Positions 1 to 32,000 of a stretch of 32,000 nt of DNA are shown one piece after another. The DNA is from Nitrososphaera viennensis EN76. Lineage in GTDB: Archaea; Thermoproteota; Nitrososphaeria; Nitrososphaerales; Nitrososphaeraceae. The translations under genes were made by a program, and so were the position numbers. The stretch covers positions 270,001 to 302,000 of the forward strand of contig NZ_CP007536.1 in NCBI RefSeq assembly GCF_000698785.1. Direction: 5' to 3'. A model generated the notes under the pieces. That model had not been told where the DNA came from. It searched no databases and was given only the letters and a program-made list of their open reading frames with translations. Numbering within the stretch: position 1 is the stretch's first letter; each line of letters begins with the position of its first letter.

Positions 1-4
1 GACG

Positions 5-685
5 ATGGTGCAGCTCCTGTCAAAGGGGGCGCGCCACAATTTTATCGAAGTGACCACTGCAGACCTTGGCAAGAACATCGGGAGGTCCCAGCAGGCTGCT
101 TCAAAGCACCTTTTGGATCTGGAGACGGCAGGCTATATAGAACGGGTGAGGCGCGGCCAGAAATTCGCCGTGCGCGTGACTGACAAGGGCAATACCGAGA
201 TCCAGAGCCTGTTCGCATCGCTAAAGTCGGCGCTTGAATCCGCGCCGGCCGCAATCGACTTTGAAGGAAGTGTCGTTTCAGGCATGGGCGAGGGCGCCTA
301 CTACATGTCGCTTGAAGGCTACAAAAAGCAGTTCCTTGAAAAGCTGGGCTACGAGCCATACCCCGGCACGCTCAACGTGCGCCTTACAGATCAGGTGTAT
401 ATGAACGCAAGGCGGGAGCTTGGGCGCCACCCGTCGATATTCCTTGAAGGCTTTTCCGACGGGACGCGCACGTACGGCTGGGTAAAATGCTACAGGGCAT
501 CCATAAACGACGGCGCGATGGAAAACGCCGCCGTCCTTGTCTTGGAGCGGACGCACTATGACGACAGCATGCTTGAAGTCATTGCGCCGGTTTCAATAAA
601 GGACGCGACCGGGATAAAGAACGGCGACAGGATAAAGGTGCAGGTAAGGATAGACAACAGTCATGGTCATCATCAGATGCCGTAG
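5..685 (+). CDS. ribK: CTP-dependent (archaeal-type) riboflavin kinase fused to an N-terminal winged-helix DNA-binding domain (RbkR-type bifunctional kinase/regulator). The 5' end may lie upstream of the window.
   Basis: The N-terminal part (TTADLGKNIGRSQQAASKHLLDLETAGYIERV) looks like a wHTH. The C-terminal part (GSVVSGMGEGAYYM...YPGTLNV...GWVKCY...VLVLERTHY...LEVIAP) matches the archaeal RibK beta-barrel kinase family. The reading frame is open to position 2 of the window. Confidence 0.8.
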   Translation: MVQLLSKGARHNFIEVTTADLGKNIGRSQQAASKHLLDLETAGYIERVRRGQKFAVRVTDKGNTEIQSLFASLKSALESAPAAIDFEGSVVSGMGEGAYYMSLEGYKKQFLEKLGYEPYPGTLNVRLTDQVYMNARRELGRHPSIFLEGFSDGTRTYGWVKCYRASINDGAMENAAVLVLERTHYDDSMLEVIAPVSIKDATGIKNGDRIKVQVRIDNSHGHHQMP

Positions 686-1302
686 ATGGTGTCGCCAAGC
701 TCTTCTTTTATCTTGGACGATTTTGACCCCGGTATTGGTGTCGACAGCCTGATCACCTGCACGTTGAGGTTGCGCTTTTTGCAGTTCTCTGCAACATCCT
801 TTTCGCTGTGCGCCTGATCGTAGCCAAGCGCAATCACGTCCGGCCTGACAAACTCGACTGTATCGTAGAGCGTCCCCTCTCTGCCGATGAGTGCAAGGTC
901 GACAAAGCTGAGCGACTCTACAAGCTCTTTTCGGAGGCCTTCATCGTGGTAAATCTTGCGGTCTTTTTTTATCTTCAGCGCGGTGGCGGTCCTTGCGATG
1001 ACTACTACCAGCACGTCTCCCACCTCCTTTGCCGCCTTTAGCGTATGGATGTGGCCGGGGTGTATCAGGTCAAAGACTCCGCCTACTAGCACCACCTTGA
1101 GCGCGTCGCGGCCGATGAACGTCAACCTTGGCGGGTTGCTGCCCTTTTCAACCATGCCTTTTGCTACGAGGTGCTTTATCCGCTCTTCAAAGAATTTCTT
1201 ACCAACCGTCAGCTTTGTCCTGAGCCTGTCGTACGCCGGCACGGAAGGGTCAAGCGAGCTTGCGTAAATTGCAGCAAGTATGGACTTGTCTTCAGGCTCC
1301 AT
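673..1302 (-). CDS. ribL: Cytidylyltransferase-fold FMN adenylyltransferase (RibL-like FAD synthetase) with an N-terminal extension of about 65 aa that looks like a winged helix
   Basis: It has the nucleotidyltransferase HxGH motif in GGVFDLIHPGHIHTLKAAK and the C-terminal SSKIKE-type motif of the cytidylyltransferase family. It starts at ATG. It converges on ribK with a 13-nt overlap of the 3' ends (673-685). Confidence 0.7.
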   Translation of the reverse strand: MEPEDKSILAAIYASSLDPSVPAYDRLRTKLTVGKKFFEERIKHLVAKGMVEKGSNPPRLTFIGRDALKVVLVGGVFDLIHPGHIHTLKAAKEVGDVLVVVIARTATALKIKKDRKIYHDEGLRKELVESLSFVDLALIGREGTLYDTVEFVRPDVIALGYDQAHSEKDVAENCKKRNLNVQVIRLSTPIPGSKSSKIKEELGDTIYGI

Positions 1303-1347
1303 CTATATGGTCTCCGAAAGCGACAGGTGGGTGTGGGGCTGCTAACT

Positions 1348-2409
1348 CTATAAATCATTCGACTTTTTTTGGGTCACGTAATAGTAGTTCAGCATGTCGC
1401 CCTCCACCTGCTTGACGTCTACGCTTCCAAAGCCTGCCTCTGCCAGCTTTTCCTTTGCCTTCTGCTCGCCCCACACGGTGCCAAGCCCTTCGCCACCGTA
1501 TGCAAGCGACACGGTCATGCAGTGCATGGTGGAAATCGTGTATAGCGTCGGCGCAAGCGTGTTCTGCATATTTTCATGCAGGCGGCTTGAAGCGGCAATG
1601 TCCTGCATCAAAAACGTGCCTCCCTTACGCAGCGCCCTGTAGATGCACTTGAGCACCTTGGTGGGCCTTGCCTGGTCATGTATCGTGTCAAACGCAGTGA
1701 TGAGGTCGAACTTTTCCCGGTCGTCTATCTTGGCAGCATCGACTATTTTGAACCGGGCGTTTTTGAGCTTCATCTTTTTTGCTTCTGCCCTTGCCGCACC
1801 GATGCCTTCCCTTGAAATGTCATAGCCCCAGAACCTGCTCTTTGGAAAGGTCCTTGCCATCAAGTTGATGGCATGTCCAGTGCCACAGCCGACGTCAAGC
1901 ACATCTATACCGGATTTGAGCCGGTCTGTCTGCCCTGCAAGCGGGAGTATGTCGCTTACCAGCCTTGCGTCAAACACGCGTGCAGTCTCTTCTGCCTGGA
2001 TTTCCTGGAACTTTGGAAACGCCGAATAGGGGACACCTCCTCCCTTTTTGAAGCACTTTACAATGTCGTCCTCGACGTTTCCCATGAGCGCAACATATTG
2101 TGTAAACATGGCAAGGTTGTCGATGCCTGCGGCACGCGTAAGACACGATGCGTGTGTAGCCGGCAGGCTGTACTTGCCCGCCGAAGGGTCATAGTCGATT
2201 ATCCTGCCTGTGACCATCGCGCCAAGCCACTCCCTGACGTACCGTTCGTTCAGCTTGGCAGCCTTGGCGATCTCGGCGCTCGTGGAAGGCGCAAGGCGCG
2301 CCATCGTGTCAAAGAGCCCTGCCTTGTGGCCCACGCTTGTCATGAGGCACAGCATGCCGTCGTTCAGGATCTGCAGGAACCTGCCGCTAAAATCATCATC
2401 CTTGCTCAT
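1348..2409 (-). CDS. Class I SAM-dependent methyltransferase with an N-terminal winged-helix-like dimerisation/substrate domain
   Basis: Motif I is VLDVGCGTGHAINLMA. Downstream acidic and post-I motifs are present (GYDIS, FDLITAFDTIHD, GGTFLMQD). It starts at ATG. The substrate cannot be assigned from sequence. Confidence 0.75.
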   Translation of the reverse strand: MSKDDDFSGRFLQILNDGMLCLMTSVGHKAGLFDTMARLAPSTSAEIAKAAKLNERYVREWLGAMVTGRIIDYDPSAGKYSLPATHASCLTRAAGIDNLAMFTQYVALMGNVEDDIVKCFKKGGGVPYSAFPKFQEIQAEETARVFDARLVSDILPLAGQTDRLKSGIDVLDVGCGTGHAINLMARTFPKSRFWGYDISREGIGAARAEAKKMKLKNARFKIVDAAKIDDREKFDLITAFDTIHDQARPTKVLKCIYRALRKGGTFLMQDIAASSRLHENMQNTLAPTLYTISTMHCMTVSLAYGGEGLGTVWGEQKAKEKLAEAGFGSVDVKQVEGDMLNYYYVTQKKSNDL

Positions 2410-2496
2410 ACGTATTCTTCATACCTGCAAAAAGGAGTTAAACTTAGCTCTACGCAAATAAGCAAGTGGTGTCTCTTTTTGCATGTATACACACAC

Positions 2497-3681
2497 ATGT
2501 CCTCGCCGGCAGAGATAAAGCGCAGGCTGGAGCAGAACTGGATCCAGTTCCTGACTGCCAACTCCGCCCGGCTTTCTATGGACACGCTTGACGGCTCCAG
2601 CCCGCCGTCTGTGTTTGTGGGAAGGTACGGCTACCCGAAGGTGCGGATCGGGCCGATGATACCGCCCGTGCACGGCGATACTACTGTCTACGACAGGACC
2701 GAGATGTGGGTGGGCAAGACGCTTGAAGAGATCGCCAACCTGCGCCTGTCGCTTGTGCGCGGGGTGATGAGCGTAAACGTTGGCGACACGTCCGGCCGCT
2801 ACATCGAAAACCTCCAAGAGCTTGCCATGTCCGAAAGGCCCGCGGAAAGCGAGGCCATGTTTGAGAAAAAGCCGCTTGCCGACACCGAGCTTGACCGCGA
2901 ACTCAGACTGAACACGGAAGCGGCGCCCTTTGGCCCCGCCGCACCAATAAAGACGTTCAAGGCGTCGTCGCTTTCGGCCGACCAGAAAATCGAGTCAGCG
3001 TTCTACGACGGCGACCTGCGCGCAAAAGACGCGGTGATGGAGCTTTACAAAAAGGGGATAGAGACAAGCAGGATCCACAGGGTCCTGAGCGTTGGGATGC
3101 TCGGGCTGAAAAAGAACCGCAAGCTGGTGCCCACAAGGTGGAGCATCACCGCGACCGACGACATCATCTCTGCAAACGTTGTCAGGCAGAACGAGGCAAA
3201 CGAAAGCATCGACCTCTTTGAAGTGAGGCAGTACTCGCACCTTGGCAACTATTACTCTGTCATACTGATACCCGACAGCATATGGAGCTTTGAGATGATC
3301 GAGTCGTGGTACGCCGGCGACGGCAAGATGGCGACCGGCGCCGACTATGAGGACGCAAGGGGCCTCGACCACTATCCATCGATAGCCGGCGCGTATTTCG
3401 CGGCGCGGCTTGCAGTCGCCGAGCATCTGGCAAAGAGGCATAGAAAGGCGGCCGCGCTCGTGCTGCGCGAGATCCACCCCGAGTACGTGATGCCCGTGGG
3501 CGTGTGGCAGATACGGGAGGGCGTGCGGGAGGCGCTCAAAAAGCCTGCAAAAGCGTTTGAGGGCCTTGACGGCGCGCTGGCGTTTGCATGCTCGACAATG
3601 TCGCAGTCAAGGACAGAGATCCTGCGCCACAGCCAGCTGTACCGTAATTTCAGGTCGCAGACGAGGATTACCGATTTTTAA
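2497..3681 (+). CDS. nreA: NreA-family archaeal DNA repair protein (Nre_N/Nre_C, DUF650/651 type) with a C-terminal PIP-like box
   Basis: SPPSVFVGRYGYPKVRIGPMIPP and later blocks (LVPTRWSITATDD, YPSIAGAYFAARLAV, PVGVWQIREG) fit my memory of the Nre family. The track ORF 1873-3681 is artificially extended antisense through the methyltransferase. The first sensible ATG after the divergent gene is at 2497. The C-terminus is SQTRITDF. Confidence 0.75.
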   Translation: MSSPAEIKRRLEQNWIQFLTANSARLSMDTLDGSSPPSVFVGRYGYPKVRIGPMIPPVHGDTTVYDRTEMWVGKTLEEIANLRLSLVRGVMSVNVGDTSGRYIENLQELAMSERPAESEAMFEKKPLADTELDRELRLNTEAAPFGPAAPIKTFKASSLSADQKIESAFYDGDLRAKDAVMELYKKGIETSRIHRVLSVGMLGLKKNRKLVPTRWSITATDDIISANVVRQNEANESIDLFEVRQYSHLGNYYSVILIPDSIWSFEMIESWYAGDGKMATGADYEDARGLDHYPSIAGAYFAARLAVAEHLAKRHRKAAALVLREIHPEYVMPVGVWQIREGVREALKKPAKAFEGLDGALAFACSTMSQSRTEILRHSQLYRNFRSQTRITDF

Positions 3682-3736
3682 TAATAATGACGACAATAAC
3701 GCAAAGGGTCATATATTGCCGCTACGAAGTCTCGGC

Positions 3737-4030
3737 ATGAGCGACGCTCTTCCAGAAGGCGTAAAGCATCTCGTCCCAATCGTGCCAGTGGAAAAGGCCC
3801 CGAAAATCACCGACCAGGCAAAGGAGGAGCTAAAGAGCGTGGGCATGATGGATGAAAAGGGCAAATTAAAGATTAAAGGCGTCAGTCCCAAGATGTTAAA
3901 GCGCATGAAACAGGAGCAGGTTCCCTGCCCAGTGCTCAAGCAAGACATCGCCTTTGTTCAGTGCTACGTCTGCCGCAACTTCCACAGCAGGATCTCCGGG
4001 CAGGTGTACTGCAAGGGCGAGCCTCTCTAG
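3737..4030 (+). CDS. Small (97 aa) basic Cys-rich hypothetical protein, possibly zinc-binding
   Basis: This is the ATG-started portion of track ORF 3557-4030; the upstream part overlaps the nreA 3' end. The Cys pattern is C-x11-C-x2-C-x12-C (CPVLKQDIAFVQCYVCRNFHSRISGQVYC). The stop codon TAG lies inside the IS target duplication. Confidence 0.45.
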   Translation: MSDALPEGVKHLVPIVPVEKAPKITDQAKEELKSVGMMDEKGKLKIKGVSPKMLKRMKQEQVPCPVLKQDIAFVQCYVCRNFHSRISGQVYCKGEPL

Positions 4031-4031
4031 G
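4026..4031. repeat. Target-site duplication, left copy (TCTAGG)
   Basis: It is identical to 5060-5065 and lies immediately outside the IS ends. It matches the NCTAGN target preference known for IS481. Confidence 0.8.
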
Positions 4032-4083
4032 TGTTGTACTTACACAGATGGGTAACACTTTCAGTTACAGACATAGGTAACAC
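4032..4083. repeat. Left terminal inverted repeat of the IS
   Basis: The left end reads TGTTGTACTTACACAGATGGGTAACACTTTCAGTTACAGACATAGGTAACAC. The reverse complement of 5008-5059 reads TGTTGTACTTACACACATAGGTAACAGATTCGATTACCGACATGGGTAACAC. The first 15 nt are identical, and GGTAACA(C/G) motifs recur within the repeat. Confidence 0.85.
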
Positions 4084-4994
4084 TTTTTCAGCCGATTCTT
4101 GTTCCTTGTAGGCGTATTTAACAACTGCAGCCACCTTTCCTGCGGAGTCAGTCCTCCTATGCCGCCGTGTTCCCTGTCCATGTTATACGCATTGACAAAC
4201 ATGGTGTACCTTACCTTCCCGTCTTCTATGTCAAGGATTTCCTCCATTGCCAGGAACTCGTTCTTTACAATCTTGTTATAGGCCTCAACCTTGCCCTGCA
4301 GCTGAGGATACGCAGCTGGTATGGGCTTGTCACTGATGTCATTTTCTTTCAGGTACTGCCTGAACGATGTGGATACAAACTGCTTCCCGTTGTCATGCAT
4401 CACTTTCTTTGGCTTGCCGTTGGTACGTATCCAATCCTGCAGCACGTCAAGAACATCCTTGCTCCTCTTTCTTTCCGTCCATTTACTTACCACCTTCCGG
4501 GTACAATCGTCTATGCAGCTTACGATGTAGTTTTTCGTGTTTGAGTTACGAAGGTAGAACGGTCCCAAGATGTCCATCTGGACCATGTCGTTTGGGTGTT
4601 TCTTCTCAAAGCGCCTGTACTTTCTTATCTTCAGCTTGCAGCTCAGCCTGTTCAGGCCATGCCTTTTCAGTACCTTGTAGACTGTCCTGCTGCTGAGGGA
4701 TACTCCAAGCCTCTTTAGCCTGAATTTTATTCTGGCAGTACCAAACCTGCTGTCCAGGCGTAGGCCGAGGATGATCTGTTCCAGCTCAGGGGTTACCTTC
4801 TCTCCTGTAATACTATGTGGCCTTCTGGACAAGTCCTTCAGTCCGTCGATGCCGCGTGCAAGGTACCTTTTCTTCCACTTGTAGTATGTCTTCCTTGATA
4901 CGCCGTACTTTCTGCAGATGTTGGTGACGCTCTCTCCAGTACGTTCGTGTTCGTGAATCAGGTTGAATCTTGTCCCTTCTATCTCTGATGACAC
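4065..4994 (-). CDS. IS481-family DDE transposase (N-terminal HTH plus rve integrase core)
   Basis: The N-terminal HTH reads ICRKYGVSRKTYYKWKKRY. Candidate catalytic residues are D in VQMDILGP, D in VMHDNGKQF and E in QGKVEAYNK, with typical rve spacing. The 309-aa ORF is uninterrupted. Confidence 0.85.
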   Translation of the reverse strand: MSSEIEGTRFNLIHEHERTGESVTNICRKYGVSRKTYYKWKKRYLARGIDGLKDLSRRPHSITGEKVTPELEQIILGLRLDSRFGTARIKFRLKRLGVSLSSRTVYKVLKRHGLNRLSCKLKIRKYRRFEKKHPNDMVQMDILGPFYLRNSNTKNYIVSCIDDCTRKVVSKWTERKRSKDVLDVLQDWIRTNGKPKKVMHDNGKQFVSTSFRQYLKENDISDKPIPAAYPQLQGKVEAYNKIVKNEFLAMEEILDIEDGKVRYTMFVNAYNMDREHGGIGGLTPQERWLQLLNTPTRNKNRLKKCYLCL

Positions 4995-5007
4995 TTCCTA
5001 GCCGGAA

Positions 5008-5059
5008 GTGTTACCCATGTCGGTAATCGAATCTGTTACCTATGTGTGTAAGTACAACA
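5008..5059. repeat. Right terminal inverted repeat of the IS
   Basis: This is the reverse-complement partner of 4032-4083 (44 of 52 identical by hand alignment). Confidence 0.85.
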
Positions 5060-5065
5060 TCTAGG
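5060..5065. repeat. Target-site duplication, right copy (TCTAGG)
   Basis: It is identical to 4026-4031. Confidence 0.8.
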
Positions 5066-5069
5066 AAAC

Positions 5070-5078
5070 TTTCATAAA
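5070..5078 (+). promoter_or_regulatory. TATA-like box (TTTCATAAA) upstream of proS
   Basis: This A/T-rich octamer lies 25-33 nt upstream of the proS TTG start. That spacing is typical of archaeal leaderless or short-leader promoters. Confidence 0.35.
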
Positions 5079-5102
5079 CCCTGCCACAACTGCTCCATTC
5101 TG

Positions 5103-6575
5103 TTGAACTCTCCGCAGCAGCCACCAAAGGAAGCAGTGGGCATCACCATCAAAAAAAGCGACGATTTCAGCGAATGGTACACGCAGGTGGTGATGAAGGC
5201 CGGCCTTGCCGACTACGCGCCTGTCAAGGGCTTTATCGTCCTTCGGCCGTACGGCTATGCCGTCTGGGAGTCAATCCGCGACATACTTGACAGGCGGTTC
5301 AAGGAGACCGGCCACCAGAACGGCTTTCTTCCTGTGCTGATACCTGAAGGGTTGCTCTCAAAAGAGGAAGACCACTTTGCAGGCTTTACGCCCGAAGTGT
5401 TCTGGGTAACGCAAGCCGGCAACAGTGACCTTGGCGAAAGGCTCGCCCTGCGCCCCACTTCTGAAACGCTGGCGTACTCGATATTTGCAAAGTGGATAAC
5501 AAGCTACCGCGACCTTCCCTTAAAGATCAATTTCTGGAATACCGCGCTTCGCGCCGAGATAAAGGCTACCAAGCCGTTCATACGCACGTCAGAGTTCCTC
5601 TGGCAGGAAGGCCACACCGTGCACGCAACGGAGGAGGATGCAGAGCAGGAAGTGATGTCGATACTTTCCATCTACCGCGAGCTCATAGAGGACCATCTTG
5701 CGGTTCCGGCGGTCAGGGGCTTCAAGAGCGACAAGGAAAAGTTTGTCGGCGCGAAATACACGACGACGCTTGAGGGCATGATGGCCGACGGCAAGGCGCT
5801 CCAGATGGGGACGTCGCACCACCTTGCCCAGAACTTTTCAAAACCCTTTGAGATAAAATACCTCGGAAGAGACACGAAGGAGCACCTTGCGTGGCAGACC
5901 TCGTGGGGGGTCTCGTGGCGCCTTATCGGGGCGATAATCATGGTGCACGGCGACGACAAGGGCCTGATACTGCCGCCCAAGATCGCGCCAATTCAAGTCG
6001 TTGTCGTGCCGATACACAAGGACAAGGACGCGCAGGCAGTCAAGGAAAAGGCGCACGAAATCGCGCAAGAGCTGAAAAGCGCGGGAATCCGCGTGCACGT
6101 CGACGACCGCGACGAGTACACGTCGGGCTGGAAGTTCAACGAGTGGGAGATGAAGGGCGTGCCACTTCGCATAAACATCGGCGCCCGCGACATCGAAAAG
6201 GGACAGGTTGAGTTTGTCAGGCGCGATAGCCGCGATATTCGCGACAAAATCCAATCGCCGCGTACGGATCTTGTCAAGAGAACAAATGAGCTTTTGGAAG
6301 AGGTGCAAGAAAGCCTCTTTGCCAAGGCAAAAGCACTCCTTGACGGCTACGTTTCAACCCCTGCAAGTTATTCTGAATTCAAGTCGATAATCGAGGGCAA
6401 GGGCGGCTTTGCGCGTGCAGGATGGTGCGGCGAGCCAAAGTGCGAGCTGGCAATAAAGGAGGAGACAGGAGCCGACATTCGCGTCATCCCGTTTGACCAG
6501 GACGGCATGCCTGAAAAGTGCATTTACTGCGGGCAGGCTGCAAAGAAGGTCGCCATGTTTGGAAGGGCATACTAA
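5103..6575 (+). CDS. proS: Prolyl-tRNA synthetase, archaeal/eukaryotic type (class IIa)
   Basis: FSEWYTQVVMKAGLADYAPVKGFIVLRPYGYAVWE, the class II motifs, and a C-terminal zinc-binding domain (CGEPKCE...CIYCG) ending in the conserved terminal Tyr (GRAY). The only start preserving the conserved N-terminus is TTG at 5103. Confidence 0.9.
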   Translation: MNSPQQPPKEAVGITIKKSDDFSEWYTQVVMKAGLADYAPVKGFIVLRPYGYAVWESIRDILDRRFKETGHQNGFLPVLIPEGLLSKEEDHFAGFTPEVFWVTQAGNSDLGERLALRPTSETLAYSIFAKWITSYRDLPLKINFWNTALRAEIKATKPFIRTSEFLWQEGHTVHATEEDAEQEVMSILSIYRELIEDHLAVPAVRGFKSDKEKFVGAKYTTTLEGMMADGKALQMGTSHHLAQNFSKPFEIKYLGRDTKEHLAWQTSWGVSWRLIGAIIMVHGDDKGLILPPKIAPIQVVVVPIHKDKDAQAVKEKAHEIAQELKSAGIRVHVDDRDEYTSGWKFNEWEMKGVPLRINIGARDIEKGQVEFVRRDSRDIRDKIQSPRTDLVKRTNELLEEVQESLFAKAKALLDGYVSTPASYSEFKSIIEGKGGFARAGWCGEPKCELAIKEETGADIRVIPFDQDGMPEKCIYCGQAAKKVAMFGRAY

Positions 6576-6606
6576 TTAAGGGATAAAGCGCGAGAGCTAG
6601 TTACGC

Positions 6607-7287
6607 TTGGTCGACCTTGCAGACCTGTTCCCGTTCGACGAACAGCTGGGATACCTTAGCATACTCTTGATAAGCTTTGTCGGGAGCCTCATCGTCTTCA
6701 TACCTGTCCCGTATTTTCCTGTAATCCTTGCAGCCGCGCTCAACGAAAAGTTCGACCCGCACCTGATAGCAATAGTGAGCGCTGTCGGGACAGTCATAGC
6801 CAAGACCATCATATTCTTTGTGAGCTATTACGGCCGCAAAATGCTCAGCCAAAAGACAAAGAAGCGAATGCTCCCATTGCAGAGGCTGGTGAGCAAGTAC
6901 GGGTGGCCAGGAGCTTTTGTAGCTGCTGCGACTCCGATCCCAGACGACATTGTCTACATACCGCTCGGACTGGCAAGGTACAGCCCGTGGAAGTTCGCGC
7001 TTTCGACGTTCGCAGGCAAGGTGGCAATGAACGAGGCAATAGTGTGGAGCACCATTTTCCTTGGCAGGCCCCTTGTCGACGACGTCGTGTCAAGCACGCA
7101 GGACGACACGACGCTTGCAATAATCGCGGTGGCAAGCATCGCAGTCATGGGGGTGATAATCTACTATTCGCTCAAGATAGACTGGGGAAAACTCATCGGC
7201 AAGTGGTTTCCGTGGGCCGTCAAGGAAGACGAAGAAGAAGAGGGAGAGAAAGAGGAGACAAAAGGCAACCCTGAAAAGAAGGACTAG
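6607..7287 (+). CDS. DedA/VTT (SNARE-associated) family membrane protein with an acidic C-terminal tail
   Basis: It has several hydrophobic helices, the F/Y-IPVPYFPV and PIPDDIVYIPLG motifs characteristic of DedA/VTT domains, and a KEDEEEEGEKEE tail. It starts at TTG. Confidence 0.7.
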   Translation: MVDLADLFPFDEQLGYLSILLISFVGSLIVFIPVPYFPVILAAALNEKFDPHLIAIVSAVGTVIAKTIIFFVSYYGRKMLSQKTKKRMLPLQRLVSKYGWPGAFVAAATPIPDDIVYIPLGLARYSPWKFALSTFAGKVAMNEAIVWSTIFLGRPLVDDVVSSTQDDTTLAIIAVASIAVMGVIIYYSLKIDWGKLIGKWFPWAVKEDEEEEGEKEETKGNPEKKD

Positions 7288-7297
7288 CTAGCTGTCT

Positions 7298-7669
7298 CTA
7301 GGGCTTTCTGTCGGAACTGACGCCGCGCTTTAGCTCTATTTCGACATAGTCTTCTTCCATGCCTGCGACGCAGTCGGTGACCACCGCCTTGACCGTCTGG
7401 AAGTGGATCTTGCCCGCCGGCGCCTTGCCAGCCTTTTGCATGGACGCAAGCTTGTGCTCAAGGCCGTCCTTGTGGTCGTCGCACACGACTGCAACCATGT
7501 ACTCGCCGTCGTGCGACTTTATGGAAACGACATAAGACGGTGGCAGGCGGCATTCGTTTCCGTCGACCTTGACGGAGCAGGATTCTGGAAGGAGCACGCA
7601 ATCTGTGGGGCCTAATCGGTATAAATCCGTTCGCGGGAAGAAATTTGGTTTATAAAACGGTGGCTCCAC
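7298..7669 (-). CDS. Hypothetical protein (123 aa from GTG at 7669; alternative GTG at 7597 gives 99 aa)
   Basis: This is an open frame with coding-like composition and no family I recognise. The 5' 70 nt overlap a TATA-like palindrome, so the shorter form is plausible. Confidence 0.4.
   Translation of the reverse strand: MEPPFYKPNFFPRTDLYRLGPTDCVLLPESCSVKVDGNECRLPPSYVVSIKSHDGEYMVAVVCDDHKDGLEHKLASMQKAGKAPAGKIHFQTVKAVVTDCVAGMEEDYVEIELKRGVSSDRKP
7649..7657. promoter_or_regulatory. Near-palindromic TATA-like box TTTATAAAA, possibly serving the divergent small genes
   Basis: It lies 30 nt upstream of the ATG at 7688 on the + strand. Its reverse complement TTTTATAAA faces the minus-strand ORF. 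Confidence 0.35.
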
Positions 7670-7687
7670 TTGCCGGTGTAATCTGAT

Positions 7688-7861
7688 ATGGGTAGCCGAA
7701 GAAGAAAGGCCGCAGCCCGGCCGATGAGCAGGGCCCGCATGACGGACGGCAAGTGCCCCAAGTGCACCACGATAGTCAAGTTCAAGGTTTCCGGCGACGT
7801 GGGCAAGGAAATCTACGAGTGCACGTCGTGCATGTCCAAGTTCTCAATAGACGAGCTCTAG
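7688..7861 (+). CDS. 57-aa zinc-ribbon mini-protein (below the ORF-track length cutoff)
   Basis: My own translation is MGSRRRKAAARPMSRARMTDGKCPKCTTIVKFKVSGDVGKEIYECTSCMSKFSIDEL. It has two CxxC knuckles (CPKC, CTSC) separated by 18 residues and a basic N-terminus. The TATA-like box lies upstream. The antisense track ORF 7612-7806 has no such features. Confidence 0.5.
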   Translation: MGSRRRKAAARPMSRARMTDGKCPKCTTIVKFKVSGDVGKEIYECTSCMSKFSIDEL

Positions 7862-7888
7862 TCGTCGCAAAATCGCAACACGTTTTTC

Positions 7889-10800
7889 CTAGTTGCCCTC
7901 AGCGGTGCTACTATTGATCTGTGCAAGCGGCACCTGCCCTGGGTTCCTGTATTTCACTACTTGCGACACGCCCTGCCTAGGGTATACGCCGTAGATGAGG
8001 GTCGCCTTTGCCACGGTCGAGTCCTTGAGCGTCACCATGATTATCTGGTTGTCCTTTGAGCGCTCTACCAGGATCTTTGACAGCCGATCGGTGTTCTGCG
8101 CGTCAAGGTGCGCGTCCACCTCGTCCATCAGGTAGAACGGCGACGGCTTTAGCGACTGGAGCGCAAGCAAAAACACCGTCGCGGCGATTGTTTTCTCGCC
8201 GCCGGAAAGCGCGGTCGACTCCCTTGCTACCTTACCCGGGAACGCCACAAGGAGCATCACGCCGCCGGCAAACACGTCCTCGGGGTTTTCAAGCTCGAGT
8301 CTTGCGTTTCCGCCCGTCAGCTTGGAAAATGTCGTGCGTATGTCGCTGTCAACCTTGCCAAACGCGTCCATGAACATCTCTTTCTTCTCCTTCACTATCT
8401 GCTCTATGAAAGAGACTATCGAGTTGCGCTCGCTTTCAAGCTGGTTGCGCCGGGTGGACATGCCCCTGTAGCCTTCCATCACCTGCACGTACGACTCGTC
8501 GGCGCGCAGGTTTATCCTTGATTTTACCTGCTCGTACTCGTCTGACAGCTCTTTTATCGCCCCCTCTACGTCCATCGGGTCAAGCAGGCTCTTGTAGCCC
8601 AGCCACACAAGGTCGTTTACGAGGCGGGATTCCTGCGCTGTCAGGTCGGCCACGTCCTTGCGCAAGAGCGCAGACTCGCGCTCGATGATGTTATTCTCCT
8701 TTGACACCTTGCGCTCCTCCTCCGAGAGCCCCTTTATCTTGCGCTCGTATTCCTGCAGGACAGAGTAGGCGTTGCCGGAAGAGTCGATTATCTGCTGTTC
8801 CTGGTCCCTGAGCGCCTTTAGCTCGGTCTCTAGCGACTGCGCCTTGATCCGCATCTCCTCAGTCTGCTTTTTGCGCTGGTCAAGCTCCATCGTCAACCGC
8901 TCCTTTTCCTCTTCCAACTGCGCAAGCTGGCGCTGGTCAAATTCAAGCCTGCTTTCAATCCCGCCAAGCGAGCTTGAAATCTGGCTCAACTCAATGTTTG
9001 CACTGTCTGCCTGCTTGACTATCTGGTTGCGCTCGACGTTTATCTCTGCAAGCTGCGCCTTGGCGGCTGACTCGTCGATTCCCTGAAGGCGCGCAGACAG
9101 CCTTTCGATGGTAGGCAAAATGAGTTCAAGCCTGCGCCTGTATTTTCCAAGCTCCACGGCTAGCGCTTCTGCCTCTTGGGCAAGCGCCTGTCCCTGCGCC
9201 TGCATCTCTGGCAGCGTTTTTTCCTTGCCTGCAACGGACGCCGACTCCTCTGCAAGGCGCGTCTCGTTGCTTGAAATCTGGATCTCTAGCCTTATCTTCT
9301 CGGACTCGGCCGATGCAATGCGCTCTGCGGCCTCGCGCAGCTGCGCGTTCTTTTTCTCCACCGCCTTTGACAGCCTCCCAAGCATGTCCCGAAGCGACTC
9401 GACCGAGTCACCAAGGATGATTGCCTTTGTCAGGTCCGAGATCTTTGATCCAAAGTCAAGTGCCATCGAGCCTCCTGCCGGCTCGAACAGCTCGCCTTCC
9501 ACCGACACCGCACGAAAGCCCTGCCGTGCAAGCATGTACGCCGCAGACGAGTTCCTGACCACGATTGCGTCTGAAAACAGAAACTCGGGCAGCGCCTCGT
9601 ACTCTGAATACACAAAGTCAGATACGCGCCCGACCACGTTCGTGTCGCCCCTGAATTCCTTTGTGGGCCGGGGCCTGTAGCGCCCGACGATGTCAAGCGG
9701 GATTATGCGAAGGCGCGGGAGTTTCTTTTCCTTTGCATACGCGGCGATTGCTATCATGGACTTGACGTCCTCCACTACAAACGCCTTCATCCATTCAGAG
9801 CCTGCCGCAAGGACCGCTCGCTCGTAGCTCTTGTCCCACCTTACCAGGTCGTGGACGATTCCCTTGATGCCGAACTTCTCACTGTACTTGGAAAGCTCTG
9901 CAATCGCAAAGTCCTCGTTCATGGCATGCTTGGCCACGCTTGCCCGCTCCTCGAACTTGGTCGCCATCGTGTCTGCCTTTGAGAGTATCGCGGCAGAGCC
10001 GGCAAGCTCGCGCTCTAGCGCAGTCTTGGTTTCTGCAAGTGCATCAAGCGTGTTTACCGTTTCCTGTAAGCGTGACCTGTCAGATTCAAGCGACTTTTGC
10101 AGCTCTGCCATCCTTGTTTTCGCAGAATCGACCTCTGATGCAAGCGACGCAAGGGCCAAGTCGCCGGCGTCTTTTTTGTACGTATTGGTCTTGATCTTTT
10201 CCTCCATCCTTGCCGCGGACATCTCGATTGAATTTCTGAGCGATGAGACGCGCTTTGCCCTGCCTTCCAGCTTTTGCCGCAGGCCCGCGTAGCGCGAAAT
10301 TACCGCCGACACCTCCTCCACTTTGGTGTTTACCTGGTCCAGCCTTGCGCGCAGGGCCGCAAGCGCCTCCTTTTTCTGGGCCACAGATGCCTGCAGCCTC
10401 TCTGCGTCTGCCTTCATGCCCTCTGCCCGCTGGGCGATTGCCTGCTTGCCTCCCTCTATCTGGGGCAGCCTCCTCTCGATGTCGGAAATCCTGCGCTGCG
10501 ACTCGCCAAGCATCGCCTTGGTGCGCTCCGAGTCGTGGACAATTGCAGCCGTCCTGCTTGCAAGCTGCGCCTTGGCCTTGTTTGCCGCGTCCACCTCCTC
10601 CATGAACTTTGCTTTCTCTGTTTCCAGACCTTCGATTTCCTGCCTTAATTCATCAAGTTGCTTTGTCAGCTGCGCCGAGCGCTGGTTGTTGCCTTCCAGT
10701 ATCTGGGTGCTGGTGGCAAGCTTGCTCCTCACCATCCTGATGTTGTTTGAGAGCTGCACCGCCTTGAACCGCTTTAGTTCGGAGCCTATCTGCTCGTAGC

Positions 10801-11443
10801 GCAGCTGGTCGTTGCGCTCTGCCTCGAGCTCGTCTATGCGCTTTCGGATCTCGCCCATCCTTGCAAAGGCGACTTCAAGGCGCCTGTCGGCCTCGTCAAG
10901 CTGCTTTAGCGCCTCGGCCTTTTTCTCGTCAAAATATGAGAGGCCAACAATGTCCTCGATTATCTTGCGCCTCTCTTCAGAGTTCAGCTCTGAAATCCTT
11001 GTTATCATGCCCTGCTGCACGATGTTGAGCTTGTTTGGAGCCGACAGCACGACCTCGAGGAGCTCCATTATGGCAGTCTTGGACACCTTTTTTCCGTTCA
11101 GCAGGTATTGCGACTCGCCGCTCTGGCCCTCCATCTCCCTTGTAAGGGTGACTGCGTCCTCATCCATCGGTATGCCCCTGTCCGCGTTGTCAAACGTGAC
11201 GCTGACGCGTATGAGCCTGTGGCCGGGGTTATTGGCGTCGTGAAATAACGATTGAAATTTGTCGACCCTCATGGCTTTTGGGCTGTTCTCGCCTATCGCA
11301 AACATGATGGCGTCAAGGATGTTGCTCTTGCCCGAGCCGTTTGGGCCCGTGATGGCTACCAGCCCCTTCTCAAACTGCACGATAGTGTTGCGGAATCCAA
11401 ACGACTTGAACCCGTACACCTCGAGCTTTTTGATGTGGACCAA
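7889..11443 (-). CDS. smc: SMC chromosome segregation ATPase
   Basis: Walker A is GPNGSGKSN at the N-terminus. Long coiled-coil arms carry a central hinge. The C-terminus has the signature LSGGEKT and Walker B FYLMDEVDAHLD. Length is 1184 aa. The start codon is TTG, and the conserved N-terminus MVHIKKLEVYGFKSF requires it. Confidence 0.92.
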   Translation of the reverse strand: MVHIKKLEVYGFKSFGFRNTIVQFEKGLVAITGPNGSGKSNILDAIMFAIGENSPKAMRVDKFQSLFHDANNPGHRLIRVSVTFDNADRGIPMDEDAVTLTREMEGQSGESQYLLNGKKVSKTAIMELLEVVLSAPNKLNIVQQGMITRISELNSEERRKIIEDIVGLSYFDEKKAEALKQLDEADRRLEVAFARMGEIRKRIDELEAERNDQLRYEQIGSELKRFKAVQLSNNIRMVRSKLATSTQILEGNNQRSAQLTKQLDELRQEIEGLETEKAKFMEEVDAANKAKAQLASRTAAIVHDSERTKAMLGESQRRISDIERRLPQIEGGKQAIAQRAEGMKADAERLQASVAQKKEALAALRARLDQVNTKVEEVSAVISRYAGLRQKLEGRAKRVSSLRNSIEMSAARMEEKIKTNTYKKDAGDLALASLASEVDSAKTRMAELQKSLESDRSRLQETVNTLDALAETKTALERELAGSAAILSKADTMATKFEERASVAKHAMNEDFAIAELSKYSEKFGIKGIVHDLVRWDKSYERAVLAAGSEWMKAFVVEDVKSMIAIAAYAKEKKLPRLRIIPLDIVGRYRPRPTKEFRGDTNVVGRVSDFVYSEYEALPEFLFSDAIVVRNSSAAYMLARQGFRAVSVEGELFEPAGGSMALDFGSKISDLTKAIILGDSVESLRDMLGRLSKAVEKKNAQLREAAERIASAESEKIRLEIQISSNETRLAEESASVAGKEKTLPEMQAQGQALAQEAEALAVELGKYRRRLELILPTIERLSARLQGIDESAAKAQLAEINVERNQIVKQADSANIELSQISSSLGGIESRLEFDQRQLAQLEEEKERLTMELDQRKKQTEEMRIKAQSLETELKALRDQEQQIIDSSGNAYSVLQEYERKIKGLSEEERKVSKENNIIERESALLRKDVADLTAQESRLVNDLVWLGYKSLLDPMDVEGAIKELSDEYEQVKSRINLRADESYVQVMEGYRGMSTRRNQLESERNSIVSFIEQIVKEKKEMFMDAFGKVDSDIRTTFSKLTGGNARLELENPEDVFAGGVMLLVAFPGKVARESTALSGGEKTIAATVFLLALQSLKPSPFYLMDEVDAHLDAQNTDRLSKILVERSKDNQIIMVTLKDSTVAKATLIYGVYPRQGVSQVVKYRNPGQVPLAQINSSTAEGN

Positions 11444-11537
11444 GTGGGTTCTGGGATGAGATTTTACACAGGGCTAATTATCTGTGCTGGCGCTCATTTG
11501 CGCTTCCTTTTAGTCAAGTATTTTTAATCAGAGCTAG

Positions 11538-12641
11538 CTAGCGTTCCCGCTTGCCCTCGACAAACTCGAGGAAATTGGCCTTTGCAACGGAATACGGCAT
11601 CTGGACTGGCGGGTGCTTGAAGCAGTAGGCCGAGATGCTGTCAAGCGGGCCGGATATGCCCCGGTCGATTGCTATCTTGGCGCATCTTGCCGCGTCTATC
11701 ATGACGCCTGCCGAGTTGTAGGCATCGACCACCTTCAGCTTAAGGTCAAGTTCCACGGGGATGCCTCCAAAGTACTGGCCCTTTATCGAGATGTAGCAAA
11801 TCTTGTCGTTTTCAAGGAAGCCTACAAAGTCGGACGGGCCGATACGCATCGGGACCTCGTACGGGGCCATAGCTGCCACCGCGGATGTCTTGCTTATCCT
11901 CTTGTCTTCGAGGCGCTCCTCGTCAAGCATGTTGTAAAAGTCCATGTCGCCTCCGATGTTCAGCTGGTAGGTCTCATTCACCTTGACGCCCCTGTCGACA
12001 AACAATTTTACCAACGTCTTGTGGACGACTGTCGCGCCGAGCTGGCTCATGACGTCGTCGCCGGCGCACGCAAGGCCGCGTCCTGCAAAGGCATCCTGCC
12101 ACTTGGGCGTAGACGCGATGAATACCGGTATAGCGTTTACAAATGCGCATCCTGCATCAAGACATGCCTCTGCGTAGTATTGCGTACCACGCCTGCTTCC
12201 CACCGGCAGGTAATTGAGCAGCATCTCTGCGCCCGTGTCCTTTAGCACCTGCGCCACGTTTGCAGCCGGGCCGTCTGCAACCTTGATCTTTTGCGCAAGG
12301 TGCCTGCCGATGCCGTCGTGGACCTCTCCCTTTTGCACCTTGACGTCTGTCTTGTCCATCTCTTTTATGATGCGGATAGTGTTGTTCGGCTTGGTAAATA
12401 TTGCCTCGGAAAGGTCCTTTCCAACCTTGTTTGCGTTGACGTCAAAGGCTGCGACAAACTCGATGTCTGACGGCTCCAGCCCTCCAAGGTTGTAGGCTGT
12501 CAAGCCTATCCAGTCGCTTTCCTGTTTTCTGGCGTCTGGGTTTTCGCGGTAGTACCGGGTGCCTTGGACTAGAGCAGAAGCGCAATTGCCGATCCCGGCA
12601 ATGGCGACCTTGACCTTTCTACGCATCTCGTCTATCTGCAT
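11538..12641 (-). CDS. ino1: myo-Inositol-1-phosphate synthase (inositol-3-phosphate synthase, bacterial/archaeal Ino1 type)
   Basis: The N-terminal Rossmann motif VKVAIAGIGNCASALVQGTRYY closely resembles the actinobacterial/archaeal Ino1 motif (VAIVGVGNCASSLVQG, from memory). Size is 367 aa. It starts at ATG. Confidence 0.85.
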   Translation of the reverse strand: MQIDEMRRKVKVAIAGIGNCASALVQGTRYYRENPDARKQESDWIGLTAYNLGGLEPSDIEFVAAFDVNANKVGKDLSEAIFTKPNNTIRIIKEMDKTDVKVQKGEVHDGIGRHLAQKIKVADGPAANVAQVLKDTGAEMLLNYLPVGSRRGTQYYAEACLDAGCAFVNAIPVFIASTPKWQDAFAGRGLACAGDDVMSQLGATVVHKTLVKLFVDRGVKVNETYQLNIGGDMDFYNMLDEERLEDKRISKTSAVAAMAPYEVPMRIGPSDFVGFLENDKICYISIKGQYFGGIPVELDLKLKVVDAYNSAGVMIDAARCAKIAIDRGISGPLDSISAYCFKHPPVQMPYSVAKANFLEFVEGKRER

Positions 12642-12662
12642 TAGAATCTGCTTAATATATCT

Positions 12663-13364
12663 TCAAGTTGTTCTCGGGACAGAGCAAATCGTCTTTGTAT
12701 AAGCTATTTCAAACCCTGCGCTTTTGTACAGGCCAAGCAGGTTTTCGCTTCCAAGCGTCTGTAGGAACAAAAGCGAGCCGCGCTTTTCCGCAAGCGCCTT
12801 GGCAAAATTCAGAATCGACCTGGCGACGCCCTTGTTCCTATACGCCGGGATCGTGCCAAGGCAGTAGGTGCCGGTCATGCTGTTGTCGCTTTTTGTGAAA
12901 AGCGCCGCACATCCTGCCGGCAGATTGTCTTCATTGTATGCCAGCAAGAGATCCAATCTTTTTGCACTGGCTGCCATGATGCGTGCAACTTCGTCCTTCC
13001 ATCTTGGAACTGAAAACGACCTGCAAAAGACATCGACCCACGTCGCGACTTCTTCCGATGACTTGCATACTACTATTCTGATCCTGCCGTCGTTATGCCC
13101 TGCCTTTTTCGTCGATCTCAATACGTACATGGTGTCTGCCACGCGCAGGCCCTGCGGCGGCGACTTGAAAAAATAAAGGTGGCAATCGATGCCTGCGTCC
13201 CAGAACACCTTTGCCACCTGCTCGTACGGGACATCGCAATTTTCGACTGTTGCCCTGCTGAAGAAATAGTCGCCTTCAAGCCTCGGGTTGACAAGCGCAG
13301 TGGCGCATCTGATCTCTATTTTCTTTGTCCATAGCGAGCAGAACGCCCACTCGTTTTCCTCCAT
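12663..13364 (-). CDS. GNAT-family N-acetyltransferase with an additional N-terminal domain of about 90 aa
   Basis: The acetyl-CoA binding motif A is IPAYRNKGVARSILNFA in the C-terminal half. Track ORF start 13445 would overlap the upstream ligase gene by 65 nt. The ATG at 13364 (MEENEWAF) removes that overlap and leaves a 16-nt gap. Confidence 0.7.
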   Translation of the reverse strand: MEENEWAFCSLWTKKIEIRCATALVNPRLEGDYFFSRATVENCDVPYEQVAKVFWDAGIDCHLYFFKSPPQGLRVADTMYVLRSTKKAGHNDGRIRIVVCKSSEEVATWVDVFCRSFSVPRWKDEVARIMAASAKRLDLLLAYNEDNLPAGCAALFTKSDNSMTGTYCLGTIPAYRNKGVARSILNFAKALAEKRGSLLFLQTLGSENLLGLYKSAGFEIAYTKTICSVPRTT

Positions 13365-13380
13365 CGCCCTGTCGTAATCA

Positions 13381-14508
13381 TCAGTACCTGAGGCCAAGTA
13401 TTCCTGCCATCTCTCTAGTACCTGCGCCTGCGCGCGCCGCTTCAAGCATCACCTTTATCGCGCCTTGCGTGTCAAAATCGTCGTCCAACTTTTGCATGAA
13501 TTTCTTCATGTACGCTACCTTGTCTTTTTTGTCGGCTGCGCCTGAAATCGCATTGTCAAGCTCTGCGCATTTGGCCAGCTCGTTTTCTGCAAAGTCGAGC
13601 CGCTTTCCGTAATGCGTGGAATAGAGGTAAAGTCGCAACGCGTTTGCGCTGTGGTTCTGCAATAGCTCTCTGATGGCGACCGTGTTGCCAAGCGACTTGC
13701 CCATCTTCTTTCCCTTGACGTACACGAGGCCGACGTGCGTCCACAACTTTACCGGCTCCTTTTCAGACGTGAGCGCGCTCAGCTGCGCAAGGTGCGACTC
13801 GTGGTGCGGGTATACGAGCTCGTCAGCGCCGCCGTGCATGTCGTACCTGCCACCAAAGTGGGCCATGGCAACCGACGTGTCCTGCATGTGCCACCAAGGT
13901 ATGCCGTTTCCAAGCACGCTGTCAGAAAAGCTGATCCCAAAATCCTCGCCTGTGCTCCAGAGCAGAACGTCAAACGGCGATCTCTTGCCAGGCGCAATGT
14001 CCAGCCTGCAGTCTGCAAGCTCTTTTTCAGTCATCTTTGACAGCCTGCCAAAGCCTGCGCTTTTGGCGTCAAGGTAGACGTTTCCGCTTGCGCTGTACGC
14101 CTTGCCCTCGTCAAGCAGGCGCCTTGCAAGCACCCGCGCCGTCTGCACGTGATCTGACACGCGCGCAAACGCAAAGCCGTCAATGCCAAGGACCGCCGTA
14201 TCGTGCAATAATTCGCCGATGTAGGACGTGGCAAGCTCTTCCGGCGCCGTGCCTTCTGCTTTTGCCCTTGCAAATATCTTGGGATCGATGTCGGTAATGT
14301 TCACGATGACCTTGACCTCTGTGCCCAGAAAGCGCAGGTAGCGCGTCACCATGTCGTAAAAGAGGAGCATCCTTGCGTGGCCCACGTGCGAATAATCGTA
14401 CACGGTAGGCCCGCAGAGAAATATCCTGGCGGCGTTTCCTGGAGCAAAGTCTTTCTTTTTTGCCGCCAGCGTGTCATGGATCTTCAAGTGCCGGATAGCG
14501 CCTGCCAA
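13381..14508 (-). CDS. CysRS/MshC-family class I ligase lacking the C-terminal anticodon-binding domain and carrying altered zinc-site residues (not a canonical cysteinyl-tRNA synthetase)
   Basis: It has HIGH as HVGH in LCGPTVYDYSHVGHAR and KMSKS as KMGKS. It is colinear with E. coli CysRS (from memory) up to the DDDF(N/D)T helical bundle. It ends about 30 aa later, at 375 aa versus about 460. WHIEC is replaced by WHMQD, and HHENE by HHESH. The start is TTG at 14508, or TTG at 14487. Confidence 0.8.
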   Translation of the reverse strand: MAGAIRHLKIHDTLAAKKKDFAPGNAARIFLCGPTVYDYSHVGHARMLLFYDMVTRYLRFLGTEVKVIVNITDIDPKIFARAKAEGTAPEELATSYIGELLHDTAVLGIDGFAFARVSDHVQTARVLARRLLDEGKAYSASGNVYLDAKSAGFGRLSKMTEKELADCRLDIAPGKRSPFDVLLWSTGEDFGISFSDSVLGNGIPWWHMQDTSVAMAHFGGRYDMHGGADELVYPHHESHLAQLSALTSEKEPVKLWTHVGLVYVKGKKMGKSLGNTVAIRELLQNHSANALRLYLYSTHYGKRLDFAENELAKCAELDNAISGAADKKDKVAYMKKFMQKLDDDFDTQGAIKVMLEAARAGAGTREMAGILGLRY

Positions 14509-14517
14509 TGGTTTTCG

Positions 14518-15651
14518 TCAGACGGCCTCGGCAAGTTCGGGGCGCTCTTGGCTTATTATCTTGCCAAGGCCGCGCATGTAGTTTCGCGCAAACGTCGACA
14601 CCGGCTGCGATGAATACCAGATGCAGCCGAGCACTTCGCAGTCGTGGCACGTCCTTGCAATGTCCCACTGCGGCGCGCTCCATATCTCGTCTACCGAGTG
14701 CTCAAGGAGGCTGTACGTGTTTTCCGGGCCGTTGAACTTCCAGCACGGGACCATCACGGTGCCATCGCCGTTTACAAATATGCTCTTCCACACTCCGCAC
14801 TCGTCGAAAATCCCGCGGCCGTGCTCCAGTATCTGCCGGAAATACTCTGGCGGGATCATCACCTGCGGGCCTCCTCCTTTTTCTTTTTGCTTGCCCATGT
14901 AGTCAAGTATGCTTTCGCACACCTTGTTCATTGTCTGCCTGTCGGGAAGAAGCGAATAGTCGACATCCGACCTGTCCTCTACAAACGTGAACGAGACTGC
15001 GCTTGCGCCAAGCTCTCTTGCCCTGTCAAAATATGTCTGGTCAATGAACTCTTGCGTGTTGTATTTCGTAATGACGCTGTTGAAGTAATGCGAGACCTTA
15101 TGCTCTGTCAAGAGGTGCAGGTTGTCCATCACCCTGCGGTACATGTGCGGGTTGACCCCGCGCACCTTGCAGTACGATTCCTCATAGGTCGAGTCGATGC
15201 TACATGTGACAAACTGGATGTGCTTTCTCAGCTCGTCAAGGTCGATTGTGTGCAAAAGCGAGCAGTTGGAGATGAGCGTTACCGGCATTTTCAGGCCGTG
15301 CAGGTATTTCACGAGCTCCATAAAGTCCGGCCTGCTCGTGGGCTCGCCTCCTTCCACTATGGCCCAGACGCAGTATTTCGACACCTTGTCAAACACTGCC
15401 TTCCATTGCTCGGTTGTCAGGTCCTTGCGCCTTGCAAGCGCCATCTGGCCTTCCTTGTCCGCGTCTCCAAAGGGGCACATGGGGCAGTAAAAGTTGCAGT
15501 AATGGGTCATGCTGAACACTGCGATCAGCGGGCGTCTCCTGCCGACGGCCCTGTTTGCGGACCACTTGCCGAGCAGCTTCAGCGTCCTTATGGTGTCTAC
15601 TCCTCCCATTACGATTTTTGTAAAATGTCCGGAGTATTTCTGCCTTGTCAT
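14518..15651 (-). CDS. Radical SAM enzyme with a C-terminal SPASM/twitch-like Cys-rich extension
   Basis: The CxxxCxxC motif is HYCNFYCPMC and a GGEP motif is present (VEGGEPTS). C-terminal cysteines are ECGVWKSIFVNGDGTVMVPC and CHDCEVLGC. The ATG is at 15651; the track start at 15660 is a TTG three codons upstream. The stop lies 9 nt from the start of the ligase gene. Confidence 0.8.
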   Translation of the reverse strand: MTRQKYSGHFTKIVMGGVDTIRTLKLLGKWSANRAVGRRRPLIAVFSMTHYCNFYCPMCPFGDADKEGQMALARRKDLTTEQWKAVFDKVSKYCVWAIVEGGEPTSRPDFMELVKYLHGLKMPVTLISNCSLLHTIDLDELRKHIQFVTCSIDSTYEESYCKVRGVNPHMYRRVMDNLHLLTEHKVSHYFNSVITKYNTQEFIDQTYFDRARELGASAVSFTFVEDRSDVDYSLLPDRQTMNKVCESILDYMGKQKEKGGGPQVMIPPEYFRQILEHGRGIFDECGVWKSIFVNGDGTVMVPCWKFNGPENTYSLLEHSVDEIWSAPQWDIARTCHDCEVLGCIWYSSQPVSTFARNYMRGLGKIISQERPELAEAV

Positions 15652-15695
15652 CGTGCGCAAAGGCTAACAGAGGGGGCGTGCGCTACGCATGTGGC

Positions 15696-16334
15696 ATGGA
15701 CGCCCTTGCCTTTGGCGCGGAGGTGGTTGCAGTTTCGGCCTCGGGAGTGCTTGCACCCGGCCCGCTGTTTGTCGCAAACGTGATGTACGGGACAAGGCAG
15801 GGCGCGCTTTCTGGAATCAAGGTCGCGCACGGACATGCGGTCGTCGAAAGCACAGTAATCGCTGTGATCGCGGCAGGGCTCTTTTCCGCTTCTGCTTTTA
15901 TCGCAGACTATGCTGATATTGTCACAATATTCGGCGGCGTGTCGATAATTGGCTTTGCCATTGTACAGATAATCAGCATAGTCGCGGCAAGAAAGAAAAG
16001 TGACCAGAAAAAAAAGATCGAGACAAGGAAGGGGCCGTTTGCCACCGGCGTCGCGTTCTCCGCCCTCAACCCGTTCTTTCTTGTCTGGTGGCTCACAGTC
16101 GGCCTGAAACTGATATCGGACTCGGCCGCCTTTGGATCCGTGACGGGTCCCGCGCTATTGTTTGGCATGCACGTATGGATGGACTATGCATGGCTTGCGG
16201 CCACTGCGTACCTTGCGTCAAAAGGGAGTTCGGTGCTAAAGTCGAAATACTACCGGGTCTTGATGCTTGGGCTGACCGGCCTTTTGCTGTACTATGGCGC
16301 GCAGTTTTTGACAAGCGGGATAATGATAAAGTAA
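15696..16334 (+). CDS. LysE/RhtB-family amino-acid (or small metabolite) exporter
   Basis: The N-terminal motif is SGVLAPGPLFVANVMYGTRQG, with six predicted hydrophobic helices and size about 213 aa. The ATG at 15696 avoids overlap with the divergent radical SAM gene. Confidence 0.7.
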   Translation: MDALAFGAEVVAVSASGVLAPGPLFVANVMYGTRQGALSGIKVAHGHAVVESTVIAVIAAGLFSASAFIADYADIVTIFGGVSIIGFAIVQIISIVAARKKSDQKKKIETRKGPFATGVAFSALNPFFLVWWLTVGLKLISDSAAFGSVTGPALLFGMHVWMDYAWLAATAYLASKGSSVLKSKYYRVLMLGLTGLLLYYGAQFLTSGIMIK

Positions 16335-16354
16335 AATAATAAAGAAAATTATTA

Positions 16355-16663
16355 TTACTTTGCGCGCGAGATAGGCACATCTATCGTAGACACGTTTCTC
16401 GTCTTGCCGTCCTCTGATGTCACCTGCTCGGAGCCGAGCTTTATCGGGCCGATCTTGTAGCCGATAGTGTCCATCCTCTTGACGATTATCTGTGCCACGT
16501 CCACAGCCCGGGTGATGCTCTTGCCCCTGGCCTTTATGATGACTGTCGGCTCGTTGGCCAGCTGCACCAGCGTGGCGGTAACATAGGTCATCAATGGTTT
16601 CTTGCCGATAAAAATCTCGTTAGATGCCTTTGGCGGTCTGGTTGTATTGGTGCTGGTAGACAA
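16355..16663 (-). CDS. albA: Alba DNA/RNA-binding chromatin protein
   Basis: NEIFIGKKPLMTYVTATLVQL...VIIKARGKSITRAVDVAQIIVKR is the typical Alba fold sequence. Length is 102 aa. The start is TTG, and the conserved core begins before the first internal Met. Confidence 0.85.
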   Translation of the reverse strand: MSTSTNTTRPPKASNEIFIGKKPLMTYVTATLVQLANEPTVIIKARGKSITRAVDVAQIIVKRMDTIGYKIGPIKLGSEQVTSEDGKTRNVSTIDVPISRAK

Positions 16664-16688
16664 TGGTGGAAACTATTGGGCAAGGTAG

Positions 16689-16697
16689 CATATAATG
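16689..16697 (-). promoter_or_regulatory. TATA-like box (minus-strand CATTATATG) upstream of albA
   Basis: It is centred about 30 nt upstream of the TTG at 16663, consistent with a leaderless or very short-leader transcript. Confidence 0.4.
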
Positions 16698-16719
16698 TTT
16701 GTCGAGCAATTATCTGTTC

Positions 16720-16968
16720 TCAAACACCTGCGTGCTTTTTGAGTATGTTTTCAATGTCCTTTGGGTTTTTGGCGATCTCCCTTACCGCTTCCGGGTCCTC
16801 GACTTCGTAGCAGTGGAGAAGCCCTAGCTCATCCTTGTAAAATAGGTAGACCTTGTCTTCAAAGATACAGTGGTAGAGCCTCTCCTGCTCCATCCTATCT
16901 GTCTTGATCTTTATGCCATCCTCGTTAATGAGGACCGGATAATCATTATTGTCTGGCACGAGTGTCAA
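16720..16968 (-). CDS. Small acidic hypothetical protein (82 aa)
   Basis: This is an open frame with coding-like composition (MTLVPDNNDYPVLINEDGIKIK...) and no family I recognise. The start is TTG at 16968 or GTG at 16959. Confidence 0.4.
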   Translation of the reverse strand: MTLVPDNNDYPVLINEDGIKIKTDRMEQERLYHCIFEDKVYLFYKDELGLLHCYEVEDPEAVREIAKNPKDIENILKKHAGV

Positions 16969-16992
16969 TTGGGCTGAGCCGTATTTATTTAA

Positions 16993-18573
16993 TTATACCA
17001 CGTTTACCGTGACTGCCTTGAGCACGGACACTTCGTCGTTTTCCGCGCCAAGCATCAGCGTATACTGCCCTGCTGCAATGTTGCCGGGCGTGAACACGAA
17101 CGACACTTGTTTTGAGTCGCCTGCTGGGATGGAAACATCCTGCTCGCTGAAAATGCCAGTCGAGTTGCCAAGATCGCCGTTGTACGTGAACGTGCCAGAG
17201 GCAACCATTCTGCCGCTAAAGGCGCCCTGGGCGTTGATGTCGACTTTGATTTCCATGCTGTCGCCCCTTCTTACGTTCACGTCATCCGGTGCAGATACCG
17301 TGAACGGGGCCTGTGCGTCTGTGTTGACCCTGCCTATCTTGTTCTCGCTCCATTCTGTGAACCACACTTGGCCCTGCGGGCCTACGGACATCTGGAGCGC
17401 GTTTGCAAGCCCGCATGTGTTGGCATTGTCGGGGCAGTTGGCCCACAACTCGTTTTGGCTTGGGACCCAGTACTCTGTGAGCGTCCTTGTGTCCCTGTCA
17501 AACACGCTGATCTTGTTGCCTTCGTGCTGGTTGAACCATATCCTGCCGTCAGGCGCAGTCGCTATCCAGTATGGAAGTGTGTATGCGCTTGCAGGCGTCG
17601 TGGTGCCGCCGTATATCCTTGGCGACGCAACAGAGGTGGTGTATTCCGTCACCTTGCCATCGCTTGGGTTTAGCGTAAAGAATATGCTCGTGCCATGGTC
17701 CGTGCCCCACAGGTTGCCGTCCCTGTCGACTGTCAGGCCTACTGGCGATGTGAGCTCTTGCGGCAGGTCGTACACGGATGTCTGGTTCCTTTCAACATCA
17801 TATCTATAGATAGCACCTTTTTGCTGGAACGCAAGGACCGATGTCCACACGACGTTGCGCTCCCTGTCAACCGTCACGGAGCCGGAGCTGACGCGGAAAT
17901 TGTCAATGCCTGCAAAGCCGTCAAGCGGGAGCCTGATCTCTGTAAAGCCTTCTGCCGTGCCGGGCTTCATCTGGGAAAGGTCGCCAAAAAAGAGTGACTT
18001 TGACCTTACGCCCACGAGATAGATGTTGCCGTCAGAGTCAAAGTCAAACGAAATCGGGTCCGTCGCCGGCGTCCTGAACATGTCAAATGTGCTCGCAGCA
18101 GTGTTAAAGCGCCACAAAAGCTCGTTGTTGTCTGTGAACCATACGTTGCCCTGCGAGTCGGTCTTGGTCGCCCACGACATGTTAAAGTCGGTCGGCTTGT
18201 CACGCGCAGGCCACTGGGGTATCTGGTACTGTGCAAATTTGTTGTCAGCAATGCTGTAGCTGCCGAGTATGCCCTGCTTTGTAGAGACGTACCACACGCG
18301 GCCGTCGCCGTCGACAGAGACTGAAAGCGGCATCTGGCACTCGGACGGCAGGACTGCTTCAGCTATGTACGTATTGGAATTGGCCTTGGAGTCAGGGCCG
18401 CAGAATTGCGCCTTGAATCTTGCTATCGAGTCTTGCTGCGACGGTTGAGGCCCGGGCGCGGGCTCTGTCCCGCCTGCAAGAAAGGTTGCTGAAACGCCTG
18501 CAACAGCCACTATGCCGATGATGGCGTAGATTATGATCTTCCTATTTGAAGAAGAAGATCTGCCGCCTGACAA
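16993..18573 (-). CDS. Membrane-anchored or secreted beta-propeller repeat protein (Vgb-lyase/NHL-like blades) with a C-terminal Ig-like domain
   Basis: The N-terminal hydrophobic anchor is IIIYAIIGIVAVAGVSATFLAGG. Blade motifs recur: DGRVWYVSTKQG, QGNVWFTDNNE, DGNIYLVG, RNVVWTS, DGNLWGTDHG, DGRIWFNQHEGNKISVFD and QGQVWFTEWSENKIGRV. The beta-rich C-terminal domain of about 100 aa ends in VTVNVV. Confidence 0.65.
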   Translation of the reverse strand: MSGGRSSSSNRKIIIYAIIGIVAVAGVSATFLAGGTEPAPGPQPSQQDSIARFKAQFCGPDSKANSNTYIAEAVLPSECQMPLSVSVDGDGRVWYVSTKQGILGSYSIADNKFAQYQIPQWPARDKPTDFNMSWATKTDSQGNVWFTDNNELLWRFNTAASTFDMFRTPATDPISFDFDSDGNIYLVGVRSKSLFFGDLSQMKPGTAEGFTEIRLPLDGFAGIDNFRVSSGSVTVDRERNVVWTSVLAFQQKGAIYRYDVERNQTSVYDLPQELTSPVGLTVDRDGNLWGTDHGTSIFFTLNPSDGKVTEYTTSVASPRIYGGTTTPASAYTLPYWIATAPDGRIWFNQHEGNKISVFDRDTRTLTEYWVPSQNELWANCPDNANTCGLANALQMSVGPQGQVWFTEWSENKIGRVNTDAQAPFTVSAPDDVNVRRGDSMEIKVDINAQGAFSGRMVASGTFTYNGDLGNSTGIFSEQDVSIPAGDSKQVSFVFTPGNIAAGQYTLMLGAENDEVSVLKAVTVNVV

Positions 18574-18596
18574 CGCGGAAAAAACATGCTTGTCCC

Positions 18597-18604
18597 AATA
18601 TATC
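18597..18604. promoter_or_regulatory. Shared AATATATC TATA-like element between divergent genes
   Basis: It lies about 27 nt from the TTG at 18573 (minus strand) and about 35 nt from the ATG at 18638 (plus strand). Confidence 0.35.
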
Positions 18605-18637
18605 TCTTGTCTGTTTGCATGCAGGCAGGGCTAAAAT

Positions 18638-19579
18638 ATGAGGTATGCGTATTGTGCATTCTTGACCGCGCCCGAACAGGCCGCCCCGGCAGGGGCGCAG
18701 AGGGAGCAGAAAGGGTACCTTGGCTACCTGTCAGTGCTGATAGCCTCGGCGCTCTTTGGCTCTGTGTTTGCGATCGCCAAGGTGCCGCTTGCAAACATCG
18801 ACCCGCTTGCGCTTTCAGCGGTTATCTATATGATCGCGGGGCTGACGCTTGTGCCGTTTGCCAAGGCATCATTCCGCCTGCAAAGGCGGGAGGCGCGCTA
18901 CATGGTGGCGATCACAGCCTTTGGGGCGGTGGCCGCGCCCGTGCTTCTCCTGCACGGCCTGCAGCTGACCGAGGCGTCTGACGCCTCGATCCTGGCAAAC
19001 GGCGAGGTGCTGTTCACTGTAATCCTGTCGTCGCTGTTCTTTGGGGAAAGGCCGCACGGCAGGCTTGGAATCGTCGCAGTATCGCTTGTCATTGTGGGGC
19101 TGTTCATGGCGACAACTGACATGAAGTTCTCCGGCACGATGATCGCGTTCAACGCGGGCAACCTGATGATCCTTGCATCCATGTTCTTCTGGGCTATCGA
19201 CAACAATTTCAGCAGAAAGCTGACGACGTTTTCTGACATCAGCCCAGCCAAGATGGCCATGATAAAGTCACTTGCAGGTGGCCTTGTGCTCCTTGGCGTG
19301 ACTGCCGTTGCGGGCAAGTGGGGCGCGTTCGGAGGCATCAGCGCGCAGCTGTGGCTCATCATAATAGCGCTGTCGGCATCGGGCTTTGGCGCCGCCCTCT
19401 TGTTCTTCCTTGCAGGAATAAAGAGGATCGGCACGATAAAGACAATGACCGTGTTTTCGACGACTCCAATATTTGGAATCGTGATAGCGGCAGCCGCGCT
19501 TGGCGAGTCGATAAGCATCTTTCAGGCCATTGCAACGGGTCTGATAATCACCGGAATCTTGATAGTCAGCAGGCGCTAG
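18638..19579 (+). CDS. EamA/DMT-superfamily transporter (10-TM drug/metabolite exporter type)
   Basis: It has two EamA-like halves with multiple hydrophobic helices (SVLIASALFGSVFAIAK ... FWAIDNNFSRKL ... FFLAGIKRIGTIKT). The N-terminal 25 aa are non-hydrophobic, so the start is uncertain. Confidence 0.7.
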   Translation: MRYAYCAFLTAPEQAAPAGAQREQKGYLGYLSVLIASALFGSVFAIAKVPLANIDPLALSAVIYMIAGLTLVPFAKASFRLQRREARYMVAITAFGAVAAPVLLLHGLQLTEASDASILANGEVLFTVILSSLFFGERPHGRLGIVAVSLVIVGLFMATTDMKFSGTMIAFNAGNLMILASMFFWAIDNNFSRKLTTFSDISPAKMAMIKSLAGGLVLLGVTAVAGKWGAFGGISAQLWLIIIALSASGFGAALLFFLAGIKRIGTIKTMTVFSTTPIFGIVIAAAALGESISIFQAIATGLIITGILIVSRR

Positions 19580-19938
19580 AGCAACTTTAGTCGCTCGGTG
19601 ACCTTGTCAACCAAATCCGCCGGCGCTGGGCCAATCCCTACGCACGTTGCCGTGCCTGGCGGTATCTGAGTGAGGCCGCTGTCCTGCACGAGTACGACTG
19701 GCAGTTTCAGGCTCTCTGCGTGGTTCTTGACGTCTATGAGCTCCTCAAAGCTCTGCACCTTTACAACCACCTTGGCCTGCCCTCCCTCGAACCAGGAGTG
19801 GAACCAGTCCGGCTTTTTCTGTTTGGTGCGTTCGGCGGCCATCACCGCGGCATGCGCCACCTGCGCGGCTATCTTGCCCGTGCCCATGCCTAGGTCCCTC
19901 CTTATCACCATCACCTGCTTGAAATCCAAGGCTCCCAT
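19576..19938 (-). CDS. pth2: Peptidyl-tRNA hydrolase, archaeal/eukaryotic Pth2 type
   Basis: MVIRRDLGMGTGKIAAQVAHAAV ... VQDSGLTQIPPGTATCVGIGPAP is the Pth2 signature. An alternative start at the ATG at 19911 (MVIRRDL) would sit better relative to the TTTAATTA box. Confidence 0.85.
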   Translation of the reverse strand: MGALDFKQVMVIRRDLGMGTGKIAAQVAHAAVMAAERTKQKKPDWFHSWFEGGQAKVVVKVQSFEELIDVKNHAESLKLPVVLVQDSGLTQIPPGTATCVGIGPAPADLVDKVTERLKLL

Positions 19939-19940
19939 AG

Positions 19941-19948
19941 TTTAATTA
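19941..19948. promoter_or_regulatory. TTTAATTA TATA-like element in the 37-bp divergent spacer
   Basis: It lies about 31 nt upstream of the TTG at 19976 (GGR). Its reverse complement TAATTAAA lies about 30-37 nt upstream of the alternative pth2 ATG at 19911. Confidence 0.35.
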
Positions 19949-19975
19949 GCAGAGCGAGAAATACCTTGCTGGCCG

Positions 19976-21142
19976 TTGTCTCATTTTGACGTAATCGTAG
20001 CCGGCGGGAGCATTTCTGGACTGGTGGCGGCAAGGGAGGCGGCAAGAGCCGGCATCACCGTTGCAGTCCTTGAGGAAGACGCCGAGATAGGCACGCCGGA
20101 GCACTGCGGCGGGCTTGTAAGCATGGAGGGCATGAAGAACCTCGGAATTGTGCCTGACGCAAGCGCAGTTGAAAACAGCAGGATAAAGCGCGCTAGGATA
20201 CTTTCACCTTCAAACGGCTTTGAGCTGTCTGCCGAGAAGCAAAAGGTGGTGGTGCTTGACAGGCGCGCCCTTGACAAGCAGGTGGCGCTCCAGGCGCAGA
20301 GGGCCGGCGCGGACATCAGGGTGAAATGCTCGGTGCGCTCTTTTTCGCAGGAAGGCAAGCGATTTGTGGTAAAAACGTCAGAGGGCGACTTGACGTCAGA
20401 CTATTTCATCGACGCAAGGGGCGTCGCCTCGATAATAGGCAGAAACCGCGACGGCGTACTCTCGTCGGCGCAGTACGAGGTGTTTGCGCCCTGGATAGAG
20501 CGCGACGCAATCGAAGTCGCGTTTGACAGCGAGAAATACCCCGGCTTTTTTGCGTGGATGATACCTACAGGCGACGGCAGGGGCAAGGTGGGAGTCGCCG
20601 GCAAGGGCATAAACGCTGCAAATACGCTAAAATCGTACATGGATAAAAAGGGTCCGCACTCTATCGTGCGCAAGGTGTACGCGCCGATATGGGTCATGGG
20701 CCCGATTGACAACTTTGTATCCGGCCGCACGGTTGTCGTGGGAGACGCGGCAGGCCAGACCAAGCCCACCACCGCCGGCGGGATATATACCTGCGGCATG
20801 GGCGGGCTCTTGGCAGGCCGGGCCATTGCAAAAGCAATTGCTGAAAAAGGAGACGACGACGATGATGGCCTGCTGGGCAAGTACCAAAAGGACTGGTCTT
20901 CAATGTTTGGCGAGGAATTTTCCAAGATGCTCACTGCCCGACGCCTGCTGGAGAGGCTTGACAACAAGGCCCTTGACGAGCTGTTTTCTGCAATACCACA
21001 GGACAAGCTGGAAGAGGTGTCGTCGACGGGCGACTTTGACTTTCACGCGACGGCGCTTGCCAAGATACTGGACGTAAAAAGCGCAAGCAGGATGGCAAAA
21101 GCGCTACTTGGCAACGAAATCCGCCGGCTGGTCGACGGCTAG
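19976..21142 (+). CDS. FAD-dependent geranylgeranyl reductase family protein (likely digeranylgeranylglycerophospholipid reductase)
   Basis: The dinucleotide-binding N-terminus is FDVIVAGGSISGLVAAREAARAGITVAVLEE. GDAAGQTKPTTAGGI is the GGR family motif. Length is 388 aa and the start is TTG. Confidence 0.8.
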   Translation: MSHFDVIVAGGSISGLVAAREAARAGITVAVLEEDAEIGTPEHCGGLVSMEGMKNLGIVPDASAVENSRIKRARILSPSNGFELSAEKQKVVVLDRRALDKQVALQAQRAGADIRVKCSVRSFSQEGKRFVVKTSEGDLTSDYFIDARGVASIIGRNRDGVLSSAQYEVFAPWIERDAIEVAFDSEKYPGFFAWMIPTGDGRGKVGVAGKGINAANTLKSYMDKKGPHSIVRKVYAPIWVMGPIDNFVSGRTVVVGDAAGQTKPTTAGGIYTCGMGGLLAGRAIAKAIAEKGDDDDDGLLGKYQKDWSSMFGEEFSKMLTARRLLERLDNKALDELFSAIPQDKLEEVSSTGDFDFHATALAKILDVKSASRMAKALLGNEIRRLVDG

Positions 21143-21146
21143 ATAG

Positions 21147-21154
21147 ATATAAAT
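21147..21154 (+). promoter_or_regulatory. TATA box ATATAAAT upstream of the zinc-ribbon/aEF-1beta pair
   Basis: It lies 24-31 nt upstream of the ATG at 21178, immediately after the GGR stop codon. Confidence 0.45.
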
Positions 21155-21177
21155 TCGGATTCGCTCTCTTGACCGTC

Positions 21178-21357
21178 ATGTCAAAGCAACTGTCGTTGCC
21201 GGTCTGCACTTCATGCAGCAGGCCAATAATGCCTAACGATGAATGCGTAAAATTCTACTGCCCGAACTGCGGTTATGTCCTTATATGGCGAGACGAGTCC
21301 TGCCGCGAGTTTGCAAGGCCCTACAAGTGTGTAGGCTGCGGTTTTGAGGGCCCATAG
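21178..21357 (+). CDS. Small zinc-ribbon protein of the type commonly found upstream of archaeal aEF-1beta
   Basis: MSKQLSLPVCTSCSRPIMPNDECVKFYCPNCGYVLIWRDESCREFARPYKCVGCGFEGP contains CxxC, CxxC and CxxC knuckles. The stop lies 2 nt before the aEF-1beta ATG. The track start at 21169 is a TTG three codons upstream. Confidence 0.6.
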   Translation: MSKQLSLPVCTSCSRPIMPNDECVKFYCPNCGYVLIWRDESCREFARPYKCVGCGFEGP

Positions 21358-21359
21358 AC

Positions 21360-21641
21360 ATGGCGCGCCTAGTGGCAAGGATAAAGGTTCTTCCAGCTGA
21401 TGCTGACATTAACATAGACAGCATCGTGGAGGGGCTCAAGGGCAGCATCCCGCAGGGGATGGAGCTCAAGGGCCATGCCAAGGAACCGATAGCATTTGGC
21501 CTGAACGCAGTCGTCGGCGACTTTATGCTGGATGACGCGGAGGGGCAGATGGACAAGCTTGAAGATGCCATCCGCGGCGTGCAGGGAGTCGGCGAGATCG
21601 AAGTGATGAACATCAGCCGCGCATCGGTCAAGATGAAGTAA
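21360..21641 (+). CDS. ef1b: Translation elongation factor aEF-1 beta
   Basis: VARIKVLPADADINIDSIVEGLK...EPIAFGLNAVVGDFMLDDAEG...GVGEIEVMNISR. Size (93 aa) and motifs are typical of aEF-1beta. Confidence 0.85.
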   Translation: MARLVARIKVLPADADINIDSIVEGLKGSIPQGMELKGHAKEPIAFGLNAVVGDFMLDDAEGQMDKLEDAIRGVQGVGEIEVMNISRASVKMK

Positions 21642-21684
21642 AACTAATGATGTTGTTCTCAAAAACGCCGGAGGCTCGTACAAG

Positions 21685-23880
21685 TTGAAGAAGGCCAAGG
21701 CAGGTAGCGATGAATCTCCACAGGTACAGCTGCGAGTGGCCGAGGCCAAGCACCGCGACGTGGGCAAGTGCAGGGCTCGGCTGGATCCGCACTACATGGA
21801 GCAGATTGGCGTCCAGCCCGGAGAGGTCATAGAGATTATCGGCAAGCGCGCGACCGCCGTCACCGCGTGGCCTGCAGACGACGAGGAGCAGGAAACTGAC
21901 ATCATCCGCATCGATGGGCAGACGAGGAAAAACGCAAGCGTCGGCCTGAACGACCTCTTGAACGTGAGAAAGGCGGAGAGCAAGGCGGCAAAGAGCATAA
22001 CGCTGATGCCGATAGGCGACAGCAACATTACGGTAGACAAGGAATTCTGCGAGTTTGTAAAGGGCCGGCTCAAGGGCTTTCCTGTGAGCGAAGGCGACGA
22101 GATTTCAGTCGTCATCCTCGGCAACTCTATGGACTTTAAGGTCCAGAAGGTGTCTCCAAAGGCAATCGTCCGTGTCGAGCGCCCGACAAAGCTTGTGATA
22201 ATGGCCGAGACTGCGCAGGACCGCAAGCCCCGCGTCACCTACGAGGAAATCGGCGGCATGAAGGAGCAGATAAAGCGCCTGCGTGAGATTGTTGAACTGC
22301 CGATGCGCCACCCTGAGGTCTTTGCCCGGCTCGGCATAGAACCGCACAGCGGCATCCTCATGTACGGGCCACCCGGCACCGGCAAGACACTCATCGCCAA
22401 GGCGCTTGCGTCAGAGTCGGAAGCCAACTTTTTCATAATAAACGGCCCGGAGATCATGAACAAGTACTATGGCGAGACAGAGGCGCGCCTGCGTGACATC
22501 TTCAAAGAGGCCAAGGAATCATCGCCTTCAATCATATTCATCGACGAGATCGACGCAATCGCGCCAAAGAGGGAGGAGGCGTTTGGCGACGTGGAAAAGC
22601 GCGTCGTCGCGCAGCTGCTTGCACTCATGGATGGCATGCAAGAGCGCGGCCAGGTCATAGTCCTTGGCGCCACGAACCGCCCGGAGAGCCTCGACCCTGC
22701 GCTGAGGCGCCCCGGACGATTCGACAGGGAGATAGAGATCGGCGTGCCAAACGCCGAAGGGCGCCTTGAAATACTGCAGATACACACCCGGGGAATGCCT
22801 CTTGACGACGACATCGACCTGCAAGAGCTTGCGTCGGAACTTCACGGCTATACGGGCGCCGACATCAAGGCGCTCTGCAGAGAAGCCGCCATGAAGGCTC
22901 TCAGGCGCTACCTTCCAGAAATAGACCTTGAGGGCGACAAGATATCGCCGGAGGTGTTGGAGCAGATGGTGATAACGACAAAGGACTTTCGCGACGGCAT
23001 CAAGGAGATCGTGCCGACTGCCATGAGGGAGTTTTACGTCGAGGTGGCAAGGGTCAAGTGGACAGAGGTGGGCGGCCTGTACGACGCCAAAAGGGTGCTG
23101 CATGACAACCTCATCACCTCGATAAAAGAGCCGGAGAGCTTTTCCAAGATGGGGATCAAGCCTCCAAAGGGCGCGCTGCTCTACGGCCCGTCGGGCACCG
23201 GCAAGACACTCATCGCCAAGGCGCTTGCGACAGAGAGCAACGCCAACATCATAATCGTCAGGGGGCCGGAAGTCCTTTCAAAGTGGGTGGGCGAGTCGGA
23301 AAAGGCAATACGCGAGATATTTAGAAAAGCCAAGACATCTTCGCCCTGCATCGTGGTGTTTGACGAGCTGGACTCGCTTGCAAGACCGCGCGGCCAGAGC
23401 GAGGACGGCGCCGGAAATGAGCGCGTGGTCAGCCAGATACTGACAGAGATGGACGACGCCGGCAACTCGGGCGTTATCATAGTCGGAATCACCAACAGGC
23501 CCGACCTCATCGACCCGTCGCTCCTTCGGCCCGGTAGATTGGATCTCATCGTCTACATCGGCCAGCCGGACGAAAAGGCCAGATTTGAGATACTAAAGAT
23601 AATAACGCAGCCAATGCCTCTTGAAAATGACGTCGACCTGGCAAGCATCGCACAGACGACCCGGAATTTCAGCGGGGCGGACCTCTTTGCTCTATGCCGC
23701 GAGGCGGCGGTAAGTGCCATGCAGAGAAAATCGCCCACCATATCAAACGCTGACTTTGCGCAGGCCCTCAGGGCGGCAAGGCCGTCCATAACCAAGGAAG
23801 TCGAGGAATGGTACGAGTCGATGAAAAAGAGCCTCACCTATGCCATGCCCAAGCCGATCGACAAGAGCTTTTACGGGTGA
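21685..23880 (+). CDS. cdc48: Cdc48/VCP/p97-type AAA+ ATPase (N domain plus D1 and D2)
   Basis: It has the double-psi-barrel N domain (LRVAEAKHRDVGKCRARLD...GVQPGEVIEIIG). There are two Walker A sites (GPPGTGKT, GPSGTGKT) and two Walker B sites (IIFIDEID, IVVFDELD). It has second regions of homology and a C-terminal HbYX-like FYG. The start is TTG. Confidence 0.92.
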   Translation: MKKAKAGSDESPQVQLRVAEAKHRDVGKCRARLDPHYMEQIGVQPGEVIEIIGKRATAVTAWPADDEEQETDIIRIDGQTRKNASVGLNDLLNVRKAESKAAKSITLMPIGDSNITVDKEFCEFVKGRLKGFPVSEGDEISVVILGNSMDFKVQKVSPKAIVRVERPTKLVIMAETAQDRKPRVTYEEIGGMKEQIKRLREIVELPMRHPEVFARLGIEPHSGILMYGPPGTGKTLIAKALASESEANFFIINGPEIMNKYYGETEARLRDIFKEAKESSPSIIFIDEIDAIAPKREEAFGDVEKRVVAQLLALMDGMQERGQVIVLGATNRPESLDPALRRPGRFDREIEIGVPNAEGRLEILQIHTRGMPLDDDIDLQELASELHGYTGADIKALCREAAMKALRRYLPEIDLEGDKISPEVLEQMVITTKDFRDGIKEIVPTAMREFYVEVARVKWTEVGGLYDAKRVLHDNLITSIKEPESFSKMGIKPPKGALLYGPSGTGKTLIAKALATESNANIIIVRGPEVLSKWVGESEKAIREIFRKAKTSSPCIVVFDELDSLARPRGQSEDGAGNERVVSQILTEMDDAGNSGVIIVGITNRPDLIDPSLLRPGRLDLIVYIGQPDEKARFEILKIITQPMPLENDVDLASIAQTTRNFSGADLFALCREAAVSAMQRKSPTISNADFAQALRAARPSITKEVEEWYESMKKSLTYAMPKPIDKSFYG
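22375..22410. repeat. 36-nt perfect intragenic repeat, D1 copy (Walker A region)
   Basis: GGCACCGGCAAGACACTCATCGCCAAGGCGCTTGCG is identical to 23194-23229, including all synonymous positions. Confidence 0.8.
23194..23229. repeat. 36-nt perfect intragenic repeat, D2 copy
   Basis: It is identical to 22375-22410. Confidence 0.8.
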
Positions 23881-23890
23881 TTATGCTATT

Positions 23891-24118
23891 ATGAAGTATC
23901 CATTACGAAACCTCGTCTATGAAAAGGTCAGGCAGGCTGGCAACATGACGGATGCCGACCTGATGAACGCGCTGTCAAAGGAAGGCGTCACGATGGCTGA
24001 CGCCGAGTTCAACAAGATCCTGCTGGATCTTGAGATCTATGGCCTCATCAGGGTCGCTTGGGTCACGAAGGAAAAGCGCAGGATAGAACTCGTTGCCGAC
24101 TCGGGAACTACCAGCTAG
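23891..24118 (+). CDS. Small (75 aa) hypothetical protein, possibly winged-helix-like, 10 nt downstream of cdc48
   Basis: The ATG-started part of track ORF 23840-24118 reads MKYPLRNLVYEKVRQAGNMTDADLMNALSKEGV...ILLDLEIYGLIRVAWV, which has a helix-turn-helix-wing appearance. I recognise no family. Confidence 0.4.
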   Translation: MKYPLRNLVYEKVRQAGNMTDADLMNALSKEGVTMADAEFNKILLDLEIYGLIRVAWVTKEKRRIELVADSGTTS

Positions 24119-24124
24119 CAGCTG

Positions 24125-25060
24125 CTAGATGGGTATCTTGTAGTAAAAGAGTGCGTCAACCGCAAGCGCCACGAATATCACGACCAGGTACGGCGCGGTT
24201 ACCTTGTATGCTTTCCACGCAAACTCTGGTGTGGGGTTCTTGGTCAGCTTGTAGTGGTAGAGTAGCATGAGCGAACCGGACACTGCCGCGACTATGGCAT
24301 AGAGGAGTCCCGGGCCGGGGTTCAAAAAGTAAAGGCCCACTGAAAACGGGAGCAGTATGGCAGTGTTGGCAAGGATGTAGCTTGCAGTTTTCTGGTTGCC
24401 GATGAGGACGGGAAGCATCGGGACGCGGACGCTTGCATACTCTTCGCGCGCCCGTATCGCAAGGCACCAGAAATGGGGTGGAGTCCACATGAACACCAGC
24501 CACCCGACGAGAAAGCCAAGCAGGTCCATCGAGCCCGTAACAGTGGCCCAGCCTGCCATTGAAGCCGCGCTTCCCGCAAAGCCGCCTATCACGATGTTCC
24601 AGGCGTTGCTGCGCTTCAGCCACGCCGTGTATATTATGACGTAAAAGAATATTCCAAGTGCTATCATGCCCGTCGCCATCGGGTTGAGGGTGAACCACGC
24701 AATGACTACCGACAGCGCGCTCACGCCAAGGCCGTACGCAAGGACGCTCTTTGCCGACAGCCTGCCTGCAGGAATCGGCCTTCTGGCCGTCCTTTCCATC
24801 ACCTTGTCGATGTCGCGGTCGTAATAGTGGTTCAGAGCGCTTGCGCCCATCGAGGCAAGTGCGCCTGCAAGTGTGAGAAAGCCGAGCTTGAACCAGTCGA
24901 CATCCCATGCTATGTCTGGCGTAGCGTCAAAGCGAGTAGCGGCAAGGTACGAAGTGACTGCCGTTATCACCAAGACGACTACTATTCTTGGTTTTGAAAC
25001 TTCGACAAAGTCGCGTGCAGTCACGCTATGAGCCTCAAAGTCTGTAGCGCTGGCTTGCAT
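24125..25060 (-). CDS. ctaB: Protoheme IX farnesyltransferase (heme O synthase), UbiA superfamily
   Basis: The Asp-rich prenyltransferase motifs are ALNHYYDRDIDKVMERTARRPIPAG and a second motif region. About 9 TM helices and 311 aa. Confidence 0.85.
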   Translation of the reverse strand: MQASATDFEAHSVTARDFVEVSKPRIVVVLVITAVTSYLAATRFDATPDIAWDVDWFKLGFLTLAGALASMGASALNHYYDRDIDKVMERTARRPIPAGRLSAKSVLAYGLGVSALSVVIAWFTLNPMATGMIALGIFFYVIIYTAWLKRSNAWNIVIGGFAGSAASMAGWATVTGSMDLLGFLVGWLVFMWTPPHFWCLAIRAREEYASVRVPMLPVLIGNQKTASYILANTAILLPFSVGLYFLNPGPGLLYAIVAAVSGSLMLLYHYKLTKNPTPEFAWKAYKVTAPYLVVIFVALAVDALFYYKIPI

Positions 25061-25082
25061 TTAATTGATTCGGATATGTCAG

Positions 25083-25382
25083 TCAGACGATGAAACGCTT
25101 GAGATTTGACACCTGCAACCTGAAGAATGTCAGCACCTTGCGCTTTAAGATGGCGTGCTCGGCGTCTGAAAGCCCGCATGCGCACTTGTTGTTCTTGCTG
25201 TCCATGCTGTGCGCCTCCGCCACCGCGTACACCTTGGCTATTTTGTCCCTTGCCTGGGAAAAATCGTACAGGCCCTCGACTCCGTGGGCGTGCTCCAGCA
25301 TGTCCAGTAGGTTCACAGTCGTGAGCCACGCGTCTGCGACGGTGTCGCCTTCGCCCACATCAAAAACGTCTGCTATGGACAA
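25083..25382 (-). CDS. Hypothetical soluble protein (99 aa) directly upstream of ctaB
   Basis: This is an open frame with a TTG start and a 22-nt gap to ctaB. It has an acidic N-terminus and a CAC motif. I recognise no family, so it may be spurious. Confidence 0.3.
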   Translation of the reverse strand: MSIADVFDVGEGDTVADAWLTTVNLLDMLEHAHGVEGLYDFSQARDKIAKVYAVAEAHSMDSKNNKCACGLSDAEHAILKRKVLTFFRLQVSNLKRFIV

Positions 25383-25461
25383 GATAGTATTATCAGCAGC
25401 AAGTCCTGCAAAACGCGGACATTAAGGCGCGCAGTCAACAATTTTAGAGGTGCAGAAAAGA

Positions 25462-25469
25462 TTAATTAT
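25462..25469 (+). promoter_or_regulatory. TATA-like box TTAATTAT upstream of the blue-copper gene
   Basis: It is centred about 30 nt upstream of the ATG at 25496. Confidence 0.4.
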
Positions 25470-25495
25470 GCCAAAAATGCCCACCATAACCAAAC

Positions 25496-26785
25496 ATGAC
25501 TGACTGGGACCTGCTGACACCCGGTATTGGTCTTACGTCCATCGGCATTGTTGGCGTAGGCATATCGCTTTCTGGCATTGCCAAGACTTTCATCGACGGC
25601 ATGCACGCAGTCTCCCTTCTTACCATGTTCATCGGGATGATATTTCTCGCCTCCGGGCTCTTCAAGGACGGCTTTCCATCGACCGGCAGGGCCAAGTCCG
25701 CGACGTTTATCACGCTTGGCTTTCTAGTGACCTTTGGTGTCGCCGCCGCAGTAACTGTGAGCGTCCAGGTCCCGACAATCTTTGCGTACATTGGCCTCAT
25801 GGCCATGATTGGAATACCCGGGGCAGTCCTTGCCGTCACGTCGTTCAGAAAGCCACAGTACGTCAAGGCTATGGGCGTGATATTCATCGCAGGAGCCGCG
25901 GTAGGAGGCATTACGTTCTACGCGTTTGGCCTCGTGACGCCCAAGCCTCCTCAACCCGCTGAGGAAGAGCAGCCTGCCGCTCCTGCGGCGCCGGCGGCCC
26001 CGCCGGCAAACGTCATCAAGGCAAGCATTCCTGCAGGCGCCTCCGCGCAGGGCAACCCTAGCTATGATCCTGACCCGCTGAGCGTTGCCAAGGGCGACGG
26101 CGTAGAGTGGACCAACAACGACAACGTGCCGCATACCGTCACGAGCAAGGCTGACAATGGCGAGATGTTCAACTCTAACATTATCGCTGCAAGCAAGACC
26201 TACCTTCTCAACACCGCCGACATTGCAGAAGGCGATTATCAATACTATTGCACCCTGCACCCGTTCATGGAAGGCACGCTAAAGGTCGGAGCGGCCGGTA
26301 CCTCTTCTGGCGCCGGCGCCCAAGGAAACGCGACTTCAAGCGGTACTAACGCAACGGCTGGTGGCGCGAACGCCGCTGCAAGCGGAGAAAATGCTACTGC
26401 AGCAGGAACAACGACCGCAAATGAGACAAACGCCACTACCGGATCTGCTCCTGGTGCGACCGCTGGTTCCCCAACAGCCGGGGCAACAGTCACCAAAGTT
26501 TCAATAGTTCTGGGCTCGTCTACTCCCACCAATGGCGAGTATTACGTACCTGCAGAAGTCAAAACGGCGGTAGGGAGCATGGTGACTTGGACCAACAACG
26601 ACAACGTGCCGCACACCGTGACGTCGGGCAAGGTAATAGACAATACGCCTACTCCTGACAAGGTGTTTGATTCTGGCATTATGAATGCTGGCGCCAGCTA
26701 TCCATACGTCTTTGAAAAGGCGGGCGCGTATGACTATTACTGCATGTTGCACCCGTACATGGTCGGCAAGGTAACGGTCAGCTGA
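25496..26785 (+). CDS. Polytopic membrane protein (about 5 TM) fused to two amicyanin/plastocyanin-like type-1 copper (cupredoxin) domains
   Basis: There are five N-terminal hydrophobic helices followed by a Pro/Ala linker. Domain 1 is VEWTNNDNVPHTVTS...YYCTLHPFMEGTLKV. Next comes an Ala/Gly/Thr/Asn linker. Domain 2 is VTWTNNDNVPHTVTS...YYCMLHPYMVGKVTV. The C-x2-H-x2-M loop resembles the amicyanin CTPHPFM copper loop. Confidence 0.8.
   Translation: MTDWDLLTPGIGLTSIGIVGVGISLSGIAKTFIDGMHAVSLLTMFIGMIFLASGLFKDGFPSTGRAKSATFITLGFLVTFGVAAAVTVSVQVPTIFAYIGLMAMIGIPGAVLAVTSFRKPQYVKAMGVIFIAGAAVGGITFYAFGLVTPKPPQPAEEEQPAAPAAPAAPPANVIKASIPAGASAQGNPSYDPDPLSVAKGDGVEWTNNDNVPHTVTSKADNGEMFNSNIIAASKTYLLNTADIAEGDYQYYCTLHPFMEGTLKVGAAGTSSGAGAQGNATSSGTNATAGGANAAASGENATAAGTTTANETNATTGSAPGATAGSPTAGATVTKVSIVLGSSTPTNGEYYVPAEVKTAVGSMVTWTNNDNVPHTVTSGKVIDNTPTPDKVFDSGIMNAGASYPYVFEKAGAYDYYCMLHPYMVGKVTVS
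26108..26133. repeat. 26-nt perfect repeat between the two cupredoxin domains (copy 1)
   Basis: TGGACCAACAACGACAACGTGCCGCA is identical to 26588-26613. Confidence 0.8.
26588..26613. repeat. 26-nt perfect repeat between the two cupredoxin domains (copy 2)
   Basis: It is identical to 26108-26133. Confidence 0.8.
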
Positions 26786-26859
26786 CAGACGCAGACGGCC
26801 CGCAAAAAAGCATAGCCCTTTCAGCAGCCCATCTTCAAGAGCTGGAGCAGCTTGCAAGG

Positions 26860-27195
26860 ATGTCCATGCCAAACGAGTCGTGCGCCTTTCTTCTTGGCAG
26901 CGGGCAGGACAAGATTGTAATAGCCGAGATACTGCCGGTGAAAAACGCCCATGCGACGTACGCGTCGTTTGAGATACCGCCGGACGATCTACTAAAGGCC
27001 TACGATTATGCCGAGCGCGCCGGCCTGCAGGTTGCCGGCATATTCCACTCGCACCCGTCGTCGCCCTCGCCTTCCCGGACCGACGTGTGCTTTATGGAGA
27101 TAAACCCTGTCGTGTGGGTCATCTACTCGACCACTGAGGGCAGGTTTGCCGCATGGGTGTTTGAGGAAAGTGTCCGAGAAGTGGATATGGTGTAA
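26860..27195 (+). CDS. JAB1/MPN/Mov34 (JAMM) metalloprotease-domain protein, minimal stand-alone form
   Basis: The catalytic Glu lies in PNESCAFLLG. The motif is HSHPSSPSPSRTD (HxH...S..D), with spacing one residue shorter than the textbook HxHx7Sx2D. Length is 111 aa from the first ATG. Confidence 0.7.
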   Translation: MSMPNESCAFLLGSGQDKIVIAEILPVKNAHATYASFEIPPDDLLKAYDYAERAGLQVAGIFHSHPSSPSPSRTDVCFMEINPVVWVIYSTTEGRFAAWVFEESVREVDMV

Positions 27196-27212
27196 AAAGA
27201 AAGAAAGGAAGA

Positions 27213-28508
27213 CTAGGGCGTCAGCCTGTCAGTGTCCCTTGGGTAAAGGACCACGTCGCGCACGTTCTGCGAGCCTGTCAGCACCATCATCAGCCTGTCG
27301 TAGCCAAGGCCCCACCCAGAGTGCGGGGGCATGCCCCAGTCAAACGCCTTGAGGTGCTCGGAAAAGCTTGCTGGGTTCAGGCCCTGCTCGACAAGCCTGC
27401 TTCTCAGGCGCTCGGGGTCGTGCAGCCTGCGGCCGCCTGACACGAGTTCAAGGTAGCCGTGCTGCAGGTCAAACGACTTGGACAGCTTTTCGTTGCCTTC
27501 TTTTTCGTGGATGTAGAACGGCTTTAGTTTCAGTGGCCAGTCCATGATGAAATAGAATCCCCTGTGCATCTCGCCCAGCTTGCGGAGCGCCGCGTCCGAC
27601 AGGTCGTCGCCAAACGAGAGCTTTTCACCTTCCTTGACCAGCTCGTCAAGGCACTGCTCGTACGTGAGCCTGTCTATCTTTTTGTTGCTGCCAAACGGGA
27701 TCTCTTGTACGCCTGCCGCTGCAAGTTCTACCCTGTGGTTCTCGTTAAAGTCGCGGATCACGTTTCCCACCACCTTTTCCACAAGGTCCATCACATCCTC
27801 GTAGTCGAGAAACGCCGCCTCGACGTCGATGCTTGTAAACTCGGTCAGGTGCCTGACTGTGTGCGAGTTTTCAGCCCGGAAATAGGGGCCTATCTCAAAA
27901 ACTCTGTCAAGACCCAGCGTTAACTGTTCCTTGTAAAGCTGCGGGCTCTGGGCCAGGTACGCCTTGCGCTTAAAGTAGTCAAACCCAAAGAGGTTTGCGC
28001 CTCCCTCACTTGCGCTCCCGATTATCTTGGGGGTGTTGACTTCGACAAAGCCCTCTCCTCTCAGGGTGTCCCTTACTACCTTGAGGCCCGCAGAGCGCAG
28101 GTGGAATATCGCTGCAGTTTTTGGGTTTCTCAGGTCAAGCGCCCTTGCGTCAAGCCTCTTGTCCGGAGCCGACTCTACCCTGCCCGTCGGGTCGATTGGA
28201 AGCGGGTGGACCGCTTTTGTAAGTATCGCAAACTCTGCTACCTTGACTTCTACCGGGAAATCCTTGGCCTTGCTCTTTTGCACGGTTCCGGCAATAATAA
28301 CCGCGCTCTGCCGCGGAGCCTGCACGGCCGCCTGCACGTTGTCGCCTGTCACTATCGCCTGGCAGGCGCCGGTGACGTCACGGATCGTCACAAACGCGAG
28401 CTTGCCAATGTCGCGCACGTCCTCTATCCAGCCTCCTATCCTCACCTGCTTGCCTACTAGGTCCTCGCCAAGCTGGCGTGCGTAATGCGTTCTGTGTATG
28501 TCAACCAT
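27213..28508 (-). CDS. aspS: Aspartyl-tRNA synthetase, archaeal type (class IIb); discriminating status unknown
   Basis: The N-terminal OB anticodon-binding domain is VRIGGWIEDVRDIGKLAFVTIRD. Class II motifs are FEIGPYFRAE, GGRRLHD and GWGLGYDRLMM. Length is 431 aa and the start is ATG. Confidence 0.9.
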   Translation of the reverse strand: MVDIHRTHYARQLGEDLVGKQVRIGGWIEDVRDIGKLAFVTIRDVTGACQAIVTGDNVQAAVQAPRQSAVIIAGTVQKSKAKDFPVEVKVAEFAILTKAVHPLPIDPTGRVESAPDKRLDARALDLRNPKTAAIFHLRSAGLKVVRDTLRGEGFVEVNTPKIIGSASEGGANLFGFDYFKRKAYLAQSPQLYKEQLTLGLDRVFEIGPYFRAENSHTVRHLTEFTSIDVEAAFLDYEDVMDLVEKVVGNVIRDFNENHRVELAAAGVQEIPFGSNKKIDRLTYEQCLDELVKEGEKLSFGDDLSDAALRKLGEMHRGFYFIMDWPLKLKPFYIHEKEGNEKLSKSFDLQHGYLELVSGGRRLHDPERLRSRLVEQGLNPASFSEHLKAFDWGMPPHSGWGLGYDRLMMVLTGSQNVRDVVLYPRDTDRLTP

Positions 28509-28516
28509 GGCCTTAT

Positions 28517-29101
28517 CTATCTCTGCTCAAACTCTACTAAAAGTTCAATGTTTCTGACGGCCTTGGCTATCTTTCGAACCTTTTCAACATTGATCTTTTG
28601 GTTGCTGCTGCTTCTGCCTGCCACCACGGCCTTGGTCAGCTTGTTGCCGTCTGGAAGGTAGAACTGGTTTACCGAGAGCACTCTTGCAGGGTAGAACAGG
28701 CTCTCTACAAGCCCGCGCTCTGACGCCTCTGACTCGACGTAGTGCACCTTGTGCCCGAATTCTTTTTCTATCCTTTCTGCAAGCGACGGGTTGGCCCTGA
28801 CCGACATCACGTCCTGCCCTCTCAGGACAAGGACATAATCATCGTCCACTCTTGCGCCTCTGGCCAGCGTGAACCTGTCGATGTCCTGATTCTTGTTGGC
28901 CACCCTTGTTAATGTTACCGCAGCGTCTACATCGTCCTGTGTAATGCTGCCTGCATGCAACTTTTCATCGCATCTGGCGCACAGGACGCCGCTTTTTGCG
29001 TCAAAGGGGCAGATAGGAGTCTTCAATGAGGCGGAACTTGCATAATGGCAAGCGCCGGTTATATAACCGCTCGGGGCGCAATGCACCCTTTTGGCAGTCA
29101 T
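28517..29101 (-). CDS. Putative Zn-ribbon plus NusA-like double-KH-fold RNA-binding protein, probably co-transcribed with aspS
   Basis: CPFDAKSGVLCARCDEKL forms a zinc knuckle pair. The remainder is colinear, from memory, with archaeal NusA-like KH proteins, but the GXXG loops are degenerate. There is an 8-nt gap to aspS. The true start could be the TTG at 29026. Confidence 0.4.
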   Translation of the reverse strand: MTAKRVHCAPSGYITGACHYASSASLKTPICPFDAKSGVLCARCDEKLHAGSITQDDVDAAVTLTRVANKNQDIDRFTLARGARVDDDYVLVLRGQDVMSVRANPSLAERIEKEFGHKVHYVESEASERGLVESLFYPARVLSVNQFYLPDGNKLTKAVVAGRSSSNQKINVEKVRKIAKAVRNIELLVEFEQR

Positions 29102-29182
29102 TGAGATACTGAAAAGTCAAGGGTACAAGGATGAATATCTGCTCGATTAAATATTATGAAGATGTTTGGGCATATTTCTGAG

Positions 29183-29193
29183 AATTATTGATT
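29183..29193. repeat. 11-bp direct repeat AATTATTGATT, copy 1, in an AT-rich divergent intergenic region
   Basis: It is identical to 29244-29254, 61 bp away. Confidence 0.6.
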
Positions 29194-29243
29194 CCAAATA
29201 AACGATTCTCAAAATACTAAAAACGTTATTAGGATGGGATTGT

Positions 29244-29254
29244 AATTATTGATT
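29244..29254. repeat. 11-bp direct repeat AATTATTGATT, copy 2
   Basis: It is identical to 29183-29193 and ends 6 nt before the ATG at 29260. Confidence 0.6.
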
Positions 29255-29259
29255 GCCAT

Positions 29260-29610
29260 ATGTCATATCAAAAGATCCATCACGATGTTATGAGTCTCGA
29301 CCCAAAAATCAGGCTAGTCACGATTTGTGACATGGACGGCAAGATCCTATTCTCTGACCATAGGTCAGGTGTACAAAATCTTCTTACGCCAGAAGAGAGC
29401 AGAAAATCACTCGATCTGGCTATCAAAGCATGGAAAACGCGCAGCGAGCTTGCACCAAAAATAGGAAAGGGAAAGTACGTATTGGCAGAATACGAAAAAA
29501 TCAAGCGCATCACAATGCCGCTTGACGATAATCATCTGCTGTACGTGACTACAGAGGTTGATGCCGATCATTCAAAAATAATCGACTCGATAAGCAAGCT
29601 CAGAAAGTAG
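29260..29610 (+). CDS. Hypothetical 116-aa protein, tentatively Roadblock/LC7-like in size and pattern
   Basis: It has an ATG start. Its composition is noticeably more AT-rich than neighbouring genes. The pattern IRLVTICDMDGKILFS...LLYVTT resembles small alpha/beta regulatory domains, but this is a weak call. Confidence 0.4.
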   Translation: MSYQKIHHDVMSLDPKIRLVTICDMDGKILFSDHRSGVQNLLTPEESRKSLDLAIKAWKTRSELAPKIGKGKYVLAEYEKIKRITMPLDDNHLLYVTTEVDADHSKIIDSISKLRK

Positions 29611-29677
29611 TAAGCGATCTGTTATATTTTTCCAGCTTCAATACCCTCTTATACCGTGTGAGGCGCTTTTACGCTAT

Positions 29678-30670
29678 ATGCCCTCTACTGCCGGGGACTC
29701 GAACAAGAAACTTGCCGTCAGGGGCCTTTCCGCATACTACCTGACAGAGAGGGGCCCGGTCAAGGCAGTCGACGCAGTCAACTTTGCGCTTTCAGAGAGC
29801 GAGTCGCTTGGCATAGTGGGCGAGTCTGCGTGCGGCAAGAGCACGCTTGGGTCCGCGCTCATGCGCTCTATGCAGCCTCCCGGCAAGATTGTAGGGGGAG
29901 CAATCGTCCTTGGCGGTGACGATATCGTCAAGATGTCAGACCGCGAATTTGGGAAAAAGGTCCGCTGGAAGAAAATAGCCATGGTTTTCCAGGGTGCCAT
30001 GAACGCGCTTGACCCCGTCTACACCGTGGGCAGCCAGCTCAAAGAGATTCTGGAAGAGCACGGCTTTGAGGGAGATGTTGACGCCAAGGTTTTAGAGTCG
30101 CTAAAGCAGGTGGGTCTGGCGCCCGCAGTTGCATCGCGCTATCCACATGAGCTGTCCGGCGGCATGAAGCAGCGCGTGGTGATTGCGATGGCGCTTTTGC
30201 TAGAGCCTGACCTGCTGATTGCAGACGAGCCGACCACCGCGCTTGACGTGCTTGTGCAGTCGCAGATCATTGCGCTATTGAAAAAGCTGCACAGGGAAAA
30301 AGGGGTCACGGTGATCCTTATCAGCCACGACCTTGCCCTCGTGTCGCAAGTTGCAGACAAGATAGGGATAATGTACGCCGGCCAGCTGGTCGAGATCGGC
30401 TCGACGCAAGACATTTACAAAAACCCCAAGCACCCGTACACTCAGGCGCTGATAGCTGCGGTGCCAAGACTGCATTCGGGCGAGAAAAAGATCCGCTTTA
30501 TACCCGGCAGCCCGCCCAGCCTGCTTGACCCGCCGGCCGGCTGCAGGTTCTACCCCCGCTGCCCGCACGCAATGGAGGTGTGCAAGCAGGACCCTCCAGA
30601 GTTTGAGACAGACACCGGCTATGTCAGATGCTGGCTCTACGACCCAACCTTAAAAAGTATGTCGCACTGA
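29678..30670 (+). CDS. ABC transporter ATP-binding protein of the oligopeptide/dipeptide (OppD/DppD) subfamily
   Basis: Walker A is GESACGKST, the signature is LSGGMKQRV and Walker B is LLIADEPTTALD, with H-loop SHDL. The Opp-type C-terminal extension has CRFYPRCPHAMEVC. Confidence 0.85.
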   Translation: MPSTAGDSNKKLAVRGLSAYYLTERGPVKAVDAVNFALSESESLGIVGESACGKSTLGSALMRSMQPPGKIVGGAIVLGGDDIVKMSDREFGKKVRWKKIAMVFQGAMNALDPVYTVGSQLKEILEEHGFEGDVDAKVLESLKQVGLAPAVASRYPHELSGGMKQRVVIAMALLLEPDLLIADEPTTALDVLVQSQIIALLKKLHREKGVTVILISHDLALVSQVADKIGIMYAGQLVEIGSTQDIYKNPKHPYTQALIAAVPRLHSGEKKIRFIPGSPPSLLDPPAGCRFYPRCPHAMEVCKQDPPEFETDTGYVRCWLYDPTLKSMSH

Positions 30671-30686
30671 GAGCAGGTGCCCCGCT

Positions 30687-32000
30687 GTGTCAATCCTGTC
30701 ATACTTTCCGCTAGGCCAGATGCGCGAAAAGCAGCGCTCCGTGCTTCTGGAGATAGAGTCAGCCCTAAAGTCCGGATACAAGAACATCTTTCTTGAGGCG
30801 CCCACCGGCTTTGGCAAGACGCCGGTGGCGATCACGATCGCAAGGTACCTCGGAAGCTCGCACATATGCACCGCTACAAAGGACCTCCAGGCCCAGTACA
30901 AGCGCGACTTTCCGTTCATCTTTGAGGTAAAGGGGCGTGCCAATTTCCCGTGCATCGTCAAGGAGGACATGGGCCTTGCAGAGAACTGCGACTATGGCCC
31001 CTGTGTACAGGACGACTCGTACGACTGTGCGTACAAGACGCGGCTTTTGGACTACAAGGTCGCCGGGGAGGGGACGGCCGGCGAGCAGGTCAGGCTGGAC
31101 CCGCTCGCCGAAAAGACGTACATTGACAAGCTGAAAAAGCAGTCCAAGATTGTGGAACTCGAATGGCGGCCGTGCCACTACTTCCACCAGCGGTGGATTG
31201 GCGCAAAGGCAAGCCACACAGTCTACAACTACCGCTACTTTCTGTCCGACATTTTCTACACCGGGACCACGCAAAAGCGCAAGCTCTTGGTGATGGACGA
31301 GGCGCACCAGATAGAGTCTGAGGTAGGCGACTTTCGCAGTTTCACCATCCACAAGAACGCGCTGCGCTTCCTCCCCCGGGTGCAGATGCCGGAGAAAAAC
31401 GTCGAGGACGTCGAGCCGTGGATGGAGTTCTGCTCGTCCCTTAAGGACAAGATGCTAAAATTCATCGAACAGGCGACAGACGCCATCGAGCGGGGCAAGG
31501 TCGCCGAGCCGTACACCGAGCGCAACCTGATAGAAGCGATATCAAAGGAGAAGAACCTTGAAGCGCTGCTGTTCGACATGCGCTCAAACAAAAAGAACTG
31601 GATAGTGTCAAGCATCCAGCGCGACGCGCAGAACCAGCTGACGCGTGCCACGCTGACCCCACTTGAAACCTCCGGCTACTTTGGCGACATACTCGACAAG
31701 GGGACGATAAACCTGTTCATGAGCGCGACCATACTCTCAAAAGACTATTTGTGCAAGGTCTCCGGGCTAAAGCCGGATCATGTCAAGTTCGTCCAGGTAC
31801 GCGACTCGGACTTTCCAGTGAAAAACAGGCCGATACACCTGATGAACGTGGCGTGGCTCAACGCCCGGTCGATGCAGGAAAGCATGCCCAAAATCGCCAA
31901 GGCTGTAGACAACATCATGACGATACACAAGAACGAAAAGGGCATAATCCACACGACGTCGTATTCGCAGCTGCAGTACATCCGCGACAACATCAGTCGG
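30687..32000 (+). CDS. XPD/Rad3/DinG-family superfamily-2 DNA helicase, 3'-truncated by the window edge (not present in the supplied ORF track)
   Basis: My own translation from GTG at 30687 (or ATG at 30720) is open to position 32000 (438 codons). Walker A is LEAPTGFGKT and the DEAH box is LLVMDEAHQIE. A five-Cys segment lies between them (FPC-x11-C-x4-C-x7-C ... RPC), consistent with an Fe-S domain. The later motif is NLFMSATI. The track ORFs on the opposite strand here are shadows. Confidence 0.75.
   Translation, partial: MSILSYFPLGQMREKQRSVLLEIESALKSGYKNIFLEAPTGFGKTPVAITIARYLGSSHICTATKDLQAQYKRDFPFIFEVKGRANFPCIVKEDMGLAENCDYGPCVQDDSYDCAYKTRLLDYKVAGEGTAGEQVRLDPLAEKTYIDKLKKQSKIVELEWRPCHYFHQRWIGAKASHTVYNYRYFLSDIFYTGTTQKRKLLVMDEAHQIESEVGDFRSFTIHKNALRFLPRVQMPEKNVEDVEPWMEFCSSLKDKMLKFIEQATDAIERGKVAEPYTERNLIEAISKEKNLEALLFDMRSNKKNWIVSSIQRDAQNQLTRATLTPLETSGYFGDILDKGTINLFMSATILSKDYLCKVSGLKPDHVKFVQVRDSDFPVKNRPIHLMNVAWLNARSMQESMPKIAKAVDNIMTIHKNEKGIIHTTSYSQLQYIRDNISR

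Follow-up and report, generated by a model that had tools for sequence, protein, structure and literature searches.

Four genes of an ammonia-oxidizing archaeon from soil, Nitrososphaera viennensis EN76 (NVIE_003260 to NVIE_003290), lie nearly end to end on one strand. We put at about one half the probability that three separate units, situated in a conserved block of housekeeping genes, were drawn together into this array by compaction in one lineage, and that the second unit is an MshC/MshD-like module for making a cysteine conjugate. On this reading, the first unit would be an orphan SPASM/twitch radical SAM enzyme; the second, a truncated, archaeal-type paralog of CysRS (here ‘the ligase’) followed 4–16 nt later by a tandem-GNAT acetyltransferase (‘the GNAT’); and the third, a housekeeping inositol-1-phosphate synthase (‘Ino1’) with its own promoter. 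‘The window’ is the whole stretch of DNA that was analyzed, 32 kb in length. Counted from its first nucleotide, the features are:

11538–12641, minus strand: Ino1 as a mechanical ORF (ATG 12641); Pfam PF01658, E 3.5e-30
11538–12626, minus strand: Ino1 with the preferred start, a conserved Met at 12626
12653–12660, minus strand: TATA-like box ATATATTA, putative Ino1 promoter, in the spacer past the GNAT stop codon
12663–13364, minus strand: tandem-GNAT acetyltransferase NVIE_003270; 233 aa; Pfam PF13508 and PF00583
13381–14508, minus strand: CysRS-like ligase cysS-1, NVIE_003280; 375 aa; Pfam PF01406, E 1.1e-71
14518–15660, minus strand: radical SAM enzyme NVIE_003290 as an ORF from TTG 15660; PF04055 significant, SPASM PF13186 weak
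14518–15609, minus strand: radical SAM enzyme with the preferred start, ATG 15609

A preliminary description of this DNA reported four minus-strand ORFs separated by 9, 16 and 21 nt, and the corresponding starts and stops were confirmed in the sequence; the ligase is 100% identical to the annotated protein. Two of the starts probably lie further downstream. Ino1 most likely begins at Met 12626, because its homologs are 362 aa long and because, in relatives, the upstream ATG lies in another frame or runs into a stop; the conserved N-terminus is M-R/G-R-K-V-K-V, and with this start the gap between GNAT and Ino1 would be 36 nt. The radical SAM enzyme most likely begins at ATG 15609, since its homologs are 357–363 aa long.

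Conservation of gene order, proposed at the outset as a check, was surveyed in 46 non-redundant related loci, and it bears out one part of the array. The GNAT gene lies directly downstream of the ligase gene in 37 of the 46, and within 1.1 kb in two more. These pairs, with called gaps of 4–16 nt, span Nitrososphaera, Nitrosotalea, Nitrosopumilales and deep-branching groundwater Nitrososphaerota. The ligase and the GNAT are the only conserved functional pair of the array; the radical SAM gene and Ino1 are not robust neighbors of it in the survey, as set out below. Counting against the model are seven loci, forming one subclade, in which no GNAT adjoins the ligase, and one locus (L094) that has a GNAT but no ligase.

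The ligase had been described as a CysRS paralog without an anticodon-binding domain, and so it is: its alignment covers residues 2–365 of the 461 in E. coli CysRS, and the C-terminal domain is absent. A second gene in the genome, cysS-2 (NVIE_022420), is annotated as cysteine--tRNA ligase and its product is found in the proteome, which supplies the separate cysS that was to be looked for. In both respects—the missing domain and the separate presence of cysS-2—the ligase differs from a housekeeping CysRS. In the NCBIfam scan it falls below the curated cut-offs of both canonical CysRS (TIGR00435, 262 bits; cut-off 340) and MshC (TIGR03447, 203.4 bits; cut-off 485), and its PDB matches score 235 bits for CysRS versus 140 bits for MshC. 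The HIGH motif reads HVGH and the KMSKS motif KMGKS, and the residues of the metal/cysteine site are Cys32, Thr72, Trp206, Asp210 and His235. All of these, together with Gly33, are invariant in the family alignment (13 sequences), and the residues suggest that the amino acid used is cysteine.

The metal site had also been called ‘rewired’. It is not specific to this paralog: Asp at the position of E. coli Cys209 is standard in full-length archaeal CysRS. The scan recovered 39 loci of full-length CysRS type, from archaea except for a few bacterial MAGs, and every one of them has this Asp. What does vary within the ligase family is the equivalent of Glu238 (E. coli numbering), and its change parallels MshC. 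In the clade of ammonia-oxidizing archaea (AOA), WHIED has become WHMQD and this Glu is lost, a point against the model; basal truncated members that adjoin a GNAT retain the exact CysRS motifs WHIEDTAI and PHHEAEIAQ. A simple neighbor-joining tree, without support values, gathers all of the truncated paralogs into one clade beside the archaeal ‘WHIED’ CysRS. This position, the basal CysRS motifs, and scores nearer to cysS than to MshC suggest that the module arose independently from archaeal CysRS in Nitrososphaerota, and was not acquired from actinobacterial mshC/mshD.

The GNAT is predicted, in an AF2 model with a pLDDT of 94.7, to comprise two GNAT-like domains. None of the Pfam acetyltransferase models matches the N-terminal domain; in the C-terminal domain the acetyl-CoA motif, R-x-x-G-x-A (R176, G179 and A181), is intact and invariant. 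Foldseek matches of the model include VipF, 3frm, 4ius and, among the top matches, MshD (2c27; TM 0.68, E 5e-9). By sequence, the best matches are N-alpha-acetyltransferases (e.g. Naa50); MshD is absent from the NCBIfam matches at E ≤ 0.01, and no MshD chain appears in the PDB profile search to E = 1. The modeled fold is that of a tandem GNAT, in the class to which MshD belongs. Such folds also include VipF and aminoacyl-tRNA-dependent transferases, an observation that, like the missing sequence match to MshD, tells against our model.

In the radical SAM enzyme the CX3CX2C cysteines (C38, C42 and C45) are invariant, as are C271, C289, C321, C324 and C329. The cluster motif is thus accompanied by a C-terminal Cys-rich auxiliary-cluster domain, which places the enzyme in the SPASM/twitch subgroup. 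It belongs to no curated family: the nearest are the PTO1314 family, PqqE, and the mycofactocin maturase, and the best score, for the first of these (TIGR03961), is 82 bits where the cut-off is 306. The nearest folds are those of SuiB, SkfB, anSME and PqqE; maturases of peptides or proteins head the list, whose best 50 matches do not include the inosamine dehydrogenase BtrN. The protein is 73–94% identical across ammonia oxidizers, and among 1.84 billion only 16 representatives are homologs at E ≤ 1e-30, so that it is an orphan SPASM/twitch enzyme essentially confined to Nitrososphaeria.

How the four genes relate to each other can be read in another way, as one operon and one pathway: Ino1 would furnish inositol phosphate, the radical SAM enzyme a modification of some intermediate (inositol-derived or other), the ligase an attached cysteine (or other amino acid), and the GNAT an acetyl group, the outcome being an inositol-linked thiol. 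The gaps in N. viennensis are certainly very short, the nearest relatives (L009, L010 and L096) show the same tight order of four genes, and the mycothiol route employs Ino1, MshC and MshD (PMC7278568). Ino1 also lies at most 4 kb downstream of the ligase–GNAT pair in 21 of 37 loci, Nitrosotalea included. This proximity is unspecific, however, because Ino1 near the pair is always within a larger syntenic block of unrelated housekeeping genes (IMS polymerase, Alba and SMC), and is no more informative than the proximity of SMC or Alba. In Nitrosotalea, moreover, GNAT and Ino1 have a deoxyhypusine synthase gene between them, which runs on the opposite strand; two loci (L034 and L035) keep ligase, GNAT and SMC without Ino1; and no Ino1 was found near the deep-branching pairs L051, L058 and L084. 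The radical SAM gene adjoins the ligase in 9 of 41 loci, all in the Nitrososphaera genus clade, and is placed elsewhere in Nitrosotalea and in L092. The functional coupling once proposed for it is not supported, and its folds are nearest to maturases rather than BtrN; the enzyme counts as a syntenic neighbor rather than an established part of the module. The co-transcription of all four genes, first thought likely, fares no better. Published RNA-seq values (log2 RPKM) are 9.45 for Ino1, 4.47 for the GNAT, 5.38 for the ligase and 7.81 for the radical SAM gene (PMC7785015, Dataset S1), so that the Ino1 transcript is ∼30-fold more abundant than that of the GNAT, and the radical SAM transcript ∼5-fold more abundant than that of the ligase. 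Ino1 is abundant in the proteome, too. The ligase and GNAT transcripts are low, about 20–40 RPKM, which would be unexpected for the synthesis of a major redox buffer and weighs against our own model. Ino1 is a housekeeping gene with its own promoter, putatively the TATA-like box whose center lies ∼30 nt upstream of the conserved start codon; the element, AGATATATTAAGCAG (AGATTTATTACTCTG in four loci), was present in 10 of 11 loci that were inspected in Nitrososphaerales, and its spacing to the start is similar irrespective of which gene lies upstream. The protein is a MIPS and not the actinobacterial, mycothiol-type equivalog, because PF01658 is above its cut-off (104.8 bits; cut-off 27) and TIGR03450 is below (397 bits; cut-off 638). 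Finally, the window contains no GT4 glycosyltransferase and no LmbE-type deacetylase—our search agrees here with the preliminary description, which had likewise seen no MshA- or MshB-type genes—and no MshA- or MshB-like gene is named within the covered part of the N. viennensis gene annotation table. We consider a single four-gene pathway quite unlikely.

An RNA role is slightly easier to entertain, and still unlikely. The ligase would charge tRNA, special or ordinary, with cysteine without recognizing the anticodon, in the manner of bacterial CysRS* with SelC*/SelB*, or would aminoacylate a modified nucleoside, in the manner of the truncated GluRS paralog YadB/GluQRS, and the GNAT would acetylate the aminoacyl group or act in Fem-like fashion, as a transferase dependent on aminoacyl-tRNA. 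CysRS* and YadB are truncated synthetase paralogs that do act on tRNA (PMC9437257), and Thaumarchaeota encode a SelB-like factor that is proposed to bind Cys-tRNA (PMC3037878). The ligase keeps the motifs of the CysRS connective-polypeptide region in the family alignment, and the fold matches of the GNAT include, at ranks 37 and 44, Sba18 and Sbb17, which are aminoacyl-tRNA-dependent peptide synthases. Against this, the window and 31 of 35 related loci are devoid of tRNA genes, and a tRNA-Cys-like gene adjoins none of these loci. The invariant acetyl-CoA motif of the GNAT, and its matches to acetyltransferase Pfam families and to none of FemAB, L/F-transferase or DUF2156, also speak against it. 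The SelB-like factor is unlinked to the locus; it is reported also in archaeal groups, such as Sulfolobales and methanogens, from which our scan recovered no truncated paralog. A different partner, a small protein that we call S, is suggested by the loci themselves. In most lineages outside the Nitrososphaera genus, the place upstream of the ligase belongs to S, which is divergently transcribed and directly upstream in 25 of 41 loci; within that genus, the radical SAM gene takes this place. S is also found upstream at L092, where the ligase stands alone, and at L094, where the GNAT does, and the MshC/MshD scheme does not account for its conservation beside the ligase. S might be a carrier or adaptor (compare the amino-group carrier LysW), or a substrate with an invariant C-terminal Tyr, partly processed by the SPASM enzyme as MftC processes MftA. 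The Tyr is indeed among the invariant residues of S, and the affinities of the radical SAM enzyme to peptide maturases, as well as its taking the place of S in one genus, are in keeping with this. But the invariant residues of S include no Lys, Cys, Ser or Thr to which a cysteinyl group could be attached, and no homolog of S is detectable in Pfam, NCBIfam or the PDB. S was not found in the N. viennensis window or in the Nitrososphaera-genus loci, where ligase and GNAT persist nonetheless; and in none of the loci are S and the radical SAM gene adjacent, so that the link to MftA and MftC is one of analogy only. Such dependence on S seems to us improbable. Least probable by far is that the ligase is a decaying or redundant CysRS duplicate with no distinct function and coincidental neighbors. 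Its annotation is simply cysS-1, its expression is low, and it evolves faster than its neighbors (41% identity between Nitrososphaera and Nitrosotalea, where the radical SAM protein has 74% and Ino1 has 67%). Yet the ORF is intact, with invariant catalytic motifs, across dozens of species-level genomes, and there are at least 120 metagenomic homologs, all intact among the matches listed (at least 47% identity over at least 83% of the protein). The ligase is consistently truncated, and beginning with the basal Nitrososphaerota it keeps the GNAT as its partner.

We return, then, to the ligase and GNAT as a unit of their own, within a compacted array. The ligase has the catalytic motifs but no anticodon-binding domain, and its pairing with the GNAT is conserved; the pair may make a cysteine-based compound. 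The ligase would bind L-cysteine through a retained zinc-thiolate pocket (Cys32, Asp210 and His235, with Thr72 and Trp206), and with ATP convert it to Cys-AMP through HIGH and KMSKS. Without recognition of a tRNA anticodon, it would then hand the cysteinyl group on to an acceptor other than tRNA, at an amine of that acceptor, and the GNAT would use acetyl-CoA to acetylate the alpha-amine that is free on the cysteinyl moiety. The predicted product is an N-acetylcysteinyl-amide conjugate, mycothiol-type in its chemistry, on a scaffold with or without inositol. An acceptor, glycosyltransferase or deacetylase partner was identified neither in the window nor in the covered part of the annotation, which weighs against the model. 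More tentatively, and with the odds somewhat against it, we suggest that S, the truncated CysRS and the tandem GNAT form a Nitrososphaerota module, independent of the mycothiol genes, that makes a new N-acetylcysteinyl conjugate (a low-molecular-weight thiol) or carries out S-dependent cysteinylation. If true, the module is hitherto undescribed, the conjugate would be a new archaeal low-molecular-weight thiol, and archaea—globally abundant ammonia oxidizers among the carriers—would have evolved MshC/MshD-type chemistry by themselves from their own CysRS.

Among known systems, mycothiol synthesis is the natural comparison. The preliminary description saw in the array the logic of MshC, MshD and Ino1; this is reasonable for the ligase and tandem GNAT, which are widely paired, and unsupported for Ino1. 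It also mentioned a suggestion of mycothiol-type genes in ammonia-oxidizing archaea, of which the literature searched holds no report; according to a 2020 review, archaea have no MSH genes except a single MshD match, and MSH was undetected in them (PMC7278568). Like MshC, the ligase is a CysRS paralog that lacks the anticodon-binding domain, keeps HIGH, KMSKS, and Cys and His metal ligands, and has an N-acetyltransferase partner. The Glu238 equivalent is lost in both (PHHEYS in MshC; PHHES[H/L/V/I] in the AOA paralog). The ligase is nevertheless not an MshC ortholog, being nearer to CysRS (TIGR03447, 203 versus 485 bits). The zinc ligands of MshC are C43, C231 and H256 (M. smegmatis), and Asp210 replaces the second Cys in the ligase; WHVEC in MshC corresponds to WWHMQD; and MshA and MshB partners were not found for the ligase in the window and covered annotation. 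The ligase and GNAT genes are almost fused in N. viennensis; to our knowledge, actinobacterial mshC and mshD are generally not adjacent. The GNAT resembles MshD in its predicted fold of two domains, the C-terminal of which bears the acetyl-CoA motif. It differs in length (233 aa versus about 300–315 aa) and in showing no detectable relationship by sequence, and VipF, 3frm and 4ius match it equally well or better, so that what is shared is a fold class, not a family. CysRS* (of Desulfobacterales) and YadB/GluQRS are, like the ligase, truncated class I synthetases without an anticodon-binding domain; the ligase, unlike them, is linked to no tRNA or SelB-type gene, and its partner is an acetyl-CoA-type GNAT. 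With the canonical archaeal CysRS (of Methanobacterium, Methanothrix and Bathyarchaeia, and cysS-2), finally, the ligase shares the catalytic core, the Asp at the Cys209 position and 35–41% identity. It is shorter by about 60–90 C-terminal residues, the anticodon-binding domain; in the AOA clade WHIEDTAI has become WWHMQD[ST]S, and PHHEAE, PHHE[SA]H; and whereas the canonical enzyme stands alone, the ligase is paired with a GNAT.

The minus-strand array at 11538-15660 consists of four open reading frames, transcribed in the order radical SAM enzyme, ligase (a truncated paralogue of cysteinyl-tRNA synthetase, CysRS), tandem-GNAT acetyltransferase (GNAT) and inositol-1-phosphate synthase (Ino1). 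Stops and starts seen in the sequence confirm the gaps of 9, 16 and 21 nt first described between them. According to the published gene table, the array is flanked on one side by SMC and on the other by lysE and albA.

Genes of the array, all on the minus strand (11538-15660), with family matches and published RNA-seq levels (PMC7785015 Dataset S1; log2 RPKM, replete then limited)
NVIE_003290 (14518-15609): putative radical SAM enzyme; PF04055 and a weak SPASM match; 7.81, 7.25
NVIE_003280 (cysS-1): CysRS-like ligase; PF01406, E 1.1e-71; 5.38, 4.73
NVIE_003270: GNAT, 233 aa; PF13508 and PF00583; 4.47, 3.40
NVIE_003260 (ino): Ino1, myo-inositol-1-phosphate synthase; PF01658, E 3.5e-30; TIGR03450 397 bits, below the 638 cut-off; 9.45, 8.84

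Elsewhere in the window, an IS481-like transposase gene with rve integrase core and HTH domains (4065-4994, minus strand) lies between genes for an Nre-like protein and prolyl-tRNA synthetase.

The ligase (375 aa) has 100% identity to the NCBI entry ‘cysteine--tRNA ligase [Nitrososphaera viennensis EN76]’, and falls below both curated cut-offs: 262 bits for cysS (TIGR00435, cut-off 340) and 203 bits for MshC, the mycothiol cysteine ligase (TIGR03447, cut-off 485). Its alignment to Escherichia coli CysRS (1li5) spans residues 2-365 of 461, so it is without the anticodon-binding domain. The HIGH and KMSKS motifs are intact, as HVGH and KMGKS. A metal site rewired specifically in this protein had been proposed; the rewiring amounts to two changes, E. 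coli Cys209 to Asp210 and Glu238 to His239, and the Asp is not peculiar to the ligase. All 39 full-length CysRS-type loci recovered (within L045-L088, numbers denoting related genomes and metagenome contigs) carry RPGWH[IV]EDTAI, with Asp at the position of the E. coli zinc ligand Cys209, which makes a Cys/Asp/His/Glu site look normal for this large CysRS clade. These loci are archaeal (Methanobacterium, Methanothrix, Bathyarchaeia, Caldarchaeum, Thermoplasmata and Aenigmarchaeota) plus a few bacterial MAGs, including some Saccharibacteria, and all have PHHE[A/C]E at the Glu238 site. The Glu238 equivalent varies among truncated paralogues (H, L, V, I or D), and is lost in MshC too (PHHEYS).

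A 13-sequence alignment of the ligase family has Cys32, Gly33, Thr72, Trp206, Asp210 and His235 among its invariant positions. These make up the cysteine pocket known from E. coli CysRS, with Asp as in archaeal CysRS. Basal truncated members encoded beside a GNAT retain the exact CysRS motifs WHIEDTAI and PHHEAEIAQ, and in a neighbor-joining tree without support values the truncated paralogues group together as a single clade next to the full-length archaeal CysRS, with the motif-conserving forms branching first and the ammonia-oxidizer clade (WWHMQD) nested inside. The family is nearer to CysRS than to MshC. The genome contains a second annotated CysRS gene, separate from the ligase, so that the preliminary description is not refuted on the ground of the ligase being the sole CysRS. 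The annotation of cysS-1 as a tRNA ligase is misleading.

An AlphaFold2 model of the GNAT, built from 42 homologues (mean pLDDT 94.7), has two GNAT-like halves. Foldseek against the PDB matches it to the tandem-GNAT proteins VipF, 3frm, 4ius and the mycothiol synthase MshD (2c27 at rank 11, TM 0.68, E 5e-9; also 1ozp), as well as to the clavulanate tandem GNAT and a glucosamine N-acetyltransferase. At the level of sequence, the top PDB matches are N-alpha-acetyltransferases (Naa50, 3e-7; also Naa30 and RimI), and MshD was not matched in NCBIfam or PDB searches. The modeled architecture is thus of the MshD class, a likeness of fold rather than of demonstrated family. The C-terminal half carries an invariant acetyl-CoA motif, R176-x-x-G179-x-A181.

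Ligase family members were drawn from one genome per GTDB species and from metagenome contigs; neighbors were scored by BLASTP or HMM, and counts refer to non-redundant loci with a truncated ligase. The preliminary description looked to relatives for conservation of the whole gene order, but only one pair is robustly kept. In 37 of the 46 loci whose flanks are long enough, GNAT lies directly downstream of the ligase, and two others have it within 1.1 kb; the junction is 4-16 nt everywhere. Ino1 occurs within 4 kb downstream in 21/37, and the radical SAM gene within 1.5 kb upstream in 9/41, all from the Nitrososphaera genus clade. The pair evidently can be split. A Nitrososphaeraceae subclade whose ligases end FGL[VND]Y (L003, L018, L019, L021-L024 and L092, including Nitrosopolaris-labeled MAGs) retains the ligase and an upstream small protein, S, with the adjacent GNAT missing; L094 and L095 have S and GNAT with the ligase missing.

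Ino1 belongs to a syntenic block—helicase, IMS polymerase, Alba, ligase-GNAT, Ino1, SMC—that extends from Nitrososphaera to Nitrosotalea, and in which SMC always follows Ino1. Between GNAT and Ino1, Nitrosotalea has an opposite-strand gene for deoxyhypusine synthase; L034 and L035 retain ligase-GNAT-SMC without Ino1; and Ino1 was not found near the deep-branching ligase-GNAT pairs L047, L048, L050, L051, L058 and L084. We conclude from these cases that the proximity of Ino1 is inherited synteny of unrelated housekeeping genes and reflects no specific functional link, and the suggestion that Ino1 is a member of the pathway is not supported. (NVIE_008100, outside the window, is listed in PMC7785015 Dataset S1; Ino1 function is thus duplicated in this genome.) The position after GNAT in the deep loci is occupied by different genes: an NAD-dependent epimerase (L084), a PMT_2-like membrane protein (L058), or, in the Nitrosopumilales-labeled MAG L047, a different radical SAM protein (3774-4904, plus strand; 376 aa, PF04055) on the same strand as GNAT and 25 nt after it. 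There is no consistent third enzyme.

Nor do the four genes behave as one operon, a notion that read too much into their packing: transcript levels are unequal and Ino1 has a separate predicted promoter. The Ino1 transcript is ~30-fold above that of GNAT, the gene immediately upstream, and that of the radical SAM gene, the first, is ~5-fold above that of the ligase, the second. The spacer past the GNAT stop holds a TATA-like box, ATATATTA (12660-12653), whose center is ~30 nt upstream of the Ino1 Met codon (ATG 12626) that opens the conserved N-terminus M-R/G-R-K-V-K-V. AGATATATTAAGCAG or a near variant occurs at a similar distance from the Ino1 start in 10 of the 11 Nitrososphaerales loci inspected, irrespective of the gene upstream (GNAT, a small ORF or another); in several relatives, a farther-upstream ATG is in another frame or follows a stop. 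The conserved box and start point to a promoter belonging to Ino1 itself, which would explain its high transcript level, and to an mRNA that is probably nearly leaderless. In other Nitrososphaera genomes the radical SAM and ligase genes are 130-1000 nt apart, and the ligase is preceded by a CTTATAAC box; in N. viennensis and the genomes nearest to it, this junction has been secondarily compacted to 9 nt. Neither the ligase nor GNAT nor the radical SAM protein appears in the portion of the proteome table that was listed, apparently in accession order.

The radical SAM enzyme is 73-94% identical across ammonia oxidizers, far better conserved than ligase or GNAT, and its family is narrow and essentially specific to Nitrososphaeria. 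A search of 1.84 billion cluster representatives found only 16 members at E<=1e-30, mostly fragments, and beyond three distant full-length relatives (37-51% identity) scores drop to generic radical SAM. The top curated family, TIGR03961, scores 82 bits against a cut-off of 306. Invariant cysteines comprise the canonical CX3CX2C and five more near the C-terminus. An AlphaFold2 model of moderate confidence (pLDDT 74) is closest in fold to SPASM/twitch peptide maturases; its nearest structures are SuiB, SkfB, BlsE, anSME, viperin-like enzymes and PqqE, and PqqE and the tetraether synthase GDGT-MAS are the only PDB sequence matches, both weak. A BtrN-type inositol or inosamine enzyme was considered and rejected, there being no fold or family signal and BtrN falling outside the top 50. 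In Nitrosotalea the gene neighbors PBP-family and methyltransferase genes at another place on the contig; in L092 it is 5 kb from the lone ligase. The tight coupling envisaged earlier is not supported: nothing links the enzyme to inositol, or to the ligase, other than local adjacency in one genus. Antisense to nearly the whole gene is a mechanical 379-aa ORF (14644-15783, plus strand), which we take for a compositional artifact rather than a real gene, given the strong conservation of the protein on the sense strand.

The main observation outside the mycothiol analogy is S, a small protein of ~80-105 aa whose gene lies directly upstream of the ligase in 25/41 loci and is transcribed divergently from it, with spacers of ~40-80 nt. 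It has the motif LDxDEGIRI...F[IV]N[KR]..., its C-terminal Tyr is invariant, and it also precedes the lone ligase of L092 and the lone GNAT homologues of L094 and L095. Profile searches of Pfam, NCBIfam and PDB returned no homologue. Beside the ligase of the N. viennensis window and of the Nitrososphaera-genus loci S is missing; there the upstream position is held by the radical SAM gene.

Representative genes for S in related loci
L051, 7556-7864, minus strand: S
L058, 5027-5329, minus strand: S
L084, 1384-1689, minus strand: S
L047, 1394-1705, minus strand: S
L031, 6717-6965, minus strand: S
L092, 15161-15430, plus strand: S upstream of a lone ligase
L094, 5434-5703, minus strand: S upstream of a lone GNAT homologue

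An 82-aa ORF (16720-16968, minus strand) adjoins Alba (16355-16663) in the window. It has no Pfam match, and is kept beside Alba in 28 related loci of ammonia-oxidizer lineages. It is not a diverged copy of S (hhalign probability 0.5%).

We give a probability of about one half to the reading that ligase and GNAT are an independently evolved analogue of MshC and MshD, and that their product is an N-acetylcysteinyl conjugate. What the data show are the sequence motifs, the truncated ligase, its pairing with GNAT, the fold class of GNAT and a second annotated CysRS gene; that the ligase is specific for cysteine, that the acceptor is an amine and that the steps run in the order given next we infer. 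The ligase would activate cysteine to Cys-AMP, the cysteinyl group would pass to an amine other than tRNA, and GNAT would then acetylate the cysteinyl alpha-amine, leaving an N-acetylcysteinyl conjugate on some scaffold. Against this stand the low transcript levels of ligase and GNAT, the splitting of the pair in some lineages, S, for which the analogy makes no provision, and the failure to find a partner GT4 glycosyltransferase or LmbE-type deacetylase elsewhere in the 32-kb window.

Among the alternatives, a role linked to RNA, like that of CysRS* or GluQRS and possibly related to the Thaumarchaeota SelB-like factor (PMC3037878), is unlikely: neither a linked tRNA gene nor a structured RNA was found at the locus, nor a tRNA gene elsewhere in the window, and GNAT looks acetyl-CoA dependent. 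The four-gene inositol pathway of the preliminary description is a little less probable still. We rate equally low a protein modification or carrier system centered on S. That the ligase is a decaying duplicate seems very improbable; its HIGH and KMSKS motifs are intact.

Ammonia-oxidizing archaea are among the most abundant microbes of soil and ocean, and their redox buffering is poorly understood. As an analogue of MshC and MshD, the ligase-GNAT pair is a concrete, testable candidate for making a cysteine-derived metabolite in these very abundant organisms. Our analysis also corrects the annotation of cysS-1, the reading of gene packing as an operon, and that of the metal-site Asp as special. 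A 2020 review (PMC7278568) states that archaea lack both mycothiol and the genes for it, and comparative genomics of ammonia oxidizers discusses only ergothioneine and gshA, with gamma-glutamylcysteine proposed in Nitrososphaerales (PMC7554672). Open-access papers and bioRxiv preprints yielded no description of the truncated CysRS paralogue of ammonia oxidizers, and no support for the earlier statement that mycothiol-type genes had been suggested in them. What we propose as new is that MshC/MshD-type chemistry was reinvented from an archaeal CysRS, with a small protein as an extra partner. The CysRS paralogues listed in review are only MshC and CysRS* (PMC9437257); after these two, the ligase would be only the third functional class.

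Follow-up and report, generated by a model that had tools for sequence, protein, structure and literature searches.

A truncated cysteinyl-tRNA synthetase paralogue linked to a tandem-GNAT acetyltransferase gene in Nitrososphaera viennensis, a possible archaeal counterpart of MshC and MshD

GluQRS/YadB, a truncated glutamyl-tRNA synthetase (GluRS), glutamylates queuosine in tRNA-Asp and provides the precedent of a class I synthetase paralogue that has lost its anticodon-binding domain and uses a non-canonical acceptor. Two further precedents are derived from cysteinyl-tRNA synthetase (CysRS). MshC of Actinobacteria is the L-cysteine:GlcN-Ins ligase of mycothiol synthesis, in which it is followed by MshD, the mycothiol synthase, a tandem-GNAT acetyltransferase. 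CysRS* of Desulfobacterales is a CysRS paralogue without anticodon-binding domain that occurs beside a canonical CysRS, charges SelC* and is genetically coupled to this dedicated tRNA and to SelB* (Mukai et al., 2017, via PMC9437257). Ammonia-oxidising archaea (AOA), which are among the most abundant microbes of soil and ocean, carry a gene pair annotated merely as "cysteine--tRNA ligase" plus "GNAT". Here, we analyse this pair in Nitrososphaera viennensis EN76, in a 32-kb window of the genome (the whole stretch of DNA under study), together with related loci from other archaea.

The ligase gene, cysS-1 (NVIE_003280), begins at a TTG codon and encodes 375 residues (Table 1); the N. viennensis EN76 protein in our sequence set (P0001) matches that of the window at 100% identity over its full length. 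It is a homologue of CysRS, matched by Pfam tRNA-synt_1e at E=1.1e-71 and by CysRS of the PDB at E=1e-68, both far above chance. The DALR_2 model is matched over positions 1-25 of 57 only, under the Pfam cutoff, and in the alignment with full-length archaeal CysRS the chain stops directly past the (I/L)LG(I/L) linker, so that the alpha/beta anticodon-binding domain, with its GIxLEDxxxGxxW signature, is cleanly absent. A preliminary description of the locus had deduced this loss from an end about 30 residues past DDDFDT, for which we count 28. The NCBIfam cysS model (TIGR00435) scores the protein at 262.2 bits, under its equivalog cutoff of 340, with a match that stops at position 372 of 466, and the MshC model (TIGR03447) at 203.4 bits, under its cutoff of 485. 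GenBank and IMG label the gene 'cysteine--tRNA ligase', and PGAP gives its orthologues the generic name 'class I tRNA ligase family protein'. The structure model (pLDDT 87.5) superposes on the whole MshC chain (3c8z, 8hfm; Foldseek) with TMq 0.88-0.89, TMt 0.82-0.83 and rmsd 2.8-2.9 A, and on tRNA-bound CysRS (1u0b) with an equal TMq of 0.88; because the two matches are equal, fold comparison cannot tell CysRS and MshC apart.

Table 1. Position of the ligase gene, its predicted active-site motifs and the adjacent genes within the window (residue numbers refer to cysS-1)
Feature	Position	Strand	Remarks
ino, myo-inositol-1-phosphate synthase	11538..12641	(-)	21 nt downstream of the GNAT gene; membership in the system uncertain
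NVIE_003270, tandem-GNAT acetyltransferase, 233 aa	12663..13364	(-)	Degenerate N-terminal GNAT-like half; C-terminal GNAT with invariant RxxGxA CoA-binding motif
cysS-1 (NVIE_003280)	13381..14508	(-)	Rossmann catalytic domain, CP domain, stem-contact fold and helical bundle; no anticodon-binding domain
KMSKS loop, KMGKS, residues 268-272	13693..13707	(-)	
HHESH, residues 235-239	13792..13806	(-)	His235 at the E. coli His234 position, invariant; His239 at the Glu238 position, variable across the family
PWWHMQD, residues 204-210	13879..13899	(-)	Remodelled form of the universal RPGWHIE(C/D); Asp210 at the E. coli Cys209 position
HIGH motif, HVGH, residues 41-44	14377..14388	(-)	His41, Gly43 and His44 invariant
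Cys32 codon, predicted first metal ligand	14413..14415	(-)	At the E. coli Cys28 position; invariant throughout the family
NVIE_003290, radical SAM/SPASM protein	14518..15660	(-)	9 nt upstream of the ligase gene; membership uncertain

That cysS-1 should be an ordinary housekeeping CysRS that happens to be short, as its annotation in both databases would have it, is hardly credible. N. viennensis has a second gene, cysS-2 (NVIE_022420; UniProt A0A060HM12), whose product the proteome table quantifies in most samples, with values near those of pheS, and on this ground the housekeeping role was rejected for cysS-1, a paralogue of archaeal cysteinyl-tRNA synthetase. The score under the cysS cutoff, the generic PGAP name and a heavy loss of universally conserved residues speak against it as well, and the second gene, the score, this loss of residues and that of the domain together bear out the earlier view that cysS-1 is no standard tRNA synthetase. 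A full-length CysRS from a soil MAG of 53% GC (L080) was considered as a stand-in for cysS-2 and dropped, since its genomic context is Bathyarchaeota-like.

The preliminary description had located the novelty of the protein in its metal site. Its hand register to E. coli CysRS is reproduced exactly by HMMER against 1li5, which pairs GWHIEC with WWHMQD and FPHHENE with YPHHESH; Cys28 and His234 are thus retained as Cys32 and His235, the Cys209 position is Asp210 and the Glu238 position is His239. Three of the four zinc-site residues of canonical CysRS are kept in this sense (Cys32, Asp210, His235), the Glu238 position being His, and the earlier statement that MshC keeps GWHVEC agrees with the M. 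smegmatis MshC sequence. The use of the two swaps as marks of a new specificity found no support. Asp occupies the Cys209 position in all 38 full-length (447-507 aa) archaeal and CPR CysRS retrieved from genomes, in 119 of the best 120 matches to a full-length thaumarchaeal CysRS profile (among which there is no name of a cultured AOA) and in 20 of about 107 representatives of full length; two of the full-length GWHIED enzymes were scored with the cysS equivalog model and exceeded its cutoff, at 466 and 458 bits, with a match along the entire model. The Cys to Asp change of cysS-1 was therefore inherited from bona fide archaeal CysRS, which rules it out as an innovation particular to the short family and shows that the predicted zinc site is normally Cys/Asp/His/Glu in a large group of archaeal CysRS. 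Only the Asp is shared with these enzymes, however, as they keep Glu238. Within the family of the window protein, hereafter group C, the same position is His in 62% of loci and otherwise Ile, Leu, Val, Gln or Tyr, a variation that rules out His239 as a conserved fourth ligand; in MshC the position is Ser.

Group C is held by Nitrososphaeraceae, Nitrosopolaris and Nitrosotalea. In 18 diverse members, Cys32, Gly33, His41/Gly43/His44, Thr72, Asp210, His235 and Lys268/Met269/Ser272 are invariant, so of the Asp and His swaps only the former is a constant of the orthologues, and in the family alignment 81 columns are invariant, HIGH and most of KMSKS among them. Fifteen of 74 universally conserved CysRS positions have been lost, among them Asp72, Lys185, Arg202, Gly204, Glu208 and Glu238, and the stretch GRPGWHIE, common to CysRS and MshC, has become G(I/V)PWWH(M/L)Q, with WHxQD in 120 of the 120 closest homologues among the matches listed. 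New residues have been fixed in place of some of the old ones, namely Gln209 for Glu208 (100%), Asn185 (92%) and Trp205 for Gly204 (79%). The losses are enriched at positions where MshC has also changed (6/14 vs 9/60, p=0.03), and two substitutions, Ile75 to Phe and Asn351 to Asp, are convergent between group C and MshC. Yet a block formed by Trp194, Ser196, Pro197, Arg202, Gly204 and Glu208 is kept in both CysRS and MshC and lost in group C, which argues that the enzyme is not simply MshC-like and that the amino-acid pocket itself may have changed.

It is here that the reading of the preliminary description has to be weighed, according to which an altered metal site or pocket selects a non-cysteine amino acid or a different metal. 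Position 238 is no longer Glu; the fully fixed Gln209 lies beside the ligand Asp210; and the Trp194-Glu208 segment, conserved in the cysteine-activating CysRS and MshC, has been rebuilt with a second Trp before the substrate-stacking Trp. Judging from the spacing in the sequence and by analogy with His234/Glu238, His235 and His239 would lie at i and i+4 on a helix, so that His239 could ligate the metal in N. viennensis. Such a switch is nonetheless unlikely in our view, given that the Asp is inherited, that many members of the family have replaced His239, and that MshC uses cysteine without Glu238 (function: PMC9437257); moreover, the invariance of Cys32/Asp210/His235, Gly33 and Thr72 and the near invariance of Trp206 would be difficult to account for if the enzyme no longer selected a metal-bound thiol. 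What stands of the original proposal is that a change of acceptor, possibly of amino acid, is plausible, with the remodelled GRPGWHIE block and the linkage to a GNAT gene, rather than the two swaps, as its evidence.

The same conservation bears on whether cysS-1 might be a decaying or non-catalytic remnant, a pseudo-enzyme or regulator that persisted once cysS-2 had assumed the housekeeping role. Its transcript is low (about 4.2-4.7 vs 8-9 for neighbours), its protein was not found within the examined part of the proteome table, position 238 is relaxed, and some lineages (L017, L020) show KMSNS and a change of the otherwise nearly invariant Trp206 to Ala. Decay is improbable, however, in a family that has been maintained in all three of its host groups with so many invariant columns, whose changes are newly fixed residues and not random drift, and in which the tight coupling to the GNAT gene has been preserved.

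This coupling is a property of the short ligases: a same-strand GNAT gene lies immediately downstream in 34 of 39 short-ligase loci, typically with a 4-nt overlap or within about 25 nt, vs 0 of 37 loci of full-length CysRS. In N. viennensis, the true start of NVIE_003270 is the ATG at 13364, 17 nt past the ligase stop, and not the overlapping TTG at 13445. The model of its product (pLDDT 94) is a tandem GNAT, and its structural neighbours are tandem GNATs, several of them with amino sugars or small amines as substrates, such as MshD, glucosamine N-acetyltransferase and WecD. MshD (2c27) is only the 12th structural match (TMq 0.67) and phmmer against the PDB returned no specific sequence similarity between the two proteins, so that the likeness is one of architecture only. 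A small conserved ORF of 80-100 aa upstream of the ligase also belongs to the short-ligase module and is absent from all 34 full-length CysRS loci; as a split-off anticodon-binding domain it was ruled out (hhalign probability 0.4%, E=0.16).

The other genes flanking cysS-1 and its GNAT partner are ino, the radical SAM (rSAM) gene, lysE and albA. The ino gene is found within 4 kb in 17 of 30 short-ligase loci, every one of the 17 being of group C (AOA), and is absent from the loci of the group-B proteins described below; an rSAM gene of the NVIE_003290 type stands beside the ligase in the genus Nitrososphaera only (4 of 34 loci). Transcript values differ widely among the four adjacent genes (GNAT about 3.5, cysS-1 about 4.7, rSAM about 7.1, ino about 8.8), a spread that speaks against one operon that would include ino. 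Neither an MshA-like glycosyltransferase nor an MshB-like deacetylase is encoded anywhere in the 32-kb window or beside the ligase genes of other loci, and the window has no Rfam match. The remaining neighbours of the ligases are housekeeping genes (PAC2, deoxyhypusine synthase, Alba, SMC).

In a neighbour-joining tree, the short proteins fall among archaeal CysRS of the ED type, that is, with Asp at the Cys209 position, and the MshC-like sequences P0318 and P0335 group with bacterial CysRS of the EC type at a bootstrap of 100. The tree thus derives the short family from archaeal CysRS, apart from MshC-like sequences, although its deep nodes are weakly supported (bootstrap 59). The grade leading to group C is formed by group B, short thaumarchaeal CysRS-like proteins of 399-437 aa (L039, L040, L042, L043, L050, L081/P0251), which share with group C the truncation point and a module of three genes, which encode the small divergent ORF, the ligase and the tandem GNAT. 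Their active site is that of CysRS, with WHIED/HHEAE, Arg202 and Gly204 in place and only 4 of the 74 universal positions lost (about 95% kept), and P0251, the annotated CysRS of a Nitrosopumilus MAG, scores 408 bits, above the cysS cutoff. Group B may be a working synthetase, possibly the sole one in some marine AOA, and since it has the same GNAT module, the linkage to GNAT may predate any loss of tRNA charging.

Group B, as the source of group C, is also a reason for supposing that cysS-1 still aminoacylates RNA, either as a specialised anticodon-independent CysRS in the manner of CysRS* or by transferring the amino acid to a modified tRNA nucleoside in the manner of GluQRS/YadB; the GNAT might in that case acetylate the aminoacyl-RNA or have an unrelated target. 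There are documented cases of truncated class I synthetases with activity on tRNA (PMC9437257). The stem-contact fold and helical bundle are kept, the model fits tRNA-bound CysRS as noted above, and the core carries a slightly positive net charge (+3.7), as opposed to a strongly acidic one (-18) in MshC, a weak signal that is confounded by proteome composition and leans towards nucleic-acid binding. We consider a role on RNA rather unlikely all the same. A tRNA gene is absent from the window and from the several kilobases around the ligase in 23 related loci, as opposed to the coupling of CysRS* to its own tRNA. The universal positions lost from group C include Arg202, Gly204, Glu208, Lys185 and Asp72, and the losses overlap significantly with those of MshC, which is tRNA-independent. 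A cysteinylated tRNA nucleoside, moreover, is not known.

The explanation that we favour, tentatively and somewhat short of calling it probable, is that cysS-1 is a neofunctionalised archaeal CysRS paralogue that activates cysteine, passes it to a non-tRNA acceptor and works with its GNAT partner according to an MshC/MshD-like logic. The protein keeps the class I adenylation machinery (HIGH, KMSKS) and the invariant Cys/Asp/His triad, which makes it most likely that the enzyme has remained a zinc protein and forms the aminoacyl-adenylate of L-cysteine or of a closely similar thiol analogue. The loss of the anticodon-binding domain, together with the rebuilding of RPGWHIE by the acceptor and amino-acid pocket, suggests that the acceptor is most likely not an anticodon-selected tRNA-Cys. 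The tandem GNAT from the adjoining gene would then N-acylate the ligase product with an acyl-CoA, and the two presumed steps, in this order, would follow the logic of MshC and then MshD in mycothiol synthesis, with an independent origin from archaeal CysRS. For an inositol-containing amine as the acceptor, the neighbouring ino gene gives no more than a hint.

Taken further, the argument leads to a more doubtful proposal, namely that AOA may make a novel N-acetyl-cysteinyl conjugate, which would serve as a redox buffer or cofactor like mycothiol and might have an inositol-containing amine as its base. A CysRS paralogue and a tandem GNAT would have been recruited for it independently of the actinobacterial MshC and MshD, and G(I/V)PWWH(M/L)Q would form the new acceptor pocket. 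In the literature searched, there was no report of a mycothiol-like thiol in AOA and nothing relevant that links Thaumarchaeota with mycothiol, with MshC or with short forms of CysRS, and we know of no low-molecular-weight thiol of these organisms. If the pair does make a cysteine conjugate, a CysRS would have become a biosynthetic ligase for a second time, independently of the first, thiol and redox chemistry in organisms exposed to copper and nitric oxide would gain a concrete candidate, and a widespread annotation error would be corrected. The Thaumarchaeota in any case offer a graded series of full-length CysRS, a short form with the canonical site and a short form with a remodelled site, and with it a natural system for studying the exit of a synthetase from translation.

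Among the known systems, GluQRS/YadB differs from cysS-1 in belonging to another synthetase family, in having no GNAT partner and in using a tRNA nucleoside as acceptor. CysRS* resembles cysS-1 in lacking the anticodon-binding domain and in sharing the genome with a second CysRS gene, whereas cysS-1 is partnered by a GNAT and its active-site segment has been remodelled, and neither a tRNA gene nor a SelB-like gene was found among its neighbours. The closest relative in sequence, and the evolutionary source, is the ED-type full-length CysRS (GWHIED followed by FPHHEAE) of Methanobacterium, Methanothrix, Bathyarchaeota, Caldarchaeum and haloarchaeal MAGs, which shares the equivalents of Asp209, Cys28, His234, HIGH and KMSKS; unlike cysS-1, it has 447-507 residues and an anticodon-binding domain, keeps Glu208, Glu238, Arg202, Gly204 and Lys185, and has neither the GNAT (0/37) nor the small ORF (0/34) as neighbour. 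From MshC, cysS-1 is set apart by its placement with archaeal ED-type rather than bacterial EC-type CysRS, by a Cys/Asp/His instead of a Cys/Cys/His triad, and by the segment GIPWWHMQD (G(I/V)PWWH(M/L)QD in the family) as opposed to GRPGWHVEC, which MshC shares with CysRS; of the partners in the MshC pathway (MshA, MshB and MshD), a tandem GNAT is encoded next to cysS-1, as is an inositol-1-phosphate synthase, and no gene like those of MshA and MshB was found in the window or at the neighbouring loci. Both enzymes nevertheless derive from CysRS, measure about 375-415 residues without an anticodon-binding domain, keep HIGH/KMSKS and a metal triad of three residues, have lost the equivalent of Glu238 and share a pathway logic in which a tandem-GNAT acetyltransferase comes next, which is MshD in the one case and would be the product of the adjacent gene in the other.

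The protein encoded by cysS-1 is a clear homologue of cysteinyl-tRNA synthetase (CysRS), matching Pfam tRNA-synt_1e (E=1.1e-71) and, in the PDB, CysRS 8qhp (E=1.3e-68) and E. coli CysRS 1li5 (E=2.2e-62), and an N. viennensis protein annotated "cysteine--tRNA ligase" (P0001) matches it end to end at 100% identity. The preliminary description had aligned it to E. coli CysRS by hand, and HMMER returned the same register (GWHIEC/WWHMQD and FPHHENE/YPHHESH), placing Cys32, Asp210, His235 and His239 at E. coli Cys28, Cys209, His234 and Glu238. The reported loss of the anticodon-binding domain was likewise borne out: DALR_2 is matched over the first 25 of its 57 positions only, the C-terminus lies 28 residues past DDDFDT, and, since in alignment with full-length archaeal CysRS the chain ends directly after the conserved (I/L)LG(I/L) linker, the alpha/beta domain is cleanly absent. 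With 262 bits against the cysS equivalog model (cutoff 340) and 203 bits against that of MshC (cutoff 485), the ligase belongs to neither curated family, and PGAP gives its orthologues no name more specific than "class I tRNA ligase family protein". MshC of M. smegmatis does keep the motif that the preliminary description gave for it, reading GRPGWHVEC.

The proteins encoded in 80 related loci, on contigs from one genome per species, were sorted into three groups. Group A comprises full-length CysRS (447-507 aa) of numerous archaeal orders and of some CPR bacteria, each with GWHIED...FPHHEAE, that is, Asp at the Cys209 position and Glu at 238; group B comprises thaumarchaeal proteins of ~399-437 aa with WHIED/HHEAE, cut short where the window ligase also ends; and group C, to which this ligase belongs, comprises ammonia-oxidiser proteins of 369-395 aa (Nitrososphaera, Nitrosopolaris, Nitrosotalea and relatives) with WH(M/L/I)QD and HHE(S/A), the next residue being H, V, I, L or Q. 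Asp at the second zinc ligand occurs in loci L037-L080 (e.g., L052, L053, L065, L069, L074) and in the homologues P0121-P0240, which are full-length archaeal and some CPR bacterial CysRS with GWHIED...FPHHEAE. It is found in 119 of the 120 best matches to a profile of full-length thaumarchaeal CysRS; of the 150 best representatives in an exhaustive search, ~107 are full-length, and 20 of these have it. Since this large full-length group carries it, and the two members tested pass the cysS cutoff of 340 end to end (466 and 458 bits), Cys/Asp/His/Glu is apparently the usual zinc site in many archaeal CysRS, and it was from such ordinary enzymes that the short ligases inherited their Asp. The metal-ligand argument that drew attention to the protein thus does not hold: Asp at 209, read as a mark of new specificity, is shared by ordinary full-length archaeal CysRS, one half of what the preliminary description had named as contrary evidence, and the position of Glu238 is variable within group C (His in 62% of loci, otherwise hydrophobic or Gln) and is Ser in MshC. 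His239, at i+4 from His235, could ligate a metal in N. viennensis but is not conserved across the family.

What sets group C apart includes remodelled surroundings of the active site. As reference, 74 positions were taken, each conserved across full-length CysRS of the ED type (n=34) and of the EC type (n=75), which have Asp and Cys, respectively, at position 209; MshC retains 60 of them, group B has lost four and group C 15. The group-C losses are enriched where MshC has also changed (6/14 vs 9/60, Fisher p=0.03), and in two cases, Ile75->Phe and Asn351->Asp, group C and MshC have convergently acquired an identical residue. A block kept by CysRS and MshC (Trp194, Ser196, Pro197, Arg202, Gly204, Glu208) is rebuilt, with Arg202->Ile/Val, Gly204->Trp (79%) and Glu208->Gln (100%), and there are further changes at Lys185 (Asn, 92%) and Asp72 (Pro/Gln). 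Because this block is common to both cysteine-activating relatives, the amino-acid pocket could be affected, as in the earlier suggestion of a changed amino-acid specificity; the invariance of the triad points to a thiol substrate, and we consider such a change unlikely. The predicted chemistry-bearing residues are retained: Cys32, Gly33, the HIGH histidines, Thr72, Asp210, His235 and Lys268/Met269/Ser272 do not vary among 18 diverse members, and WHxQD is present in 120/120 nearest homologues. That the ligase is a decaying remnant seems quite improbable. In some other group-C lineages (L017, L020, L019) KMSNS replaces KMSKS, and in L017 and L020 the substrate-stacking Trp206 is Ala, which suggests further relaxation or loss of activity there.

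The predicted structure of the ligase (pLDDT 87.5, pTM 0.90) fits tRNA-bound E. coli CysRS (TMq 0.88) as closely as it does MshC (TMq 0.88-0.89, TMt 0.82-0.83, rmsd 2.8-2.9 A), so the fold does not discriminate between them; the domain content equals a complete MshC chain. Neighbour joining on the catalytic core gave a tree with weak deep nodes in which the short proteins of groups B and C share a single clade inside ED-type archaeal CysRS (bootstrap 59), with group B paraphyletic to a well-supported core C (bootstrap 100), and MshC-like sequences cluster with bacterial CysRS of the EC type (bootstrap 100). To the extent that such nodes allow, this points to an origin independent of MshC. Group B (loci L039, L040, L042, L043, L050, L081; proteins P0251/P0524) lacks the anticodon-binding domain and has an otherwise canonical active site. 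The main rival, that the ligase acts on RNA as CysRS* or GluQRS does, draws on this group, which retains ~95% of universal CysRS residues, scores above the cysS cutoff, shares the GNAT module described below and has a cluster member annotated as CysRS of a Nitrosopumilus sp. MAG, and on the group-C core being slightly basic and MshC strongly acidic; we hold it rather unlikely. Given that annotation, and a single cysS group among the matches listed in an orthologue table for marine Nitrosopumilus, a CysRS lacking this domain might serve translation in some marine ammonia oxidisers. Other short (400-433 aa) bacterial WHxEC-type representatives (P0262, P0302, P0311, P0348, P0335, P0318) have no anticodon-binding region and none reaches the MshC cutoff; domain loss among CysRS relatives may have been repeated, though some could be fragments.

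In supplementary tables of two N. viennensis omics studies, cysS-1 is NVIE_003280 and a second gene, cysS-2 (NVIE_022420), is listed separately (PMC7785015, PMC12542715). The listed neighbours of cysS-1 (SMC, ino, GNAT, rSAM, lysE, albA) match those in the window exactly, and cysS-1 is thus a paralogue beside cysS-2. The tables show cysS-2 quantified in most proteome samples at values similar to pheS, and low transcript values for cysS-1 (~4.7) and the GNAT gene (~3.5) vs ino (~8.8) (PMC7785015, PMC12542715). A housekeeping role for cysS-1 is very hard to credit.

Short ligases of groups B and C are followed on the same strand by a GNAT homologue in 34/39 loci, full-length CysRS in 0/37, and the GNAT gene usually overlaps the ligase by 4 nt or lies within ~25 nt of it; L081 also has the pair. 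In the window the true start is ATG 13364, 17 nt past the ligase stop, as judged from a 100%-identical deposited 233-aa protein and from homologues. The AlphaFold model (pLDDT 94) is a tandem GNAT whose N-terminal half is degenerate and whose C-terminal half bears an invariant RxxGxA motif; the best Foldseek matches are other tandem GNATs, among them 3frm, VipF, 4ius, 3ec4, glucosamine N-acetyltransferase, WecD and, at rank 12, mycothiol synthase MshD (2c27, TMq 0.67).

Coordinates of features in the window and in related loci
Feature	Sequence	Position	Strand	Remarks
cysS-1 ligase ORF	window	13381-14508	-	TTG start, 375 aa
Ligase C-terminus, G-L-R-Y	window	13381-13389	-	
GNAT, longest ORF	window	12663-13445	-	TTG start, 65-nt overlap with ligase
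Radical SAM/SPASM protein	window	14518-15660	-	9 nt upstream of ligase; best NCBIfam PTO1314, 82 bits (cutoff 306)
526-aa beta-propeller protein	window	16993-18573	-	virginiamycin B lyase-like repeats, N-terminal hydrophobic segment
IS481-like transposase/integrase	window	4065-4994	-	rve core and HTH domains; between Nre-family gene and ProRS
Archaeal Nre-family protein	window	1873-3681	+	Nre_N and Nre_C
Small ORF	L023	8717-8965	-	one of four loci listed here; 22 further loci also carry it
Small ORF	L043	9556-9864	-	
Small ORF	L076	1384-1689	-	
Small ORF	L081	7157-7456	-	
Group-B ligase	L081	7541-8740		
tRNA-like gene	L043	17049-17138	-	ARAGORN, 90 nt, four-base anticodon (atag); ~6 kb from group-B ligase
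Group-C ligase with KMSNS	L017	2446-3624		
Group-C ligase with KMSNS	L020	1085-2263		
Group-C ligase with KMSNS	L019	9995-11146		
CysRS with Asp at second zinc ligand	L052	2205-3602		
CysRS with Asp at second zinc ligand	L053	9121-10536		
CysRS with Asp at second zinc ligand	L065	9983-11407		

Just upstream of the ligase, mostly on the opposite strand, 25/34 short-ligase loci vs 0/34 full-length loci carry a small ORF (80-100 aa, motif LDxDEGIRI, C-terminal Tyr) matching no Pfam family; as a detached anticodon-binding domain it was ruled out (hhalign probability 0.4%). Group-C ligases, too, end in Tyr, typically as G-L-R-Y (LQY or LVY in a few), and Gly372, Leu373 and Tyr375 are invariant across an 18-sequence alignment. 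The small ORF is absent from the window and other Nitrososphaera-genus loci, where lysE and a radical SAM/SPASM gene (4/34 loci) take its place; the latter adjoins the ligase in this genus only, with transcript values markedly above the ligase's. Inositol-1-phosphate synthase lies within 4 kb in 17/30 short-ligase loci, all group C and none group B, and, as ino sits in a block (Alba ... ligase-GNAT-ino-SMC) syntenic across ammonia oxidisers, its adjacency says little for a common pathway. Neither in the window nor adjoining the ligase in other loci was an MshA-like glycosyltransferase or an MshB-like deacetylase found, and scans of the window for tRNA genes and Rfam elements, and of related loci for tRNA genes, found none accompanying the ligase; the tRNA-like call in L043 could be false or could represent a tRNA with an intron. 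Elsewhere in the window, the Nre-family gene probably starts well downstream of 1873, as the longest ORF matches Pfam from residue 231 onwards, and the beta-propeller gene, whose hydrophobic segment is a probable membrane anchor or signal, is a conserved neighbour of Alba in Nitrososphaera loci.

The metal-site reading apart, the preliminary description finds partial support in a remodelled paralogue without the anticodon domain. As the most likely account we infer, tentatively and at somewhat less than even confidence, a cysteine-activating ligase that would bind a metal through Cys32/Asp210/His235, form cysteinyl-AMP using HIGH and KMSKS and pass the cysteinyl group to an acceptor other than anticodon-selected tRNA-Cys, after which the adjacent tandem GNAT would acylate the product. 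The short thaumarchaeal family, a predicted CysRS-derived ligase, is genuine and conserved; it is uncharacterised, is misannotated in a group of global importance, and offers a hypothesis open to direct testing. Our literature search found no paper on it or on mycothiol-like thiols in ammonia oxidisers, and reviews of synthetase paralogues list MshC and CysRS* as the only CysRS derivatives (PMC9437257, PMC2922099). The ligase-GNAT pair resembles MshC and MshD of mycothiol synthesis, with ligation preceding acylation in the order proposed here, a logic that may have evolved a second time.
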